A DNA stretch of 64,000 nt, from the NCBI GenBank assembly GCA_937864035.1, contig CALMIO010000011.1, positions 13,957-77,956 of the forward strand, written 5' to 3'. The translations under genes and the position numbers were made by a program. Below the pieces are notes generated by a model that saw only the letters and a list, made by a program, of their open reading frames with translations, had not been told where the DNA came from and did no database searches. This document shows positions 1 through 64,000 of the stretch, one piece after another. Within the stretch, counting starts at the first letter, position 1; every line of letters starts with the position of its first letter. This DNA comes from an uncultured Pseudomonadota bacterium. Its GTDB lineage: Bacteria; Bdellovibrionota_C; UBA2361; CALMIO01.

Positions 1-14
1 CAAAGGAGAAAAAG

Positions 15-770
15 CTAGTCATATTTAATAAAATCGGTTGAGTCTGGAATATCCATGGCGAAAACCGCCGGCGATACCTCCTTGTTCCGCTCTTTAATAT
101 CCAAAACTATCGTTATCTTATTGCCACTTTCATCAAGGCTCTCAACGCCAAGAGGAATCTTATCCGCCACCGAAAACAAAATTGCCAAACGAGAACTCGA
201 AGCTCGCTCTGCCTCATCCCCCTTTTTAGATGGTTTTTCTCTTGGCTTAAACTCACAAAGCAAAGTTGACAACGGCTTTAGCTGATAACGCTCTAATCTT
301 TTATCGTCAAGCTGGCAACAACCCATCAGCCGCAATGATTTCTCAAGCTCACCAACCCCAATCAAAAAAGCGACCGGCGCCTCTGGCAAAAAAAGATCCT
401 TAATATCTCTAACGCTAAGCTGTCGATCTATAGGCGAATAGTGATAAATCTTTGCTGAACGCATTAAATACTCTTGCGGCTCAGGCTCAGCATAACTAAA
501 ACGAGCCAAATCAGGCTTCACGAACCAAACTTTGCCGCGACTTACCTCGCTAAAATCAAGAGCGCCATAATCGGAAAATTGCAAAAAATCTCCGGCGACC
601 GAAAATACCTTGCGGTAACTTACCTGCGCCTCCCCCACAAATTTAGAGCTGGCGGAAAAATCCAAGCGGGACGACGCCCCCGCGCAAAAATAATTCTCTG
701 CCAACAACCGACCACAGATAAAAAAAGAAAAGAAAGCAATCTTTACTGTTATTTTAAGTAGGGACAACAC
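15..770 (-). CDS. LolA-like outer-membrane lipoprotein carrier protein (periplasmic chaperone)
   Basis: 251-aa ORF. N-terminal signal peptide (MLSLLKITVKIAFFSFFICGRLLA). The core GKVWFVKPDLARFSYAEPEPQEYLMRSAKIYHYSPIDRQLSV matches the LolA/LppX fold motif (GtLWvkrPnlFrwe..P.eq.ivsDGktlWfYdP). Lies beside lipoprotein-processing genes. Confidence 0.6.
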   Translation of the reverse strand: MLSLLKITVKIAFFSFFICGRLLAENYFCAGASSRLDFSASSKFVGEAQVSYRKVFSVAGDFLQFSDYGALDFSEVSRGKVWFVKPDLARFSYAEPEPQEYLMRSAKIYHYSPIDRQLSVRDIKDLFLPEAPVAFLIGVGELEKSLRLMGCCQLDDKRLERYQLKPLSTLLCEFKPREKPSKKGDEAERASSSRLAILFSVADKIPLGVESLDESGNKITIVLDIKERNKEVSPAVFAMDIPDSTDFIKYD

Positions 771-1050
771 CTCTAAAACCGACTCCTAAAAATTTATTAA
801 CAACAAATCTATATTAAAATTTCACCGCATAATATACAGCAACGGCGACAAAACTAAAACCGCAACAAAACAAAAGAATTACCAATTTAATCGGGTAATT
901 TTCAGAAAAAAGAGAAAGTAGCCATAAAAGCTTGTTTATATGTATCATAAAAACAACAATCTTGACTTTCAATTGGCAATCATAAGATTCTTTTTCGAAT
1001 CCAAAGTCTAGTTTATTAAAAATTAAGATATTTTTCGGAAAACCAAAACA

Positions 1051-2601
1051 ATGTCGATCGAAGAGCTAAAAAAAAGAGAACAACTCGCCGAAGAGGGCGG
1101 CGGCGCAGATAAACAAGTAAAAATCAAAGAAAGTGGCAAACTGACAGCACGCCAGAGAATTGATCACCTTTTAGATCAAGGGTCGTTCGTTGAAGTCGAT
1201 AAATTCGTCACCCACCGTTCGCAAAACTTCGGCCTTGATAAGAAAAAATTTTATGGCGATGGAGTAATTACTGGCTGGGGCACTTTAAACAAACGCACCG
1301 TATTCGTCTTCTCGCAAGATGCAACCGTTTTTGGCGGCGCCTTGTCATCGGCTCACGCCGCTAAAATCTGCAAAATAATGGATCTCGCTAAAAAAAATGG
1401 CGCCCCAATTATAGGCATTAACGACTCGGGTGGAGCCAGAATACAAGAAGGAGTAGAGAGTTTGGCCGGCTACGCTGACATCTTCTTGCGAAACACCATC
1501 TATTCAGGTTGCGTGCCGCAAATATCTATTATTTTAGGCGCTTGCGCCGGTGGAGCGGTTTATTCGCCGGCAATCACAGACTTTGTTTTAATGTCAAGCG
1601 GGGCAAGCCATATGTTTATTACCGGCCCCGACGTGATCAAGGCGGTAACGCGCGAACAGGTTGACAAAGAATCGCTGGGTGGAGCCGCAGTGCACAGCGA
1701 AAAAAGCGGAGTAACTCATCTTGTCGGAGCAAACGAAAAAGAAACTCTAGATCTCTGCAAGTTACTCCACAGCTATATTCCGGATCACAATAATCAGAAA
1801 CCAGCCAAACAACCCTTTCAAGAGAAACAAGATCCCTTTTCCCGCCTCAGCCAAATCATCCCAAACGAACACAGTAAAACATATAACGTTAAAGAGGTTA
1901 TTTTAGATCTATGCGACGATAAAAGCTTTTTAGAGCTACAACCAGAATTTGCTAAAAATATCGTTATCGGTTTCGCGCGCTTAGGCGGCGCGGCGATCGG
2001 CGTAGTCGCCAACCAGCCGCAATATCTAGCAGGTTGCCTTGATATTAACGCTAGCTCCAAAGCGGCGCGCTTTGTTAGATTTTGCGATTGTTTTAACATT
2101 CCTATACTGACTTTAGTTGATGTCCCCGGATTTCTTCCCGGCGTCAATCAAGAACATGGCGGCATTATCCGCCACGGAGCGAAACTTCTTTACGCCTATG
2201 CCGAAGCGACCGTTCCAAAAGTAACCCTTATTCTTCGCAAAGCTTACGGCGGCGCTTACGACGTTATGAGTTCCAAACATCTGCGCGGAGACGTTAATTA
2301 TTCCCTGCCGGGAGCAGAGATCGCGGTCATGGGAGCCGAGGGCGCCGTCAACATCATATTCAAAAAAGAGTTGATGGAAGCAGAAAAAATTAACCCCGAA
2401 GAGTTCGCCCGCGAGCGAGAGCGTCTGACCGCCGAATATAAAAAGAAATTCGCAAATCCTTGGGTAGCCGCAGAACTTGGTTATATTGATGGAGTAATCA
2501 ATCCAGCAGAATCACGAAAACAGTTGATCTCCGCCTTTGCCATGCTTGAGCAGAAAGCAGATTCAAATCCTCCCAAAAAACATGGAAACATCCCTTTATA
2601 A
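1051..2601 (+). CDS. Acyl-CoA carboxylase carboxyltransferase subunit (propionyl-CoA carboxylase beta / methylmalonyl-CoA decarboxylase alpha-like)
   Basis: 516 aa. Diagnostic carboxyltransferase motifs: DSGGARIQEG, AYGGAYDVM, GWGTLNKRTVFVFSQDATVFGGAL. ATG start with a weak RBS. Confidence 0.9.
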   Translation: MSIEELKKREQLAEEGGGADKQVKIKESGKLTARQRIDHLLDQGSFVEVDKFVTHRSQNFGLDKKKFYGDGVITGWGTLNKRTVFVFSQDATVFGGALSSAHAAKICKIMDLAKKNGAPIIGINDSGGARIQEGVESLAGYADIFLRNTIYSGCVPQISIILGACAGGAVYSPAITDFVLMSSGASHMFITGPDVIKAVTREQVDKESLGGAAVHSEKSGVTHLVGANEKETLDLCKLLHSYIPDHNNQKPAKQPFQEKQDPFSRLSQIIPNEHSKTYNVKEVILDLCDDKSFLELQPEFAKNIVIGFARLGGAAIGVVANQPQYLAGCLDINASSKAARFVRFCDCFNIPILTLVDVPGFLPGVNQEHGGIIRHGAKLLYAYAEATVPKVTLILRKAYGGAYDVMSSKHLRGDVNYSLPGAEIAVMGAEGAVNIIFKKELMEAEKINPEEFARERERLTAEYKKKFANPWVAAELGYIDGVINPAESRKQLISAFAMLEQKADSNPPKKHGNIPL

Positions 2602-2642
2602 ATTTTTAAAACGTCTGGAACTCTTTCTAAAGCGAGATAAAC

Positions 2643-3812
2643 TTGAGAAATAACAGGCAAAAGATCTGGATATCAGCTGGAGAAATCTCGGGCGATGAAT
2701 ACGGAGCCAATCTGGCGCTCGCCTTAAAAGAAAAGTTTCCAAGTTGCGAGCTGGCTGGCATGGGAGGAAGCAACATGAGAGCGGCTGGCGTGCGAACGCA
2801 CATCGATTGCGAATCAACCGCCGCCACGATGGGTTTCGCCGAAGTTCTCAGAAAAGCCTCCGGACTTTACGCCGCCCTAAGCAGATTAGGAAGCGAAATG
2901 AAAAAAAACAAACCTAATCTTCTTATAACCATTGATTTTCCAGATTTCAACTTTAGACTAATTAAAAAAGCTCGCAAGCTCGCCATCCCCTGTCTTTACT
3001 TTATTACTCCAAAAGTTTGGGCGTGGCGCGAAAAAAGATGCTCATTTTTATCGGAAAAACTGTCGGCTTGCGCCGTTATTTTTCCCTTTGAAGAGGATTT
3101 TTTGCGAAAACGCGGGGTTAAAAATTGTTATTTTGTCGGGCACCCGCTTGCCGAAAGTCTACCAAAAATTAAACAAGATAGAACCAAAATCAGAGAGCGG
3201 CTTGGGATCGGTCAAAACCAAAAACTGCTCGCCATATTTTTAGGAAGTCGAGAAAGCGAAATCAAACGCCACTACCCCATCTTGAAAGATTCCGCCGAGC
3301 GACTGACCGCAAAATATCCAGATCTTTTAATAGCCGCTCCGCTAGCAAAGAACAACCTGACAGAAAAAATCAAATTTCCAAATCAGATCAACCTTAAAGA
3401 TTTCTCCAGCATTGAAATTTTATCCGCTGCTGACGCAGGACTTATCAAAAGCGGAACTTCTAACTTACAAGCTGCCCTGCTTGGCACTCCGTTTGCCATG
3501 TTTTACAAAGTAAACCAACTAACCGCCGTAATCGCCAGATTACTAATCAACCGTAGTGATTTCTCGATCGTTAACATCCTCTATCCAGAATCGGCGCCAG
3601 AATACGTTCAAGAAAATTGCACCTCGGCAAAATTATACGACGCGGCCGAGAAATTATTATTTAATGATGTTTGCCGATCACAGCAGCTAGCTAAATTCGC
3701 AAAAATTACCGAAATACTTAGCCAAGGGGTAACCGGAGAATTTCGCCACTTTAAAGGGGTATATCAACGAGTGGCGGAGCTCGCCAGTAGAATCATAAAC
3801 AGCGCGCCATAA
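2643..3812 (+). CDS. lpxB: Lipid-A-disaccharide synthase
   Basis: 389 aa. N-terminal KIWISAGEISGDEYGANLA is the LpxB signature (AGExSGD); length and the rest are consistent. TTG start immediately after the carboxyltransferase stop. Confidence 0.85.
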   Translation: MRNNRQKIWISAGEISGDEYGANLALALKEKFPSCELAGMGGSNMRAAGVRTHIDCESTAATMGFAEVLRKASGLYAALSRLGSEMKKNKPNLLITIDFPDFNFRLIKKARKLAIPCLYFITPKVWAWREKRCSFLSEKLSACAVIFPFEEDFLRKRGVKNCYFVGHPLAESLPKIKQDRTKIRERLGIGQNQKLLAIFLGSRESEIKRHYPILKDSAERLTAKYPDLLIAAPLAKNNLTEKIKFPNQINLKDFSSIEILSAADAGLIKSGTSNLQAALLGTPFAMFYKVNQLTAVIARLLINRSDFSIVNILYPESAPEYVQENCTSAKLYDAAEKLLFNDVCRSQQLAKFAKITEILSQGVTGEFRHFKGVYQRVAELASRIINSAP

Positions 3813-3866
3813 GAGGATAAAAACCAACAACAAACAGCAATATAATAATTTTGTTGTTTATAAAAA

Positions 3867-3900
3867 AAGAGCCAAGCTTTTTAAGGCTTGGCTCTTTTTG
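3867..3900. terminator. Bidirectional rho-independent terminator
   Basis: 10-bp stem (A)GAGCCAAGC...GCTTGGCTC(T) with an 8-nt loop, followed by TTTTTG on the plus strand and preceded by AAAAAAA (a T-run on the minus strand). Serves lpxB on plus and the minus-strand micro-ORF. Confidence 0.6.
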
Positions 3901-3965
3901 TGTGAAACTTGTGTAAAGAGGATTACAACAATCTAACTCCTCTTTACCACCAACTGAGAACGCTA

Positions 3966-4037
3966 CTATCTTTTTTTCTTCTTAGCAGCTTTCTTGGTGG
4001 ATTTTTTGGCTTTACTAGCCTTTTTCTTTGTTGCCAT
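3966..4037 (-). CDS. Micro-ORF encoding a 23-aa poly-lysine peptide (MATKKKASKAKKSTKKAAKKKKR)
   Basis: Not in the ORF track because it is under 60 aa. Perfect RBS GGAG 7 nt upstream of the ATG (GGAGAAAAAAATG), mixed Lys codons (AAA/AAG), TAG stop, and the bidirectional terminator directly downstream. An in-frame upstream ATG would add MEKK. Confidence 0.4.
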   Translation of the reverse strand: MATKKKASKAKKSTKKAAKKKKR

Positions 4038-4156
4038 TTTTTTCTCCATCAAATTAAAAAAGCAAAAGCGATTGAAAAATTTTTGCGACTCTCCTTCCTA
4101 AATTTTTAGTTGCAGAGTTTTTTGTCAATCACTGCTTTTATAAAGTTTATTAACAT

Positions 4157-4175
4157 ACTTGCGCTTTGCGCAAGT
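4157..4175. promoter_or_regulatory. 19-bp perfect palindrome ACTTGCGCTTTGCGCAAGT, candidate transcription-factor operator
   Basis: The exact reverse complement equals itself. Sits in the AT-rich 410-bp spacer between the micro-ORF start (4037, minus) and the eno start (4451). Confidence 0.3.
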
Positions 4176-4450
4176 ACACAATTCAACTTTGCCACTGGAA
4201 AGAAAAGTTTGCAATATCTTTTTTCAAAGATGTTATTTTTTTTAAACTCCTCTGATCAGACAATCAACAACTCTCTCTTGCCAATAGAATACAGAACACT
4301 CCAAAACGATCTGAGTGTTCTTATTATTCTCTATCGGAGAACGCAACAGTTGACTTTAGCTATTTATAGCTAAGAGAGTATGTTGTATGCTTGCGTTAAA
4401 AGAGAACGTCTCTTTTTTAGAAACATTTAGATCTATACTATATATATTAT

Positions 4451-5731
4451 ATGTCGCTCGCTCAAAAAAATCCGCTCTTAACCTCTTTAATCGCGTTTGA
4501 AGCTCTGGATTCCCGCGGAATGCCAACAGTTGGTTGTCTTGCGAAATCAAATTCTGAAATATCCGAAATAGCGCTTGTTCCAAGCGGCGCTAGCACCGGA
4601 GAACATGAAGCGCTAGAGCTTAGAGATGGAGACAAAACCCGTTTTCTTGGCAAAGGGGTCAAACAGGCGTGCCAAAACATAGATCAAAAAATTGCGCCCA
4701 CCCTGATTGGCTCAGATCTGCTCGATCTACGGGGAATTGATCGTAAACTTTTAAAACTTGACGGAACTGATAATAAGTCAAATTTAGGAGCTAACGCGAC
4801 CTTGGCCGCCAGCTTGGCGTGCGCTAGGCTTGGTGCGCGTGTTGCCGATCAACCACTTTTTAAGTATCTGCGAGCCTTTCTGCCGCCAACCGATGATCAA
4901 TTTAAAACGCCAATACCTCTGGTAAACGTTATTAACGGCGGAGCACACGCCACAAACTCGTTAGACTTTCAAGAATTTATGCTAGCCCCAATGATCTCCG
5001 ATAAATTTTCCGAAAACATCAGAGCCGCCGCTGAAGTTTTTCACGTCCTTAAGAAAAATCTCGCCGGCAAAAAACACGCGACCGCCGTTGGCGACGAAGG
5101 GGGTTTCGCGCCAAATCTAAACTCATCGGAAGAAACTTTAGATATTCTATGCGAAAGTATCGAACTTGCCGGCTACCAGACCGGCAAAGATATCTTTCTT
5201 GCCCTAGATGTCGCTGCCAGTGAAATGTACGACAAAGATTTAAATTGTTACGTTTTTAAAAAAAGCTCCGGCGAAAAGCTGAGCGTGAAAGATATGATTA
5301 AACTATACCAACAACTCGCCTCCAAGTATCCATTGATTAGCATTGAAGATGGTCTTGCCGAAGACGACTGGAACGGCTGGCAAGAGTTGACAGCTACTCT
5401 CGGATCAAAACTGAAAATTGTTGGCGACGACCTGTTTGTAACCAACAGCGCCAGACTTCAGCGAGGAATCGAGCAAAGGGCCGCAAATTCAATATTAATC
5501 AAGTTAAATCAGATCGGCACCGTCAGCGAAACCTTAGATACTATTATTTTAGCCTCTCAAAACGGTTTTTCTTCAATCATATCGCATCGCTCAGGCGAGA
5601 CAGAAGATACCTCAATCGCTGACTTAGCGGTTGCAACTAACGCTCAATTCATCAAAACTGGCTCAGTAGCCCGCTCGGAGCGCACCGCAAAATACAATCG
5701 ACTACTGTTTATCGAAAAGTTCCTTTTATAA
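4451..5731 (+). CDS. eno: Enolase (phosphopyruvate hydratase)
   Basis: 426 aa with full-length enolase similarity: SRGMPTVGCLAKS..., SGASTGEHEALELRDGD, IKLNQIGTVSETLD, SHRSGETEDT. Confidence 0.95.
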   Translation: MSLAQKNPLLTSLIAFEALDSRGMPTVGCLAKSNSEISEIALVPSGASTGEHEALELRDGDKTRFLGKGVKQACQNIDQKIAPTLIGSDLLDLRGIDRKLLKLDGTDNKSNLGANATLAASLACARLGARVADQPLFKYLRAFLPPTDDQFKTPIPLVNVINGGAHATNSLDFQEFMLAPMISDKFSENIRAAAEVFHVLKKNLAGKKHATAVGDEGGFAPNLNSSEETLDILCESIELAGYQTGKDIFLALDVAASEMYDKDLNCYVFKKSSGEKLSVKDMIKLYQQLASKYPLISIEDGLAEDDWNGWQELTATLGSKLKIVGDDLFVTNSARLQRGIEQRAANSILIKLNQIGTVSETLDTIILASQNGFSSIISHRSGETEDTSIADLAVATNAQFIKTGSVARSERTAKYNRLLFIEKFLL

Positions 5732-5743
5732 CTAAAAACTAGC

Positions 5744-7444
5744 TTGCCGAGGATTATTCAATCAAAAGACATACTTCGGATCGCGAATTCCGCTCTTTGC
5801 GGCTTATGGCTAGGAGTCTCCTGGCTATACCCGATAAACACAACCGGAGCGATTTTAAGTTGGATCTTCGCGGCGCACCTAATTCATATTATTCAGAAAC
5901 AAAAAACAACTTACAAAGAGCTAGTTATAATTGGCATCGTCTCTCAAACAATCGGCTTTTATTGGCTCTATCCAACAATCTCAACCTTCAGCGGGCTCCC
6001 GACCCCAATTCCATTAGTTGTTTTCGCTCTTTTCGCTTTATTCGCTACAGGACAATTCGCCTTTACCCTCTGGCTATATCGCGCCATAAACAACGCCCTG
6101 CCAACAGTCAAAAGCCGCGCCGCCAACGAACATAACAAAGCATCCCCATTTAAAAACATATTATCCGTAACTACAGCTTGGCTGATCGCGGAGTTAATTT
6201 ATTTTAAAATCTTTCCTTGGAAAATTGGACACACCCAAATCGCCCTGCCAATCTTTGTCCAATCCGCCGACCTATTAGGACCAAGTTTAATTACGGTTAT
6301 TATCTTCTGGTCCACTGCCAGCCTGATTGAATTATTAAAAACACCTGCCAAATGGCGGAAATTAGACCACCCTCGCCTGCTGTTTGCAAGTTTATTGCTT
6401 AGTTCAATCCTGCCTTGTGCCGTTAATTTATACTATGGCAAAAAACAGATCGCATATTATAGCCGGCTAGCCCAAGAGCAAAAAAATAGCTTTATTAAAA
6501 TTAATCTTGCTCAAGCTAACATCTCTCTTTTTGAAAAACATCAGGAAGATAGCCTTATACTCAATATTGAAAAACATATCCCTCTTAGCCAAGCAGATGC
6601 CGATCTATACATCTGGCCAGAAACAGCTATTACTTCATGGTTCCCAAGCTCAATTCGCTCCAGATCCGAGAGTAATGCCGCGATCTTTGATCAGATATTA
6701 AAAAAAATAGAACTAGCCAAAACGCAAAACAAAAACCAACTCCAACGGGACAACTTCGCGCTAATAGTTGGCGCTTTGTCGTATGAGGCAAATGAGCGTC
6801 AAAAGGAACAAAAAGAGAGTTTACACAACTCTGTCTTTGCCGTTTTAAATAGCGAAGAAATTCTCCCTCCTTACCATAAAAAAATCTTGATGCCTTTTGG
6901 AGAATACATGCCTCTTGCCAAACTTTTCCCCTTCTTAAAAAAACTAAACCGCGTGGTCGGCGACTTTAGCGGTGGCAGAGAGCAGGTAATTTTTAATCTC
7001 GAAAAGATCTCGGCGAATTTAAAACTTGCACCCCTAATCTGTTACGAAGACGTTATCCCATCAATGGCGGAAGCGGCTACCCGCAAAGGAGCTACTCTGC
7101 TGGTCAACCTTACGAATGATGGTTGGTTTGGCGAGTCGCTAGCGCCTATACAGCATCATCAGATTGCCTCCTTTCGGGCGATTGAAAACAGAAGATACTT
7201 GGCACGGGCGACCAACACTGGACTAAGTGGTATTGTAAACCCGATCGGACAAACGGTCAAAATGGCGGAGCAGTTTCGCCCAGCCTCACTTGAGGGTGAA
7301 GTACTATTATTAAATAATCAAACGATGTTTATAAAAATCGGTGGTGAATCGACAATAAAAATATTTTCTCTCTTAGTAGGAGTTCTTTTAATTATTAAAG
7401 AGATTTCTAAACTACGTTCGAAAAAAATAAATAATTTCTCTTAG
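5744..7444 (+). CDS. lnt: Apolipoprotein N-acyltransferase
   Basis: 566 aa. Multi-TM N-terminus followed by a CN-hydrolase domain (LAPLICYEDVIP, TNDGWFG). TTG start 13 nt after the eno stop. Confidence 0.8.
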   Translation: MPRIIQSKDILRIANSALCGLWLGVSWLYPINTTGAILSWIFAAHLIHIIQKQKTTYKELVIIGIVSQTIGFYWLYPTISTFSGLPTPIPLVVFALFALFATGQFAFTLWLYRAINNALPTVKSRAANEHNKASPFKNILSVTTAWLIAELIYFKIFPWKIGHTQIALPIFVQSADLLGPSLITVIIFWSTASLIELLKTPAKWRKLDHPRLLFASLLLSSILPCAVNLYYGKKQIAYYSRLAQEQKNSFIKINLAQANISLFEKHQEDSLILNIEKHIPLSQADADLYIWPETAITSWFPSSIRSRSESNAAIFDQILKKIELAKTQNKNQLQRDNFALIVGALSYEANERQKEQKESLHNSVFAVLNSEEILPPYHKKILMPFGEYMPLAKLFPFLKKLNRVVGDFSGGREQVIFNLEKISANLKLAPLICYEDVIPSMAEAATRKGATLLVNLTNDGWFGESLAPIQHHQIASFRAIENRRYLARATNTGLSGIVNPIGQTVKMAEQFRPASLEGEVLLLNNQTMFIKIGGESTIKIFSLLVGVLLIIKEISKLRSKKINNFS

Positions 7445-7617
7445 CAATTAACTATCTATCAATTCTGAATATTTTAAAAATCTCAGCCGATTAAAAACTT
7501 TAGCTCATCTAAATTTTGTTTACACAACAATACTATAAGGTATCATTTAATATTCTTTAATATTCAAGAAACAAGCTTGCTGTCTAACATGCTTATTAAA
7601 CATTAATTATTCTCGAT

Positions 7618-8343
7618 ATGTTAAAAACCGCAATCAAAAACCAAGAAAAAACTCTTTTCATTATCGCTATTGCCCTGGCAAGTATTCTGCCTATTGCCTG
7701 CTCAAGATCGGTTGAAAATGGTCCCGATAAAACGGTTGGGGGCGCTTTGCTTGGGGCCGGCTGGGGAGCGGGCGCTGGTTGGATTGTAGGCCATCAACTT
7801 GGCTATCCGGGTGAAGGAGCGGCAATCGGTTCCGGCTTTGGTTTCGTGCATGGAGCCTTAACCGGTCTAGGAATGGATCTGGCAGAAGATGAGATTTTTA
7901 ACCAAGAAAGATTGCTAGCTTCAATCAAAGTTAAAAATGGAGCTAACGCCAGACAACTTGCGCTGATTCAACGAAAACTTGATGGATCGCTAAGAAGCGA
8001 TCTAGGCTCCGGCATTTACCAAGTATTTTTCGATCCTGATGCCACTAGCATGCGAGGCGGATCAATAGCAAATCTAGAAGTTTTAGCTGAACATCTAAAA
8101 AGTGGATATACCTCCCAAACCATTAACGTCGTCGGACATAGCGACGATTCAGGAGATCCGGCTTATAACCGCAAGTTAGCAGACGCCAGAGCGCGCTCGG
8201 TCGCTGGTTACTTATCTTCTCGCGGCATTAGCTCCGATCGCATTAAGATCTTATCTTACGGAGCAGAGCGCCCAATTGCTTCAAATAACACCCAAACCGG
8301 CAGACAACTTAACAGGAGAGTTGACGTTTACGTTGGCAAATAA
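7618..8343 (+). CDS. OmpA-family lipoprotein with N-terminal glycine-zipper segment and C-terminal OmpA/MotB peptidoglycan-binding domain
   Basis: Signal peptide plus ILPIAC lipobox-like cysteine. Gly-zipper GGALLGAGWGAGAGWIVG. C-terminal NVVGHSDDSGDPAYNRKLADARARSVAGYL...RRVDVYV is the OmpA_C motif. Confidence 0.8.
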   Translation: MLKTAIKNQEKTLFIIAIALASILPIACSRSVENGPDKTVGGALLGAGWGAGAGWIVGHQLGYPGEGAAIGSGFGFVHGALTGLGMDLAEDEIFNQERLLASIKVKNGANARQLALIQRKLDGSLRSDLGSGIYQVFFDPDATSMRGGSIANLEVLAEHLKSGYTSQTINVVGHSDDSGDPAYNRKLADARARSVAGYLSSRGISSDRIKILSYGAERPIASNNTQTGRQLNRRVDVYVGK

Positions 8344-8344
8344 A

Positions 8345-8560
8345 AAAGAGCTCGCCCTCTGAAAAAGTAGATTTTTTAAGAAAAAATTTCTTTTAAAAAG
8401 TGGTAGATTTTAAAATTTTAAGAAGGTCCCTCGCAAGACATAAACAAGGTTGTAAGCGGCGCCAGCAAAAAGAGTGTTCATGAATCTGTCAAATTTTCCT
8501 TTAAGATAATTTTACAAGCCTACAGCGCCGCTTAAGATATCAGATAACAACTTCAACTTT
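8345..8560 (-). repeat. Intergenic mosaic repeat, copy D (inverted relative to copies A and B)
   Basis: Its reverse complement aligns with 15205-15290 (AAAGTTGAAGYTGTTATCT...TTAAAATTTTAAAATCTACCRCTTTTTAA). The 8440-8520 segment (GCGGCGCCAGCAAAAAGAG.GTTCAT.AATCTGTCAA.TTTTCC.TTAAGATAATTTT) is near-identical to 35825-35895 and related to 61615-61640. Confidence 0.6.
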
Positions 8561-8601
8561 AGGGAGTTCTCTAATAAAAATTCTCCCTATTTTTCTTTTT
8601 T
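8561..8601 (+). terminator. Rho-independent terminator (AGGGAG-16 nt loop-CTCCCT followed by ATTTTTCTTTTTT)
   Basis: 6-bp GC-rich stem with a T-run. About 220 nt downstream of the ompA-family gene and just past repeat copy D. Confidence 0.5.
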
Positions 8602-8854
8602 AACATTGGATTAAACACACAAAACCTCTCTGCCGCTTGATATCCTTTGTACTCAAGAAAAACAAGAGCTCCTAGCGTAAAGCTGTAACGCTCTCCAAAC
8701 TTCCTTGAAAATTTCTCTCAATCTATTTTTTTTGCTAACTTCACTAGCCGATGAGCCGCCTTGACTATTTTTCTCTTAATTCTCCTTCAAACAACAACCG
8801 CTGTCGACACTTCGAACTCTTTTGATTTTATATATCCGATAATTTCTTGCCTTT

Positions 8855-8921
8855 TTTGTAACTCTTCTTGAGCTTTATAATAACCTTTCACAGAGAACTA
8901 AAAAATAGCTCTTCTGCTAGC
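8855..8921 (+). repeat. Short direct-orientation fragment of the same repeat family (tail module)
   Basis: CTCTTCTTGAGCTTTATAATAACCTTTCACAGAGAACT matches the tail of copy C (reverse complement of 35590-35640: CTCTTCTTGAAAAAAAAATACCATTTTTCACAGAGAGCT) and the copy A tail (15440-15470). Confidence 0.4.
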
Positions 8922-10976
8922 TTAGTTGCCACCAAGGGCGTTAGTAAGTTCCTGATCAAGGTTCGGAGCCGCTCCAATGGTCGGCTCAATCAAAATCTGA
9001 TCGGCTAACGCCAACCTTTCGGCAATTTGGCCACGCAACTTCTCTGACGGTTCATTAACGGCGAGAGAGCGTAAAATAGCAACCTCCTCAGGTTTATCAA
9101 TAGCCAGTTTAGATATGCCTAATGCCCGAGCTAACGGTTCTCTGTGGCCAAGTAGGAGTTTAATTTTTGATAGGGTCACGCTCCAATCAGTAGAGCTTAA
9201 ATATTTTGTCGCCATTAAATTAAAAAGATCATCGGCTGGCATGTCTGAGCGCATTGCCAAAAGCTCGAAAACAGCGTTAGCGTCAGGCCGAGAGTCAAAC
9301 CAACGAGGGAGAAATTTTGCCGCCTGATCGCCACCCAAAGCTAAGGCGGCAAGCAGAGTAACGGTTTGAACTCTGCTCAAATCATATTTTTCATTCGCCA
9401 CCAAATCAACAAATCGGCGTCCAAGTTGATCCTTAAAAAAACGCTCTTTTAATTGAGAAACCGCATATTTGCCGATCTGCGGACTGCCAAAACGAAGCAA
9501 GTCCGCTAATTGCTCGAAAGAAAAATCTATAGCGGTTGGCAAAATACCGATTGTTAAACTTAACTTAGTATAGAGAGAGTGTTTGCTCCAAACTGCCAGA
9601 TCTTCCGCGCCCTGCTCTTCAAACCAACGCAGCTTAAGCCCAAGCAATTTTGAATTAGCCAAGATCCAACTTTGAGCAGACTTCAGAAGAGATGGACGAT
9701 CACGAAGCGCGGGCATAATAACCCTTAACTTCTTTATCAGCAAAAGCTCATTCTTACTACTCTCCAAAAAAGATTCCAACAACTCACTCTGCCTTTCATC
9801 ATCCTCTTCAAGCAAAAGATTGGCGATTATTCTTAGTAAACCATCTTGAGCAGATTGAATTTTTAAATCTTTATCAGCAAGAAGCATTTGAAAAATCTCG
9901 CCATAAGGGGAAGAAAGCTTCTTTAAAACATTAATATCAAGCTGGTCGAATTGGGCGACCTGACCCGATATCTTATAACTGCCCAGTACCGCCAAACTAA
10001 ACTCAGCTCCCACGCCAGAGAGAGAAAGATCTCGTAACTGTTCCTCTTCAAGTAATGGAGCAAATGTTAATTTTAAAGCTCTCTCTAAATCAGCCTCTGG
10101 CAAACTTTTCAAATTACCTATCAATAAAAGATTGTTCAATAATTTCTTATTTAACCCCAACTTTTCAAAAGTTTCTCCGCGCAATAGAGATGTCACCCGA
10201 TCAAGAGCTAAATCTTTCTCCGTTTGTTCTCCAAACATAATCGCATCATAAAGAGACAAAACAAGCTCTCTGGCGGACCGCTTTTGTTCCATTTGAGTTG
10301 GAAGTTTCGCGGAAGAGTTTTCGATCGAACGATTTAGATTATAACTATCGCGGTTGACATAAATAAAAATCAACCCAACAATTACTAAAAAAGCAATCCA
10401 TAGATTTCTAGAAGACGATGGAGAATAACCATCAGATTGAAGATCGACAGACCTCTCAGTAATACCTATGACGTCGCCTTGGTGTTGGCTAGTGGTGTCA
10501 GCTACCCCCGCCAATGATAAATCATCGGGGGAAGAGTCTTGCCGCGAGCCGCCATCAGAACCAAGAACCGAATCAGCAATCTCAACTAACTTATTTAAAA
10601 TGACCCGATACTCAGAGCTGTTAATGCCTTCAAGGTTGCTGAGCATCCGTCCAACGATAAAATTTCCACTGGCGATATTTTGGCTAAAAAAAACACCTTC
10701 ATTCTTAAGCCGATCCTCGCCGAGCCGCGAAACAAACTCTCTAATTTTTTCAAGCTTTTCTCCAGAAACAATCAACGCGCTCCGATAAAAATCAGAACCA
10801 GACAAGGTCAGGACAATAGAGGCTGATTCGAGGGAAATCTCAACCTCTTCATCAGAGGAAGAAACAGGCGCAATAACACCGCAAAGCCGCCCCGGTAGGG
10901 CTATTTTTTTTGCTAGCTCTAAAACGCTCTCTAAATCCTGCTCGCTTAAATTTTCAATAGGTCTATATGAATACAT
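8922..10976 (-). CDS. Hypothetical membrane-anchored protein. Has an N-terminal about 190-aa cytoplasmic domain, one TM helix (LWIAFLVIVGLIFIYV), and a roughly 470-aa C-terminal alpha-helical (HEAT/ARM-like) region
   Basis: 684-aa uninterrupted ORF with normal codon usage. I recognise no catalytic motif. Leu-rich helical C-terminal half. Confidence 0.55.
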   Translation of the reverse strand: MYSYRPIENLSEQDLESVLELAKKIALPGRLCGVIAPVSSSDEEVEISLESASIVLTLSGSDFYRSALIVSGEKLEKIREFVSRLGEDRLKNEGVFFSQNIASGNFIVGRMLSNLEGINSSEYRVILNKLVEIADSVLGSDGGSRQDSSPDDLSLAGVADTTSQHQGDVIGITERSVDLQSDGYSPSSSRNLWIAFLVIVGLIFIYVNRDSYNLNRSIENSSAKLPTQMEQKRSARELVLSLYDAIMFGEQTEKDLALDRVTSLLRGETFEKLGLNKKLLNNLLLIGNLKSLPEADLERALKLTFAPLLEEEQLRDLSLSGVGAEFSLAVLGSYKISGQVAQFDQLDINVLKKLSSPYGEIFQMLLADKDLKIQSAQDGLLRIIANLLLEEDDERQSELLESFLESSKNELLLIKKLRVIMPALRDRPSLLKSAQSWILANSKLLGLKLRWFEEQGAEDLAVWSKHSLYTKLSLTIGILPTAIDFSFEQLADLLRFGSPQIGKYAVSQLKERFFKDQLGRRFVDLVANEKYDLSRVQTVTLLAALALGGDQAAKFLPRWFDSRPDANAVFELLAMRSDMPADDLFNLMATKYLSSTDWSVTLSKIKLLLGHREPLARALGISKLAIDKPEEVAILRSLAVNEPSEKLRGQIAERLALADQILIEPTIGAAPNLDQELTNALGGN

Positions 10977-11310
10977 CTTTTATGCCTTTTCTTTAAAAAA
11001 AAGCCTAAATAAAGAAAGAAAGCATGGTTAAGCGCTCGAAAGATAAAACGGCTAGCAATAAACTTGATTTGATTTCCTTCTTTAACATACTATAAACAAC
11101 AATAAACCATATCTTTATATAAAATTAAATATTGATTTTCCAACCGAATAAACTTACTCTAAAATAAGAATTCTTACTGAAAAGATTCTTATGAAATATG
11201 AAAAAAGCCTTTAACAAGTTGCCATTAACGCCTGCCAAATGCTCGCTTAGAGTCAATTATTGCCAATTATATTGCCACTTACAGTATTTTTATCTTTAAA
11301 AGAAACCTTC

Positions 11311-11724
11311 ATGCGCCTCAAACGGGAAATAAACATCAGCTATCTTACTTCAATTTTCTTCATTATACTCTATCTTAGTTTGCAATTTTTTCTCCCTACC
11401 ACTAACGCCCAGCAGAACGACGCAACAACCGAAAAACCTCCTGCCTTTATGCAAATCTGGAAACTAATGCCGCCCGCAGAGAAAAGGGTTTTTCTAGCTG
11501 GCTACCTAAAAGGATGGACCGATGCTCGTGATATTTTAAAGATCGTAATGAACTTTGTTCGCGAGCAACCAGCTGAAGCCGCAAATAGCTTGGCGAAAGT
11601 AATAGCAATTTACGACTTCTCGTTTCTAAAACCTGAATATCTAGTGGGAAGATTGGATAGTTTTTATCTTAAAAGCGATAACAAAGATCGCTCTTTAATC
11701 GAAGCAATAACCGCCTCGCGTTAA
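11311..11724 (+). CDS. Hypothetical small secreted protein
   Basis: The ORF track starts at 11260, but the internal Met at 11311 gives a canonical signal peptide (MRLKREINISYLTSIFFIILYLSLQFFLPTTNA|QQ). About 137 aa. Confidence 0.45.
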   Translation: MRLKREINISYLTSIFFIILYLSLQFFLPTTNAQQNDATTEKPPAFMQIWKLMPPAEKRVFLAGYLKGWTDARDILKIVMNFVREQPAEAANSLAKVIAIYDFSFLKPEYLVGRLDSFYLKSDNKDRSLIEAITASR

Positions 11725-11732
11725 TTAAATTT

Positions 11733-12266
11733 ATGGTTGATCAAGAAAAAATAACAGAGATCTTTAAAAAAATCACCGTTACTAGCGAACATCCTGTACC
11801 GATTGGCGGCCGCTGTGAGAGCAAAACTTTTTATCAAGTTACCGACCTTGATGAAGCTGATCTTGACACGGCCGCTCAATATATTGCGGAAAGGTTGCAT
11901 AAAGTTATCTCTCCAAGCAAGCCAGATCTTTTTCTGCGCCTACCCGGCGGACATACTGAACTAGCAACAAGATTAGCCAAAATATACTCAGAGCTCTATC
12001 TGCCCTCAAGAAATATTCAGGTAGAAACATATCAAAGTACCACCATTTCGAATGGATTAGGCGATAAATTCAGAGGGAAAAGTTCAGTTCTGGTTACAGA
12101 TGTCATTACCACCGCTCGCTCAACTCTCGAAGCGCATGCTAAAGCCACTTTGCGGGGCATCAAGGTAATCGCCTGGGCATGCTTAATAGATCGAACTTTT
12201 GGTCCAGGTCCAGTTTCAGTGGTCGCGGCTTTTACCGGAGCTCCAGTCACCTTACTATCAAACTAG
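11733..12266 (+). CDS. Phosphoribosyltransferase-like protein with degenerate PRPP-binding motif
   Basis: 177 aa. SSVLVTDVITTARST resembles the type I PRTase PRPP loop (VLlVDDVlTTGgT) but lacks the DD pair and the GG, suggesting a regulatory or divergent PRTase-fold protein. Starts 9 nt after the previous stop. Confidence 0.45.
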   Translation: MVDQEKITEIFKKITVTSEHPVPIGGRCESKTFYQVTDLDEADLDTAAQYIAERLHKVISPSKPDLFLRLPGGHTELATRLAKIYSELYLPSRNIQVETYQSTTISNGLGDKFRGKSSVLVTDVITTARSTLEAHAKATLRGIKVIAWACLIDRTFGPGPVSVVAAFTGAPVTLLSN

Positions 12267-12313
12267 GGGCTATAGCTATTTATTTTTAAAATTAAATAAA
12301 TTAAATTATTTTT

Positions 12314-13462
12314 ATGGAAGACTCATTTATAGTTGACGCGGTTAGGACACCAAGAGCAAGGCGCAAAGGAAAATTTTCGTCGGTTCATCCAATCGATCTT
12401 TTAACCTATCCGTTAAACGCGATCGTCCAAAGAAACAACATTAAACCGGAAAGCATAGAGGACGTCGCCATCGGTTGCGTTACCCAAACCGGAGAACAGG
12501 GCTGGTGCGTGGCGCGAGGTGCAATACTAGCCGCCGGCTGGCCAATCTCCGTTCCCGGAACAACTATCAATAGGCTTTGCGCTTCAAGCCAGCAAGCTGT
12601 TGGTTTTATTTCTAGCTCCATTAAATCAGGACAATATGAGTTGGCAATCGCCGGCGGACTTGAACACATGACTCGGGCTCCAATGTTTTCCGATATTGGA
12701 GGAGAGGAGAGTCCCCTCCTAAAAAAACACCATCCCAATTTGGTCCAGCAAGGGATGGCGGCGGAGTTGCTCGCTAAAAAATATGAGATCGCCAGATCGG
12801 AATGCGACCTGTTCGCTTTAAAATCACAACAACGGGCAAAAGTGGCGATTGAAGGGGGTTTTTTTAAAAAATCAATAATTCCAGTTCCTTACACGGATCA
12901 GGATCGATCCTCGCAAATTATGGAGATCGACGACAATCCCCGTTTTGACACTAATCTTGAGGCGCTTTCAACTCTAAAAACCCCATTCTCAGAGGAAGGG
13001 GTGATCACAGCCGGCAACGCTTCAGGTATCGTTGATGGAGCAAGCGCGATTTTGTTGGCGAGCAAATCAGCTCTGGCAGAATTTAACTTAAAACCCAGAG
13101 CAAAGGTCGTTACCCATGCCACGGTCGGTTCAGATCCATTGATTATGTTAGACGGTCCTGTCGCCGCAAGCCGCGCGATTCTCAAACGCGCCGGTCTTGG
13201 AATAGAAGATATAGATTTGTGGGAGATCAATGAAGCTTTCGCGCCAGTTCCAATATTGGCAATCAGAGCTCTCGGGATAGATCCAGAGAAGGTAAATGTC
13301 TGCGGCGGCGCTATTGCTTTAGGGCATCCGTTAGGCGCGACCGGCGCGATTTTAATCGGTTCAGCCTTAGATGAATTAGAGCGACGAGCTGCAAAAAGAG
13401 CTTTAATCACCATGTGCATTGGCCTTGGAATGGCATGTGCCACCATTATCGAGAGAATCTAG
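12314..13462 (+). CDS. Acetyl-CoA C-acetyltransferase (thiolase II)
   Basis: 382 aa. Thiolase signatures: NRLCASSQQAV (active-site Cys), GNASGIVDGASA, the CGGAIALGHPLGATG pattern near the C-terminus. Confidence 0.9.
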   Translation: MEDSFIVDAVRTPRARRKGKFSSVHPIDLLTYPLNAIVQRNNIKPESIEDVAIGCVTQTGEQGWCVARGAILAAGWPISVPGTTINRLCASSQQAVGFISSSIKSGQYELAIAGGLEHMTRAPMFSDIGGEESPLLKKHHPNLVQQGMAAELLAKKYEIARSECDLFALKSQQRAKVAIEGGFFKKSIIPVPYTDQDRSSQIMEIDDNPRFDTNLEALSTLKTPFSEEGVITAGNASGIVDGASAILLASKSALAEFNLKPRAKVVTHATVGSDPLIMLDGPVAASRAILKRAGLGIEDIDLWEINEAFAPVPILAIRALGIDPEKVNVCGGAIALGHPLGATGAILIGSALDELERRAAKRALITMCIGLGMACATIIERI

Positions 13463-13516
13463 CGTAGTTAGATTTTTAGAGAAGAAATTATTTTATTTTT
13501 TAAGTATTTAGTAATT

Positions 13517-14839
13517 ATGCAATTAGCCAGTATGAAAAATGAATCATTTCAAGACTACAAAATTAAAGATATCTCTCTAGCAGATTGGGGAAGAAAAGAG
13601 ATTGAGATCGCGGAAAAAGAGATGCCCGGCCTGATGGCGCTACGAGCCGAGTATGGAGCAAGCAAGCCGCTAGCCGGAGCTCGCATAGCCGGCTCTCTCC
13701 ACATGACTATTCAAACCGCCGTTCTGATAGAAACTTTAACGGCGTTGGGAGCCGAAGTTCGTTGGTCAAGTTGTAATATATTCTCGACTCAAGACCACGC
13801 CGCCGCCGCTATCGCCGCCGCGGGAATTCCGGTATTCGCTTGGAAAGGAGAAACTTTAGAAGAGTACGATTGGTGCTTGGAGCAAACTTTAAAATTCGCG
13901 GGCCGCGGTCCAAACATGATTATTGATGATGGCGGCGATCTGACAGCTCTCGTTCAGCAAAAATTTCCAAACTTGCTTAAGGAAATAAGAGGCATATCGG
14001 AAGAAACTACGACTGGAGTATCTCGCCTATATCGCCTAAGCGCCGAAGGCAAGTTAACGGTGCCATGCTTTAACGTTAACGATTCGGTCACCAAATCTAA
14101 ATTTGATAATCTTTATGGTTGCCGAGAATCTCTGGCTGATGGCCTAAAGCGAGCTCTTGATGTCATGATCGCTGGCAAAATGGTGCTTGTGGCTGGTTAT
14201 GGCGATGTTGGCAAAGGCTGTGCTCATTCAATGCGAAGTTATGGAGCTCGCGTTGTAATCACCGAAATCGATCCAATTAACGCCTTACAAGCGGCAATGA
14301 ATGGCTTTGAGGTAAAAACCGTGGAAGATGCCGTTAGTGATGTTGACATATTCGTAACCGCTACGGGCAACACAAATATCATCACATCCAAGCATTTTGA
14401 AAAGATGAAAGATCAGGCGATTGTTTGCAATATCGGGCACTTTGACAACGAGATCGATGTAGCTTGGTTGGAGAAAAATCCGACAATCAAGGAAAAGAAC
14501 ATTAAACCTCAAGTTGATAAATTTATCTTTCCAGATGGGCGGGAGATTATCGTTCTTGCTCGCGGCAGGTTAGTCAATCTATCCTGCGCTAATGGCCATC
14601 CCAGTTTCGTTATGTCAACTTCATTTACCAATCAGGTACTAGCACAAATTGAACTTTTCAATAATCACGGAAAATACAAACCGGGCGTATATATTTTACC
14701 TAAAATTCTTGATGAGAAGGTCGCTCGGCTTCATCTTGATAAATTGGGAGTTAAACTTACAAAGCTGACTAAAGAGCAGGCAGAATACATAGGCGTTAAA
14801 GTAGAAGGACCCTATAAACCAGAACATTATCGTTATTAA
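13517..14839 (+). CDS. ahcY: Adenosylhomocysteinase (S-adenosyl-L-homocysteine hydrolase)
   Basis: 440 aa. Typical AhcY N-terminus ([26 protein letters not shown]) and NAD-binding domain ([17 protein letters not shown]). Confidence 0.95.
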
Positions 14840-14899
14840 AAGACTACTAGCTCTTCATAAAAAAGCAATTGAGCAAAAAAGCGGGTAAATTTTGGATAG

Positions 14900-15475
14900 C
14901 GCCACAAAAGCTTTCTGGTAAAGTTAAGGAGCAACGATACTAGATGCATATTTTAAAAAGTTATCCGTGCAAATTTGTTAGAAAGGCGAATAGTAGTTCA
15001 AAAAAAGGTAAAAGATAAGAGGATATAATGCAAGGAAGTACCCCAAAATAGTATAAAACCTTGCAAAAGTAATTAAGCAAAAGAGCACGAAGCGCCAACA
15101 AGAGTTGCTGTTTGAAAGAGAGTTACAGTTTACATGAGCCGCATGTTGAAGCTATTGCCAACAGAGGGCATAACGCAACAGAAAAATTTCGCGTGATTAG
15201 AGCAAACTTTAAAGTTGAAGCTGTTATCTCATAAATTAAGTGGCGCTATATTTAAAATTTTAAAATCTACCGCTTTTTAAACTAACTTTTAGTTCCTATT
15301 GGGGAAGTCTCGTCTGAAAAACAAATTTTTTAGCAAATTTGCCAGAAACTTTGCCCTGTTAATAAAATTTCACCTTTTCTGCTCTCTGCTTAGAAAAGAA
15401 AAATAGATTTTCTACCGGTTTTCTGCTGGGAAAATCACCTTTTTCAAGGATAGCTAAAAAATATATCTCCTAATA
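14900..15475 (+). repeat. Intergenic mosaic repeat, copy A (longest)
   Basis: A 666-bp ORF-free spacer. 14985-15130 aligns with 61445-61610, including the shared GGATATAATGCAAGGAAGT with its TATAAT box at 15024-15029. 15290-15410 aligns with 61700-61810 and with the reverse complement of 35640-35770 (GGGAAGTCTCGTCTG...TTTGCCAGAAACTTTGCC...TTAATAAAA.TT.C...CTCTGCTTAGAAAA). Confidence 0.65.
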
Positions 15476-15505
15476 AGCAGAATAGGTCGCCATGCACGCG
15501 AACCT

Positions 15506-16423
15506 TTAAGCAACTAATTTAAACTGACTAGAAAAGGTCGAGTCTCTCTGTTTTTTGGCTTTTGTAGAATTTTTAAAGAACACTCGATTTTTGGCAGATA
15601 ATTCTTGATTGATCGCTTTAAGTAGAGAATCACTCGGAACTTCAACCGCTCTTAGAAGAAACTCCCGCAAAGATGTTAAAACTTCCCTTTTAACCCTAGA
15701 CAGGTGACACCTACTATAGCCAAGCTCCTGAGCAACTTTATTAAGCTGTTCTCCACAAAGATAGATCCTTTTAATGACACCATGTTCGATTGGACCTAAC
15801 GATTCTCCATGCTTAACAGCCAACTGATAAAGCTCTTTTTGCTCCAAACGTTCTTCAGGATTTTTAATCTCCTCGTTAATCAAAGCAGACAAAGATTCCT
15901 CGCTACTAGATCGAGGTCTTCTATAATAATTGGGGTCATCGCTCATATTAGCGCCATCTTCAAGCTCAGTAATGTTAATAAACTGAGACTTAACAGCCTC
16001 CTCAATCGCGCGAATTAAATGACCTTTTAAATGATAATATAAAAACGTCACAAAACTACTGCCATAGGCTGGATTAAATCTCTTTGCCGCCTCGCAAAGA
16101 GCTATATGAACCACACTCTCCAATTCGAAACGATCTAAGCGAGCATTCCATTTTCGCAACATACTGGCTCCCAGCTTATAACCTTTCTCTCTATATTTTA
16201 AAATTAACTTCTGATACGGAAGATTATCCTTCAGAATAATTGTTTTTTCTTCAATTTTGTTTTTGAACTTTTTACGAAACACGCCTTTATTGGTAACAGC
16301 TCCTTTTTTAGAAGGCAAATTTCCGGCTATTTGAATAAATCTGTTTTTCTTGACTTTTGTCTGCTCTGCTACTTTCATAAATACTTCGGTTATCTGATAA
16401 AATTTGACCGAAAAACTAAGCAA
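15506..16423 (-). CDS. RNA polymerase sigma factor, minimal sigma-70 family (sigma-28/FliA-like, regions 2 and 4 only) with lysine-rich N-terminal extension
   Basis: Region 2 motif ALCEAAKRFNPAYGSSFVTFLYYHLKGHLIRAIEEA (compare LmkAvekFdpekGykFSTYAtwwIrqaI). Region 4.2 helix-turn-helix LNKVAQELGYSRCHLSRVKREVLTSLREFL. The true start may be an internal Met (MKVAEQ... or ...SMLRKW). Confidence 0.7.
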   Translation of the reverse strand: MLSFSVKFYQITEVFMKVAEQTKVKKNRFIQIAGNLPSKKGAVTNKGVFRKKFKNKIEEKTIILKDNLPYQKLILKYREKGYKLGASMLRKWNARLDRFELESVVHIALCEAAKRFNPAYGSSFVTFLYYHLKGHLIRAIEEAVKSQFINITELEDGANMSDDPNYYRRPRSSSEESLSALINEEIKNPEERLEQKELYQLAVKHGESLGPIEHGVIKRIYLCGEQLNKVAQELGYSRCHLSRVKREVLTSLREFLLRAVEVPSDSLLKAINQELSAKNRVFFKNSTKAKKQRDSTFSSQFKLVA

Positions 16424-16552
16424 AACTTTGCAACATTCTTCTAAATAGTTAATCTGCGATGAACTGGTTTTTGATTCATAAAAAAATAAAGGTATGTTTT
16501 AGCCTGTTTTTAAAGTAGTAAATGTTGTGCTAAGTTATCTCTAGTTGAATCT

Positions 16553-17365
16553 ATGAAAAACAGTAAAAACCGTACTCTTTCCGAAGAAGAGGCAAACAAA
16601 CTAGTCGAAGCCAACATCAATTGGGCGTATAATGTTGCTAAAGCGGTGGCGCGTTCATGGAATCTAGATTGGCAAGCCGATGGGCTAGATGGAGCTGCAA
16701 TGGAAGCATTGATTTTTTGCTCACGCCGCTATCAGCCTGATACCGGCGTGCCGTTTCGCGGCTACGCTAGAAAACGAATTCATGAGGCCGCGGCGGAAGC
16801 CGCCAGACGCTCGAAAACATGGCTCAAAAGCGGTAGCGCCGATCGCCTAGAATATGAAGCTCGAGCGCTATCGGCTGAATTACTTGATGTTTTTCCAGAA
16901 CTGCGTAGCGGCGAAATTAGTTCGGCTTTTGCCTCTGAAGACGATAGTGGTAGAGTAGATGTTAGAACAGCCATTAGAAACCTGCTCGTTGGAGCGAGTT
17001 TACTAGCAGCAAAACACTCACTTGCTCAAGCCTCTCCCGAAGAGATTACCGACTATAAAAAAATGCTTACTTACGCTGGCCAACTAGAACCAATTCATCA
17101 ACAGCTCATTTGGCGAATTTATTGGGAGGGATTATCACTGAGAAATTTAGCTGAAGAGTGGGAAGTTGACGAATTAAATGTTATTCGCGAGCATAAAGTT
17201 CTGTTGGCGTATCTGCAAAAAAGCTTTAGCGCCGGCAAACCTTCCTTAAAACCAAAGGTTAGACCGGGCCTGAAGGCAATCGCAGTTAAACTAAAAAGAT
17301 CTAATCATACTGGAGAGTTCGCTGCTTTCCAGAATTTTAAAGGTGAACAAGATGAGCAAAGATGA
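16553..17365 (+). CDS. RNA polymerase sigma factor paralog (minimal sigma-70 family), divergently transcribed from the previous gene
   Basis: Region 2-like AAMEALIFCSRRYQPDTGVPFRGYARKRIHEAA. Region 4-like LSLRNLAEEWEVDELNVIREHKVLLAYL. 270 aa. Confidence 0.6.
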   Translation: MKNSKNRTLSEEEANKLVEANINWAYNVAKAVARSWNLDWQADGLDGAAMEALIFCSRRYQPDTGVPFRGYARKRIHEAAAEAARRSKTWLKSGSADRLEYEARALSAELLDVFPELRSGEISSAFASEDDSGRVDVRTAIRNLLVGASLLAAKHSLAQASPEEITDYKKMLTYAGQLEPIHQQLIWRIYWEGLSLRNLAEEWEVDELNVIREHKVLLAYLQKSFSAGKPSLKPKVRPGLKAIAVKLKRSNHTGEFAAFQNFKGEQDEQR

Positions 17366-17708
17366 TGATAAAAATAGAATTTCCGAGATCGGCAAAACCA
17401 AAGAAACCGCTCCAGTTAAGAGAACCGAAGCGATCAGCGAAGTTGAAGCAATCAAACCAACCAGTGGAATTGAAGGCATTAGCCCAACCGGAGATAATTC
17501 ATCGGCTCGCCGTAAAATCAAACTAAGCGAAAGTGATCGCGAAGAGGTTTTTAAGCTAGTCGACGAAGAGAGCGAAGCTCTCTTTAAAAAGGAATCAATT
17601 CCAGAGAGAAAAAAAGCGGTCATCAAAAAAGCCGTAAAAATGGCGATCGATAGTGGATTGATATCCAAGACAGATTTGGATGATGAAGGACAAGATGAAG
17701 ATCGCTAA
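17352..17708 (+). CDS. Small acidic, lysine-rich, probably disordered protein translationally coupled to the sigma factor. Candidate anti-sigma factor (FlgM-like?)
   Basis: ATG at 17352 lies 6 nt after RBS AAGGTG and 14 nt inside the 3' end of the sigma ORF (stop at 17363-17365). The C-terminal ERKKAVIKKAVKMAIDSG loosely resembles the FlgM C-terminal helix. The ORF track lists it from an upstream GTG at 17343. Confidence 0.3.
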   Translation: MSKDDDKNRISEIGKTKETAPVKRTEAISEVEAIKPTSGIEGISPTGDNSSARRKIKLSESDREEVFKLVDEESEALFKKESIPERKKAVIKKAVKMAIDSGLISKTDLDDEGQDEDR

Positions 17709-17752
17709 CAAGATCTCGTTGTTTATCTAATCTTAACGGCGAATCTCCTTTT

Positions 17753-18949
17753 ATGGACTCGCAGATTTTAATATTAGCGCCGCAACCCTTTTTCGAACTT
17801 CGCGGCACCCCTTTAAATGTTCGGCTTATTTTAGAAACCCTCTCCGAAGCTGGTTATAGCTGTGATATCCTTGCTTACCCTTACGGTGAAACATTAAATA
17901 TTAAAAATATAAAAACCATCAGATCTTCCCGTTTGCCCTTCGTCAAAGAAGTTCCAATTGGTTTTTCTTATCGAAAATTCGCGCTTGATTTTTTATTCAT
18001 GCTCAAAGCCCTCTGGTTAATAATCAAAGGACGTTATCGGGTAATTCATGCGGTTGAAGAGAGCGCTTTCTTTGGTTGGATTTTAAAGCCAGTTAAAAAA
18101 TATAAATTCATCTACGATCTTGACTCTTCAATCTCTGAATCACTAGCCGAATCTAAAACTTTTGGAGCAAAATTCCTCTCAAAGATAGCTGTTTTTTTGG
18201 AAAAACTTGCGCTAAAAAATTCAGATCGCGCCATCACTGTCTGCCAAAGCTTAAGCGATAACGTTGCGCGAATCATTCCAACCAGTAGAATCTTACAGCT
18301 TGAAGACGCTCCGCTCAGCGATAACTTTGAGTTTGACGCGCGGCAAGCAGATCAAATAAGAAAAGGCTTTGCCGCCAACGGCAAATTTCTCTTTGTTTAT
18401 GCCGGCAACTTAGAGCCGATTCAAGGTTTAGAACTGCTGATGAGAGCGGCCAACATAGTAATTGCAAAAAACAACAAGGTAAGGTTTTTAATTATAGGTA
18501 GCGGATCTAAGAAAAGAACAAATTATCTTCTCTCTCTGGCAAAAGAACTGAAACTAGATAAACACTTTTTTTTCTTGGGCCCAAAACCTCCCCTTGAAAC
18601 AGCCGCCTATTATGGCGCCGCTGATGCCCTACTCTCACCTAGAATTTTCGGCAAAAACACCCCCTTAAAAATATACACCTACATGCAAACTGGCAAACCA
18701 ATTGTAGCCACCAACCTTGTAACCCACACTCAGGTATTAGACGATAAATCGGCAATATTAGCCGAAGCAACAGAGGAAAAATTCGCCGAAGCCTTGCTTT
18801 TCGCTGTCAACCACTACGAGACAGCTCTTGCCCGCGCCGCTCTGGCTCTGGAAAAATTTCAGGCAAAATACACAAGAGAAGAATTCAAACGGAAACTATT
18901 AAGCTTCTATCAAACTCTCTATCAACCTGACTCCCACTTTAACGGTTAG
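17753..18949 (+). CDS. Glycosyltransferase, family 4 (GT1-fold retaining)
   Basis: 398 aa. C-terminal GT1 domain (FVYAGNLEPIQGLELLMRAAN..., FLIIGSGSK, the E-x7-E region). Confidence 0.8.
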   Translation: MDSQILILAPQPFFELRGTPLNVRLILETLSEAGYSCDILAYPYGETLNIKNIKTIRSSRLPFVKEVPIGFSYRKFALDFLFMLKALWLIIKGRYRVIHAVEESAFFGWILKPVKKYKFIYDLDSSISESLAESKTFGAKFLSKIAVFLEKLALKNSDRAITVCQSLSDNVARIIPTSRILQLEDAPLSDNFEFDARQADQIRKGFAANGKFLFVYAGNLEPIQGLELLMRAANIVIAKNNKVRFLIIGSGSKKRTNYLLSLAKELKLDKHFFFLGPKPPLETAAYYGAADALLSPRIFGKNTPLKIYTYMQTGKPIVATNLVTHTQVLDDKSAILAEATEEKFAEALLFAVNHYETALARAALALEKFQAKYTREEFKRKLLSFYQTLYQPDSHFNG

Positions 18950-18978
18950 AGCTAGATAACCCCACACGCAAAAGATGG

Positions 18979-19542
18979 TTAATCGCCAATCGCCTTGAGA
19001 AAAGGAATAATTTTTCTAACAGAAAGCTTGCTTTTTTCTTTACTGACGACATTATCACTAGCGGCAGTTAAGTTAGCATTTAGAGAAGCGCTCTCAATCT
19101 CATCGGCCCTAGCGAAATTTGAATAACCCGAGCGGCGCAATATCAAATCAAGCTCACCACAAGCGGCGCTATAAGCTGAAGCCAGCGAATCTTTCTCAAA
19201 TAAGGCTTTTGCTTTAAGCGCTATATCTAAAAAAGATGCCGTACTAGCTATATTCAGAAAATGCAAATGCTCCTCAGCTAGCTCTCCGCGAAGCACAATA
19301 ACCTTTTGATGATAACGATCTCTGAGGGACATCAACTCTAAAGCGAATTTTTGACTTAGCGAGCCATCAAGAATCTGGCTTAGATCAAGAACCATACTAT
19401 GAAAAACCTCCTTGTAAGCCGCCAATTGAGCTTCTGGTAACTCTTTGGTTTGAGCGGCATGGTTAGAAGAATAGGCGCGAAGCAGTCTCTTGCTTTTAGC
19501 AAGCAAGGCGGTTATCGCTAGCTTTAATGTTTGCGATTCCAT
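18979..19542 (-). CDS. Hypothetical protein (about 187 aa, helical)
   Basis: The ORF track starts at 19608, but those first 22 codons (MSTLLGSRIFFKKNFKLIIIYN) come from AT-rich promoter-like DNA containing TATAAT. The Met at 19542 (MESQTLKL...) is the more likely start. No recognisable domain. Confidence 0.45.
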   Translation of the reverse strand: MESQTLKLAITALLAKSKRLLRAYSSNHAAQTKELPEAQLAAYKEVFHSMVLDLSQILDGSLSQKFALELMSLRDRYHQKVIVLRGELAEEHLHFLNIASTASFLDIALKAKALFEKDSLASAYSAACGELDLILRRSGYSNFARADEIESASLNANLTAASDNVVSKEKSKLSVRKIIPFLKAIGD

Positions 19543-19613
19543 ATTATAAATTATAATTAGTTTAAAGTTTTTTTTAAAAAAAATTCTCGATCCCAAAAGA
19601 GTCGACAATCTTT

Positions 19614-20450
19614 ATGTTATCGAATCCTACCAAAAAATCAAACAAAAAATCAAAAATTAGCAGTAATCTTTATATTGTGTTTTTACACATTTTTTATGGG
19701 CTTTTTTCAACCATTAATTTGCTAGCTATCGATCACCAAAAGCCAGTCGCCAACCACGCCGAAGCGGCTAACCCACTACTGCCCCTCATAAGCCAAACAA
19801 TCTACACCCAAACCGAAGATTATCTGGCAATCTCGTTCCCACAAGGTAAAATTGCTCTTGAAATTGACACAAGAAAAGAACTCGCAGTCGAAGATCGGTG
19901 TTTTCAAGCGATAGCTTGCATTAACGGCAATTTTTTTAGCGAAGATTTTAAACCCTTGGGTCTAGTCAAAAATAACTCATTATTACTCTCTCCGCTAAAA
20001 CATAACAGTAAACTTTTAAATGGAGTTTTTCTCTGGAATAACGCCAGCAGTCAAAATGGAGCCCAGCAAACTTTTAAACCACTAATCACAACTACTGAAG
20101 ATAGCGCTATACAAAACTATCACTTTGGCATACAAGCAGGACCATTGTTACTTTTAAAAGGAACTTTATTGCCCCTCAGCAAAGCGCAAAAAGAGAAGCG
20201 AGCCGAAAGAGCGGCCATCTGTCTGGCAGGAAAAGAGAAAATTACTTTTGTAGTATCTAAAAAAAGAATTCTACTTGAAGAATTCGCCAAATATCTAATT
20301 TTCTCTCTTAAATGTTCATCCGCTTTAAATTTAGATGGCGGCTCATCAACTCAACTTGTTGCAGCAAAAGAGATCGGAATCAGGCATTTCGGCAGAACAA
20401 ATGTTCCAGTTTTAATCAAAGTTCTACCAGCTAAAGAAAAAAAATCTTAA
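19614..20450 (+). CDS. Phosphodiester glycosidase family protein (NAGPA-like, exopolysaccharide-associated)
   Basis: 278 aa. Hydrophobic N-terminal anchor. The C-terminal ALNLDGGSSTQLV matches the conserved LDGGGSS motif of the phosphodiester glycosidase (DUF2233) family. Confidence 0.5.
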   Translation: MLSNPTKKSNKKSKISSNLYIVFLHIFYGLFSTINLLAIDHQKPVANHAEAANPLLPLISQTIYTQTEDYLAISFPQGKIALEIDTRKELAVEDRCFQAIACINGNFFSEDFKPLGLVKNNSLLLSPLKHNSKLLNGVFLWNNASSQNGAQQTFKPLITTTEDSAIQNYHFGIQAGPLLLLKGTLLPLSKAQKEKRAERAAICLAGKEKITFVVSKKRILLEEFAKYLIFSLKCSSALNLDGGSSTQLVAAKEIGIRHFGRTNVPVLIKVLPAKEKKS

Positions 20451-20461
20451 CAATGATTATT

Positions 20462-21217
20462 TTAAGAGACGCCGCTTGATGAGAGATTTGACACCTGCTC
20501 GCTTGTTTGCCCAAAGCGCCGCTCGCGGCGTTGATACTCCAAAAGACAATCACGAAATTCTGCCGCGCGAAATTCCGGCCACAATGTCGGAGTAAAAATA
20601 ATTTCAGCATAAGCCGATTGCCAGAGCAAAAAATTCGAAATCCGTTGCTCGTTGCTGGTGCGGATCAATAAATCCGGATCGGGAATACCAGCAGTATAAA
20701 GGTTTTGACTAATTAAATCTTCAGTTATATCACTCGGCAAAATCTGCCGATGTGCTATTAAAGAACCGATTTTTTGCATAGCTTGGCAGATTTCGCTTCT
20801 ACCGCCATAAGAGAGAGCTAAAATTAGATCTAATCGAGAACAATTTTTGGTCTGATTAGATACTTGCTCCAAAGCGTCTCTTGTTTCCTTTGGCAGTTTT
20901 TCCAATATTCCAATAGCTCGCAACCGAATGTTATTTTTCAATAGAGTCTCTTGTTCTCTTAAAAAGCTCTCCGCAAGCAAATTCATCAAACCAGCTACCT
21001 CCTCCGCGCTCCTGCGCCAATTTTCAGTTGAAAAGGCGTAAAGAGTCAGATAACGCACCCCCAAACGAGCCGCTTCTTCGGTAATCTCTCTGACACTTTC
21101 GACTCCGGCCGTGTGTCCAAAAATTCTTGGTTGTTTTTTCTCCTTCGCCCATCTACCGTTACCATCCATAATGATAGCAACGTGCTTTGGCAGAGAATGA
21201 AACTGATTATCTTTCAC
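20462..21217 (-). CDS. uppS: Ditrans,polycis-undecaprenyl-diphosphate synthase
   Basis: HVAIIMDGNGRWA and YLTLYAFSTENWRR signatures. 251 aa. Last gene of the rpsB-tsf-pyrH-frr cluster. Confidence 0.9.
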   Translation of the reverse strand: MKDNQFHSLPKHVAIIMDGNGRWAKEKKQPRIFGHTAGVESVREITEEAARLGVRYLTLYAFSTENWRRSAEEVAGLMNLLAESFLREQETLLKNNIRLRAIGILEKLPKETRDALEQVSNQTKNCSRLDLILALSYGGRSEICQAMQKIGSLIAHRQILPSDITEDLISQNLYTAGIPDPDLLIRTSNEQRISNFLLWQSAYAEIIFTPTLWPEFRAAEFRDCLLEYQRRERRFGQTSEQVSNLSSSGVS

Positions 21218-21290
21218 AAACTAAAACAACTTATCCCAAACCGACAGCAACAATATTTAACGAAATAGAATCTTTTAAAAAGATAAAAGC

Positions 21291-21842
21291 TCAAACCTCC
21301 ATCAACTCTTTCTCTTTCTCGGCAAGCAGGTTATCAATCTGACCAACAAAATTATCGCAGATTTTTTGAATCTGATCCTGTTTTCTTTTGCTTTCATCCT
21401 CGGAGACCTTTTTATCTTTCTCAGCCTTTTTTAAAACATCTATCGACTCGCGCCTATGATTTCTAAGCGCAACCCGATTAACTTCGGCATCTGATTTTGC
21501 TTGCTTAACAAGCTCCCGGCGCCGTTCTTCAGTTAGTGGCGGTATATTTATCCTAATAATTGCCCCATCTTTGGCTGGATTCAACCCTAATCCAGAATTA
21601 CGGATCGCCTTTTCAACCGCATCAATCGCTCCAGCATCATAAACCTGCACAACAATCGTTCGTGAATCCTGAGCGGTCACATGCCCCAATTGAATCAATG
21701 GAGTTTGCGCTCCGTAATAATCAACAACTATCCCATCAAGCAGGGTGGCGCTAGCGCGACCACTGCGCAAGCGCGCCAGCTCTTTTTTAAAGTGCTCTAA
21801 AGTCTGCTTACATTTGTTTTCAAGCTCCTTAAGATTGTCCAT
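21291..21842 (-). CDS. frr: Ribosome recycling factor
   Basis: 183 aa with full-length RRF similarity (RSGRASATLLDGIVVDYYG, NIPPLTEERRRELVK). Confidence 0.95.
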   Translation of the reverse strand: MDNLKELENKCKQTLEHFKKELARLRSGRASATLLDGIVVDYYGAQTPLIQLGHVTAQDSRTIVVQVYDAGAIDAVEKAIRNSGLGLNPAKDGAIIRINIPPLTEERRRELVKQAKSDAEVNRVALRNHRRESIDVLKKAEKDKKVSEDESKRKQDQIQKICDNFVGQIDNLLAEKEKELMEV

Positions 21843-21911
21843 GTGAATCTATAAAAGTTTTTAAAAATTACTTTCTCGAAATTCTAACAAAAAAAATAAC
21901 AGTAGAGAACA

Positions 21912-22622
<711 letters not shown>

Positions 22623-22692
22623 CTAATCAAATATATTTAGCGACAAATGCACTACCGACAAAGATCAACTTAGTTAAACAAAAAAATACAAT

Positions 22693-23349
22693 CTAGCCAG
22701 CAATAGTCGCGGCGACCTCTTCAGCAAAATTGCTAGCCGCTTTTTCTATTCCTTCACCAACCACTAAACAGGTAAAACGTCTTAAAGTAATCTTTTCTCC
22801 AAGTTTAGCGCTAAGATTGTTAATAAGATCGACAACTTTTTGCGAACCCTTTTCATCTTTAACATAAGGTTGCTCAAGCAGGACGTTCTCGCCGTAAAAA
22901 GCCGCTAGTTTGCCGGGAAGTATTTTGTCAGCTTTATCTTTAGCAGCCGCACCAAGTTGTTCAAGAATAATCTCTTTTTCCTTCTCAATAACCTCCGCCG
23001 GAATATCCTCTATCGAGAGATATTTTGGGCGCATTGCCGCAACTTGCATGGCAATATCTTTAGCAAGTTGTTTAAACTCCTCGCCACGAGCAACAAAATC
23101 TGTTTCGGAATTCAACTCAACAACAGCAACAATCTGATCACCCGGATGAACATAAACCCCAAGAGTTCCCTCAGCGGCAACTTTGCCGGCTCGTTTCCCA
23201 ACATTTTTCAAACCCTTCTTACGAAGAATTTCAACAGCCAGATCAAAATTGCCTTTAGCCTCTGCCAAAGCAGACTTACAATCCATCATACCAGCCCCCG
23301 TCATGTCACGGAGTTTTTTAACAGCTTCCGCCGAAATATTTTCACTCAT
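22693..23349 (-). CDS. tsf: Elongation factor Ts (short form)
   Basis: 218 aa. N-terminal UBA-like VKKLRDMTGAGMMDCKSALAEAKGNFDLAVEILRKKG. Confidence 0.9.
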   Translation of the reverse strand: MSENISAEAVKKLRDMTGAGMMDCKSALAEAKGNFDLAVEILRKKGLKNVGKRAGKVAAEGTLGVYVHPGDQIVAVVELNSETDFVARGEEFKQLAKDIAMQVAAMRPKYLSIEDIPAEVIEKEKEIILEQLGAAAKDKADKILPGKLAAFYGENVLLEQPYVKDEKGSQKVVDLINNLSAKLGEKITLRRFTCLVVGEGIEKAASNFAEEVAATIAG

Positions 23350-23404
23350 AACTAAATCTTTTATTTCTTCAATAATCCAGATTACTATTACAACAGAATA
23401 TTAG

Positions 23405-24403
23405 CTAACTATTAACGCCAACCTCAACAGAAGGTTGCTTAGAAGATCCGCGCCTAGCGCCGCGTTGACCAGAATTTGCCAAGCCAGCGCCCCCGCTTTT
23501 AGCTCCTTCCAGCTCTCTAGCCGCTAAGACAGCATTGCGTAGAGCCCGACCCTCACTAATACAATCAGCAACTGCCTGCATCAACAGAGTAACAGTACGA
23601 GAGGCATCATCATTGGCTGGAATAGGAAAATCAATAATATCCGGATCAGAATTTGTGTCAATCAAAGCCATTACCGGAATCTTTAATTTACGAGCCTCAG
23701 CTACCGCAATCTCCTCTTTGACGGTATCAACAACAAACACCAGATCAGGAACGCGGCGCATATTGCGAATACCTTCAAGATTCAATTTCAGCTTATCAAG
23801 CTCCTTTTTCAGAGTTAATCGCTCTTTTTTGCTTATCTTTAACTTACTATCAGGTTGCTCAGCTTTATGCAGGAAATCTTCGAGCTTAGACATTCTCTCG
23901 ATTGACTTGCGTATAGTTTGAAAATTCGTCAGGCATCCGCCAAGCCATCGTTTATTAACATAAAAAGCCCCACAACGGCGCGCCTCCAATTCAACAATTG
24001 GGCCAACCTGTTGTTTAGTACCAACGATTAAAACCTCTCCCCCTTGAGAGACAAGATCAATTAAAGCTTTTTTAGCTCGTTCCCAAAATTTGACGGTCAG
24101 ATCCAAATTGATAATATGAATATTGTTTTTTGCCCCAAAAATATAAGGGAGCATTTTAGGATTCCATTTGGCGCTTTGATGTCCAAAATGAGCTCCTGCT
24201 TCGATTAAAGTTTTAACGTTAATAACAGCTTTGTCGCGCGGAGCGATTTCAAGCGGAGAATTTGATTGAGTCTGTTGGTTTGATTGATTTTTATCCGAAT
24301 CAACGCCTACGCTTAGGGAAGGATTATTTTCAACTTTAGCAACGTTTTCCGAATCTACAAAAGCAGAATCTTCCAGAGTTTTATCTTGTTTATTATTTTT
24401 CAT
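23405..24403 (-). CDS. rpsB: 30S ribosomal protein S2 with an about 55-aa N-terminal Q/N/S-rich extension and an about 45-aa C-terminal Gly/Arg-rich extension
   Basis: Core INVKTLIEAGAHFGHQSAKWNPKMLPYIFGAKNNIHIINL... is canonical S2. At 332 aa it is about 80 aa longer than typical. There is no alternative in-frame ATG before the core, and an in-frame stop lies immediately upstream of the annotated ATG. Confidence 0.9.
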   Translation of the reverse strand: MKNNKQDKTLEDSAFVDSENVAKVENNPSLSVGVDSDKNQSNQQTQSNSPLEIAPRDKAVINVKTLIEAGAHFGHQSAKWNPKMLPYIFGAKNNIHIINLDLTVKFWERAKKALIDLVSQGGEVLIVGTKQQVGPIVELEARRCGAFYVNKRWLGGCLTNFQTIRKSIERMSKLEDFLHKAEQPDSKLKISKKERLTLKKELDKLKLNLEGIRNMRRVPDLVFVVDTVKEEIAVAEARKLKIPVMALIDTNSDPDIIDFPIPANDDASRTVTLLMQAVADCISEGRALRNAVLAARELEGAKSGGAGLANSGQRGARRGSSKQPSVEVGVNS

Positions 24404-24705
24404 AAATTATTTTTATCTTAGTTAAACCTCCTCGCGGCAAAATAACCGCCTTGTTGAAAACAATACCCAACAAAATTCAGCCCGATAAAACATTAACCCG
24501 GCAAAGTTTAGATAGAGCAAAGTTAACAACAAGATGCACTAAGATTTATGTGCCGCAAGTGTGAATTCTCAAGCTTTAGGGATTAAAATAGCCCTAAATA
24601 TAGAGGAATTTATTATACTAAAATTAAATCAAGAAATAAAGAGCAGATTCGATAAGAATTTATTAGGTAGAAAAGTTTTTAAAATACCCACTAGGACAAT
24701 ACAAA

Positions 24706-27354
24706 CTAATCCAACGTAGCCGCAGTTTCCTGAATCTCATAAGACTCAAAAATATCACCAACTTTAATATCGTTATACCCCTCCAAAGAAATACCACATT
24801 CAAAACCAGCGGCAACTTCGCGGGCATCATCTTTAAATCTCCGCAAACTCGATATTTTACCACCTTCTAAAATAGCAACTCCATCACGAATAATTCGAAT
24901 CAACGATTGCCGCTTAACAAAACCGGAAGAAACATAACAGCCAGCTATTGTCCCAACTTTAGACATCTTAAAAATCTCTCTAACCTCAATTCTGCCATGA
25001 GCTAACTCGCTCTTAATCGCCGGCAGTAAGCCAGCCATAGCTAGCTTAACATCATCTAATAGCTCATAAATAATTCTATAAAAACGAACCTCAACGCCGC
25101 TAGCTTCCGCCATCGCTTGAGCTTTAGGATCAGCCCTAACGCCAAATGCTAAAATAATCGAGCGCGAAGCCATCGCCAGCTGAACATCGCTCTCACTGAC
25201 AGCGCCAACAGCTGAATGAACAATCCGCACTTTGACTTTAGGGGTTGAAAGCTGTTCCACTGAAGTGCGCACTGCTTCCGCTGAACCAGCCACATCCGCT
25301 TTAAGAATAATCGGCAATTCATAACTATCTTCAGTAGTGGCACGCTTGGCAAACTCTTCGAGCGAAATCGGACCGCTCGCCAACATTCTCTCACTAGTCA
25401 ACTTGCGTTGCTGACGATTAAATGATATCTCTTTTGCCGCCGCTTCCGATTCAACAACTATAAAATCATCACCAGCTGATAAAATTCCGGACAAACCGGT
25501 AATTTCAACCGGAATCGATGGCCCAGCAGTGTGAAGCTTACGTCCCTGACTATCAACCATCGAACGCACTCTACCCGAATGAACCCCAGCTACAAATATA
25601 TCTCCAATCTTTAAAGTTCCATCAGCAACTAAAATAGTAGCCACGTTCCCTAATCCCTTTTCGGGACGAGATTCAATTACGGTGCCCCGCGCTCGTTTAT
25701 TAGGGTTAGCTTTTAAACCTTTAATATCGGCTTGCAAGGCAATGCCTTCTAAAAGCTCGTCAATACCATCGCCTCTTAAAGCGGATACATTAAAAAACAG
25801 CGTATCCCCGCCCCACTCTTCCGGCTGTAAACCATGCTCGGCGAGTTGAGTTTTAATTTTATCCGGATTAGCTCCAGTCTTATCGATTTTATTGACCGCA
25901 ACAATTACCGTAACTCCTGCCGCTTTGGCGTGATTGATAGCTTCTATCGTTTGCGGCATTACCCCATCATCAGCCGCTACCACCAAAACAACCACATCAG
26001 TTACTTTAGCTCCGCGTGCACGCATCGCCGTAAACGCCGCATGGCCCGGAGTATCAATAAAAGTTACCGAGCGCTTATCGCCAAGCTCAACATTGTAAGC
26101 TCCAATGTGCTGAGTTATGCCACCATGCTCTTTGGCGGCAACCGAAGACTTTCTAATATAATCCAACAAAGAGGTTTTACCGTGATCAACATGCCCCATT
26201 ACAGTCACCACTGGCGGTCTTGTAACTAAATCTTCAGAGGAGCTCTCTGGTTCCGCTTGGATCGCGATACTCTCGTCAAACGTAGTCGATTGAATTTCAT
26301 GACCCAAACTTTCAACAACCACCTCAGCCGTATCATAATCAACCGCCTGATTAACGGTTGCCATAACACCAAATTCCATTAGCTTAGCAACAACTTCGGC
26401 CGCTTTTAAGCTCATCTGCTTGGCTAAATCTCCAACCAAAATTGATTCCCCAACTTTGACAACTCGCTTGACCGGCTTCTGCCTTTCAGCCGCCACGTCT
26501 AATCTGCCAGATTGGGCGGCGTCTTCGCGAGCAAGGGATTTTAAGCCCGATCGACCGCTAGGGCGTTTAAACGCCCTTCCCGAGTAATCAACCAGATCAC
26601 TCCCGCTAATCTCTCGTTTGCGAATCGATTTTTTAAGAACTCTCTTTGCCTCTTCGTCCTCCTCTTTCAGAACCTCCTGCACAACAGCCGCTCGATTAAT
26701 GACCTTTACCCCAACCTGAGACCCAGTCGAGCGTTGTTCAATTTTTGAACTTGGAAGATCAATCTTACCAAGAATTTTTGGACCTATTCTACTAACCGCT
26801 AGGTTGCCACCATCGTTTAGATTGCTATCTTCAAAAGTAGGCTGATTGTGATTAACAACAGATTGATCGTCAGCCGCGAAATTTTTAACATCCTCTTTAG
26901 CAAAATCGCTATTAACTTCGTCCGCGGCAACCCGCTCCGAGCCAGAAGTTGAATATGATATATTTTCGGATGTCGATTTAGACTCATTCTCAGATTCAGG
27001 CGCGTTAGAAACAAAAAGACTATCGGAAGCGGCAGTCAGCAGATCAGCCGAAGCCGTTTCATCAGTCGCAGTCTTGCGGCGGCGAATAACATTGCCAACC
27101 CTTTTTTCTACTAGCTTTTCAGTCTCTCCGGTTTCTCTATCAACTCTAGATGTTAGCTGTTCTCTAGCCGAGCCAACGGCTGCTCCCCCCATAACTTGCC
27201 GAATAATCTCTTTGCGAAGCTTTTCTGCCTCCTCAACATCAATCGAACTTGAATGGGAGCGCTTCGCAAACCCAAGCGAACTAGCCATAGAAAGCACTAT
27301 AGCATTATCAACGCCAAGCTCTTTTGCTAACTCATAAACCCTCAGTTTAGCCAT
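24706..27354 (-). CDS. infB: Translation initiation factor IF-2
   Basis: 882 aa. N-terminal [15 protein letters not shown]. GTPase domain ([30 protein letters not shown]). Confidence 0.95.
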
Positions 27355-27366
27355 ATCTATCCAACC

Positions 27367-27657
27367 TCAAACTATCGATCCCCAGTTTAACACCTCTTTG
27401 AGCAGAGATTCAAACTTAATCGGATCTATCACTTCACTTTTAAGCTTAAGCATCCTAGCAACTTGAGCAGGCTTAAGTTTACTTTTACCACCAACACAGA
27501 TCGCCGCCGAATGGAAATAAACACCCCGCCCGCCAAATTTACCAAGACGATCAATCATTAACTTGCCCTGATTCTTATTATAAACAACCCTTAAAAGCTC
27601 CTCCTTAAAAACAGCGCGCCCACAAAATAAACATTTTCTTAAAGAGCGTTTCGCCAT
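27367..27657 (-). CDS. ylxR: YlxR/DUF448 family RNA-binding protein (nusA-infB operon)
   Basis: 96 aa. RKCLFCGRAVFKEELLRVV and GRGVYFH motifs. Sits in the canonical position between nusA and infB. Confidence 0.75.
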   Translation of the reverse strand: MAKRSLRKCLFCGRAVFKEELLRVVYNKNQGKLMIDRLGKFGGRGVYFHSAAICVGGKSKLKPAQVARMLKLKSEVIDPIKFESLLKEVLNWGSIV

Positions 27658-27707
27658 TTATCGACTTATTTGTTATCTGTCAAACACAAGTTGAAAAATT
27701 AAAAACC

Positions 27708-29219
27708 CTATGAACGCTCCCTACCTCGCCTGCCGGCATAAACCGGAGCGGTCTTAAGAAACGTATCAAGCGCGTCCTTAACAACCGACAACTGATTCTC
27801 GTCAATGCCAGCTTGAGCAAGCAGTTCATCATCTGAAAGTTCAGTCAGCCTCTGAATCGTCAACAATCCTCCTTTAACCAGTTTTTCGCGCAACTCTGGT
27901 CCAATAACTAATAGATGAATATCGCTAGCGACCGCATCAACCTCTGGTTCAGAATTACCTCTATCTTCAAGCTGTTTTTCATACTCAGCTTGGGCATCGG
28001 CTAATATTTTTGCGGCATGCTCAGCGGTCATACCATCAATGCTCTCCATTAACTCATCAACAGTGACAGCGGCAACCTCTTTGATACTCCTAAAACCAGC
28101 CTGATAAATTCTTTCAGCTTCAGCAAAATCAATTCCCGGAATAGTTTCAATCGAAGCTCTCGCTCGCTTAGCTTCTTCCTCAGCCATCGTAACGCTACGA
28201 ACATCAATTCGCCAACCGGTTAACTTGCTCGCAAGCTTCACGTTTTGACCCCGACGACCTATCGCTAACGAAAGTTGATCATCCGGAACAACTACCTCTA
28301 TTGAATGATTAGTATCATCTAAAACAACTCGCGAAACCTGAGCCGGAGTAAGAGACAATGAGCGCGCTACAAATGATGGCTCATCAGCTGTCCACGTGAC
28401 TATATCAATTCGCTCGCCCCTAAGCTCCTGAACAACAGCCTGCACCCGAGAACCCTTAACACCAACGCAAGCGCCTACCGGATCGAGAGAGGAATCATTG
28501 GAATGAACCGCTATCTTTGCCCGCTCACCGGGTTCACGAGCGATCGCTTTAATCTCGATAACTCCCTCCTGAATTTCTGGAACCTCCGCCGTAAAAAGTT
28601 TTCTTAAAAATTCCGGATGACTACGGGTAATAATAATCTGCGGACCGCGAGCGGTAGGATCAATATCTAAAATCATCCCGCGCACTCGATCTCCTTGACG
28701 ATAACGCTCTTTAGCAATCTGCTCTCTTTGGGGCAAAATAGCCTCAGTTCGGCCTAGATTAACAATCAAGTTACCCCTATCATAACGTTGAACAATCCCG
28801 CTAATAATCTCGCCCTTTGATCCTTTATACTCCTCAAAAATCGCTCCCCTCTCGGCATCCCTGACCTTTTGCATAATAACTTGCTTCGCCGTTTGCGCGG
28901 CTATCCTTCCTAGCCCATCGGTATTCAACTTGCGCCCGAGCTCGTCTCCAACCATCGCTTCTGAATCAAACTCGCGGCGAGCGTCAGCCAGCGAAATCTG
29001 AGTGTCAGAATCTTCAACCTCATCAACCACTATCTTAAATTCGATAATCTCAACCTCGCCGCTCTCCTCATTAAATTTACTCTCAAGATTGCGGCCATGA
29101 CCGAAATGCCGTTTGGCGGCGGAGAGAACCGCCGATTCAATAGCTTGAACAATCAATTGACGCTCAATTCCTTTATCTTTAACTATCTGATTTATAACGC
29201 TTACTAATTCATTTGCCAT
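27708..29219 (-). CDS. nusA: Transcription termination/antitermination factor NusA
   Basis: 503 aa with an N-terminal domain, S1, KH1/KH2 (SLAIGRRGQNVKLASKLTGWRIDV) and a C-terminal helix-hairpin-helix acidic repeat. Confidence 0.95.
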   Translation of the reverse strand: MANELVSVINQIVKDKGIERQLIVQAIESAVLSAAKRHFGHGRNLESKFNEESGEVEIIEFKIVVDEVEDSDTQISLADARREFDSEAMVGDELGRKLNTDGLGRIAAQTAKQVIMQKVRDAERGAIFEEYKGSKGEIISGIVQRYDRGNLIVNLGRTEAILPQREQIAKERYRQGDRVRGMILDIDPTARGPQIIITRSHPEFLRKLFTAEVPEIQEGVIEIKAIAREPGERAKIAVHSNDSSLDPVGACVGVKGSRVQAVVQELRGERIDIVTWTADEPSFVARSLSLTPAQVSRVVLDDTNHSIEVVVPDDQLSLAIGRRGQNVKLASKLTGWRIDVRSVTMAEEEAKRARASIETIPGIDFAEAERIYQAGFRSIKEVAAVTVDELMESIDGMTAEHAAKILADAQAEYEKQLEDRGNSEPEVDAVASDIHLLVIGPELREKLVKGGLLTIQRLTELSDDELLAQAGIDENQLSVVKDALDTFLKTAPVYAGRRGRERS

Positions 29220-29260
29220 AATTTATCTCAAAATTACAAAGAAAATAATTAACCTTATTC

Positions 29261-29974
29261 TTAAAAAGCTTCTACTTTCGCCTCTTTAATTTGGCTCAAC
29301 TCTATAAATAAGTCTTTTTTTAAATCATCTTCGCTAAGCAGTATTTTTCCCCCTCCAAACTCCTTCAACTCGCCACGTAGTAAAACACCCCCTCTCTCTT
29401 CTAAAGGAGCAAAAAGCTTTATTTTCAATATCTCCCCAACGGCTCGACGATAATGCTCGGGACGAGTCAATTTTCGGTTCACTCCGGGAGAAGAAACCTC
29501 CAATCTAAAATCATTTAAAACATCTTTAAGTGAAAGATCTTGGGCAATTGCCGAGCTAACGTAAACGCAATCATTAATTCCTATAGAACCCCCATGCTCA
29601 ATCTTTTCAATAACAACTCTTAAATACGCATTCTTTCCAATCTGATACCTCTCAAGGTGATAAACCTGCAATCCAGCAGGAGAGATTAAACGATTAAGTT
29701 TCCCTTCCAGCTTTGAAAGAGATTCGGTTAAAGGCATGGCTAGCTCTTCATCTTCCTCAACATCCTCCCTTCGAACGTCGCGCCGGAAGTTTTTTTTACT
29801 TCCATACTTTCCCTTGCGCCAAGACTCTTTGGAAAAATCTCGAGATTCAGGACGCAAACTAGCCTTGCTCCGTTTGATTGTCATCTTGTTTTTTTTTAAA
29901 TAGCGCCCCTCCTTACCGTTGCAAGCGAAAATTTTACAACAAAAAAGATCGGATAGCAGTTGCTTAACCGACAA
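29261..29974 (-). CDS. rimP: Ribosome maturation factor RimP, with a possible basic N-terminal extension
   Basis: Core LEVSSPGVNRKLTRPEHYRRAVGEILKIKL is the RimP signature. The canonical-length protein would start at the internal Met at 29737 (MPLTESL...). The ORF stays open upstream to 29974 (Arg/Lys-rich), so the true start is uncertain. Confidence 0.8.
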   Translation of the reverse strand: MSVKQLLSDLFCCKIFACNGKEGRYLKKNKMTIKRSKASLRPESRDFSKESWRKGKYGSKKNFRRDVRREDVEEDEELAMPLTESLSKLEGKLNRLISPAGLQVYHLERYQIGKNAYLRVVIEKIEHGGSIGINDCVYVSSAIAQDLSLKDVLNDFRLEVSSPGVNRKLTRPEHYRRAVGEILKIKLFAPLEERGGVLLRGELKEFGGGKILLSEDDLKKDLFIELSQIKEAKVEAF

Positions 29975-30174
29975 ACAATAATAAACGTACTGTTTGCTGA
30001 AAAACTCTCGCCGGACGGCGATAATGAAGGACTATCAATTTAGAATGCCAAATTACCTTAAAAAAAGCAAGTAAAAACGACTTCCCTTATCCAAAAAAAA
30101 GAAAAGGGCTAAGAATCGCCAAAACCTATAATTTAAGCTATAATTCCCTACCTAAGGATTTTAAAGATTATATT

Positions 30175-32007
30175 ATGATGTCGCTTGAAAAAAGCTCTTA
30201 CAAACGCTCCTTAAAATATCTACGCCCTTATAAATGGCAATTTATTCTCTCCCTAATCTTTATGATCGCATATGGAGCGACAGATGGCGGCATTCCGCTA
30301 ATCGTTAAATACACCCTAGACAAGATTTTTGTCGAAAAAGAGGTGGATATGCTTTTTTTATTACCAGCGGCGCTAGTCGTTTTTGCCATCGCGCGAGCGG
30401 TATTCGATTTCTTTCAACGCTTTCTTTCGGCAAAGATCGGTCATTTGATAGTAGCCGATCTGCGCGCCGAAATCAACCAACACCTACTTAAACAAGATCC
30501 ATCGTTTTTTGTCCATAATTCAAGCGCCGATCTGATTGCGCGCATCAATAGCGACTCATTATTGATGCGTTCTCTCCTGACAGATTCTTTGGCAACCGCT
30601 CTGCGCGATGTTGTCAGAATTATTACACTTATCGCTACCGCCTTTTACTTAGATCCACTACTGGCGCTAATTGCCATTATCATATTCCCAATGGGCGTTT
30701 TGCCGGTTGTGCGTTACGGAAAAAAAATCCGCAAATTAACACGCCTTAGCCAAGAAGGCATCGGGCAGATCTCCAGCAGACTACTAGAGAGCATTCTAGG
30801 AAATCGTGTCGTCAAGATATTCGCCGGCGAAGAATTTGAAAAAGATCGCTTTACTAAAGACAACGATCAGCTAAGCAGAGTTTTAATTAAATCTGAGCGC
30901 TTTCGAGCAATTACCGGCCCAATCAACGAAGTTCTCGCAAGCTTAGGGATCTCAGCGATTATTCTTTATGGCGGCTGGTCAGTGATTGAAGGCGCGCGCA
31001 CTCAAGGGGAGTTTATCTCGTTTTTATTAGCGATATTTCTTTTGTATGATCCATTTAAAAAACTCTCAAATCTTAACAATAATATCCAACAGAGCCTAGC
31101 GGCGGCCGACAGAGTTTTTGATCTGCTAAATTGCGAACCAACAATTAAAGACCCGATAAAGCCCGAACCACTACCAGAAGACAACAGCATTAGCATCGAA
31201 AATGTTTGCTTCAGCTACGGAGCTGGAAAAACTGAAGCTTTACGCGACATTACTCTGAGTATTCGCGCAGGCGAAAAGATAGCTTTAGTAGGATTTTCCG
31301 GATCCGGAAAAAGCACCCTAGCTGATCTTATTCCCCGCTTTATCGATCCAGAAAGCGGCACAGTCAAAATTGGCGGCGTTGATATTAGAAAATTTAAGCT
31401 ATCAGATCTAAGATCCAAAATAGGCACTGTCTCGCAACACACTTTTCTTTTCAATGACACCATTGAAAATAACATCAAATACGGCAATCCAACGGCATCA
31501 ATCGCCGAAGTCAAGCAAGCTGCCGCGGCCGCCTTTGCCGACAGCTTTATCTCGCAACTACCAAATGGCTATCAAACAATTATCGGTGAGGGAGGCTACT
31601 GCCTTTCAGGAGGCGAACGCCAAAGAATAGCAATTGCTCGAGCAATCTTAAAAAACGCTCCTATTCTGATTCTCGATGAAGCAACCGCCTCGCTTGATAA
31701 CGCTTCCGAAGAAGCGGTTGCCAAAGCCCTTGCTGGCTTAGAGCGCGGCAAACGAACAACCATAGTAATTGCTCACAGGCTTTCTACCATTCAATCAACA
31801 GATAGAATTTATGTTATGAGCAGTGGTAAAATAGTCCAAGTTGGCACCCATAACGAGCTTATTCAAATTGACAACGGCGAATATCAACGACTTTGGCGAG
31901 CCGGCTTTAGCGAAACCACTAATAACCAAGCGCATCCGGACGAAGCAAAATCAAATCCAACCCTAATAACAATCAACCAAAGCAGTCAGCCAAACAAACA
32001 AGCATAA
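30175..32007 (+). CDS. msbA: Lipid A export ABC transporter (fused permease and ATPase), MsbA-like
   Basis: 610 aa. Six-TM ABC exporter domain, Walker A GFSGSGKST, ABC signature LSGGERQRIAIARA, Walker B ILILDEATASLD. Immediately upstream of waaA and lpxK, as in the msbA-lpxK arrangement. Confidence 0.8.
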   Translation: MMSLEKSSYKRSLKYLRPYKWQFILSLIFMIAYGATDGGIPLIVKYTLDKIFVEKEVDMLFLLPAALVVFAIARAVFDFFQRFLSAKIGHLIVADLRAEINQHLLKQDPSFFVHNSSADLIARINSDSLLMRSLLTDSLATALRDVVRIITLIATAFYLDPLLALIAIIIFPMGVLPVVRYGKKIRKLTRLSQEGIGQISSRLLESILGNRVVKIFAGEEFEKDRFTKDNDQLSRVLIKSERFRAITGPINEVLASLGISAIILYGGWSVIEGARTQGEFISFLLAIFLLYDPFKKLSNLNNNIQQSLAAADRVFDLLNCEPTIKDPIKPEPLPEDNSISIENVCFSYGAGKTEALRDITLSIRAGEKIALVGFSGSGKSTLADLIPRFIDPESGTVKIGGVDIRKFKLSDLRSKIGTVSQHTFLFNDTIENNIKYGNPTASIAEVKQAAAAAFADSFISQLPNGYQTIIGEGGYCLSGGERQRIAIARAILKNAPILILDEATASLDNASEEAVAKALAGLERGKRTTIVIAHRLSTIQSTDRIYVMSSGKIVQVGTHNELIQIDNGEYQRLWRAGFSETTNNQAHPDEAKSNPTLITINQSSQPNKQA

Positions 32008-32050
32008 ATAAACTATTATTATCTTTTTCAAAATCAAGCGAGAAGATAAA

Positions 32051-33313
32051 TTGTTAAACAGTAAGAGCAAAAATCAACAAATAGATCTGTGGGTGCAAGG
32101 CTACTCATTACTTGCAAGATTCTTGGCTCCATTCGTTGCTAGCTTCCTACTATTTGATAAAAACAAAAGAAAGGGACTTAAAGAGCGATTTGGATATTGG
32201 ACGCCAATTTCGCAAAGCGCTACTCAAGAATGGATCTGGCTACATTGTGCTTCGGTTGGAGAATTAAAAGGGTTTGAACAATTAATTCCTTTACTAAAAG
32301 AGCATTTTCCAACAATCAATATTTTAATTACCACTACGACAGCAACTGGCAAAGAACGCGCCGCCAAAATGGCTGACGCGGCCCGGCTACTGCCGTTTGA
32401 CTCGTTGCCATACCTTAAACGCTCCCTGCAAAAGATCAATTTAAAAGCTCTCATTATAGCAGAAACCGAGCTTTGGCCATGTTTATTTTATTACGCCTGC
32501 GCCAACAAAATCCCCATATTTATCATCAACGGCAGAATAAGCGATCGCTCCTACAAACGTTACCAATATCTAAAAAATTTGCTCAAAAAATTGTTAAACA
32601 AAACAGAGCTAATCTGCGTTGGCAATGAGCAGGCCGCCAGCCGCTATAAAACGCTTGGAGCTCCGCCCAATAAAATTATCCTGACAGGCAGTTCAAAATA
32701 CGATCTCGAAGATCCCCATTGGCGGACACCATTTAAAGTTAACGATTTAATTAGCCAGAAGAGAGATAAACGCATCATGGTTTTAGGTAGCATCAGACCG
32801 GGCGAAGAACAAATATGGTTTCCATTGATTAGAGAATTTTCGCAAGAGTGGATCTTTTTCGTAGCGCCACGACATCCAGAACGTTTTACTTACTTCAAAG
32901 AGAATCTCCGCCAATATCAGATTGAATTTGACAATTGGAGCTTATCTCCAAAACCTTTCAAGAAAGATGTAATTTTAGTAGATACCATTGGAGTTTTACG
33001 AGATCTTTACGCGATAGCCGATCTAGCATTTATCGGCGGCACCTTAGTACCAATTGGCGGGCACGATCCGGTCGAAGCTTTGGCGCGCGGAGTGCCGATT
33101 ATTTTAGGACCGTACGTCTCAAACATTCAAGAGATCTGCCAAGCTCTGGCTGAAAGCAAAATCTTATTCCAAACTAAACAAACAGAGATTAAATCAATGC
33201 GAGAACTTCTAAGTAAAAATTACGACGGATTAGCTGAAATTTGTAAACAAATAGCTTTCGCCCACAAGGGAGCAAGCCAGCGAATCTTCTCTTTAATCAC
33301 AGAGCGGTTATGA
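32051..33313 (+). CDS. waaA: 3-deoxy-D-manno-octulosonic acid (Kdo) transferase
   Basis: 420 aa. IWLHCASVGELKGFEQLIPLL matches the KdtA N-terminal motif. GT30 C-terminal domain. Confidence 0.85.
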   Translation: MLNSKSKNQQIDLWVQGYSLLARFLAPFVASFLLFDKNKRKGLKERFGYWTPISQSATQEWIWLHCASVGELKGFEQLIPLLKEHFPTINILITTTTATGKERAAKMADAARLLPFDSLPYLKRSLQKINLKALIIAETELWPCLFYYACANKIPIFIINGRISDRSYKRYQYLKNLLKKLLNKTELICVGNEQAASRYKTLGAPPNKIILTGSSKYDLEDPHWRTPFKVNDLISQKRDKRIMVLGSIRPGEEQIWFPLIREFSQEWIFFVAPRHPERFTYFKENLRQYQIEFDNWSLSPKPFKKDVILVDTIGVLRDLYAIADLAFIGGTLVPIGGHDPVEALARGVPIILGPYVSNIQEICQALAESKILFQTKQTEIKSMRELLSKNYDGLAEICKQIAFAHKGASQRIFSLITERL

Positions 33314-34356
33314 TAATAAATTTATTCCGACTCGGTTTGTCAAAAATATTCGGAGCCGTTACCGCCATCAGAAACATGGCCTTTGATCTTGGGCTTTTTC
33401 GAACTTATCGCTCAAAATTGCCGGTTATTTCTGTCGGCAACTTAACTGTCGGCGGCAACGGCAAAACGCCTTTAACCATTAAAATTGCAGAGATAATTCA
33501 AAACACTTATGGTTTGCGGCCAGTCATTTTATCTCGCGGCTATGGCGGAAAAGAGCGGGGACCGCGACAGGTTTCAAACCAGGACACCTTCCTAACCGTT
33601 GGTGACGAACCACTGTTAATCAACAAGTATTATGGTTTTAATGTGGTTATCGCTCGAGATCGAATCCAAGGAGCAAAGTTAATTGAAAAACAAAAGCTAG
33701 GAGATGTAATAATATTAGATGATGGTTTTCAGCATCGCTGGCTTGAGCGCGATTTAAATATTTTAATTTTAGACATAACAAACGAAGCCGCCTTAAACGA
33801 ATCACTCAGAGGCAAACTCTTGCCGGCTGGATTACTCCGTGAAGATTTTAAAAAATCCCTAAAAAGAGCGAACCTGATCTGTTTATCACACAGAAAACTG
33901 ACAAACCCAAAAGAACTCCAAGAATCACCACTTAAAAAAGAGATCGAAAAGTATCTACCAGAAAATATCGCGGCATTTGCCTTATATTATGAATCATTAC
34001 TGTTTCAACCGAACGATTTTGATCGAAATCTGCCGGCCTGCACTGCAACCACCATCGCCAAGCCTGATGCTTTTATTGACTCACTGCGCGTCGCCGGAAT
34101 AAAAATAATAGATAGCCGTAAATTAAAAGATCACTCAAAAGAGCTCCCCTCGATAATTGAACAGCTTTTAAGAGAAAAAAAAGGGTCATTGATTTTTATT
34201 ACCGAAAAAGATCGAATTAAGTTAAAAGATCACTTAGATCAACGTGTCATTACGGTTAAAGCGAAAGCCAATTTGCTAGGCGCAGATAAATTATTAGATA
34301 GCCTTCAAAAAAATCTTTCTATCACCAAAATCAACTATGCCCAAAAATGCGAATAA
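33310..34356 (+). CDS. lpxK: Tetraacyldisaccharide 4'-kinase
   Basis: 348 aa. P-loop VISVGNLTVGGNGKTP typical of LpxK. 4-nt overlap with waaA. Confidence 0.85.
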   Translation: MIINLFRLGLSKIFGAVTAIRNMAFDLGLFRTYRSKLPVISVGNLTVGGNGKTPLTIKIAEIIQNTYGLRPVILSRGYGGKERGPRQVSNQDTFLTVGDEPLLINKYYGFNVVIARDRIQGAKLIEKQKLGDVIILDDGFQHRWLERDLNILILDITNEAALNESLRGKLLPAGLLREDFKKSLKRANLICLSHRKLTNPKELQESPLKKEIEKYLPENIAAFALYYESLLFQPNDFDRNLPACTATTIAKPDAFIDSLRVAGIKIIDSRKLKDHSKELPSIIEQLLREKKGSLIFITEKDRIKLKDHLDQRVITVKAKANLLGADKLLDSLQKNLSITKINYAQKCE

Positions 34357-35434
34357 GCCAAAAATATTATTTTTAGCTGATCAATTAGATCTTCCTGAAA
34401 CTCGGTTAGCAATCGAGCTACATCGCCGCAAATATAAACTTGAAGTTGTCTTAAGCGCTAATTCGGAAAAATCAGCCATTTTCTCTGAAGCGGGAATCCC
34501 AACGCATACAATTAAAATCCATCACCGTTTTGATTTAAGGGCCGCCCAAAAAATAAGGCAAATAATAAATCGCTCTAAAATCTCACTGGTTCACTGTTTT
34601 TCGGCAAAAGCCTTAAGCGTCGCCTTAATAGCGATTCGTCGTTTAAAACAGATCAAATTGACTGCTTATAGAGGTGTCGTTGGTGGTCTCTCTCGTCTCG
34701 ATCCAGCTGCTAGACTCTCTTTTCTCCATCCACGAATATCTGGAATCATAGCTGTTGCGGAAGCGGTACGCGAATCTTTAATCGCTTTAAAAGTCCCAAG
34801 CGCAAAAATCAAGACTGTTTACAAAGGACACTGCGCCGAATGGTATCTTCCCTCTTACGCGCGGGAAATCTGGAGCGCTTTTGGAATAAATCGAAATACC
34901 TTGATTATCCAATGCACCGCCAACGTCCGCGCCAATAAAGGAATCGATCTACTAATCGAAGCAGTTCATAATCAACCACAATTATCATTAGTTTTAGTTG
35001 GCACCCTTTCTCAAAAAAATTTGATCAAAAAAATTAAACGCGCCAACCAAAGGTTAAAAAATATCTTTCACTTAGGCTACAGAGAAGATGCCGCCAAACT
35101 TGCAGGAGCGGCCGATGTAATAACTCTAACTTCGCGAAAAAAAGAAGGTCTTCCCAAAAGCATCATTGAAGGAATGGTTCAGGGCGTACCAGCGGTAGTG
35201 ACCGCAGTCGGCGGAATGCGCGAACTGGTAGAAAACAACATCTCCGGAATTGTGGTTGAAGAGAACACTTCATCGAAACTACGAGAAATTTTTTTGAAGC
35301 TCGCTTGCGACGATGAACTGCGAAAACGTTTAGGAAACGAAGCTCGCCAAAGAATTCTTTCAAAATTCTCGTTTGAGGAAACAGTCATCCAAACGGAGCT
35401 TTTCTTTGAAAGAATTTTAAATGATAATAGATAA
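34337..35434 (+). CDS. Glycosyltransferase family 4 (probable LPS core glycosyltransferase)
   Basis: 365 aa. GT1 C-terminal domain EGLPKSIIEGMVQGVPAVVTAVGGMRELVENNISGIVVE. Overlaps the lpxK stop, indicating an operon with the lipid A genes. Confidence 0.8.
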   Translation: MPKNANKPKILFLADQLDLPETRLAIELHRRKYKLEVVLSANSEKSAIFSEAGIPTHTIKIHHRFDLRAAQKIRQIINRSKISLVHCFSAKALSVALIAIRRLKQIKLTAYRGVVGGLSRLDPAARLSFLHPRISGIIAVAEAVRESLIALKVPSAKIKTVYKGHCAEWYLPSYAREIWSAFGINRNTLIIQCTANVRANKGIDLLIEAVHNQPQLSLVLVGTLSQKNLIKKIKRANQRLKNIFHLGYREDAAKLAGAADVITLTSRKKEGLPKSIIEGMVQGVPAVVTAVGGMRELVENNISGIVVEENTSSKLREIFLKLACDDELRKRLGNEARQRILSKFSFEETVIQTELFFERILNDNR

Positions 35435-35512
35435 AGTCCGGCAGGCTTGAAAAAATAAACAATTCGATTTACTCTCTGATTTTACATTAATTTTTACTAC
35501 CAACTACCACGA

Positions 35513-35586
35513 GGCGACGTAGCTCAGCTGGCCAGAGCACAGAACTCATAATTCTGGGGTCGGTGGTTCGAGTCCACCCGTCGCTA
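35513..35586 (+). tRNA. tRNA with CAU anticodon (tRNA-Met elongator or tRNA-Ile2 lysidine type)
   Basis: Cloverleaf read by eye: acceptor GGCGACG/CGTCGCU (G1:U72), D-arm GCUC-AGCUGGCCA-GAGC, anticodon stem CAGAA/UUCUG with loop CUCAUAA, T-arm GGUGG-UUCGAGU-CCACC, discriminator A. It lacks the 3 G-C pairs in the anticodon stem that mark an initiator. Confidence 0.85.
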
Positions 35587-35594
35587 TTAAATCA

Positions 35595-35900
35595 AAAGCT
35601 AGCTCTCTGTGAAAAATGGTATTTTTTTTTCAAGAAGAGAGCAGGTAGAAAATGTATTTTTATTTTCTAAGCAGAGGACAGAAAGGGAGAAATTTTATTA
35701 AGAGAGTAAAATTTCTAGAAAATTTGCGTGAAAAGGTTGTTTTTTAAACCAGACTTCCCTCAATAGAAGTTAAAAATTAGTTTCTAGTTTCAAAATCTTA
35801 ACCAATCCGCCGCAGGAGGCGAGCAAGTTTGCAGGCGGCGCCAGCAAAAAGAGAGTTCATAAATCTGTCAAGTTTTCCGTTAAGATAATTTTTACCAAGC
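35595..35900 (-). repeat. Intergenic mosaic repeat, copy C (inverted), immediately 3' of the tRNA
   Basis: The reverse complement of 35640-35900 aligns end to end with 61600-61815 and with 15290-15410, and 35825-35895 aligns with 8440-8520. No ORF. Confidence 0.65.
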
Positions 35901-36238
35901 CTGAATCACCTCTCTTTCGTACCTTCTTCTCCTAATCTTCTTGCGCTATCTACTTAACTGCGACCGGTCGCGCGGTGGAGAAACGGGCTAGACTTAAATA
36001 TTTAGCAGGCGCACAACTACTATATAAACCTATATATAGCTCTATCAAACTTTCGACTCCTTGAACGTTTCAACAGTTTAAAATCTAGATTTTATTTAAG
36101 CCCGATCGATTTATACAAGAAACTCTTAATAATAATAATAATATCAACCTCTATCAAAAAGTGGCCATATCTACTACAGGTCTTCTCTAAACATTAACTT
36201 TAAGCTTTAAAAACGATAGCAACCTAATAAAAATAAAC

Positions 36239-36787
36239 ATGTCACAAAACCGTGGTTTTACCCTAATTGAACTACTGATGGTCGTTCTAATGATTGGCAT
36301 CATAACCGCTATCGCTATTTCATCATACGAAGAGTTTAGATTTAGAGCATATATTAGCAAAACACAATCTGGCTTAAATACCTTAAGAACTGGTCAAGAG
36401 GCATATTACATAGATAACAACAATTACGTTGACTGCGTCGATCAAGTTATCGATGGTAACGAAGTTGGCTCTCCAGATATGGATTTTTGCTATAACATTC
36501 TTCCGGGCGTTACAAAACTAACAAACAATTTCGCTCCTTACGGAACCTTAAGTTTTATCTGCTCAACATCTGGAGATCCATCAATCCAGGGCTACCTGTG
36601 TTCAGGAGAGGTGTTTAACGATTATTTCGCAGATAGAGAGGAACCAAGAGTACAATGCCAACTATCAAGTTTTATCGACTCGTCCATTAGCGCTTTCAAC
36701 ACCGATATTTCCTGTCGATGGCGATCCCCGCCATCGTTATTTGGAGGAGGAGGTGGTGGTGGTGGTCCAGTAACGGTCGATGAATGA
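36239..36787 (+). CDS. Type IV pilin / pseudopilin-like protein (prepilin N-terminal methylation motif) with six Cys and a C-terminal poly-Gly tract
   Basis: N-terminal MSQNRGFTLIELLMVVLMIGIITAIAISSYEEF is the class III signal peptide (G|FTLIELL). The C-terminal ...SLFGGGGGGGGPVTVDE is encoded by a (GGN)8 tract at 36744-36767. Confidence 0.8.
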   Translation: MSQNRGFTLIELLMVVLMIGIITAIAISSYEEFRFRAYISKTQSGLNTLRTGQEAYYIDNNNYVDCVDQVIDGNEVGSPDMDFCYNILPGVTKLTNNFAPYGTLSFICSTSGDPSIQGYLCSGEVFNDYFADREEPRVQCQLSSFIDSSISAFNTDISCRWRSPPSLFGGGGGGGGPVTVDE

Positions 36788-36811
36788 ACGCCGCAAAAAA
36801 TAACCTTTACC

Positions 36812-38560
36812 TTAAGTGACAATTGCCCCTAAATTAAGTTCAGCTTGTATTCTTTGAACCTCTTTGCGAATCTTAAATTTAGAAGTCATCGTCAAAGACA
36901 ACACGTTTTCAGCCATAGCGCCAGCCACTAAAACCTCTTCGCTGGCGACAGCAGAAGCTCCAGCATTTGCCAGATGATTCCTGTCTCGTTCATAATGACA
37001 ACGAACAAAGGTTGGAATCGGTCTTGCAACACCCCGAGCAGATTGTAAAATAGCCATGGTCGTTTCGATCGATGACATTGTTAAAATAAGATAATTAGCC
37101 CGATCGAGTCCGGCACTTTCAAGAATGTCTTTGCGAACCGCATCACCAAAAACAACTCTTATACCCTTAGCCTGAAGCTCAAAAACCGTGTTGATATTCA
37201 TCTCAATAACCAAAACCTCAACTCGCATTTCAGCAAAAACCTTAGCAACGGTTCGCCCAACAATTCCATAACCAACAATAATTGCCACACCCCTAGAGCT
37301 AGAACCACCTGCGACGCCTAAGGGGTCTGTAGCTCCAGCCATAACATAAGCGGCTTTTCTATCAAGCCATCTGCGAATTGGAGCTGCCTGCATCAATAAT
37401 GGTTCCAAAGAAAGAAATTTCTTAAAAACATAAGAATTAAGGCTAATCGATACGATCGCCGAAGCTATCAAAACCGTTTGCCCATAATCAGGCATCAATT
37501 TCAATTGTTTGCCAACTTCAGCCAAAATAAAGGAAAACTCACCTATTTGAGCCAAAGCGGCCGCTACCGTTAACCCTATTTTTAACGGATAACCAAAGAA
37601 AAAAACTATCAAAAAAGCAGTCAGCGGCTTAACCACCAGCACTATAAAAAGAACTCCGAGAGTTAGCCAAGGATAATCAATTAGGACTCGATAATCGAAT
37701 AACATTCCGGCAGCAACAAAAAACAAGACAGCAAACGCGTCGCGCATAGGCAAAATATCCGAAGCCGCCTGGTGGCTAACCGATGATTGGCCAACAACCA
37801 TACCAGCCAAAAAAGCCCCCAAAGCCATCGAGGTTCCAAACACAAGATAAGAAAAAGCCGCGATTGAGATCGATAAGACTAAAACTGTCAAAGTAAAAAG
37901 CTCTTGCGAGCGCAATCTGGCAACTTGCGTCAATAATTTAGGAATTAATTTTCCTCCCGCAACCATAACTATTACGCAGAGAAGCGAAAATTTGAGAGCG
38001 GCCAGAGCTATCGCCTTTGTAAAACTGAGATCGCCGGTTTTCGTAACAGCCAAAATTGGCAACAACACCAAAACCAAGATCGTTATAATGTCTTCGACCA
38101 AAAGCCAGCCAATAGCAACATGCCCTTGCGGGGAATCGACAACATTGTTGTCAATCAAAACTTTAACAAGAACAACTGTACTAGCCACCGAAGTGGCTAT
38201 GCCCAAAACCAAGCCGCCATTTAGATCCCAACCAACCAAATTAGCAAGCACAACGCCGCAAATAGCCGCCGCCAAGCTTTGTCCAACGGCGCCCGGAATG
38301 GCTATCGAACGAACCGCCAAAAGATCTTTCAGACGAAAGTGCAAACCAACAGCGAACATCAAAAGTATAACTCCAAGCTCTCCGAGTTGACTTGCAATCT
38401 TGATATCACCGACAAAACCGGGAGCATGCGGCCCGATAGCAATACCGGCAACCAGATAACCAACCAATGGCTGTAAACCTAATCTTTTCGCAATCAAGGC
38501 AAAAAAAAGCGCAAATGCTAAGCCATAAGCTATGGTTTGTATAAGGGTTATTTCGTGCAT
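36812..38560 (-). CDS. Monovalent cation:proton antiporter-2 (CPA2) family K+ efflux protein with C-terminal RCK/TrkA-N domain (KefB/KefC-like)
   Basis: 582 aa. N-terminal 12-13 TM Na_H exchanger domain. RCK Rossmann motif IIVGYGIVGRTVAKVF. Confidence 0.85.
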   Translation of the reverse strand: MHEITLIQTIAYGLAFALFFALIAKRLGLQPLVGYLVAGIAIGPHAPGFVGDIKIASQLGELGVILLMFAVGLHFRLKDLLAVRSIAIPGAVGQSLAAAICGVVLANLVGWDLNGGLVLGIATSVASTVVLVKVLIDNNVVDSPQGHVAIGWLLVEDIITILVLVLLPILAVTKTGDLSFTKAIALAALKFSLLCVIVMVAGGKLIPKLLTQVARLRSQELFTLTVLVLSISIAAFSYLVFGTSMALGAFLAGMVVGQSSVSHQAASDILPMRDAFAVLFFVAAGMLFDYRVLIDYPWLTLGVLFIVLVVKPLTAFLIVFFFGYPLKIGLTVAAALAQIGEFSFILAEVGKQLKLMPDYGQTVLIASAIVSISLNSYVFKKFLSLEPLLMQAAPIRRWLDRKAAYVMAGATDPLGVAGGSSSRGVAIIVGYGIVGRTVAKVFAEMRVEVLVIEMNINTVFELQAKGIRVVFGDAVRKDILESAGLDRANYLILTMSSIETTMAILQSARGVARPIPTFVRCHYERDRNHLANAGASAVASEEVLVAGAMAENVLSLTMTSKFKIRKEVQRIQAELNLGAIVT

Positions 38561-38889
38561 AAATAATCAAAGGACTGTGGGCGATCAGTAAGATCACTAT
38601 AACAGCTCATAAGCTAGTTAAGAAAGTCTAATCTTCTTCTATAGAGGGGAGTTTTTTAAAACAAAACTTCAAAGGCAATCTTGCTAGTTTCAACCTGATT
38701 TTAAAAAATTCATATCAGATAGAAAAAACTTAGAAACAATGGCAAACGCCGCCAAAGACATCAAATCAAGGCTATTTTCGCAAAAATACGAGAAAATAGC
38801 AGACAAACAACAAAAAACCCCTAAAAAAAAATCTTCCAGCTGACGACTATAACACCTAGGAGATTTTTTTGGTCCGGAGGTGTTATAAG

Positions 38890-39702
38890 TTGTTGGCGCG
38901 GATAGAATATTTTGCGATCGCCGCTTTTAGCTTGCTGATTATATTGGCGCAAGATGTCAACGCCGATAAAAACCATAAACAGCTAGGCAGACTTGACCTA
39001 AACACCCATTTTTTAAGCTCGATCGAAACGAGCCATCCAGCAATCAAATCAATTAAAATTAACGCCACAAAAAGCAGAGCCCCTGAAGCTATTTTAGCGA
39101 AAAAACTAGCCGATAAGGCAATTAGCGAGCTGGCGGCTCTTTTCGATCCGCAACCGCATCTTAAGGTGGCAATTAACCTTCTTGAAAGAATGGATTTTTT
39201 GGCGGTCACCGGAGCTCCCGCTTGGACAAACGCCTTATTTTTAAACGGAGAGGTTTATATTCCTCTTGATAAAGAGTCAATATCTCATGATCTGCTTTCG
39301 CAAGCGATACGCCATGAACTGCTTCATCTCTATCTTGGACACATTAGCGGAGGTAAAATTCCAGGCTGGCTTGACGAAGGCTTAGCGATGCACTTTGAGC
39401 AAAATAAGGAGCTTCATATCTTAATCTCGCTTTACAAAGAGTGGACAAGAAGCAACTCGCCATTTAGAGCTGTCAAGTTAAGAACCGGTTTCACAAAGTT
39501 TATCCCCGAAGAGGTCCCTCTCGCTTACGCACAATCGCTGATATCTTCTCAGTTGCTTTTGCAAAAGTATGGTTTTAACAAACTCAAAGAGTATCTTAAA
39601 AATTTAGCCGAAGGATATGGACCAGATGACGCCTTTTATAAAACTTTTCAAATATCAGAGGACGATTTCTTTAACGAAACCCAGACAAGAATCGGGTATT
39701 AA
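38890..39702 (+). CDS. Secreted hypothetical protein with HExxH motif (putative MA-clan zinc peptidase-like)
   Basis: RHELLHLYLGH...GWLDEGLAMHFE has HExxH plus a downstream Glu. TTG at 38890 is 9 nt after the GGAGG RBS and yields a good signal peptide (LARIEYFAIAAFSLLIILAQDVNA|DK). The ORF track extends to an upstream TTG at 38869. Confidence 0.5.
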   Translation: MLARIEYFAIAAFSLLIILAQDVNADKNHKQLGRLDLNTHFLSSIETSHPAIKSIKINATKSRAPEAILAKKLADKAISELAALFDPQPHLKVAINLLERMDFLAVTGAPAWTNALFLNGEVYIPLDKESISHDLLSQAIRHELLHLYLGHISGGKIPGWLDEGLAMHFEQNKELHILISLYKEWTRSNSPFRAVKLRTGFTKFIPEEVPLAYAQSLISSQLLLQKYGFNKLKEYLKNLAEGYGPDDAFYKTFQISEDDFFNETQTRIGY

Positions 39703-39796
39703 ACAACCGCTGGATTTTCGGGTGGCACGCTAGCAGAAAGTCTCACCGCAAAGCGCTATCGCCAAATACCGTTAAAGCGGCAACTTACAATGTATG

Positions 39797-39823
39797 AATT
39801 AAAAAACACTTTTAAAAAGTGTA
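39797..39823 (-). terminator. Candidate rho-independent terminator for repeat-protein gene 1
   Basis: Perfect inverted repeat ACACTTTT/AAAAGTGT at 39806-39822. On the minus strand it is followed by a TTTTTT run (39800-39805). About 45 nt past the gene stop. Confidence 0.35.
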
Positions 39824-39867
39824 TTGAGAAAACAAATTGCCTTCATGCGAGGAGTGGATAAGTTTTG

Positions 39868-41685
39868 TTAATTGATGAATTTATTATCCATCTTATTTAA
39901 TAAGTTGTAGAAAATTTCGTTTGTTATTTCTGCTATGAGTTGTCTTTGGTTCTGATTAAATGGCACCCCTGCTTTTTGAGCATTATTGGCAACAGACATC
40001 AAGAAGGAGAACGCTTGTTCAACGTCGCCGTATTCTAATATCTTTAGTGCGCTCCTTAAGTTCACATCAATCGCTTCGGTATTTCCTAATCTTACAATAT
40101 GTTTAATTTCGTTTTCGTCTATTTCGATATCAGCTGTTTTAGCGTTTTCGAAAACCTTTAATAGATATTTTTGCATTTCCTCGACTTCGCCAGCCGCTGC
40201 CAAGTCTTGCGCTTGGGCTAAATTAAGAGGAATCGCATTTTTATTTGCCAGCTTAATGATACGTTGCATTCTCTCTTCTTCTGCGGAAGAGAAACGGATG
40301 CCGATTTTTTCGACGCTCCTGCGAGCCGCTAAAATGCAATCTGTTACTTCATCAAGCGCACCCAATTTTGCTAGCTGCTCGGCGCTAAACAAATTCATAG
40401 GAATTGCGTTTTTGTGCGCCAACTCAACTAATTGGTTTATTCGAGTTTTTTGCGCCTGAGTTAATTCGACTTTGGTGTCTTCAGCGACTTTCAGCATTGT
40501 CGCCACCAAACTTTCGACAAAATCAGCTTCACCACGAGGGGCGTATTCTAAAGCTCGGTTAAAATCCAAAAGAAACGCCTTTTCAAAAATACCTTTTATT
40601 GTTCTTTTTTGTTCTTCCAAAAGTTCAATCTCGGCCTTATCAGCATTTTTGTACGCCATGGCGACTAATTGCCCTGCTTGACGAGTGAAGCCGAATTTTA
40701 ATTTTTCCTCGGCTTTAGCTAAATTAACAACCAGCGCTTTAGCATGTGCCAGTTTAACAATGTCCCCCATCTCCTCGATTTTTTTAGGAGTCAGCTCGAC
40801 ACCGATTTTGCGGCAGGCTGATCTAATTTTTAACAACAACTCCTCTACTTTACCAGTATCGCCAACAGAGGCATGGCGCGACGCCAGTTCTAAAGCCATG
40901 ATAATTGCTTTCTCAAAAACACTTTTTATTTTCTCTGTTTGTTTCTCAGTAAGTTTAATTTCGGCTTCTTGGGAATTTCTGTAAACTTGAGCTATGAACG
41001 ACGCCGCTTCATCAACAAGACCTTTTTTCGCTTCCTCTTCAGCCTTAGCTAAGTTAACACAAATTGCGTTGAGATTTGCCAGTTTGACAATCAGTTTCAG
41101 ATTTTTTTCCTGTTCATCAGAGAGCTTAACTTTAGTTTCCTCGCAGTTAAATTCAACCAGTGATATACAACGCTTTGTCAAACAGACGTCGCCGATTGCC
41201 GCCGCTTTTTCTGCCTCAATCAACTTGACAGAAATCTCATTAATCATTGCAACCCTAATCATCTCTCTTATGGATTCCTTGTCAATTTTAACTCCTGCTT
41301 TTCGAGCTCGCGCAAGAGCCTCTCTTACATAAAACCGTACTTCATTGGCATCCCCTGATAACGCTTTTAATGAGGCTTTCTTTAAATGATTTGCTATTTC
41401 AATCTCGGCTCGAGTAGGTATTGTCGGCTGATTGCCTTTGGTAATGTTTTGTCGCGAGTTGTCAACGCGGGCACCCAGCGGATTAGTAGAGCGATCGCAA
41501 TCATTTTTGACAAAAGCTCCTTCCATTGGCGCTGGCGGAAGAGTGACTGCAAACACCGTCGAGGCTAAGAGCTTTAATAAAAAATTTTTTTGCTCATTAT
41601 TAGTTTGGAGTTTATTAGGCAACGGCGCGGGAATTTGCCTTTGCCTTTTGAACACCTCGTTTTTTAGAGGATCAGTTTTTGGCAT
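39868..41685 (-). CDS. Secreted alpha-helical tandem-repeat protein, paralog 1 (about 57-aa repeats of the form L-T-x-E-Q-x3-I...LA-h-x-NAI-x-VNL-x-KA-x-E...NA-x-KA)
   Basis: The ORF track starts at 41769, but those 28 codons overlap the conserved promoter (-35 TTGATT to -10 TATTGT). The start is probably the Met at 41685 (MPKTDP...), followed by a hydrophobic signal-like segment (KNFLLKLLASTVFAVTLPPAP). At least 7 internal repeats. Paralogous to the next gene. Confidence 0.65.
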   Translation of the reverse strand: MPKTDPLKNEVFKRQRQIPAPLPNKLQTNNEQKNFLLKLLASTVFAVTLPPAPMEGAFVKNDCDRSTNPLGARVDNSRQNITKGNQPTIPTRAEIEIANHLKKASLKALSGDANEVRFYVREALARARKAGVKIDKESIREMIRVAMINEISVKLIEAEKAAAIGDVCLTKRCISLVEFNCEETKVKLSDEQEKNLKLIVKLANLNAICVNLAKAEEEAKKGLVDEAASFIAQVYRNSQEAEIKLTEKQTEKIKSVFEKAIIMALELASRHASVGDTGKVEELLLKIRSACRKIGVELTPKKIEEMGDIVKLAHAKALVVNLAKAEEKLKFGFTRQAGQLVAMAYKNADKAEIELLEEQKRTIKGIFEKAFLLDFNRALEYAPRGEADFVESLVATMLKVAEDTKVELTQAQKTRINQLVELAHKNAIPMNLFSAEQLAKLGALDEVTDCILAARRSVEKIGIRFSSAEEERMQRIIKLANKNAIPLNLAQAQDLAAAGEVEEMQKYLLKVFENAKTADIEIDENEIKHIVRLGNTEAIDVNLRSALKILEYGDVEQAFSFLMSVANNAQKAGVPFNQNQRQLIAEITNEIFYNLLNKMDNKFIN

Positions 41686-41740
41686 AAACCTTATGACACC
41701 AACGCGATCAAAACTTTCGCGAAAAGCCATTCTTAATACA

Positions 41741-41769
41741 ACAATACCACCAAAACAATCTTTAATCAA
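41741..41769 (-). promoter_or_regulatory. Sigma-70-like promoter of repeat-protein gene 1 (TTGATT-17 nt-TATTGT)
   Basis: The -35/-10 pair and spacer are conserved at the DNA level with the region upstream of the paralog (43845-43874), while the reading frames there differ by 1 nt. This conservation pattern fits regulatory DNA rather than coding sequence. Confidence 0.35.
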
Positions 41770-41977
41770 GAAAAAGCGAAAAAAAAGGACGTAAAAAGCG
41801 ATTTTTTATTTTCTTATGCCATTTTGTCGGACAGCAAAATAAAATCAGTCAGCAAAATGAGTAATCGCTCCTTGCTACAAAGATATTGTTTCTCAAACTG
41901 GTAAGGGGGCACTTCGCGCCATGAAGCTTACACAATCACAGCGACACAAAGAGACATTAAAAAAATTGTTAAATAGG

Positions 41978-43702
41978 TTAATATATATTAAGAAGCTTGT
42001 TGATTGTTTCCACTATTTTTTCTTGTTTCTCATTAAACTTGATTTCTACTTTTTCGGCATTTTTGCGGGCAAAAGACAAGAATAACATCGCACCTTGAAC
42101 ATCGCCTTTTTTCGCCCTTTCTAATGCTTTACTTAAATTAACATCAACCCCATTGGTATGTGCTAATATCAATATAGCTTCGATTTCTTTTTGCAGTTTA
42201 TTATCTGGCTCCAGATTAGCTTTTTTAAGCTTGTCGAGAATTGTTGATGTGATTATTTCAACCATACCCACATCACCAGCTTCTGCTAGCTCTTTCGCTT
42301 TAGCCAAGTTGCGAGGAATCGCTTTTTCATGTGCCAGCCGAATGATGTTTTCCATTAGTTTTTCTTCTTCCTTAGTCGGCTTTAGATTGGCTTTTTTAAA
42401 ATTCTCGCGAGCATTTGATATAAACATCTCCGCCATACTGGTCACACCAGCTTCCGCTGATTCTTTCGCTTCAGCTAAGTTGCGAGCAATAGCATTAAGG
42501 TTCGCTAGCCTAATAAATTCCTTCATATCCTTCTTTGTCTCCTGAGCAAGCTCTAATTTGGCTCTTTGTGCATTACTTTCAACCTGAGACACTAACATCT
42601 CTACCCAATAATGCTCGCCGCGAGAGGCGTGCTCCGAAGCTTTTGTAAGAACTATATCAACCACCCCATAAAAAACCTTTTTTATCTTATCTTTTTGCTC
42701 CGAAGTAAGTACAACCTCTGCCTTCTCGGCATGATCGTAAGCAATGGATATGAATATCCCTATTTCATCAATATAACCAGATTTTAATTTTTCCTCAGCT
42801 TTTCCCAAATTAACGTCAATCGCGTTGCGGTGTGCAAGTTTAAGATAATTTTGAATTGTCTTTTTTTGTTCCAAACTAAACTCAATCCCAGTTTGTTGAA
42901 AACAATTCTTAATTTTCGACACCAATATCTCTACTCTATAAGCGTCACCCAAAGAAGCATGTTGAAATACTTCCTTTAAGGCAATATCAACCGCCTCTTC
43001 AAAAACAGTTTTTATTGTCTTTTTTTGTTCCTCAGTGAGCTCAACCTGAGCTTTTTTCGCATTGCGATAAACTGTGGCAATCAATCCACCTACACTATCA
43101 ACCTCGCCATCTTTGGCCAGTTGCTGAGCTTTATATAAATTAACATCAATCGCGTTTTTATTTGCTTCTTGAGGGATTATTTTTGCCAGCTCTTGTTGTT
43201 CTTCAGTTAGCTCAATTCCCTTTTTTTGAGCATTTTCAAGAGTTTCAGATAACAAAATCTCCGCTTCTGCAGCGCGTCCAAACGCGGCTAGCCTAATTGC
43301 CTTATCTAAATTATTAAGAACTCGGTTGACCTTCGCGAGCTTAATAAGTTCTTTTATATCTTTTTTTTGTTCATCGGTAATTTTAATGTCCAGTTGTTGA
43401 GCCTCATCCAGAGCTTTTTGTACACAAAACTCTACTCCATCAACATCACCAAGGAACGCTCTTTTCGACACCTCCTTTAAATGAGCTATTATCTTTAGCT
43501 CAGCTTTAGTTGGTACTCTTAAATTGTCGTCATTTGGAATGACTTCTTTGGCTCTTGAGTCAAGAAGGGCGACTAATATATTACGAGCGCCATCGTAATC
43601 TTGAGGTTTAAAGTTTTGCTTAACAATATCTTCAGCCGATGGGAGCGCCAAGACTGCCGTGGCTAGAAATCCCCAAAGACGGCTCTTTCCATTTGGCGAC
43701 AT
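41978..43702 (-). CDS. Secreted alpha-helical tandem-repeat protein, paralog 2
   Basis: The Met at 43702 gives a canonical Sec signal peptide (MSPNGKSRLWGFLATAVLALPSA|ED). The ORF track starts at an upstream GTG (43786). Repeats such as IKLAKVNRVLNNLDKAIRLAAFG..., IPQEANKNAIDVNLYKAQQLAKDGEV..., IRLAHEKAIPRNLAKAKELAEAGDV... Confidence 0.65.
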   Translation of the reverse strand: MSPNGKSRLWGFLATAVLALPSAEDIVKQNFKPQDYDGARNILVALLDSRAKEVIPNDDNLRVPTKAELKIIAHLKEVSKRAFLGDVDGVEFCVQKALDEAQQLDIKITDEQKKDIKELIKLAKVNRVLNNLDKAIRLAAFGRAAEAEILLSETLENAQKKGIELTEEQQELAKIIPQEANKNAIDVNLYKAQQLAKDGEVDSVGGLIATVYRNAKKAQVELTEEQKKTIKTVFEEAVDIALKEVFQHASLGDAYRVEILVSKIKNCFQQTGIEFSLEQKKTIQNYLKLAHRNAIDVNLGKAEEKLKSGYIDEIGIFISIAYDHAEKAEVVLTSEQKDKIKKVFYGVVDIVLTKASEHASRGEHYWVEMLVSQVESNAQRAKLELAQETKKDMKEFIRLANLNAIARNLAEAKESAEAGVTSMAEMFISNARENFKKANLKPTKEEEKLMENIIRLAHEKAIPRNLAKAKELAEAGDVGMVEIITSTILDKLKKANLEPDNKLQKEIEAILILAHTNGVDVNLSKALERAKKGDVQGAMLFLSFARKNAEKVEIKFNEKQEKIVETINKLLNIY

Positions 43703-43844
43703 TTGGTTCGCCGACGGCAGGTTTTGAAAAGATTGATTGCTTACTGTTGATTGGTTATTATTATTAATTTCTATCACATCTATCACAAATTGATTTATGA
43801 CGCCTATGCGATCAAAACTTCCACGAAAAAGTAATCTTTAAGAA

Positions 43845-43874
43845 GCAATACCAACAAAACAATTATTTAGTCAA
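43845..43874 (-). promoter_or_regulatory. Sigma-70-like promoter of repeat-protein gene 2 (TTGACT-18 nt-TATTGC)
   Basis: Homologous to the promoter of paralog 1. An in-frame TAA lies immediately upstream of the conserved block. Confidence 0.35.
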
Positions 43875-43997
43875 GAAAAACTGACAAAAATCAGAAAAAA
43901 GAGAATTTTTTGATTTTGTTTATACCGTTTTGCCAGAGAAGCAAAATCAACCCCCAAGAGGAATTGATTGACCCAATCGTAAAGATAATTTATTATT

Positions 43998-44285
43998 CTA
44001 CCCTTTGTCGTTAAATAATTTCTTAACGAGCTTGATAATTGCTTGAACAAAAACGCCGATCGCCGCAATTTTTCCAATTTGCGCCGCCAAGTCAGCCACC
44101 AGCGCTACCGCAGACGTTAGGCGATCGGGCTTTAATGCACCCTCTGCCAAAATGGCTTCTTGTGTAGCTTGCGGTAACCTGATCTGTTGAGAGGAAGATA
44201 GCAAAGAACCAGTTGCGCCCAAGTTGGTGTCGGTTAATTTAGGACCCACACAAAAGTCTGGCATATTGATATATTTTAGTAGCAA
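43998..44285 (-). CDS. Hypothetical small protein with C-terminal amphipathic helix (IGKIAAIGVFVQAIIKLVKKLF)
   Basis: 95-aa ORF between pgeF and the repeat-protein genes. No recognisable domain. Confidence 0.3.
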   Translation of the reverse strand: MLLKYINMPDFCVGPKLTDTNLGATGSLLSSSQQIRLPQATQEAILAEGALKPDRLTSAVALVADLAAQIGKIAAIGVFVQAIIKLVKKLFNDKG

Positions 44286-44399
44286 AACACTATAAAACTT
44301 AGCTTTGCTTACTCTCTTGAGAGTAAAAAAACAAATTTATTGACCTAAATCCTTATAATACCTACAACACGGTTGGTAGTCAAGAAAAATCGAACAACC

Positions 44400-45173
44400 T
44401 TAAACGACCCAAAAGGTAATATTTCTACCAGTATCCATACCCTGTCTGCGAGCTGAATATAGGCGAGGATCGGAGATCGTGCATAAACCAACCGAATCAA
44501 AAATAAAACCTCCTTTGCCGCAAACAACTTCAATTTGCTTACGCACAATCGCCGGCATATCTAAAAGATATTTACTCGGCTTGCCGGCAATCTCTTTGTA
44601 AACGCTCTCGTTGCCAATAGCCTCCAACACATCGTCGCCAACTTCATACTTTTCCGGTCCTGCGCAACTTCCTAAAAGTACCAGCGGAGGCTTGCTTGAA
44701 GGATTTTTTTCCAAAATAATTTTTAAAGCTTTTTTAATAATTCCATTAGCCAACCCTCGCCAACCTGCGTGCAGTAATGCCACGAGCTCACCCGCTTTAA
44801 TCAACAAAGTTGTGCAATCAGCCGAAAAAACTCCAAAAGCATAGCGCTCCAAGCCGTAAGCCGCCAAACGCGTTGTGATAATCCAACCGTCCCCTTCAGG
44901 CAAACAAGAAATATCATTCGCGGGATGACGCTTCGCAAAATCATCAAGAGCGGCTTGCCCCTCGCTTAAATCAACAACACGATCAGAATGAATTTGTTTA
45001 AAATAAAATATCTTTGACAGTCCCAGCAATTCAGCAACCCGCGCTGCCGTCTTGTCCCGTTGTCCGTTTTCACCATGCAAACCGTAACCAAAACCATGCA
45101 AATAGCCTGCAGACAAAAGATCACTGTTCGCCAAAAACTCAAATTCAGATATTTTTTTCAGCTCAAATCCCAT
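44400..45173 (-). CDS. pgeF: Purine nucleoside phosphorylase / laccase-domain protein PgeF (YfiH, DUF152)
   Basis: 257 aa. QIHSDRVV, LHAGWRG and C-terminal CTISDPRLYSARRQG motifs. Overlaps rluD by 16 nt (the rluD-yfiH pairing is conserved in Proteobacteria). Confidence 0.8.
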   Translation of the reverse strand: MGFELKKISEFEFLANSDLLSAGYLHGFGYGLHGENGQRDKTAARVAELLGLSKIFYFKQIHSDRVVDLSEGQAALDDFAKRHPANDISCLPEGDGWIITTRLAAYGLERYAFGVFSADCTTLLIKAGELVALLHAGWRGLANGIIKKALKIILEKNPSSKPPLVLLGSCAGPEKYEVGDDVLEAIGNESVYKEIAGKPSKYLLDMPAIVRKQIEVVCGKGGFIFDSVGLCTISDPRLYSARRQGMDTGRNITFWVV

Positions 45174-46207
45174 CTTTCAAATATTTTAATCAACTCTTTA
45201 AAATCATCTGGCAAATCAACGTAAAATTCAACTCTTTTGTGAGTGCGTGGATGAACAAAAGAGAGATACTCAGCGTGCAAAGCCTGTCTGCCAAAATCAG
45301 CCGCGGCGCGGCGAAGCCCGGCTGGCAGAAGAGAAAAGTCTCCATATTTACTGTCTCCTAATACAGGAGCTTTCTGCGCGGCACAATGAACTCTAATCTG
45401 ATGCGTGCGACCGGTGCGGAGAGAAAAACCAACAAGATTAGCGTAAGAAGCTCTCTTAATAACTTGCCAATCAGAAACTGCGCGCCTGCCGCCGCCATTA
45501 CCACTCCCCGCCCCTTTAGGAACCATCTTTAAATAATCCCCTTTTTTATGACCGATTGCCAGATCTATCGTTCCCCGTTCGCAAAGATCAAAAACCCTTT
45601 TAGCGCGCGGAGTTGTCAAACATAACGCCAGATAGCGGCGATGAGCAACGCGCTCTGCTAACTGCTTTTCAATAACACCTTCTTTGATAATTTTTTTTTC
45701 AACAAAACGGGGCTTGAATTGTTCACTTAAAAACTTAAGAGCCTCACCGTTTTTCGCAACCACCATCAAACCAGTAGTGTCTCGATCAAGACGATGAACC
45801 AATCCTAAACGATCCTTATCGGCGAACGTGCCAACCGCCAACTTCGGAGATAAAATCCCAATTAAACTAATAGTCTTTGCTCCGCCAACCGGATGCGCCG
45901 CCAAACCAGCCGGCTTATTAACAATTAGCAGTTCTTGATCTTCATAAACAATTTGCACTAAACTGCCCATGGCAGAATCTATTCGAGAACTTTCATCTAG
46001 CTCGGAGCTAAAATTACACAGTATTTGATCGCCACTTTCAACAAATTCGCCTGCTTTGCGAACAATCTTTTGATTAATCAAAACGTTGCCAGCTTCAATA
46101 TTTTTTTTAATCCAAGAACGGGATACCTTTCGATTAGATCGGGCATTAAACTGGCGAGCCAAAAAAAGATCTAACCTTTCCCTTTCATTATCAACTTTAA
46201 ATTTCAC
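45158..46207 (-). CDS. rluD: 23S rRNA pseudouridine synthase, RluD/RluA family (S4 domain plus PseudoU_synth_2)
   Basis: 349 aa. N-terminal S4 (RLDLFLARQF...SRSWIKKNIEAGNVLIN) and catalytic LGLVHRLDRDTTGLMVVAKN. Confidence 0.9.
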   Translation of the reverse strand: MKFKVDNERERLDLFLARQFNARSNRKVSRSWIKKNIEAGNVLINQKIVRKAGEFVESGDQILCNFSSELDESSRIDSAMGSLVQIVYEDQELLIVNKPAGLAAHPVGGAKTISLIGILSPKLAVGTFADKDRLGLVHRLDRDTTGLMVVAKNGEALKFLSEQFKPRFVEKKIIKEGVIEKQLAERVAHRRYLALCLTTPRAKRVFDLCERGTIDLAIGHKKGDYLKMVPKGAGSGNGGGRRAVSDWQVIKRASYANLVGFSLRTGRTHQIRVHCAAQKAPVLGDSKYGDFSLLPAGLRRAAADFGRQALHAEYLSFVHPRTHKRVEFYVDLPDDFKELIKIFERWDLS

Positions 46208-46231
46208 CGATTAGCCACTAACTAAGATTAA

Positions 46232-47194
46232 TTACTTAACTCCGAAAAAATTTTTCGCCTCTACGACATCACTCAAAATCTGAGCTTTAAGCAAATTAAC
46301 ACTATCAAAACGAATCTCTGGACGAAGTCTTTTGATGAAAGAAACTCCTATTAACTTGCCGTATAAATCAAACTTCTCCGGGGATAATATATGGCTCTCA
46401 ATAAAAGTTTGCGGCAGGCCGCCAGATTTGCCATCTTGACTGTTAAAGGTAGGGCGCAAACCAACATTAGTAATAGCCGGCAATACGCGCTCGCCAATCA
46501 AACACCGACTTAAATAAACTCCATTTGGGGGCAAAATCTGTCTGGTAGGTTTAATATTGGCGGTTGCCACTAGTTCAGCCGCACCGCGCCGGCTTCCACG
46601 AGCCACCCTGCCCCAATAAATAAAATCGCGCCCCAAAAATTTACTAACTTGCTCAAAATCCCCAAGACGAATCAACTCCCTTATTTGACGCGAACCGATC
46701 TTGTCTCCACTCTTGCTCGCCAACAAGCTAACAATCTCGCATCGCCTACCAGCGGCAGAAAAAATCTCTTTGAGACGCTGGGCTGTGCCAACCGCCCCAG
46801 CCCCCAAACGAGCATCTTCGCCAACATATAAATTGTAAATATTAAGAGTTTGAAAAAAAATCCTCTGACTAAACTCTTCTGCTGTCATGGCGGCAACCTC
46901 TTTGCTGAAGCGAAGCAGGTAAAGTTTGCTAAAACCACGCTCTTTTAAAACACGATACCGTTCTCGAAGCGGAGTAATCACAAAACCCCGAGAGGGCATT
47001 TTCCCAAAAAAAATCGCTGGATGAGGATAAAGAGATACAACTCCCTTTTCAAAATTTTTATCGTTGGCGATAACTTGATCAAATAAAAAATGATGGCCAA
47101 GATGCAAACCGTCAAAACTGCCGAACGCGGCGGCAAGCGGCTTAATCTCTCGAAATTGATCACACTCTTTTAAGGATAAGCGTCGAATGATCAA
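46232..47194 (-). CDS. ribF: Bifunctional riboflavin kinase / FMN adenylyltransferase
   Basis: 320 aa. FAD synthetase motif AAFGSFDGLHLGHHFLF. C-terminal riboflavin kinase domain (GRVARGSRRG..., PTFN). Confidence 0.9.
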   Translation of the reverse strand: MIIRRLSLKECDQFREIKPLAAAFGSFDGLHLGHHFLFDQVIANDKNFEKGVVSLYPHPAIFFGKMPSRGFVITPLRERYRVLKERGFSKLYLLRFSKEVAAMTAEEFSQRIFFQTLNIYNLYVGEDARLGAGAVGTAQRLKEIFSAAGRRCEIVSLLASKSGDKIGSRQIRELIRLGDFEQVSKFLGRDFIYWGRVARGSRRGAAELVATANIKPTRQILPPNGVYLSRCLIGERVLPAITNVGLRPTFNSQDGKSGGLPQTFIESHILSPEKFDLYGKLIGVSFIKRLRPEIRFDSVNLLKAQILSDVVEAKNFFGVK

Positions 47195-47215
47195 ATAAAA
47201 ATCTCTCTTTAGTTT

Positions 47216-47932
47216 CTATAACTTTTTGAGCTTTGCTTTGGCTTGATCGGCTTCGGTTGATTTTGGAAAATCTTTTACTAACTTTCTGAACACTAAAGCC
47301 GAAGTCTCTCTATCCCCCAGCTTAAAGAGAGATTCTGCCTGCCTTAGCAAAGCGTGCGGAGCTCGTTGATGCTTTGGATACCTTGTTACCAGATCATTAT
47401 AAGCACCGACCGCCTTACGATATTCACCATTGCCATCGTAACAAACACCCAACCAAAAAAATAAATTAGGCGTGTAAGGGCGATCATAACCATTTTCAAA
47501 CATACTAAGTAGCGCCGGAACAGCTAAAGAAAAAGAACCTTCGCGAATTTTCGCCAAAGCATCAATCAAAATCTTCGCCTCGTGCGCCGGAAGATTTGCC
47601 GCAAAATATTCATCATCAGTTAATTCAACATTAGGAACCCCGGGTGGTGGAGGCGTGCGTAATTTCAGATCGCCAACTTCGCGACGCAGGGCGCCAAGCT
47701 CCGAACCAAAGCGAGTCGTATTGATATGCTCAAGCTCATCAAGCCTACCGGCAATTTTCCTAAGATCATCCCTAATCGCCCCAATCTCAGCGGCCTGTTC
47801 AGCTTGACGACCCCTGATAGTCTCAACCGAGCCATCAAGCTCATCCAACTCCTGACGTACCCCTTTAGATCCTTGAGAACAAGCAACGGAAAAAAAGATC
47901 AACGGTACAAAAACAACTATTCTCAAAAACAT
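47216..47932 (-). CDS. cpoB: Tol-Pal system protein CpoB/YbgF (coiled-coil plus TPR)
   Basis: Signal peptide, coiled-coil (LRKIAGRLDELEHINTTRF...), proline linker, TPR C-terminus (PNLFFWLGVCYDGNGEYRKAVGAYNDLVTRYPKHQRAPHALLRQAESLFKLGD). Immediately downstream of pal. Confidence 0.75.
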   Translation of the reverse strand: MFLRIVVFVPLIFFSVACSQGSKGVRQELDELDGSVETIRGRQAEQAAEIGAIRDDLRKIAGRLDELEHINTTRFGSELGALRREVGDLKLRTPPPPGVPNVELTDDEYFAANLPAHEAKILIDALAKIREGSFSLAVPALLSMFENGYDRPYTPNLFFWLGVCYDGNGEYRKAVGAYNDLVTRYPKHQRAPHALLRQAESLFKLGDRETSALVFRKLVKDFPKSTEADQAKAKLKKL

Positions 47933-48035
47933 TTTAGGCTCTTATAAAACAGCGAACAGAACAAGCCCGAAACATAAAGCAAGTTCTGTTCGCCCCACTA
48001 GGAAAAGAATAGCTATTGTTTATAGCTACTCGGCG

Positions 48036-48536
48036 CTAGTTCAAAATACGGAAATGAGCCCGTCTATTTCGCGCCCAAGCCTCCTCATTGTGGCGAGGAT
48101 CAAGCGGCATCTCTTCACCATAGCTAACTGTTGAGATTCTGCTTGCGGCAACCCCTAAAGACACCAAATAATCGGCTGCGGCTTTAGCCCTCCTGGCTCC
48201 TAACGCCATGTTGTATTCGTTGGTTCCACGCTCATCGCAATGACCCTCAACTTGAACATTCTTAGATGGGTTGGCATTCAACCAAGATGCGTTATCCGCT
48301 AAAATCTTGCGGGCAGTTGCATCAAGTTGAGAAGAGTCAAAAGCAAAATTAACATCCCTTAAAACATCTCCAGCCTCTGCCACCGGAATATTATCTGGCC
48401 CGCCAACTTTTTTAGCTCGGCAGGCGCAACCAGTACCGACAAAGGTTAAAAGAGCAAATATCATTAAAAACTTTAAACTTTTCATAATTTCTAGATTCTC
48501 CCTAAAAGAAAACTTTCGCAAAAATTTGGATACCAA
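48036..48536 (-). CDS. pal: Peptidoglycan-associated lipoprotein
   Basis: Lipobox LTFVGTGC. OmpA_C motif [36 protein letters not shown]. Confidence 0.9.
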
Positions 48537-48669
48537 TTAAATACCAATTAAAAAACTGGATGATCTATAATTGATAATTTACCATTGGAATTTTCGCCTT
48601 GACAACAGTAAAATTACTTCAGATTTTAACCGCTTGCAATAGCAAAAGATACAATCATAAACAAAAGAT

Positions 48670-49998
48670 CTATTGTGGCAGAGGCCCCCAATCAGGCTGG
48701 GTCTCTGAATTACGGCCATTGGTCAGAAGTTTCATAACCGGATTATCAACTCGCGCCATCGCCAAAGCAAAATTACCCGCGCCCCTGCTCGCCGTCGTCG
48801 CAAATATTAAGTAACGCCCCTCAGGCGACCATGTTGGATCCTCGTTATCCCCGGAAGCTGTCAACTGCTGAGGAGAACTGCCATCAGGAGAGCTGACAAA
48901 AAGCTGAAAACCACCTCCCATACCACGACAAACAAAAGCTATTTTATCACCCTTAGGCGACCAACGCGGCGACGTACAGTAAGGAGAAGAAACATAACTA
49001 ATCCGCCTCTGGTCAGAACCATCGCTATTCATAATATAAATTTGCGGACCGCCACCACGCGAAGAGCAAAAGGCAATTTTAGAACCATCAGGCGACCAAG
49101 CTGGAGATGTTTCGATTGAACCCTTAACGCCAGCAAGTTTTTTGATCGGCCGACCATCCCGTCCCATCAAATAAATCGCCGACTCTCCACCATGATCACT
49201 GGCCACAAGAAATGAATCACTCTGATTAAAAAATCTGGCGCCAATTTCTAAAGCCGGCGAATTGGTAATTTGAACGGCTCGCTTAGTCCCAAGATTTGCA
49301 ATAAACAGATCAGGTTGGCGACGGCGATAGGATGTATAAATGAGCGATGAGCCATCCGGCAGCCAACTTGGCGAAATCGCCAAGCCAAGATCATTTGTCA
49401 ATTGATAATTATTAGCTCCATCTAAATCCATCACAAAAAGCTCTTTAAATCTTCCAAGCCGAGATGAATAAGCGACCCTCGTCCCAAAAGGACCGGACTC
49501 GCCGGTGTAAATTCTCATAATTTCGTTGGCAAATTTATGAGCGATTTTTCTGACTTGACTTAAATCGCCCGAATATTCCTTGCCTAAAACCGCCCGCTGT
49601 TTCGCTATATCATAGAGATAAAGTTTTATATTTAATTGACCACTAACAACATCAACTTCACCACGAACGACACCATCACTCCCTAAAACACTCCAATCCG
49701 ACCAAACCGGCTCGCCACAATGACCCGGACGCTCAATAAAAGAGGCTGGATTTTGAATTTGAAAATACCCAGAAAGATCAAGATCTCGAGAGATAGCTTG
49801 AGGGATTTGATTGATATCTCCAGCAACCCCAGAACGAAGACAAAGCTCGGGAATAGCTATCGGAATCAATCTGCCAGCGCCACGAACATAAAGATCCGTT
49901 TGAGCATAAGCGGCTAACTGAGAAAAAATTACAAACAAACCTAATGCAATTCCAAACAGAGCGAGATAAGACAAGGGCTTTTTATTGAGATTCTCCAT
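48670..49998 (-). CDS. tolB: Tol-Pal system beta-propeller protein TolB
   Basis: 442 aa. Signal peptide, N-terminal TolB domain, repeated PxWSPDG propeller blades (SPSWLPDGSSLIY, SPAWSPDGSKIAF, SPRWSPKGDKIAF, DPTWSPEGRYLIF). Confidence 0.9.
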   Translation of the reverse strand: MENLNKKPLSYLALFGIALGLFVIFSQLAAYAQTDLYVRGAGRLIPIAIPELCLRSGVAGDINQIPQAISRDLDLSGYFQIQNPASFIERPGHCGEPVWSDWSVLGSDGVVRGEVDVVSGQLNIKLYLYDIAKQRAVLGKEYSGDLSQVRKIAHKFANEIMRIYTGESGPFGTRVAYSSRLGRFKELFVMDLDGANNYQLTNDLGLAISPSWLPDGSSLIYTSYRRRQPDLFIANLGTKRAVQITNSPALEIGARFFNQSDSFLVASDHGGESAIYLMGRDGRPIKKLAGVKGSIETSPAWSPDGSKIAFCSSRGGGPQIYIMNSDGSDQRRISYVSSPYCTSPRWSPKGDKIAFVCRGMGGGFQLFVSSPDGSSPQQLTASGDNEDPTWSPEGRYLIFATTASRGAGNFALAMARVDNPVMKLLTNGRNSETQPDWGPLPQ

Positions 49999-50087
49999 AA
50001 GCTTTTGGTCTAATAGATATTAAACAGATAAAAAACACGCGAAAAGATTACCTAACAATTTCAAGCACTATGAGAAAGTATCAATAA

Positions 50088-50780
50088 ATGGTAAAATTTC
50101 AGCAAGATAATTATAAACAAATGAATAAAAAAGAAGACAAAAACGAAAATGTCGTTATCAAAAGAGCCGAAAAGAGAACATCGGCGATCTTAATTGATGG
50201 CGTCAACTTAGATCGAGCAAGCAGGCGCCTCGGTAAAAAGATAGATTTTTTACATTTAATAAAAACATTATCGGGTGGAATAGCGCCGATTATTGCCCGT
50301 TACTATTCAATTATTCCATACACCGATGACGCTAGGCAGTTGGCGTTTTTGCAAGCAGTATCCAAAGTTGGCTTGAGTGTAATTTTAAAAAGATTACCAC
50401 CTGTCGGCTCCGAACGAGTTATTTCAATTGATTGCGAAATCGCGACCGATCTAATATCCTTTGCCTACGGCAGAAACGATCTATCATCAACGGTCAAATT
50501 TTCAAATTTCAATCTGGAACAGCTATCTCAATTAGCAGTTGGCAAAGTTGAGCCAATTAAACAGATATCACAAGCTCACTCCGCCGATCAAAACGAAAAA
50601 AGAAGCATTACTTTAGTTTGCCCAAGCCCTGATTTATCATATCCAATCGCTCTAGCCGGAGAGCTTGGAACAGAAACAATCTGCGCTGATTTTGGACCCT
50701 ACGGTCGAGCAGGGATAGTTTCAACAGCCAAACGCTGGATCGATTTAAAAGACGCTAATAATATCTGGCTGACAGACTAA
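50088..50780 (+). CDS. Hypothetical protein, possible NYN/LabA-like (PIN-fold) domain
   Basis: 230 aa. SAILIDGVNLDRASRRLGKKIDFLHLIKTLSGG weakly resembles the NYN-domain N-terminus (vavfiDgeNl...). No confident motif. Confidence 0.35.
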   Translation: MVKFQQDNYKQMNKKEDKNENVVIKRAEKRTSAILIDGVNLDRASRRLGKKIDFLHLIKTLSGGIAPIIARYYSIIPYTDDARQLAFLQAVSKVGLSVILKRLPPVGSERVISIDCEIATDLISFAYGRNDLSSTVKFSNFNLEQLSQLAVGKVEPIKQISQAHSADQNEKRSITLVCPSPDLSYPIALAGELGTETICADFGPYGRAGIVSTAKRWIDLKDANNIWLTD

Positions 50781-50817
50781 AATTTAGATCTTTTATTTTC
50801 AAACTCTCCCAAAAACA

Positions 50818-51354
50818 ATGATCCAAGATCGGAGCAACTATCAAGAAAATAGAGAGATTATTATCCGCAAAACTTGGCGCTCTGAACCAAAACCACTTCT
50901 CCTCTTTTTAACAACAACCATATTGGCAGTTTATTTATCCCGCCAATTTGAATGGTCAGTTATTCGTGGAACGCTTTTCACCTTTAACGATCATACCGTC
51001 ATACTCTCTCTGCCCATCTTTATTTTAGTGCCATTCTTTATTTTTGCCAGTATTTTTTATAAAATCTATAATGTTCGGTATAAAATCACCCCTGAAGGCA
51101 TAGATGAACAGCTCGGCATTTTAGGGTTTAATATGACAACCACGCGGCTACGTTTTGACGACATAAGATCGGTTGTTGTCGAACAAGGTTTATTAGGAAG
51201 AATCTTAGACTACGGAGATCTATTAGCCGGCTCTGTAGGAACAGCACAAATGGAGATTAACCTAAAAGGGATTGGATCACCTGCCAAAGTTAAGGCGATT
51301 ATACTTCAGGAGCAAGATCTGGCGCAGGCCGCAAAACGCATGGCCGATCTCTAA
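50818..51354 (+). CDS. Membrane protein with bacterial PH domain (bPH_2 / YdbS-YdbT-like)
   Basis: Two TM helices followed by YKITPEGIDEQLGILGFNMTTTRLRFDDIRSVVVEQGLLGRILDYGDL, matching the bPH_2 (DUF304) pattern. Confidence 0.55.
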   Translation: MIQDRSNYQENREIIIRKTWRSEPKPLLLFLTTTILAVYLSRQFEWSVIRGTLFTFNDHTVILSLPIFILVPFFIFASIFYKIYNVRYKITPEGIDEQLGILGFNMTTTRLRFDDIRSVVVEQGLLGRILDYGDLLAGSVGTAQMEINLKGIGSPAKVKAIILQEQDLAQAAKRMADL

Positions 51355-51443
51355 GATTCTCTAGATAATACTCTCTGTTAAAGCTTTATTCTTTCAAAAA
51401 ACAAGCTTAAATAGAGTTTTAATGTTAGCTCTGCTGGCGCTTT

Positions 51444-52568
51444 ATGGTTGCAATATTTAAAAAACTATATAATTTATTTTCACCCATGAACCGGATCCTT
51501 CTTCAGAATCGGCAGTTTAAGAGTTTTAACCACTATCAAGCGATACGATATTATTTACTCTGCTTGTTAACGATCGCTATCGCTGGGAATAAACAAATTT
51601 TTCCCGGTCAAATAGCTTACGCTCAAGAAAATACCCTATTAAAAATCCATATTAAAGATGTGCAAAGCTCTCTTTTAAAAACAGATCTGACCGATCATTT
51701 CACGCAAAATCCAACCTCCCAACCTGAGATAATTAGCGAAACCGATCTTGAAGCCGCGCGAGCAAGATTGATTCAAGCCGAGTCTGAACTACTCGGCAAA
51801 CCCTCTTCTCTCCCTGCAAATCTTATAGCTACAACTCAATCAAATGATCGCTCAATCGCCCCCTCAAGTGAGAACTTGGTGGCAGAAAATAACACTGAAC
51901 AACAAAATAATAACGATCAAGTCGATCAAAGAGCGGCGCTTAATATCTCAACAAACACGATCTCAAACAATGACGCGGCAACCCAAGAAAACAAATCTTC
52001 AATAAGCTCGGAGATTATCTCTTCTTTAAGAGAGCAAAATATAAGGCTTTCAAGCAGATTACAGGAAGCGCAGAGCAAAAATAGCGAGCTTATCAAAACG
52101 CTAGACGAAACTCGCAACCGTTTAATGTTGGCTGAAACACAGGTTGAAAGACTTTCGGCGATTCTTGAAAACCGCGGAGCAAAAATAGTTAAAACCTCTC
52201 CTGAAACAACCGTCGGCAAAACCACTCATCCTTCCCAACAGCCATCCATAAACATTATCTCTCGCCGCCCAGCCACAAATAACGAAACGTTTTCTCAGGA
52301 AAAAACTAGAGAAAGCTCCTCAGCCGCTAGCATCAAGATCGCCGATCGCGTCGGAGCAAATATCGAAATTCCAATAGCCACTGTCATAGCTGATAAAGTC
52401 AACTTAAGAACTGGTCCGGGTCGCGATAACTCACCATTGATGTCAGTTTCCAAAGGGACAAGATTGGCGGTTGAAACTAGAGTTGGCGACTGGTTTCGGG
52501 TGATAGCGCCCAATGGTACCCGCGCTTGGATTGAGTCTGAGGTGATAGTGATCAATGGCTCGCGCTAG
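51444..52568 (+). CDS. Secreted or membrane-anchored protein with low-complexity N/Q/S-rich region, coiled-coil and C-terminal SH3b domain
   Basis: The C-terminal VNLRTGPGRDNSPLMSVSKGTRLAVETRVGDWFRVIAPNGTRAWIESEVI is a bacterial SH3_3 motif. The central LREQNIRLSSRLQEAQSKNSELIKTLDETRNRLMLAETQVERL is coiled-coil. Confidence 0.5.
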   Translation: MVAIFKKLYNLFSPMNRILLQNRQFKSFNHYQAIRYYLLCLLTIAIAGNKQIFPGQIAYAQENTLLKIHIKDVQSSLLKTDLTDHFTQNPTSQPEIISETDLEAARARLIQAESELLGKPSSLPANLIATTQSNDRSIAPSSENLVAENNTEQQNNNDQVDQRAALNISTNTISNNDAATQENKSSISSEIISSLREQNIRLSSRLQEAQSKNSELIKTLDETRNRLMLAETQVERLSAILENRGAKIVKTSPETTVGKTTHPSQQPSINIISRRPATNNETFSQEKTRESSSAASIKIADRVGANIEIPIATVIADKVNLRTGPGRDNSPLMSVSKGTRLAVETRVGDWFRVIAPNGTRAWIESEVIVINGSR

Positions 52569-52594
52569 TAAAAAAAAATCTTTAAATTTCGACA

Positions 52595-53095
52595 ATGGGT
52601 TTTAAAATGACACCATTAAAAGCTCTCATCATAATTGGTGTAATTTTATATTTAGGCGCAACAAAACAAGCTTTAGCAATTCCAGGGGGATTAGTTTACC
52701 CCTTAATGGACACTAAAGTAGCGAGCGACTTTGGCAAGCGCAGACATCCGATTGCCCGCGCTGTTAAACACCATAACGGGATTGACTTAGCGGCTCCTTA
52801 TGGCTCACCAGTTCGAGCAGTCAAGGAGGGAATCGTCATATTCGCCGATTTTTACGGCGCCTATGGCAACCTAGTCACAATCAAGCATGGTCCAGCAACA
52901 ACTACTCACTACGGCCATCTGATGAAAATAAAAGTCAAACCCGGGCAAAAGATAAAAGCCGGTGATATTATAGGTTTAGTCGGCAGTACTGGATTATCAA
53001 CCGGACCCCATCTTCACTTTGAAATTAGAGTGAACGGGAAACCTCACGATCCACGCAGAGTCATTCCAGATCTTGCGGCAAACGCCGAAGGATAA
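52595..53095 (+). CDS. M23 family metallopeptidase (LytM domain)
   Basis: Signal peptide. HNGIDLAAPYGSPVRAVKEG... and GSTGLSTGPHLHFEIRVNG contain the HxxxD and HxH zinc motifs. Confidence 0.85.
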   Translation: MGFKMTPLKALIIIGVILYLGATKQALAIPGGLVYPLMDTKVASDFGKRRHPIARAVKHHNGIDLAAPYGSPVRAVKEGIVIFADFYGAYGNLVTIKHGPATTTHYGHLMKIKVKPGQKIKAGDIIGLVGSTGLSTGPHLHFEIRVNGKPHDPRRVIPDLAANAEG

Positions 53096-53260
53096 TAACA
53101 TACATTGAGACAACTAGAAAAATTCCGAAGAAAAATTTAGCAAAACGCCGTTTTTTTTAAAGATATTTTCTTGCTAAATAGTCAAAACCGTTCAAAGCAA
53201 TTAGCAAGGCGATTGTCAAAATAAAAAATGCAGACTTGCGCATAAGAATTATCAATAAAC

Positions 53261-54157
53261 ATGCCGCAATTAGATATCAGATTCTGGGCGCGCAAGGTGT
53301 TTTCAGCAACCTTTGGTTTTTTGATATATCTTTACTTTAGAATGAACGGAGATTATCGGCGGGTTATTTTACGCAATCTCAAGCTTGCTTTCCCCTATTC
53401 CCAACAAGCAAACGTTAGTCAGCAGACTCACCAAAAGCGACTTACTGTTTTGGCAAAAATGTCATGTCATAATTTAGCGGCGATTTTTTTTGATTTTATC
53501 TTTGGCATCAGCTCCAAGACTCGCTATTTTTGGGACGGCAGAGAGGAATTCGCCAAATTGAGAGAACAATATCCAGCTGGAGGCATTATTTTCGCCGCCG
53601 GTCATTTGGGGAGTTTTTCTGCCCTAGCAACGCTTTCAGCAAAAGAGGGCATCGTTTTAAATCTGGTGGCTCGAGATTTAAAGGCGCCGATTCTCAATAA
53701 ATTATGGATTAAGATCTTATCCCGTGGCGGCAACAGAGTTATATCTCGCAAAGGGGGATTTAACGATTTAAGCGCGCGCCTTAAAAACGGCGAGAACATA
53801 GTGATACCATTCGATCAAAACGTCAGGAGAGAGTTTGCTGTTTTCGTCGATTGGTTTGGCAAACCAGCCGCCACCGCCAAAAGTGTCGCTTTGGCGGCGC
53901 TCAGACAGAAAGCGCCAATTGTCGTAGCTGGTGTGATTAAAGATAAAGAGGGGTTTTTAGCTCTTACCAAAGCGCTTAGTATCGAAGATATAAAAGAAAA
54001 CAATCTTTTATCTTTAGATGAAAAGGTACAGATCATAACCGAGCGCGCTGCGAAAATTTATCAGGAGATGATCAGGTTAAGCCCGCACGAGTGGTGGTGG
54101 TTTCATAGGCGTTGGAAAACAAGGCCGGTTGGCGAGCTTGAAAATTTCTACTCTTAA
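53261..54157 (+). CDS. Lipid A biosynthesis (Kdo)2-lipid IVA acyltransferase, LpxL/LpxM (HtrB) family
   Basis: 298 aa. LPLAT_LABLAT-like layout: N-terminal TM segment, the FAAGHLGSF and FDQNVRRE regions, and a C-terminal HEWWWFHRRWK motif typical of the family. Confidence 0.65.
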   Translation: MPQLDIRFWARKVFSATFGFLIYLYFRMNGDYRRVILRNLKLAFPYSQQANVSQQTHQKRLTVLAKMSCHNLAAIFFDFIFGISSKTRYFWDGREEFAKLREQYPAGGIIFAAGHLGSFSALATLSAKEGIVLNLVARDLKAPILNKLWIKILSRGGNRVISRKGGFNDLSARLKNGENIVIPFDQNVRREFAVFVDWFGKPAATAKSVALAALRQKAPIVVAGVIKDKEGFLALTKALSIEDIKENNLLSLDEKVQIITERAAKIYQEMIRLSPHEWWWFHRRWKTRPVGELENFYS

Positions 54158-54178
54158 AACGGTTATTTTTGCTTTGAA

Positions 54179-54874
54179 CTAACCTTTAAATTCATAATGG
54201 CGCGCGAGATCGTCTGATATCACAGATAATCCAGCAGGCATGAATTTTAAATTAACACATTCAACTTTTCGGCTCCGACCACCAAATAGATCCTTGCCGG
54301 TGGCGACAAAAAAAGCGGCGTGAGCGGCAACAGCTGAAACAAATAGCAGTTTATTTCGCTCATCGTCTGGCAATTTTTTAAATTTTAAATCGTCAAGGAT
54401 TATTGTTTCACCTTGTGATAGATCATAAGAGATGACAAAATCTCTCTCTAATTTAGCTTTATAGCGGGTTCTGCTGTTAAGTTGATCTTGTAGTTCTTTT
54501 TGGCGAAGGTTTATGGCCGATCGACCATGTTCTTGAGCGGCAGTTTTTTGAGCATCGTTTAAAAATTTTTTATAACTACTGCCTTTAGGAATGGTAAACT
54601 TGACTAAATCATCAGAAACCTCAACTTGATATTTATCACAAAAAGATGCGGACAGACTTATTGATGGAAGATAAATGCGAAAGCGATGTAACTTCTCTTC
54701 CGGGCGAGATTCAGGTTGCAAGGCTTTTAAAGCTCCTGTTAATCGGTTAAGAAGCTCTTCTTGCGAGAAGTGCGAGCTATTAATTATCAGGTTTTCAAAA
54801 GCCCTGTGAACTGCTTGAAAGGCTGACATAAGATCGCTATAAGCGCCCAAAACTTTTTGCACATTATTAACCAT
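54179..54874 (-). CDS. Hypothetical protein (231 aa)
   Basis: Uninterrupted ORF with no recognisable motif. Convergent with the lpxL-family gene. Confidence 0.45.
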   Translation of the reverse strand: MVNNVQKVLGAYSDLMSAFQAVHRAFENLIINSSHFSQEELLNRLTGALKALQPESRPEEKLHRFRIYLPSISLSASFCDKYQVEVSDDLVKFTIPKGSSYKKFLNDAQKTAAQEHGRSAINLRQKELQDQLNSRTRYKAKLERDFVISYDLSQGETIILDDLKFKKLPDDERNKLLFVSAVAAHAAFFVATGKDLFGGRSRKVECVNLKFMPAGLSVISDDLARHYEFKG

Positions 54875-55564
54875 TACTGAGCTAAATTTGAATATAAAAA
54901 AATTAGGAAAATGAGAGCGTGCTTTTCTAATAGATTAGTTCAGGGCTTAGCATTAGGTTGCTTCTGATTTTATCGTGTTACAAAGGGGTACTCACCTAAT
55001 CTGACAAGAGATCCTCTTATACAAATTACTTGATTACGTTAAAAAAAATTTACAAGATCAACTTGATTAACTTTGATTTTTTAGCTAAATTTTGACGTAA
55101 TAATTTTCTTCTAACGCAACCTACATGACAAACACTTACATGACAGATTTAGGTTTCAACAAAACATACAAGAACTCAAAGAACTAATAGATCAAATCCT
55201 ACCATCGCCAATTGACAGAATGAGCCGCCAAGAGCTCATAGCCATGATAGAACAAATCCATAATGCAGGAAGAAACACAAACAATCCGCCTCTGCCATCC
55301 GCCAAGGCCTACAACATAATGACTGACTGAGGGTCGCAACGCCTTATACACACCGCACAGAAAAGGCATACTAAAGATGATAAACTCTCTTCTGGAAGGT
55401 GATAAGAAACGGAGTTATTAAAAAAAACATAAAAAATAACCTCGGTTTTAATACTTGACGCTTCAGCGGTTTAATGGGTAAAACTATATTAAAGCAAGTT
55501 TTTTTTATAACATTTTAGCTCACTTTAAGCCGCACCAAAAAAGTGTTTCTCAAAAGATCCCTCT

Positions 55565-57055
55565 ATGCAACAGACAATCTTAAATATTCTTAATAAAATT
55601 AAGGGAAATAAAGAAAAGATCCTAGTCGTTGGTCTCGGCATCACAGGCATTGAATCGGCCTTAACGCTCAAACGAAACGGAATTAACGTTATCATCTGCG
55701 AAAGATCTGAGCGAGAGCAATACCTGCAAAAATCAAAATTTGCGGATAGGTTGCCCGAAATCGAAAACAACAAAATTGAAGTAGCTTTTGGAATAGATGG
55801 CGCCGCCGTCAGTTCGATTGCTAAAGATGTTTCTCTTGCCGTCATTAGCCCGGGAGTACCATTCGACTCGCCGCTTGCTAACACCCTGCGCCAATCAAAC
55901 ATAAAAATAATGAGCGAATTTGAACTTGGCATAGAACTGCTGAAGGCCCCAACCATTTGCATAACAGGCAGTAACGGCAAAGGCACCACCACCACTTTAA
56001 TCGGTGAAATTTTAAAAGCGGATAACCAAAAGGTAAAAATAGCCGGCAACATAGGAACCCCCGTGATTAGCGAAGTTGGCTCTTTCTGGGAAAGCCATCC
56101 CTATAACGGCTGGCTAGTGGCGGAAGCCTCTAGTTATCAACTCGAAGCCTGCTCAATACTAAAACCACAAATAGCTCTTTTGCTGAACATCTCCGAAAAC
56201 CACTTAGAGCGCCACAAAACAATCGAACGTTACTTAGATTGCAAACTAAACATCTTCCGACAACAAACCGAAAACGATCTGGCAATTCTCTCATACGACG
56301 ACAAAATGGTTTTCGCCCACGCCAAAAACTTAAAATCAAAAGTTGCCCTCTTCGGATCACAAATAGACGCCCCCCACCAAGACCGCGCCGAGATTTGCTA
56401 TCATCCGGAAAAAAATCAAGACTGGATCGATCTGACATTTGGCGGCCGCGCCGAACGGTTCGATTTCACCAGTCAAGGCAATATCGGGAAAATTCATCTT
56501 TTTGGCTACCACAACCGGCTTAATATCGCCGCCGCTATCTTGGCGGCGCGAGCGGCAGGAGCATCCACCGCGGCGATTGTAGCCGCCTGCCGCTCTTTTA
56601 CTGGACTGCCGCACCGCCAACAGCTAGTCGGCGAAAAAAATGGAGTTCGCTTTATTAACGATTCAAAATCAACCTCAATCGCCGCTTCCGAAGCCGCCAT
56701 TAAAACCACCATTGGTCGTTTTGGTAAAGACGCCAAAATAATTTTAATGCTTGGAGGTATTTCTAAAGGAGGAAGCTCGTGGCAACCGCTAATTAACCTA
56801 ATAGAATCGGAAAAAGATTCGTTCAAAACCATCTGTTGCTTTGGCAAAGACGGAGAGGTAATACTTGACAACCTAAAATCTCTGCCAACCAAAAAATGTT
56901 TAGCAAAAAATCTAGAAGAAGCTCTAATAGCGGCAAATTCAAGCGCTTCAACCGGAGATATAGTCTTGTTTTCGCCGGCTTGCGCCAGCTTCGACGAGTT
57001 TAAAGATTTCGAACACCGCGGCGAACGTTTTCGTCAACTCGTGGAAAAGCTATAA
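55565..57055 (+). CDS. murD: UDP-N-acetylmuramoyl-L-alanine--D-glutamate ligase
   Basis: N-terminal Rossmann ILVVGLGITGIESA, Mur ligase P-loop CITGSNGKGTTTTLI, ftsW immediately downstream. 496 aa. Confidence 0.85.
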   Translation: MQQTILNILNKIKGNKEKILVVGLGITGIESALTLKRNGINVIICERSEREQYLQKSKFADRLPEIENNKIEVAFGIDGAAVSSIAKDVSLAVISPGVPFDSPLANTLRQSNIKIMSEFELGIELLKAPTICITGSNGKGTTTTLIGEILKADNQKVKIAGNIGTPVISEVGSFWESHPYNGWLVAEASSYQLEACSILKPQIALLLNISENHLERHKTIERYLDCKLNIFRQQTENDLAILSYDDKMVFAHAKNLKSKVALFGSQIDAPHQDRAEICYHPEKNQDWIDLTFGGRAERFDFTSQGNIGKIHLFGYHNRLNIAAAILAARAAGASTAAIVAACRSFTGLPHRQQLVGEKNGVRFINDSKSTSIAASEAAIKTTIGRFGKDAKIILMLGGISKGGSSWQPLINLIESEKDSFKTICCFGKDGEVILDNLKSLPTKKCLAKNLEEALIAANSSASTGDIVLFSPACASFDEFKDFEHRGERFRQLVEKL

Positions 57056-57169
57056 AACTTTTCGCCGCTTTTACAAGGAGAACACAAGATAAATCAGAGT
57101 GAAAATCGCTCTTGGAGCGAAATTATAATTTTTTCAACGACTATTTTACTGATTCTATGCGGTTTAATA

Positions 57170-58273
57170 ATGGTCTATTCGACTACCGGCATCATGGCGA
57201 TTGAAAAACATAATGATGGATACCTATTTGTCAAAAAACAACTGACCGCTATTTTGATAGGATTATTAGTAATGCTTATCTCTTGGCGAAGCGACGCACG
57301 AATTCTTGAGAAATACCCGACATTATTTTTTTTTATAGCATTGTTCCTTGCAATATTGCCAATGATCCCCGGCATCGGAACCTCTGCCGGCGGCGCTAAA
57401 CGCTGGATTAATATGCCCGGCTTCAGACTACAGCCGGTTGAATTTGCTAAAGTATTTTTTCTTATTTTTCTTGCAGGCTACGTTAATAATAACCGGCAAC
57501 ACCTAAAAAAATTTTGGATAGGGCTAGCTAAACCTATACTCTGCGTCACCATAATAGCCATTCCAATTCTGGCAGAGCCAGACTTTGGCAGTGCCGCTGT
57601 TTTAATTTTAATCACCCTAACCGTACTGGCAGTATCTGGAGCAGATCTAAAATATCTTTTTTTTGCTGGCATATTAGTAGCCATAGGACTCTGCCTGCTT
57701 ATTATAATCTCTCCATATCGCCTTCAAAGAGTGCTTAGTTTTCTCTCTCCCCTCTCCGATCCTAGTGGGCGCGGCTATCAGCTTATCCAATCGTTAATAG
57801 CCATTAGCTCCGGCGATTTATTTGGCAAAGGTCTTGGAGAAAGCCAACAAAAGTTATTTTTTCTTCCAGCCGCCCACACCGATTTTATATTTGCTGTCAT
57901 CGTCGAAGAACTAGGCTTTTTTGGCGGCATAGCTATTATAGCGCTCTATCTGCTCTTTTTATGGAGAGGAATTGCGGTGGCATCAGCTTTGGCTGAATTT
58001 CCATTTTTAATGGTTATTGCCCTTTCTATGACACTTCTAATTACCATGCCAGCATTGTTAAATATCGGTGTTGTTCTAGGAATGCTCCCAACCAAAGGGC
58101 TTGTTTTGCCACTTCTCGGATATGGCGGCTCAAATGCGCTCGCTTCGCTTGCGGCAGTTGGTCTACTGCTAGCCGCTAGCAAAATAGCCAGAGAACGCAA
58201 GCCGCCAAGTAAAATCTCGCAACAAAGATTAAATAATTTATCTTTACCTATTGCTTCAACTGACTTAAAATAA
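57170..58273 (+). CDS. ftsW: Peptidoglycan glycosyltransferase FtsW (SEDS family)
   Basis: SEDS motifs throughout, including the PxxHTDF equivalent AAHTDFIFAVIVEELGFFG. The frame is open upstream to 57056. The conserved first TM helix (IIIFSTTILLILCGLIMVYSTTG) lies upstream of the first ATG, so the true start is probably a non-canonical codon near 57089 (see finding). Confidence 0.85.
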   Translation: MVYSTTGIMAIEKHNDGYLFVKKQLTAILIGLLVMLISWRSDARILEKYPTLFFFIALFLAILPMIPGIGTSAGGAKRWINMPGFRLQPVEFAKVFFLIFLAGYVNNNRQHLKKFWIGLAKPILCVTIIAIPILAEPDFGSAAVLILITLTVLAVSGADLKYLFFAGILVAIGLCLLIIISPYRLQRVLSFLSPLSDPSGRGYQLIQSLIAISSGDLFGKGLGESQQKLFFLPAAHTDFIFAVIVEELGFFGGIAIIALYLLFLWRGIAVASALAEFPFLMVIALSMTLLITMPALLNIGVVLGMLPTKGLVLPLLGYGGSNALASLAAVGLLLAASKIARERKPPSKISQQRLNNLSLPIASTDLK

Positions 58274-58486
58274 TAATATTACCAGCAAGTAGTAGTCCTG
58301 TTGTTTGTTTCAATGAGGCAAGTAGTATCTACCAAAAAGCTCTCTCCTAAAAAACAACAAAAAGTCCCTCAGGATAGATGGGTTAAAATAAAAATCCCTC
58401 AAAAAGTAAAAACTCTTACATACGGCAACCAACACTTTATATTAGGTTTTTTCTCTGTTACAGATTTTATAAGGAGAACCTAGCCA

Positions 58487-59434
58487 ATGAAGATAGTTGC
58501 TGACACAACCGATCAGCCCAATGTTTACCACATAGATCGAGATCAGCAACAATTTTTTCCAAAAATTTGCCAACCTAACGACGCTTCCCCCGGAAAAAAT
58601 ATCATACCTCTTCCACCACCAGAACAATTTCCAAGACTTTGGCGGGAACAATCAACAAGCAGATTAGATCAAATCATCTCTCTTCCACCAAGCTTTTCAA
58701 CTTTAAAAATTTCCGATCATCCGCAATTTAGTGGCAACAAATTTTTTAGTCTCTCAGAAACAATATTTGCCAGCGTTACCGAAAGAGCAATTACATTATT
58801 CATTCTAAAAACAATCACAGGATGGTCCCCAAAGCTTGGCGAAACGATACAAATTAAAAAGTTAGGTTTTGAATTTGATTTTGCCGGAGTCGCTCGAGAC
58901 GGCGTACCTTGGATTCTTGAATATCACGATCAAAGATTGCGAAAAACAATAGGCGATTGCTTCAGTACCGCCAACTGTCTTATTTCAAAACTAGATAAAA
59001 TTCAAAAAACAACCGAAAATATAAACATAAAAGAAAGATTGGCAAAAATGAAAAATGAAGTTATCTCTCTAAAAAGAAAACTATCCTTTTTAAGTAAAGA
59101 AAAAAGAGAGAAAACATACCGAAGAGGTAGAAAGAATATAGATAACGGAGATTATTATTCTGATTTCCGCAAAAAACTAGCTGAGATCTTATTTCCAAAG
59201 CATCGAATTTTTATAGCACGTAATGAAGAAGATCTGTTACAGATAATGCCTAAATTGGGTTTTTTGAAACACCCTTTCTCAAACAAAGGGAATCGACAAA
59301 GACTCTATAAGCAATTACATTTACAGGCCGCGGCAGAATCTCGCTTGCTCAGGGAAAAAATAGAGCTTTGGGAGAGCAAAAATCCAGAAGCGAGAATTAG
59401 CATTTCAATATCAGATGCCATTTGCAAACTGTAA
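58487..59434 (+). CDS. Hypothetical protein (315 aa, Lys/Arg-rich C-terminal half)
   Basis: Uninterrupted ORF with an RBS-like GGAGAACC upstream. No recognisable domain. Confidence 0.45.
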   Translation: MKIVADTTDQPNVYHIDRDQQQFFPKICQPNDASPGKNIIPLPPPEQFPRLWREQSTSRLDQIISLPPSFSTLKISDHPQFSGNKFFSLSETIFASVTERAITLFILKTITGWSPKLGETIQIKKLGFEFDFAGVARDGVPWILEYHDQRLRKTIGDCFSTANCLISKLDKIQKTTENINIKERLAKMKNEVISLKRKLSFLSKEKREKTYRRGRKNIDNGDYYSDFRKKLAEILFPKHRIFIARNEEDLLQIMPKLGFLKHPFSNKGNRQRLYKQLHLQAAAESRLLREKIELWESKNPEARISISISDAICKL

Positions 59435-59570
59435 TCCCAGTCAAAAAAAACAAAAGCTCACCTTCCGTTCTTAGATTTTCTAGCCCCTTTAAACTCGCAC
59501 CTTATAATGGTAATCTGCTCAGAATTGATATAGTTAATATTTAGTAGAAAATCAAAAGTTTTTATAATTT

Positions 59571-61352
59571 ATGAGAGAAGAATTTTTGAGTTCACGCTAC
59601 CGCACTCATCTCTGCAACCAACTTAGACTCAAAGACGCTGGACAAATGGTTACTCTTTCCGGCTGGATAGCCGCGAAACGTAACCATGGAGGAGTACTCT
59701 TTGTAGATCTGCGCGATCACTATGGAACAACCCAACTTGTTATTGGAGGAACTTTTATTGATAAAGTTGAGGGGCTACGGTTGGAATCAGTAATTCAAAT
59801 CACCGGCAAAGTTGTGAGCCGTCCTGAAAACTTGCGCAACCCAAAGCTCGAGACTGGCGAGATCGAAGTACAGATCGAGACCCTAAAGATCCTATCAACA
59901 GCAGAGCAGGTTCCTTTTCAGATCGCCGAAGAAGACAACGCTCCAGAAAGCTTAAGGCTTAAGTATCGCTTTCTGGAACTGCGACGAGCCGAACTACACA
60001 AAGCAATCAGCCTGCGCTCTCAAATCATCGCCGAAGCCAGAAAGATCATGCATCAGATGGGCTTTACAGAATTTCAAACCCCAATCTTAACAAGTAGCTC
60101 TCCAGAAGGAGCGCGGGATTTTTTGGTGCCATCAAGAGTGCATCCGGGGAAGTTTTTTGCCCTGCCTCAAGCGCCGCAACAATTCAAACAGCTTACAATG
60201 ATCGCTGGTTTCGATCGTTATTTTCAGATCGCTCCATGTTTTCGCGACGAAGATCCGCGAGCCGACAGATCGCCTGGAGAATTTTATCAGATAGATATGG
60301 AGATGTCTTTTGTCGAACAGGAGGACGTTTTCGCGGTCGGCGAAAAATTATTTTATGAACTTTTCAAAAAGTTTTCAAATTTCCCAGTTACCGTTCCACC
60401 ATTCCCAAAAATTACCTACGCCGACGCAATGCTTAAATACGGCACCGATAAACCAGACTTGCGAAATCCATTAAAAATAGAAGATTTAAGCGGTATATTC
60501 AAAAAGAGCCAGTTCGATCTCTTTAAATCAACTCTGCAAGCAGGCGGCGCGATCCGTGGTATCTCCTTAGATCTCGAAGAAGCTCCGCCTCGCAGTTTTT
60601 TCGATCGTTTGCAGGAAGAGTTCAAAAAAGAAAATATCGGAATCGGCTACGCTATATTTGACGGCACAGAAGCTCCCAAAGGCTCGCTTGCCAAATTCTT
60701 AACTCCGCCAGAAATATCTTACTTTCAAGACTCTCTCGAAGTTGCCAAAAAAAGAATTATCTTTGTCTCAGCAGGCCAAGAACAAAAAATTGCTAAAGCG
60801 CTTGGTAAATTGCGAATCAACCTTGGAGAACACTTTCAGTTGACCGGCAAAGAACGCTTTGAATTTTGCTGGATAGTCGATTTTCCGATGTACGAACTAG
60901 ATCCCGAAAACGGCCAAATTACCTTCTGCCACAACCCGTTTTCCATGCCGCAAGGGGGGCTAAAAACGCTTAATGAACAAGATCCACTCTCAATCAAAGC
61001 TTTTCAGTACGACATAGTGTGCAATGGCCACGAACTGAGCAGCGGAGCGATTCGCAATCACGATCCAGCAATAATGTATCGCGCCTTCGAGATTGCCGGC
61101 TATCCAGCCGAAGAGGTGCGCGCCAAATTCGGCGGTATGCTAAACGCCTTTTCATACGGCGCCCCACCACATGGAGGCATGGCGCCCGGCATAGACAGAA
61201 TAGTAATGCTGTTAGCTGGTAAAACCGCTATTCGCGACGTTATTCTCTTTCCAATGGCACAAACAGTCGAAGATCTAATGATGGGCGCTCCAAGCGAAGT
61301 GCCGGAAAAAGCCTTAAAAGAACTTTCAATTCAGGTCATTAAAAAAAATTAA
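59571..61352 (+). CDS. aspS: Aspartate--tRNA ligase (bacterial type, with GAD insertion domain)
   Basis: 593 aa. RTHLCNQLRL, LRDHYGTTQLVIG, class II motifs FRDE...R and GGMAPGIDRIVMLL. Confidence 0.95.
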   Translation: MREEFLSSRYRTHLCNQLRLKDAGQMVTLSGWIAAKRNHGGVLFVDLRDHYGTTQLVIGGTFIDKVEGLRLESVIQITGKVVSRPENLRNPKLETGEIEVQIETLKILSTAEQVPFQIAEEDNAPESLRLKYRFLELRRAELHKAISLRSQIIAEARKIMHQMGFTEFQTPILTSSSPEGARDFLVPSRVHPGKFFALPQAPQQFKQLTMIAGFDRYFQIAPCFRDEDPRADRSPGEFYQIDMEMSFVEQEDVFAVGEKLFYELFKKFSNFPVTVPPFPKITYADAMLKYGTDKPDLRNPLKIEDLSGIFKKSQFDLFKSTLQAGGAIRGISLDLEEAPPRSFFDRLQEEFKKENIGIGYAIFDGTEAPKGSLAKFLTPPEISYFQDSLEVAKKRIIFVSAGQEQKIAKALGKLRINLGEHFQLTGKERFEFCWIVDFPMYELDPENGQITFCHNPFSMPQGGLKTLNEQDPLSIKAFQYDIVCNGHELSSGAIRNHDPAIMYRAFEIAGYPAEEVRAKFGGMLNAFSYGAPPHGGMAPGIDRIVMLLAGKTAIRDVILFPMAQTVEDLMMGAPSEVPEKALKELSIQVIKKN

Positions 61353-61424
61353 AACCTCATGCCGATGGGCTCATATCATGCAATAAGATTGCATTATCTA
61401 TATCCATTAGCATTAAAATAATAT

Positions 61425-61815
61425 CTAGTTCTCCGTGAAAAGTTATTAGAAAGCTCAAGGAGAGTTGCGAAAAGGGATAAGAAATGTCCGGATATAATGC
61501 AAGGAAGTTGTCTGAAAGAGTATAAAACTTGCAAAAAAAATAAAGCCAAAAGAGTCGGAGATGCCTACAGGGATTGTTGTTTAAAAGAGAGTTAGAAAAA
61601 ACAGCAAGTCTTTACTGGCGCCGCTTGCAACCTTGCTCGTGTCCCGCGGCGAGCTGATTAAAATTTTAAATTACCTCTTTTTAAAGTAATTTTTTACTCA
61701 TATTGGGAATGTCTCGTCTCGAAAATAACTTTTTCACGGAATTTGCTAGAAACTTTGCCATGTTAATAAAACTTTACATTTTCAGTTCTCTGCTTAGAAA
61801 ATAAAAACATATTTC
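61425..61815 (+). repeat. Intergenic mosaic repeat, copy B
   Basis: Aligns with copy A over about 61445-61610 (TATAAT at 61493-61498) and 61700-61810, and with the reverse complement of copy C over about 61600-61815. No ORF. Confidence 0.65.
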
Positions 61816-61882
61816 TTAGAAGCAATAAGTATAATTCAAGCTCAAAGTCTCAAATCGGCACAACTTAACTCAGCAATAAAAA

Positions 61883-62521
61883 TCAACTCTCTTCAAAATC
61901 GTACTTGTAAATCGGATCAATCTCAGCGCCAGGCTCTAAAACCAAAAGCTCTCCTAAGAGGCCATTTTTTAAATTATAAACCCAGCCGTGAAGGTGTGGG
62001 CGAGAAGACTTTTTCCAAGCCTTCTGCACTATCGAGGTCGCGGCAATATTATGCACCTGCTCCTTAACGTTCAGCTCAACTAAACGATTAAGTCTCTGCT
62101 CTTCGTTGGTAATTGCTTCCAGCTCTTGGCGATGCGCTTTGAAAACATCTTTAATATTTCTTAGCCACTTATTAATAATCCCTAAATTTTTATGAGACAT
62201 CGCCGCCTTAACACCTCCACAACCGTAATGGCCACAAACAATAATATGCTCGACTTCTAAAACTTCAACCGCAAACTGCAAAACACTAATCAAGTTAAGA
62301 TCCGTGTGTACCACCAAATTGGCAACATTGCGATGAACGAAAAGTTCGCCGGGCGAAGCCCCCGTCACCTCTTCCGCCGGCACACGGCTATCAGAACAGC
62401 CAATCCATAAAAACTGCGGCCGCTGAACATGCTCCATCCGCGAAAAATAATCAGACCTTAAATCAACTTTCTCTTTCGCCCAAGCCTTATTGGTCAACAA
62501 AAGTTTTTTTTCAGCTCTCAT
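61883..62521 (-). CDS. Beta-class carbonic anhydrase
   Basis: 212 aa. CSDSRVP and HYGCGG zinc-ligand motifs. Confidence 0.9.
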
Positions 62522-62552
62522 ATTTTTTTTACTTTAAAAAAAAATTAATCAA

Positions 62553-64000
62553 TTACAAGCCGGGTGGAGATAAAAATCCAAGAGATTTATGGCGCATGTT
62601 TTGCAAAGCAACTTTAATATCCCTATGCGAAGCCTGCTCGTTGAAATCAGCTATCACATCATAAATATCCCTATCTATAAACATTGCTCGACTGCCATCA
62701 ATCATCACAGAAGCGCCATCAGGTATCTTTCTTAGGGCTCGTTTTAACTCAGCTTTGTTGATAAAGGAGAGATCTTTATTAAACCTTAATAAAAACTCAG
62801 CGCCATCATTTACAAGCGAAATCGCGTCATGATGATTTGTCTTAAGTATAAAAAATAATCCAACACAAACCCCCACCATAACACCAGTTAAAAGATCGGT
62901 AAAAAGGATCGCTAAAAATGTCGCTACAAAAGGCAAAAATTGATCTAAACCACCTTTGTACATTTTTTTGATTAAACTTGGAGAAATTAAACGATAACCA
63001 ACAACCATCAAAATCGCCGAAAGAGCAGAAAGCGGGATTAAGTTCAAAGCCTTCGGAATAAGCAGAACACAAAAAAACAATAAAAATCCATGAATAATAG
63101 TAGAAAGTTTGGTGCGATTGCCTGCATAAATATTGGCTGAAGTCCTGATAATTACAGTCGTAATCGGCAACCCTCCAAGAAAGCCAGAGAGCATATTCCC
63201 AATTCCTTGCGCTCTCAACTCTTTATTAGTCGAAGTAATACGCTTATATCGATCTAGTTTGTCAGAAGCTTCAATTGCTAATAAAGATTCAATACTAGCA
63301 ACCAAGGCTAAAACTATACCCCAGAGCAAAATTTTCCCGTCAGCTATAAGAGCAAAATTCGGCCGATAGAAACCACCTCGGAGCTCCTCAAGTGAAGACA
63401 TAATCGGCAAATTAACATAAAAATCAGCATGCGTGGTTAGCCCTCTTTCCGGTAAATATAAATTAAAAAATTGATCAATAGATATCCCAAGGCAAACAGC
63501 TATCAATGAACCCGGAAGCAACCTAAACAAACCTCCACTTTTTTTTGCCATTAATTCCCAAAGAATAATTAACAACAAGCAACTTAGTGAAATTACTAGC
63601 GCCGTCTGATTATAAGAATGCAACGCTTGCGCAATAGCCGTAATCGAATTCTCACCATCTCCAATCTGCCAAAAACCAAGATCTCCCTCGTAATTCGTGT
63701 TCCTGCCAAGCGCTATCGGGATCTGTTTTAAAATTATTACAGCGCCAATCCCAGACAACATTCCCTTAATCACCGAATTTGGGAAAAACTCACCAACAGC
63801 GCCTAAGCGCAAAACTCCAAAAATTACTTGCAAGAAACCAGCTAAAATAACAGATAATAAAAAACCTTCAAACGTTCCGATCTCGCTGATTGCTTGGACG
63901 CAAATAACCGTTAACCCAGCCGCTGGTCCGCTAACGCTAACATGCGAACCAGACAAAACCCCTACCACGACCCCACCAACAACCCCAGCCACTATACCGG
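62553..64000 (-). CDS. SulP family anion transporter (sulfate/bicarbonate permease) with C-terminal STAS domain. Its N-terminus lies beyond the window end
   Basis: The TM core includes the SulP signature region (VSGPAAGLTVI...) and the C-terminal STAS (LLRFNKDLSFINKAELKRAL...MIDGSRAMFIDRDIYDVI). The ORF stays open through position 64000. Confidence 0.85.
   Translation of the reverse strand, partial: GIVAGVVGGVVVGVLSGSHVSVSGPAAGLTVICVQAISEIGTFEGFLLSVILAGFLQVIFGVLRLGAVGEFFPNSVIKGMLSGIGAVIILKQIPIALGRNTNYEGDLGFWQIGDGENSITAIAQALHSYNQTALVISLSCLLLIILWELMAKKSGGLFRLLPGSLIAVCLGISIDQFFNLYLPERGLTTHADFYVNLPIMSSLEELRGGFYRPNFALIADGKILLWGIVLALVASIESLLAIEASDKLDRYKRITSTNKELRAQGIGNMLSGFLGGLPITTVIIRTSANIYAGNRTKLSTIIHGFLLFFCVLLIPKALNLIPLSALSAILMVVGYRLISPSLIKKMYKGGLDQFLPFVATFLAILFTDLLTGVMVGVCVGLFFILKTNHHDAISLVNDGAEFLLRFNKDLSFINKAELKRALRKIPDGASVMIDGSRAMFIDRDIYDVIADFNEQASHRDIKVALQNMRHKSLGFLSPPGL

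What the first reader, a model, noticed from the sequence alone, without database searches (positions are those of the whole stretch)
14900..15475. Family of mosaic non-coding repeats fills four long intergenic spacers (8.3-8.9 kb, 14.9-15.5 kb, 35.6-35.9 kb, 61.4-61.8 kb)
Coding density in this window is high, yet four spacers of 400-670 bp carry clearly related sequence with no conserved ORF.

- Copies A (14900-15475, plus) and B (61425-61815, plus) share a 5' module (GGATATAATGCAAGGAAGT...TATAAAAC(C)TTGCAAAA...GTTGTTTAAAAGAGAGTTA) and a 3' module (GGGAAGTCTCGTCTG...TTTGC.AGAAACTTTGCC.TGTTAATAAAA.TT...CTCTGCTTAGAAAA).
- Copy C (35595-35900) carries the 3' module plus a GGCGCCGC..TGCAA.CTTGCTCG module in the opposite orientation.
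- Copy D (8345-8560 and 8855-8921) carries pieces in both orientations.

The modules are shuffled between loci, which makes the family mosaic. Three of the four copies sit between convergent gene ends, and one abuts a tRNA 3' end. This pattern fits either an undescribed small-RNA gene family with its own TATAAT promoter, or a miniature non-autonomous mobile or recombination-prone element. I cannot match it to any RNA family I know (tmRNA, 6S and RNase P were considered).
Basis: seen in the sequence. Interest (0 to 1): 0.75.

Follow-up and report, generated by a model that had tools for sequence, protein, structure and literature searches.

The report
Decaying MITE-like intergenic repeat family
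Four gene-free gaps in the genome of an uncultured Oligoflexia bacterium hold worn-down copies of one non-coding repeat of about 0.3-0.6 kb with inverted end sequences; it is most likely a small parasitic mobile element, not a new RNA gene, so the kind is ordinary although this family is undescribed.

Summary
The repeat family is real. BLASTN links the four spacers at E 1e-14 to 1e-38 (65-90% identity), and profile searches find no fifth copy in the window.

The "shuffled mosaic" description is wrong. All copies share one module order (TIR-M1-X-Y-Z-M2-M3-TIR) and differ only by deletions and insertions, and copy D lies entirely in one orientation.

I found a ~17-nt terminal motif, TAGYTCTCYGTGAAAA, in inverted orientation at the homology boundaries. 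Both ends carry it in A and D, one end in B and C. The window has 11 matches against 3.0 expected.

- Elements occupy 3 of 8 convergent spacers against 1 of 47 others (p=0.008). They expand spacers that are otherwise 11-165 bp to 530-666 bp.
- They are absent from the two nearest relatives examined.
- There is no Rfam match, no sigma-70-type promoter at the TATAAT box, no terminator, no intact conserved ORF and no significant conserved fold.

Best reading (confidence ~0.6): decayed copies of a non-autonomous inverted-repeat element, like a MITE or a BOX element. No unambiguous target duplication or transposase was seen, and the rest of the genome could not be searched.

A residual hint of RNA-level pairing keeps an RNA role at ~0.1-0.25. 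This is a new member of a known kind, of low interest.

The parts
14848..15456 (+). Copy A, the most complete. Layout: outer terminal-motif copy plus a partial M1b-like duplicate (14848-14957); 5' terminal repeat (14958-14974); M1 (14958-15125, with TATAAT at 15024-15029 and hairpin GCAAGG...CCTTGC at 15030-15064); short X (15126-15195); Y (15196-15250); M3 (15252-15456). It lacks Z and M2.
   Evidence: BLASTN. nhmmer M1 E 1.6e-48 and M3 E 2e-65. Partial 5' duplicate: 7 of 200 shuffles reach its score; X_A against X_D: 2 of 200.
15440..15456 (-). 3' terminal inverted repeat of copy A. Read inward it is TAGCTATCCTTGAAAAA.
   Evidence: Motif search, 2 mismatches. Inverted repeat 14848-14865 / 15439-15456, 18 nt, 78%. 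End alignment.
61426..61818 (+). Copy B. Layout: 5' terminal repeat 61426-61442 (TAGTTCTCCGTGAAAAG); M1 61426-61601 (TATAAT 61493-61498, hairpin 61499-61532); M2 61611-61655; M3 61658-61818. It lacks X, Y, Z and the last ~45 nt, including the 3' terminal repeat.
   Evidence: 0 mismatches. M1 E 3e-53; the M3 match stops at model position 167 of 214.
35600..35904 (-). Copy C, inverted. Its 3' terminal repeat is at 35600-35616 (TAGCTCTCTGTGAAAAA read inward on the + strand), 14 nt after tRNA-Met. M3 is 35600-35783, M2 about 35790-35848, Z 35849-35904. There is no recognisable M1, X or Y; 35905-36238 is unrelated.
   Evidence: (0 mismatches). C's 5' part against M1 is not significant (19-190 of 200 shuffles reach the score).
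8350..8900 (-). Copy D, inverted. Layout: 5' terminal repeat 8900-8884 (TAGTTCTCTGTGAAAGG); M1 without the hairpin 8900-8769; long X 8768-8576; Y 8575-8521; Z 8521-8470; M2 8469-8425; first ~40 nt of M3 8421-8381; then a deletion of the M3 core; then the last ~40 nt with a degenerate 3' terminal repeat 8385-8350.
   Evidence: 1 mismatch. D end against C end: 0 of 200 shuffles reach the score.
15309..15352 (+). Internal stretch of M3 in copy A that is complementary to the 5' terminal arm. The homologous stretch in B is 61703-61749.
   Evidence: RNAduplex -24.0 kcal/mol (A) and -22.6 kcal/mol (B), against -16 +/- 2.7 for shuffled arms (1 of 60 and 2 of 60 shuffles as good). Inverted repeat 14969-14984 / 15327-15342, 16 nt, 88%.
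15299..15406 (+). Candidate 35-codon reading frame inside M3 of copy A (TTG start, no Shine-Dalgarno). The B counterpart is 61703-61804 (33 codons). In C it is broken by two 1-nt insertions and a stop. Listed as tested, not as a gene.
   Evidence: Translations. Substitutions by codon position 8/2/8, 7/3/9 and 13/3/6. The six-frame query found no protein in 5.8 billion.

Best explanation
The four spacers hold old, partly deleted copies of one non-coding, AT-rich repeat unit. The ancestral unit was about 0.7 kb and the surviving copies are 305-609 bp. The unit is bounded by imperfect ~17-25-nt terminal inverted repeats (TAGYTCTCYGTGAAAA...).

**Most likely mechanism.** It is a non-autonomous inverted-repeat transposable element (a large MITE, or a modular interspersed repeat like pneumococcal BOX). 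A transposase encoded elsewhere in the genome recognised the terminal repeats and moved it. Copies persisted where insertion does no harm, namely downstream of genes in convergent spacers and next to a tRNA. They have since decayed by internal deletion, small insertions and a partial duplication, which produces the module presence/absence pattern.

**Shown:**
- homology between the copies;
- collinear module order;
- terminal inverted repeats at the homology boundaries;
- bias towards convergent spacers;
- absence of a known RNA family, promoter, terminator or intact conserved ORF.

**Inferred:**
- transposition itself;
- the trans-acting transposase;
- a TA target duplication.

Because every copy lies downstream of a co-oriented gene, read-through transcripts probably contain it. 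Such transcripts may fold through the inverted arms, a side effect known for BOX, ERIC and Correia elements.
For: - **Homology.** Four dispersed copies with E down to 5e-38. There is no fifth copy in the window.
- **Terminal motif.**
  - It sits exactly at the homology boundaries, in inverted orientation: 14848(+), 14958(+), 15456-15441(-), 61426(+), 35600(+), 8900-8885(-).
  - The window has 11 matches with <=3 mismatches against 2.99 +/- 1.83 expected. No shuffle of 100 reaches 11.
  - A and D have both ends.
- **One module order with nested deletions**. X_A is related to X_D (2 of 200 shuffles). D keeps the 3' terminus (0 of 200 shuffles).
- **Flanks.** TA immediately precedes the G of the motif at 5 of 7 ends, three times within CTAG.
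- **Location.**
  - 3 of 8 convergent spacers carry an element against 1 of 47 others, Fisher p=0.008.
  - Convergent spacers with an element are 530-666 bp; those without are 11-165 bp.
  - Elements have 34.5-34.9% G+C against 41.6% for the window.
  - The same enrichment between convergent genes is documented for BOX, RUP, SPRITE and IS elements (PMC3049150).
- **Relatives.** The loci in the two nearest relatives (SAHH 80% identical) have no related sequence. SAHH there is followed by spacers of 28 and 287 bp.
- **No sign of a gene.**
  - No Rfam match.
  - No promoter at the TATAAT box and no terminators on the element strand.
  - Stops in all six frames.
  - No protein match for a six-frame query.
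  - Weak consensus folds.
Against: - **No clean target-site duplication.** TA is palindromic and may simply be the first two bases of the repeat. Longer flanks agree only as A or T runs (A: AAA, D: TTTTT).
- **No transposase or integrase gene** in the 64-kb window or in the 8.5-kb extension.
- **Only four copies could be examined.** The rest of the genome was out of reach.
- **B and C have only one recognisable end.**
- **Copies are old** (65-90% identical), so recent mobility cannot be shown.
- **The relatives are too distant** to provide true empty sites.
- **Hints of pairing-level constraint** that a dead transposon would not need. The 5' arm pairs best with an internal M3 stretch in both A and B, with two concerted changes. 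Forward-strand duplexes are stronger than reverse-strand ones in 4 of 5 cases.
Confidence: 0.6

Rival explanations
1. The repeats are cis-acting RNA or DNA elements kept by the host, as has been proposed for REP/BIME or ERIC elements. Transcribed as part of the 3' untranslated region of the upstream gene, the inverted arms would fold into long stem structures. These would stabilise the mRNA, stop read-through or insulate convergent genes. Their spread need not involve a dedicated transposase.
For: - Every copy begins 9-73 nt after a co-oriented stop codon or a tRNA.
- No canonical terminator is found for the flanking genes in these spacers.
- The 5' arm is complementary to M3-internal sequence in A and B: -24.0 and -22.6 kcal/mol against -16 +/- 2.7 for shuffled arms.
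- Two positions changed on both sides between A and B (my reading).
- Forward-strand duplexes are more stable than reverse-strand ones in 4 of 5 arm pairs.
Against: - In a convergent spacer, co-orientation with the adjacent gene is automatic, so it carries no information.
- Five other convergent spacers manage with 11-165 bp and no element.
- Whole-element folds are no better than shuffles (z -0.42, -0.27, -1.79, -0.66).
- C lacks the 5' arm and D lacks the internal partner, so half the copies cannot form the pairing.
- In A, four other positions of the same helix are broken.
Confidence: 0.15
2. This is an independent non-coding RNA gene family. A transcript of about 0.3-0.5 kb would start downstream of the TATAAT box in M1, with a 5' hairpin, and would function in trans.
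For: - A and B share a 19-nt identical block, GGATATAATGCAAGGAAGT, with a conserved hairpin directly after the TATAAT box.
- The family has several copies and matches no known RNA family.
Against: - No -35 hexamer at 16-18 nt; the promoter scan does not report the site.
- D has TATATA and lacks the hairpin; C lacks M1 altogether.
- No terminator.
- The consensus structures are only -4.7 and -4.2 kcal/mol, with 1 and 3 doubly changed pairs.
- A 19-nt identical run is not unusual at ~70% identity over 170 nt (my estimate, p about 0.2).
Confidence: 0.1
3. This is a type I toxin-antitoxin-like or small-protein module. M3 would encode a 33-35-residue basic/hydrophobic peptide (MGKSRLKNKFFSKFARNFALLIKFHLFCSLLRKEK in A). 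Long-range pairing of the mRNA's 5' end with the start of the reading frame and with the 3' end would keep translation off, as in hok/sok.
For: - The frame is open in A and B with a stop at nearly the same place.
- Second codon positions change least: 2-3 changes against 6-13 at the other positions.
- The 5' arm has two alternative complementary partners, one internal and overlapping the frame start, one terminal.
- Multi-copy families with degenerate members are typical of chromosomal type I loci (general knowledge).
Against: - There is no Shine-Dalgarno sequence, and the only shared start is TTG.
- C carries two frameshifts and a stop, and D has lost the region.
- My hand count for A against B gives about 5 synonymous and 13 non-synonymous changes, Ka/Ks about 0.8.
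- There is no clear transmembrane stretch.
- No antisense promoter was found.
- The six-frame query found no homologue.
Confidence: 0.04
4. These are relics of duplicated chromosomal segments or pseudogenes, that is, remains of a once-coding gene family, and not a transposable unit.
For: - A weak three-base periodicity of substitutions in M3.
- All copies are heavily decayed.
Against: - Sharp homology boundaries coincide with inverted terminal motifs.
- No protein similarity in any frame.
- M1, Z and M2 show no periodicity (p 0.23-0.96).
- The flanking genes are unrelated housekeeping genes.
Confidence: 0.05

Closest known systems
Bacterial MITEs of the TA-target type (Correia/NEMIS elements of Neisseria; IS630/Tc1-mariner-derived MITEs)
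   Same: - Non-coding, AT-rich and dispersed.
- Bounded by imperfect terminal inverted repeats of about 17-26 nt.
- A TA dinucleotide lies next to most ends.
- No transposase of its own.
- Found in intergenic DNA downstream of genes.
   Different: - Much longer: 305-609 bp, from an ancestor of ~0.7 kb, against about 100-160 bp.
- Copies are far more diverged and internally deleted.
- No sequence similarity to these elements was tested or seen.
- The TA may belong to the repeat itself.
- No partner insertion sequence has been identified.
BOX elements of Streptococcus pneumoniae (boxA-boxB(n)-boxC; PMC3049150)
   Same: - A modular unit with conserved 5' and 3' modules and optional internal modules.
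- A wide size range (67-637 bp for BOX).
- Terminal complementarity.
- Restricted to one lineage.
- Over-represented between convergent genes.
- Regarded as parasitic, slowly moving repeats that are co-transcribed with neighbouring genes.
   Different: - Unrelated sequence and host phylum.
- The internal modules here are single-copy segments that are lost or kept, not tandemly iterated boxB units.
- BOX elements fold tightly, whereas these show no significant excess folding energy.
ISL3-derived MITEs (for example in Microcystis, PMC11448079)
   Same: The terminal repeat core AGCTCTTC / AGYTCTCYG resembles the ISL3 end GGCTCTTCG at 6-7 of 9 positions.
   Different: - ISL3 elements make 8-bp direct repeats, and no 8-bp duplication is present here (4-5 of 8 matches at best).
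- No ISL3 transposase was seen.
- The resemblance is short and could be chance.
ERIC/IRU and REP/BIME repeats of enterobacteria
   Same: - Imperfect palindromic intergenic repeats in transcribed 3' regions.
- Variants are created by internal insertions and deletions.
- 'Mosaic' combinations of motifs.
   Different: - ERIC is ~127 bp and REP units are 20-40 nt.
- No REP-like short palindrome and no RAYT gene were seen here.
- The module order here is fixed, not combinatorial.
hok/sok-type (type I) toxin-antitoxin loci
   Same: - Size of about 0.4-0.6 kb and several chromosomal copies, some degenerate.
- The 5' end is complementary both to an internal segment and to the 3' end.
- There is a short reading frame near the 3' part.
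   Different: - No ribosome-binding site and no clear membrane-spanning peptide.
- No antisense promoter.
- The frame is not under detectable purifying selection.

Membership tests
MITE (non-autonomous inverted-repeat transposable element) | Several dispersed, related non-coding copies in one genome | tested here: met
   Four copies in 64 kb, E 1e-14 to 5e-38. Stops in all frames. The genome-wide count is unknown.
MITE (non-autonomous inverted-repeat transposable element) | Terminal inverted repeats at the element boundaries | tested here: met
   The motif TAGYTCTCYGTGAAAA lies at the homology boundaries in inverted orientation. Both ends carry it in A and D, one end in B and C. 11 matches against 3.0 expected.
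MITE (non-autonomous inverted-repeat transposable element) | Target-site duplication flanking each copy | tested here: inconclusive
   TA precedes 5 of 7 ends but may be part of the repeat. Longer flanks match only as A or T runs.
MITE (non-autonomous inverted-repeat transposable element) | AT-rich relative to the genome | tested here: met
   34.5-34.9% G+C against 41.6% for the window. Other intergenic DNA is 30.2%, so this is not distinctive.
MITE (non-autonomous inverted-repeat transposable element) | Highly base-paired secondary structure | tested here: not met
   Fold z-scores are -0.42, -0.27, -1.79 and -0.66. Only the arm pairings stand out.
MITE (non-autonomous inverted-repeat transposable element) | An autonomous partner with matching ends, or insertion polymorphism between strains | not testable with these tools
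   The genome is not in the searchable genome collection: its own copies were not found. The metagenome scan gave one chance hit. The other assemblies carry identical proteins and could not be read. The nearest relatives are too distant.
ISL3-derived MITE | Terminal repeats starting GGCTCTTCG | tested here: inconclusive
   6-7 of 9 positions match (AGCTCTTCA, AGYTCTCYG) (against PMC6305408 and PMC11448079).
ISL3-derived MITE | 8-bp direct target repeats | tested here: not met
   A: TTTTAAAA against AAAAAATA. D: TATTTTTT against CTTTTTTA. These are 4-5 of 8 matches, made of T or A runs only (read).
Any described RNA family (Rfam 15) | A covariance-model match at or near the gathering score | tested here: not met
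   No match in any spacer at the gathering score, at E<=10 on the whole window, or at E<=1 on each spacer alone. The one exception is a meaningless mir-929 hit of 18.5 bits (gathering score 56).
Independent sRNA gene | Own promoter and own terminator delimiting a transcript | tested here: not met
   No sigma-70-type promoter is reported at the TATAAT box, and there is no intrinsic terminator on the element strand. Other promoter types are not covered by the scan.
Independent sRNA gene | Conserved secondary structure supported by covariation | tested here: inconclusive
   The consensus folds are weak. Two concerted changes occur in one long-range helix between A and B. With only 2-3 sequences per module there is no statistical power.
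Type I toxin-antitoxin (hok/sok-like) | A short toxin reading frame with a ribosome-binding site, conserved as protein | tested here: not met
   TTG start and no Shine-Dalgarno sequence. The frame is broken in C and deleted in D. Ka/Ks is about 0.8 by hand. No homologues were found.
Type I toxin-antitoxin (hok/sok-like) | Long-range 5'-3' pairing of the mRNA | tested here: met
   The 5' arm is complementary to the 3' terminus and to an internal M3 stretch. This feature is shared with any inverted-repeat element.
REP/BIME with RAYT | 20-40-nt palindromic units in alternating orientation and a RAYT (Y1 transposase) gene | tested here: not met
   No short palindromic unit is repeated across the spacers. 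No such gene appears among the window's Pfam assignments. The rest of the genome was not seen.

The most novel reading that the evidence does not exclude
The unit is not just junk DNA but a functional transcribed RNA module specific to this Oligoflexia lineage. One form would be a ~0.4-0.6-kb structured RNA closed by a 5'-3' helix. Another would be a type-I-toxin-like locus, in which the 5' arm switches between an internal partner (overlapping a 33-35-codon basic/hydrophobic reading frame) and the 3' terminus. The concerted changes in both arms of copy A, the excess of G.U-type mismatches on the forward strand and the low rate of change at second codon positions would then be signs of selection.
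Probability: 0.1. Interest if true: 0.55.

Novelty: new member of a known kind. Interest (0 to 1): 0.27.

Why it matters
Practically, it explains four unusually long gene-free gaps in an otherwise compact stretch of housekeeping genes. It gives annotators of Oligoflexia/Bdellovibrionota genomes a repeat family to mask, so that it is not mistaken for small-RNA genes.

If the family is abundant genome-wide, it would be a marker of past transposon activity and a source of recombination and assembly breaks in this uncultured lineage.

It does not open a new mechanistic question unless the hints of RNA pairing or a small reading frame hold up with more copies.

Tried and rejected
**Searches for more copies**
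- An M3 pattern scan of 185,579 species genomes gave 12 single, unrelated hits and did not even find the window's own copies. The genome is therefore not in that collection.
- The metagenome scan gave one hit, inside a coding region, which is chance.
- The viral scans gave 0 hits and 3 isolated 18-mer hits. I did not check those three against the rest of the element.
- BLASTN of copy A against plasmids and phages found nothing.

**Attempts to reach other parts of the genome**
- A search with the lineage-specific 602-aa repeat protein, hoping for paralogues, returned only itself.
- A 3,016-residue concatenate of all six-frame translations of the four copies, hoping for spurious ORF calls in other copies, returned nothing at E<=10.
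- Exact-protein look-ups extended the window by only 8.5 kb to the right, with no copy there. Four look-ups found no record.
- Other assemblies of the same organism exist but were not returned.

**Readings rejected**
- Known RNA family.
- A sigma-70 promoter at the TATAAT box.
- Homology of C's 5' region to M1.
- Extra internal full-length copies of the terminal motif: a weight-matrix scan gives only the six terminal sites plus coding-region chance hits.
- An ISL3 origin, for lack of an 8-bp duplication.
- Uneven conservation as evidence of function: identical runs of 14 and 19 nt are not unusual at these identities (my estimate).
Full report
**Source.** The window is part of contig DAOLAZ010000002.1 (805,611 bp) of assembly GCA_035324815.1, a metagenome-assembled 'Oligoflexia bacterium'. 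Window position 1 corresponds to about record position 665,439. The adenosylhomocysteinase (SAHH) at 13532-14839 is 100% identical to P0001 from that record, and the next best hits are only about 80% identical. The same proteins occur in a second NCBI record and in Logan/ENA assemblies. The window encodes ordinary housekeeping genes: LolA, LpxB, enolase, Lnt, OmpA-like, thiolase, SAHH, the rpsB-tsf-pyrH-frr cluster, IF2, NusA, KdtA, LpxK, TolB, MurD, FtsW, AspRS and carbonic anhydrase. No transposase or integrase gene is present.

- BLASTN of the four spacers against the window links them with E-values from 1e-14 to 5e-38 and 73-90% identity. The ungapped repeat finder gives the same pairs (D4, D6, I1-I5).
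- Profile HMMs built from the three main modules recover the four places with E 1e-17 to 1e-65. Nothing else in the window scores below E 0.1.
- All six frames of every copy are full of stops.

**What the architecture really is.** I oriented all copies the same way (A and B on the plus strand, C and D on the minus strand). The matches then fall in one fixed order:
- 5' terminal repeat;
- M1, with an optional 35-nt hairpin directly after a TATAAT box;
- X;
- Y;
- Z;
- M2, a GC-rich GGCGCCGC...GCGGCG segment;
- M3;
- 3' terminal repeat.

Each copy departs from this layout by loss or gain of segments:
- A lacks Z and M2, has a short X, and has an extra, marginally significant partial duplicate of its 5' end at 14848-14957 (7 of 200 shuffles).
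- B lacks X, Y, Z and its last ~45 nt.
- C lacks everything 5' of Z. Its remaining 334 nt (35905-36238) are not significantly related to M1.
- D lacks the hairpin and the core of M3 but keeps the last ~40 nt (0 of 200 shuffles reach that score).
- X of A is a shortened version of X of D (2 of 200 shuffles).

The family is therefore collinear with nested deletions, not shuffled, and D is not in two orientations. The implied ancestor is about 0.7 kb.

**Terminal inverted repeats.** Read inward, the ends are:

| End | Sequence read inward |
|---|---|
| B left | TAGTTCTCCGTGAAAAG |
| D left | TAGTTCTCTGTGAAAGG |
| A inner left | AAGTTATCCGTGCAAAT |
| A outer left | TAGCTCTTCATAAAAAA |
| A right | TAGCTATCCTTGAAAAA |
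| C right | TAGCTCTCTGTGAAAAA |
| D right (degenerate) | GAGCTCGCCCTCTGAAAAAG |

- A search for TAGYTCTCYGTGAAAA with up to three mismatches gives 11 matches in the window against 2.99 +/- 1.83 expected, and no shuffle of 100 reaches 11. Six matches are exactly these boundary sites. The other five are three-mismatch hits inside genes.
- The repeat finder independently reports 14848-14865 / 15439-15456 as an 18-nt inverted pair.
- The module profiles cross-hit the opposite ends weakly.
- TA immediately precedes the G of the motif at five of seven ends, three times as CTAG. This fits a TA target duplication of the IS630/Tc1-mariner kind (established knowledge). Because TA is palindromic, it may equally be the tip of the repeat. 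CTAG is not rare enough in these spacers to decide the point.
- No 8-bp duplication exists. This argues against an ISL3 origin, even though the ends resemble the ISL3 terminus GGCTCTTCG at 6-7 of 9 positions.

**Where the copies sit.** From my gene list, elements occupy 3 of 8 convergent spacers and 1 of 47 other spacers (Fisher p=0.008). Convergent spacers without an element are 11, 21, 24, 29 and 165 bp. Those with one are 530, 578 and 666 bp. The elements therefore look like about 0.3-0.6 kb of extra DNA in a genome that otherwise packs convergent genes tightly. The same enrichment is documented for BOX, RUP, SPRITE and IS elements and was read there as a sign of parasitic, mobile DNA (PMC3049150). 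In two relatives (SAHH 80% identical), the SAHH gene is followed by spacers of 28 and 287 bp, and no element-like sequence occurs in 15-21 kb around it. These relatives are too distant, and their downstream genes differ, so they are not true empty sites.

**Tests of the RNA-gene reading.**
- No Rfam family matches any spacer at the gathering score, at E<=10 on the whole window, or at E<=1 on each spacer alone.
- The TATAAT box has no -35 hexamer at 16-18 nt and is not reported by the promoter scan. The only promoter-like site on the element strand shared between copies is a weak TTGCCA-18-TAAAAT inside M3, whose -10 is spoiled in B. No intrinsic terminator lies on the element strand.
- Whole-element folds are not better than dinucleotide shuffles (z -0.42 and -0.27 for B, -1.79 and -0.66 for A).
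- RNAalifold consensus structures of M3 and M1 are only -4.7 and -4.2 kcal/mol.
- Three of the four copies lack a large part of the unit, which is not what one expects of functional paralogous RNA genes.

**Tests of coding.**
- M3 contains a forward frame of 35 codons in A (15299-15406) and 33 in B (61703-61804). Second codon positions change least there (8/2/8, 7/3/9, 13/3/6).
- Against a gene: the start is TTG without a ribosome-binding site, C has two 1-nt insertions and an in-frame stop, and D has lost the region. My hand count for A against B gives about 5 synonymous and 13 non-synonymous changes (Ka/Ks near 0.8).
- The other modules show no periodicity.
- A concatenate of all six-frame translations found no protein at E<=10 among 5.8 billion.
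- I treat the frame as unsupported.

**An unexplained residue.**
- In A and B, the best duplex partner of the 5' terminal arm is a homologous internal stretch of M3 (15309-15352 and 61703-61749). The energies are -24.0 and -22.6 kcal/mol against -16 +/- 2.7 for shuffled arms (1 of 60 and 2 of 60 shuffles as good).
- Within that helix, B has AAAGTTATT paired with AATAACTTT, and A has AAATTTGTT paired with AACAAATTT. Two positions therefore changed on both sides. I estimate p about 0.03, and four other positions of the helix are broken in A.
- A also shares TATCC in both of its terminal arms, where the other copies have TCTCY.
- Forward-strand duplexes are more stable than reverse-strand ones in four of five arm pairs. 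Mismatches therefore tend to be G.U on the strand that is co-oriented with the upstream gene.
- This fits pairing in read-through transcripts, as described for BOX, ERIC and Correia elements. It could also reflect sub-family history or conversion between arms. With two to three sequences per module it cannot be settled.

**Search for more copies.** None could be obtained.
- The genome-collection scan did not find even the window's own copies, so the genome is not held there.
- The metagenome scan gave one chance hit in a gene.
- The viral, plasmid and phage searches gave no related sequence. The three isolated 18-mer hits in viral contigs were not examined further.
- Only 8.5 kb beyond the window could be read, and it has no copy.
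- Two indirect attempts to reach other parts of the genome failed.
- The genome-wide copy number, clean termini and any autonomous partner therefore remain unknown.

**Verdict.**
- The best-supported explanation (confidence about 0.6) is a lineage-specific family of decayed, non-autonomous inverted-repeat elements. They behave like large MITEs or BOX-type modular repeats: mobilised in trans in the past, tolerated downstream of genes, and probably co-transcribed with their neighbours.
- Membership in the MITE class is met for dispersed non-coding copies, terminal inverted repeats and AT-richness. It is inconclusive for target duplication, not met for strong overall folding, and untestable here for a partner transposase or insertion polymorphism.
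- Functional-RNA readings (cis-acting, trans-acting, or toxin-like) together retain roughly 0.25-0.3.
- This is a new member of a known kind, and its interest is low to moderate.

Noticed in passing
window 39868-41769 (-) and 41978-43786 (-): Two adjacent paralogous genes (633 and 602 aa) contain internal repeats spaced 159, 171, 330 and 342 nt (about 53-57 codons). They have no Pfam domain. A search of 5.8 billion proteins with the 602-aa protein returned only itself, so this is a lineage-specific repeat protein pair. Tandem Repeats Finder sees no array because the units are too diverged.
   Followed up: partly
window 3813-4450: A 638-bp spacer without a called gene lies between lpxB and enolase, as long as the element-bearing spacers but unrelated to them. 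Only sub-threshold Rfam hits fall there (Thr_leader 3861-3951 minus strand, E 0.25; sau-5971, E 6.6).
   Followed up: no
window 35905-36238: The part of spacer C that is not related to the repeat family carries a perfect 16-nt palindrome, TAAAATCTAGATTTTA (36079-36094), and a 16-nt inverted pair (35984-35999 / 36089-36104). It also has several promoter-like sites (5 found against 1.4 expected). It lies upstream of a pilin-like gene with an N-terminal methylation motif (36239-36787).
   Followed up: no
window 54875-55564: Another long gap, whose only called gene is a 56-aa ORF (window ~55199-55369, minus strand) without a Pfam hit. It shows no similarity to the repeat family.
   Followed up: no
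window 15136-15198 (inside copy A): The A-specific part of module X holds a 20-codon ATG frame (MSRMLKLLPTEGITQQKNFA) with GAGAG 11 nt upstream. It is unique to this copy, so it is probably fortuitous.
   Followed up: no
window 15506-16378 (-): The gene convergent with SAHH, next to copy A, has only weak, sub-threshold matches to sigma-70 regions 2 and 4 (E 0.009 and 0.0017). It may be a divergent sigma or anti-sigma-like regulator.
   Followed up: no
window 13517-14839: The SAHH reading frame is open for 440 codons, but the NCBI record. Both versions are held in the protein collection, yet the exact-product index knows only the 435-aa one.
   Followed up: yes

Follow-up and report, generated by a model that had tools for sequence, protein, structure and literature searches.

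Tandem paralogs with all-alpha 57-residue repeats, possibly Sec-exported envelope scaffolds, in an Oligoflexia bacterium

Two adjacent minus-strand open reading frames (par1 and par2; coordinates in Table 1) were found in the window, that is, the whole 64 kb stretch of DNA analysed, at the positions given by the initial annotation. The host, a diderm member of the Oligoflexia, is represented by metagenome assemblies only; Tol-Pal and LPS genes are encoded in its genome, from which it follows that a periplasm and an outer membrane are present. The pair is surrounded by housekeeping genes (tolB-pal, ribF, rluD, lpxK, waaA, msbA); neither mobile-element genes nor a dedicated secretion system were found near it. 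The HExxH gene (Peptidase_MA_2; 38869/38890–39702), taken at first to lie immediately upstream, is actually on the plus strand, convergent with par1 and downstream of it. The 88-codon ORF on the other side gave no match in Pfam, NCBIfam, PADLOC or PHROG.

The start codons of both genes are uncertain, since of 34 genes of the organism only 3 had a Shine-Dalgarno-like motif upstream and the gene callers disagree: par2 – 574, 599 or 602 aa; par1 – 620 or 633 aa (NCBI). The 605 and 575 codons reported initially correspond to ATG 41685 (par1) and ATG 43702 (par2, 574 aa). A further par2 start is GTG 43777 (599 aa, NCBI call); GTG 43786 stands directly past the conserved leader block, at the position that matches the par1 ATG. 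The par1 ORF is open up to the first TTG at 41769 (39868..41769, minus; 633 aa), and this TTG is the −35 hexamer itself. The longest-ORF extensions of both genes run through the duplicated promoter and leader, with the par2 block closed by an in-frame TAA, and their earlier interpretation as promoter DNA was borne out. P0001 ("hypothetical protein, Oligoflexia bacterium") has the same sequence as the par2 product.

Against an expectation of 0.03, the pattern CTTGAYT-N14-17-GGTATT gave exactly 3 matches in the 64 kb; each is on the minus strand, and they directly precede par1, par2 and the small ORF next to par2. The par1 and par2 sites fall below the 9-of-12 threshold of a generic promoter scan. 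The promoter-plus-leader blocks of par1 and par2 were 79% identical over 86 columns vs 55% for the coding DNA, in agreement with the near-identical sigma-70-like promoters and leaders described before, and a 26-nt leader core was present only twice in the window (0 expected). At the sequence level, the duplication of promoter and leader DNA is real. For the leaders, no Rfam match and no significant fold were obtained; that of par2 is most likely untranslated, because of the in-frame TAA upstream and the lack of a canonical start codon between this TAA and its end. A short inverted repeat, TTTTG(C)-N7-8-(G)CAAAA, is present in both regions upstream of the promoters. Each of the two genes appears to have retained a sigma-70-like promoter of its own and a leader of ~55 nt that is better conserved than the coding sequence; the common promoter design suggests that par1, par2 and the 88-codon ORF would be co-regulated.

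Table 1. Coordinates of the features of the par1/par2 locus in the window.
Feature	Position	Strand	Details
par1 CDS	39868..41685	minus	605 aa from ATG at 41685; ORF
par1 repeat array	39871..41448	minus	nine 57/53-residue units + C-terminal cap; HMM, repeat alignment
par1 hydrophobic segment FLLKLLASTVFAVTL	41539..41583	minus	PPAPMEGA after; putative Sec h-region; aligns with par2 segment
par1 conserved leader	41686..41740	minus	contains AAGTTTTGATCGCGTTGGTGTCATAA
par1 promoter-like site	41741..41769	minus	TTGATT, 17 nt, TG-G-TATTGT; repeat family D6
Region upstream of par1 −35	41776..41852	minus	aligns with par2 counterpart 43881-43952, 62.5% identity, 80 columns
par2 CDS	41978..43786	minus	602 aa from first GTG at 43786; ORF
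par2 repeat array	41981..43543	minus	nine 57/53-residue units + C-terminal half-helix cap; HMM, periodicity, AlphaFold2
par2 hydrophobic segment LWGFLATAVLAL	43643..43678	minus	K-S-R before, PSAEDIV after; putative Sec h-region; translation
par2 conserved leader	43787..43844	minus	contains AAGTTTTGATCGCATAGGCGTCATAA; in-frame TAA bounds it upstream
par2 promoter-like site	43845..43874	minus	TTGACT, 18 nt, TG-G-TATTGC
88-codon ORF	43998..44264	minus	directly upstream of par2; annotated as a gene in two MAGs (88 or 83 aa)
Third promoter copy	44355..44383	minus	TTGACT, 17 nt, TATTAT; upstream of 88-codon ORF

The par1 and par2 proteins are collinear, with 36% identity across 573 residues (E 3e-103). 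Alignments out of register were significant too (E 3e-45, 3e-15, 9e-8), which indicates internal repeats. Self-similarity (BLOSUM62) peaked at offsets 57, 110, 167, 224 and 277, with values up to 0.67 (par2) and 0.26 (par1); none of 500 shuffles exceeded −0.16 (par2) or −0.13 (par1), whatever the offset. A 56-nt DNA unit recurs 7 times (spacings 171, 330, 501 nt). By iterated HMM, 9 repeat units were recognised in each protein; the repeats noted before are present, but their number is higher than the "at least 7" given for each gene. Unit 1 is partial in both proteins, its long helix lacking the N-terminal half, and one more half-helix (FNEKQEKIVETINKLL or FNQNQRQLIAEITNEI) closes the C-terminus of both. 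A deletion of 4 residues makes units 4 and 6 variants of 53 residues. Almost every unit opens with L-[TS]-x-[EA]-Q, and a second helix with small residues comes after the motif A-x-x-x-A-x-x-G-[DN]. Unit by unit, par1 corresponds in position to par2 (same-position pairs 38% identical on average vs 29% for other pairs). The units are 20–50% identical to each other with no sign of recent expansion and, judged by sequence, are old.

Each repeat was confidently modelled (AlphaFold2) as a 31-residue helix joined through a G-D turn to one of 17 residues, and ends with a 6-residue linker that begins L-T-x-E-Q. With input alignments limited to 2 and 6 rows, every one of them from the window, a mean pLDDT of 83.6 was obtained for full-length par2 (most repeat blocks >90) and a pLDDT of 95.4 with pTM 0.81 for a 3-repeat fragment; the all-alpha character proposed earlier was supported, and with the identity, HMM and periodicity data above so were tandem paralogs with ~57-residue repeats. 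In each protein ~40 disordered residues separate the hydrophobic segment from the array; residues 1–62 of the 574-aa form of par2 had pLDDT below 50. Relatives P0010, P0014 and P0003 start with L-x-x-A-x-x-x-A-x-x-G-D and stop after T-x-E-Q-x-x-x-I, that is, they set in midway along the long helix and finish after its first half, from which a small three-helix bundle is proposed as the folding unit. par1 and par2 are perhaps chains of such small bundles with helices common to neighbouring bundles, and nine bundles in a chain would form a miniature spectrin-like rod, the packing being predicted and not taken from coordinates.

Foldseek returned nothing significant for the repeat models among PDB or viral folds. 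The best, weak neighbour of the 3-repeat model was the N-terminal region of the S-layer protein SbsC (TMq 0.32–0.37, the top TM-scores; E 0.2–0.7, not significant), and for the full-length model the best neighbours, weak as well, were the exocyst subunits Exo70 and Sec10. Together with the poor superposition on compact designed solenoids, these neighbours speak for an elongated shape. The spectrin-like repeat of SbsC (PF22360, ~62 residues; PDB 2RA1, 4UJ6) is likewise a ~60-residue all-alpha tandem unit of an exported bacterial protein, and the N- and C-terminal cap positions of par1 and par2 fit helices common to neighbouring bundles, as in spectrin. One par unit matched PF22360 below threshold (E 0.13; 13.5 bits, cut-off 26 bits), and SbsC was missing from the matches of the PDB sequence search; the SbsC chain goes on into self-assembly domains rich in beta structure, whereas par1 and par2 consist of repeats only.

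Profile searches of Pfam, NCBIfam, PADLOC and PHROG gave no family match for par1 or par2; no curated assignment was obtained for a single repeat or for the full proteins, in line with the initial failure to assign the repeat to TPR, Sel1, ankyrin or PPR. No catalytic family was matched in the family-library searches, and the proteins would not act as enzymes. An exhaustive search of 1.84 billion proteins returned only 59 relatives, and no orthologs were found outside the source MAG population. The repeat family is rare and patchy, absent from curated libraries, new and uncurated, and the repeat number varies among its members; the gene pair with helical repeats is real, not startling. Of the 59 relatives, about 54 lack a hydrophobic segment at the N-terminus, true N-terminal transmembrane anchors are present in a few (P0051, P0056), and the charge distribution of the membrane-anchored P0056 suggests a cytoplasmic array; the repeat family is thus not intrinsically extracytoplasmic. 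In the relative P0055 an F-box is followed by six repeats of the par1/par2 type; F-box proteins normally carry substrate-binding repeats in this position, C-terminal to the F-box, and by this analogy the fusion suggests a binding-module role for the repeats.

LWGFLATAVLAL is the sole strongly hydrophobic stretch in par2 (hydrophobicity scan), and the same single-segment pattern was seen in par1. In both proteins the segment is of 12–15 residues, with positive charge (K/R) before and net negative charge after it. It would most likely be a Sec signal and less likely an uncleaved anchor; either way the remaining protein would sit outside the cytoplasmic membrane, and export of par1 and par2 is probable from these features. 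The rod would offer long repetitive protein-binding surfaces or act as a cell-envelope spacer. The best reading, for which the balance is about even, is that of Sec-exported, non-enzymatic envelope scaffolds, the pair being an old tandem duplication of a ~60-kDa all-alpha repeat protein.

Alternatively, the hydrophobic segment is an uncleaved anchor or a product of mis-assumed translation, and the array serves as a scaffold at the membrane or in the cytoplasm, as it does in most relatives; this is unlikely, yet it is to be taken seriously. Besides the scarcity of export signals and the true anchors among the relatives, the uncertain start codons, the polar region of ~35 residues before the hydrophobic core if the upstream starts are used (atypical for a Sec signal), the 7 cysteines in the mature part of par1 (an odd number, more typical of cytoplasmic proteins) and the lack of a clean A-x-A cleavage site in the N-terminal sequences of par1 and par2 all speak for it. 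However, the cores, with a proline soon after, are short for a membrane span and typical of signal peptides; the charge distribution around them favours an array outside; and the segment is retained in both paralogs despite their low overall identity.

Envelope scaffolds are also preferred to secreted, fast-evolving surface adhesins or effectors for host, prey or phage interaction, the role suggested initially, which is now decidedly doubtful. Tandem paralogs with a probable export signal, a rare, patchy family of variable repeat number, the fusion of one relative to the F-box, a eukaryote-type domain, and the presence of predators and host-associated bacteria among the Oligoflexia are in keeping with such a role; in addition, one small relative adjoins an integrase in a mobile element, and a related element has one repeat fewer and an in-frame stop. 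Against it stand the housekeeping surroundings, the lack of PADLOC, PHROG, phage and plasmid matches, the failure to find an adhesin-type domain or an outer-membrane targeting signal, the age of the repeat units and the absence of an export signal from most relatives.

It is very improbable that the proteins are very divergent members of the TPR/Sel1-like superfamily, that is, ordinary TPR-type adaptors. These too are tandem repeats of helical hairpins with small-residue packing positions, generally protein-binding scaffolds (Sel1-like ones often periplasmic); the unit motif and the second helix recall their Ala/Gly packing signature, and the weak Foldseek matches included TPR-like 2hr2 and TPR-containing complexes. 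Yet the repeat models of this superfamily matched neither par1/par2 nor single units, even at E up to 1–10, and no model was common to the 58 family members scanned (E up to 0.01); the unit is of 57 residues (helices 31 + 17) vs 34–44 with two helices of ~15, and the TM-scores to TPR and designed solenoids were only 0.2–0.25. A relationship to the periplasmic LTXXQ proteins Spy and CpxP, by which par1 and par2 would be multi-domain ATP-independent envelope chaperones or stress modulators, is suggested by the literal LTXXQ motif at the unit openings (L-T-x-x-Q is at helix starts in Spy and CpxP), by the all-alpha, probably periplasmic or envelope character of both groups and by a weak NCBIfam match to CpxP (E 0.025), but is largely refuted, since this match reached 14.5 bits vs a cut-off of 160 bits, hhalign of the repeat profile with Spy/CpxP (sequences entered by hand) gave a probability of 3–4% on the helix-start motif only, both proteins were absent among the PDB sequence and Foldseek matches, L-T-x-x-Q/E is a generic helix N-cap motif, and Spy and CpxP are single hairpin dimers of ~140 residues as against 9-unit arrays.

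The best sequence matches of the repeat profile in the whole PDB (E 1.3e-5 to 2.7e-4) were de novo designed helical repeats (DHR54, PDB 5CWL; filaments DHF46 and DHF91), matched across the hairpin A-x-x-A-x-x-G-[DN]-x-D/E...L-x-x-A-x-x-x-A-x-x-x-G. Like par1 and par2, they are idealised Ala/Glu/Lys/Leu-rich helix-turn-helix tandem repeats; they differ in their units of ~43 residues with two equal helices, which form compact solenoids, and the superposition of the par1/par2 model on them was poor (TM 0.22–0.25, rmsd ~16 Å). Because the designed proteins are artificial, this likeness is a convergence on ideal helical hairpins.

The adjacent minus-strand genes par1 and par2 represent a rare, uncurated alpha-helical repeat family; positions are collected in the table. 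Their products aligned collinearly over 573 residues (36% identity, E 3e-103), and alignments offset by whole repeats were still significant (E 3e-45, 3e-15 and 9e-8). Self-similarity maxima were found at 57, 110, 167, 224 and 277 residues, above all 500 shuffles; in the DNA of the repeat genes a 56-nt unit recurs at spacings of 171, 330 and 501 nt. An iterated HMM gave nine units per protein, unit 1 being partial and units 4 and 6 being 53-residue variants with a 4-residue deletion, 'VFEEA' replacing 'KLAxxNAI'. Mean identity between par1 and par2 units was 38% at the same position vs 29% at different positions, which argues that the nine-unit array is older than the gene duplication; judged from these sequences, both are old. 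The mature parts have a high content of Ala, Glu, Lys, Leu and Ile (pI 6.2–7.2). At least one further assembly from this population also encodes both proteins.

Structure prediction, proposed in the initial annotation as a check, was run with AlphaFold2 and returned all-alpha helical units. The par2 model (two-row alignment) had a mean pLDDT of 83.6, most repeat blocks being >90 and residues 1–62 <50; a three-unit fragment (six-row alignment of window-derived units; pseudo-alignment of repeats built from non-overlapping unit triplets) reached pLDDT 95.4 and pTM 0.81. Along the unit come a helix of 31 residues, a G-D turn of three, a helix of 17 and a linker of six. Collinear alignment, periodicity against shuffles, iterated HMM and predicted structure together confirmed the earlier description of tandem paralogs made of all-alpha repeats of ~57 residues.

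In unit 1 the first half of the long helix is absent, and an extra half-helix closes both proteins; short relatives start L-x-x-A-x-x-x-A-x-x-G-D and stop after T-x-E-Q-x-x-x-I. Because of the truncated unit 1, the terminal half-helices and the ends of the short relatives, it is proposed that the folding unit would comprise the second half of one long helix, the short helix and the opening half of the long helix that follows. Such a unit would be a small three-helix bundle, with a continuous helix common to neighbouring bundles, as in spectrin. The putative three-helix-bundle packing of the arrays was compared on two features, the length of the long helix (31 residues) and the phase in which the terminal caps stand; both are compatible with a helix running between bundles.

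The initial annotation could not assign the repeat to a family, and this held: in profile searches no Pfam family was common to the par1/par2 proteins, single units or relatives, and NCBIfam, PADLOC and PHROGs gave noise-level matches only for the two proteins. Foldseek of both models vs PDB and BFVD gave none at E <= 0.001 (BFVD best not below 0.48). The top TM-scores, 0.32–0.37, were with the S-layer protein SbsC in its N-terminal region (best 0.37 at E 0.2), the units of which are classed as 'spectrin-like' in Pfam (PF22360); of ten window units only one matched this HMM, at a sub-threshold level (E 0.13, 13.5 bits vs cut-off 26).

The PDB sequence search found nothing with the whole protein, and with the repeat profile only de novo designed helical repeat proteins (DHR54, E 1.3e-5). 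These designs share the A-x-x-A-x-x-G-[DN] hairpin with the par1/par2 repeat; as compact solenoids, however, they fit the models badly (TM 0.22–0.25). Since the natural sequence is closest to de novo designed repeat proteins, it is a possible engineering scaffold and a test case for structure prediction.

TPR/Sel1 membership was rejected on HMM, unit length and helix length. HMMs of the TPR/Sel1-like clan (CL0020) matched neither protein at E up to 1 nor any of ten units taken singly (E up to 10), and no family of the clan was common to the 58 relatives scanned (E up to 0.01). A TPR/Sel1 unit has 34–44 residues in two antiparallel helices of ~12–18 residues, stacked in a superhelix, whereas here 57 (or 53) residues make up the unit, whose two helices have 31 and 17; in Foldseek, TM against TPR-like and designed solenoids was 0.2–0.29.

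The LTXXQ motif of Spy/CpxP chaperones occurs literally, as L-T-x-E-Q, at unit starts (most units begin L-[TS]-x-[EA]-Q); alone it is a generic helix cap. Repeat-profile hhalign gave probabilities of 3.0% for Spy and 3.8% for CpxP, on which the chaperone reading was rejected; NCBIfam CpxP scored 14.5 bits vs cut-off 160, and both proteins were absent from the PDB sequence and Foldseek matches. A FIMAH domain was recognized in P0050 alone, a distant relative (25.3 bits vs cut-off 24.8), the window units giving no match. In the literature, nothing relevant turned up on LTXXQ, on FIMAH or on secreted repeats of Oligoflexia.

Homologs came solely from a profile search run exhaustively on 1.84 billion representative proteins. 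It returned 59 at E <= 1e-3; 18 of these stayed at E <= 1e-10 and three at E <= 1e-30, par1 and par2 themselves being two of the three. A word-indexed search with the single protein, the repeat profile or the family profile gave the query alone or nothing, low-complexity words crowding out its candidates. The search matches and three cluster members gave 250 units in 60 proteins (1–9 units each), mostly with a period of 53, 54 or 57 residues; an N-terminal hydrophobic segment is missing in about 54 of the 59 relatives. Homolog searches, the exhaustive search and a genome-collection scan included, found no par1/par2 orthologs outside their own MAG population; the scan, made with the two-paralog alignment on species representatives that do not include the host lineage, returned nothing.

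A subfamily of ~520 residues, from 'UBA10199' and 'Deltaproteobacteria' MAGs, lies beside a radical-SAM gene and RNase G; its N-terminal domain carries the motif M-G-x-x-x-x-G-P-I-x-I-x-D-N-G-D-G-x-Y…, and its penultimate unit is nearly invariant (LGKVDDTxVPLNA). At the fully flanked loci L002 and L004 the order is an unannotated 285–306-aa ORF, the subfamily gene, a radical-SAM/DUF2344 gene and RNase G. P0010, the closest of the small relatives, lies within what looks like an integrative element; with the near-identical element on another metagenome contig (L007), it shows repeat number changing on an apparently mobile element. In P0055 an N-terminal F-box (32.2 bits, over the Pfam cut-off) precedes six units, a eukaryote-type substrate-adaptor architecture suggesting that the array can be a substrate-binding module. 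A conserved gene neighbourhood was rejected: the radical-SAM/RNase G or integrase flanks share nothing with the par1/par2 locus.

Each of the two proteins has a lone hydrophobic stretch (par2, LWGFLATAVLAL; par1, FLLKLLASTVFAVTL), the rest being not hydrophobic; Lys/Arg stands before it, proline and acidic residues after it. The candidate h-regions are 12 and 15 residues long with K/R just ahead, the n-region has 8–13 or ~35 residues by the start codon chosen, and the candidate cleavage sites are imperfect (AVLA↓L or PSA↓E in par2; TVFA↓V in par1). Both the length, 12–15 residues, and the asymmetric charge speak for a Sec signal, with the array lying beyond the cytoplasmic membrane.

The starts differ between public annotations of the identical DNA (par2 574, 599 or 602 aa; par1 620 or 633 aa), and none starts par1 at ATG 41685. 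This ATG and the par2 GTG 43786 occupy equivalent positions relative to the conserved leader, the ~55 nt between promoter-like site and start codon, and both put ~35 polar residues before the hydrophobic core. Start-codon calls are unreliable in the host genome because a Shine-Dalgarno-like motif precedes only 3 of 34 confident genes in the whole window, start regions being merely AT-rich; leaderless or SD-independent initiation may be common. Because the start codons are uncertain and ~35 polar residues may lie upstream of the core, we only infer export, by a putative Sec signal.

The upstream regions of par1 and par2 are alignable over about 160–180 nt. From the T-tract before the -35 hexamer through GTCATAA, identity was 79% (86 columns), and 62% over a further 80 columns upstream, vs 55% for the coding DNA overall (48% at third codon positions). 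The promoter design TTTTTCTTGAYT, 17–18 nt, TG-G-TATTGY is found at three places in the window, against 0.03 expected, the third copy standing before the 88-codon ORF; the 26-nt leader core occurs only twice. A duplicated promoter and leader, as first annotated, are borne out by 79% vs 55% identity and by the threefold motif. A generic promoter scan finds the third site and misses those of par1 and par2, promoter-like sites in the region being no more numerous than in shuffles; it is conservation, then, and not consensus score that carries the case for the promoters. As the promoter design is common to all three, the 88-codon ORF may be co-regulated with par1 and par2.

For par1 the leader might instead be coding: the block is in frame with both ORFs, its indel is 3 nt, several differences fall at third codon positions, and it can be read from ATG 41730 (MAFRESFDRVGVI...). 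In par2, however, an in-frame TAA stands directly upstream with no ATG, GTG or TTG after it before the block, so the par2 leader cannot be translated from a canonical start; on this evidence regulatory DNA, as which the ORF extensions were originally described, is the better reading. A structured RNA was rejected for the leader: single-sequence folds were no better than shuffles (z -0.75 and -1.06), the consensus fold was a 6-pair hairpin (-4.6 kcal/mol) with no compensatory change, and Rfam gave no match. About 65–85 nt upstream of the -35 hexamer both genes carry an AT-rich inverted repeat, which could be a regulator site or a weak terminator of the preceding gene.

Positions and strands of the features (window positions unless a locus is named)
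Feature	Sequence	Position	Strand	Remarks
par1 ORF	window	39868–41769	−	
par1, disputed start	window	41728–41730	−	
par2 ORF	window	41978–43786	−	
par2, disputed starts	window	43702 / 43777 / 43786	−	
88-codon ORF	window	43998–44264	−	directly upstream of par2; 88 or 83 aa in two MAG annotations
Third promoter copy	window	44355–44383	−	
Inverted repeats	window	41823–41842; 43925–43946	−	TTTTG(C)-N7-8-(G)CAAAA; approximate
Peptidase_MA_2 gene	window	38869–39702	+	HELLH motif; N-terminal hydrophobic signal-like segment
Antisense long ORFs	window	39986–40459; 40685–40984; 40994–41332; 41432–41794; 42153–42545	+	99–157 aa
tRNA-Met (CAT)	window	35513–35586	+	sole RNA family match in the 64-kb window
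~520-residue subfamily	L002	6001–7584		conserved ~70-residue N-terminal domain before 8 repeats
~520-residue subfamily	L003, L004, L005			as for L002
P0010	L006	2115–2510		two near-identical units; adjoins 459-aa tyrosine integrase
Near-identical element	L007	7858–8082		position of the P0010-like copy, which has one unit fewer and an in-frame stop

In the orientation of the par genes the order is tolB, pal (OmpA-like) and a TPR protein gene; ribF, rluD and Cu-oxidase_4 (YfiH-like); the 88-codon ORF, par2 and par1; beyond par1 follow the Peptidase_MA_2 gene, a Kef-type antiporter, a prepilin-type pilin, a glycosyltransferase, lpxK, waaA and an ABC exporter. The surrounding genes have housekeeping and envelope functions, from which the host is taken to be a diderm with LPS, and the locus does not resemble a mobile island. 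The 88-codon ORF gave no family match; the C-terminal half of its product is hydrophobic or amphipathic (…AVALVADLAAQIGKIAAIGVFVQAIIKLVKKLF). The HExxH gene, annotated at first as immediately upstream, is actually the plus-strand Peptidase_MA_2 gene, convergent with par1 (stop codons 165 nt apart); nothing in the analysis points to a functional tie with the repeat pair.

Most likely the par1 and par2 proteins, as read from their sequences, are exported, non-enzymatic rod or scaffold proteins. The adhesin- or effector-like role suggested earlier is unsupported, the locus not looking mobile and PADLOC, PHROGs (nothing better than E 0.02) and tblastn of the repeat proteins vs plasmids and phages giving no match; with the BFVD result, these negatives also speak against an anti-phage defence or phage family. 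The earlier description of the pair as fast-evolving is likewise unsupported, par1 and par2 having no orthologs outside their own MAG population. It seems rather improbable, on present grounds, that the unit is an undescribed natural fold class, a miniature spectrin-like three-helix-bundle chain of near-'designed' ideality, with two co-regulated copies exported as ~20 nm rods spanning or measuring the periplasm, or decorating the surface, alongside a co-regulated 88-residue protein. The finding touches no major open question; if confirmed, it would supply a candidate for Pfam, an alpha-helical repeat family, new and uncurated, whose unit is unusual (57 residues; helices of 31 and 17). For Oligoflexia, if true, it would point to two abundant-looking envelope proteins and a small ORF that form a small set under common regulation. 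The conserved leader is of interest in an organism largely devoid of Shine-Dalgarno sites. The long plus-strand ORFs opposite par1 and par2 are probably shadow ORFs from biased repeat composition, not genes.
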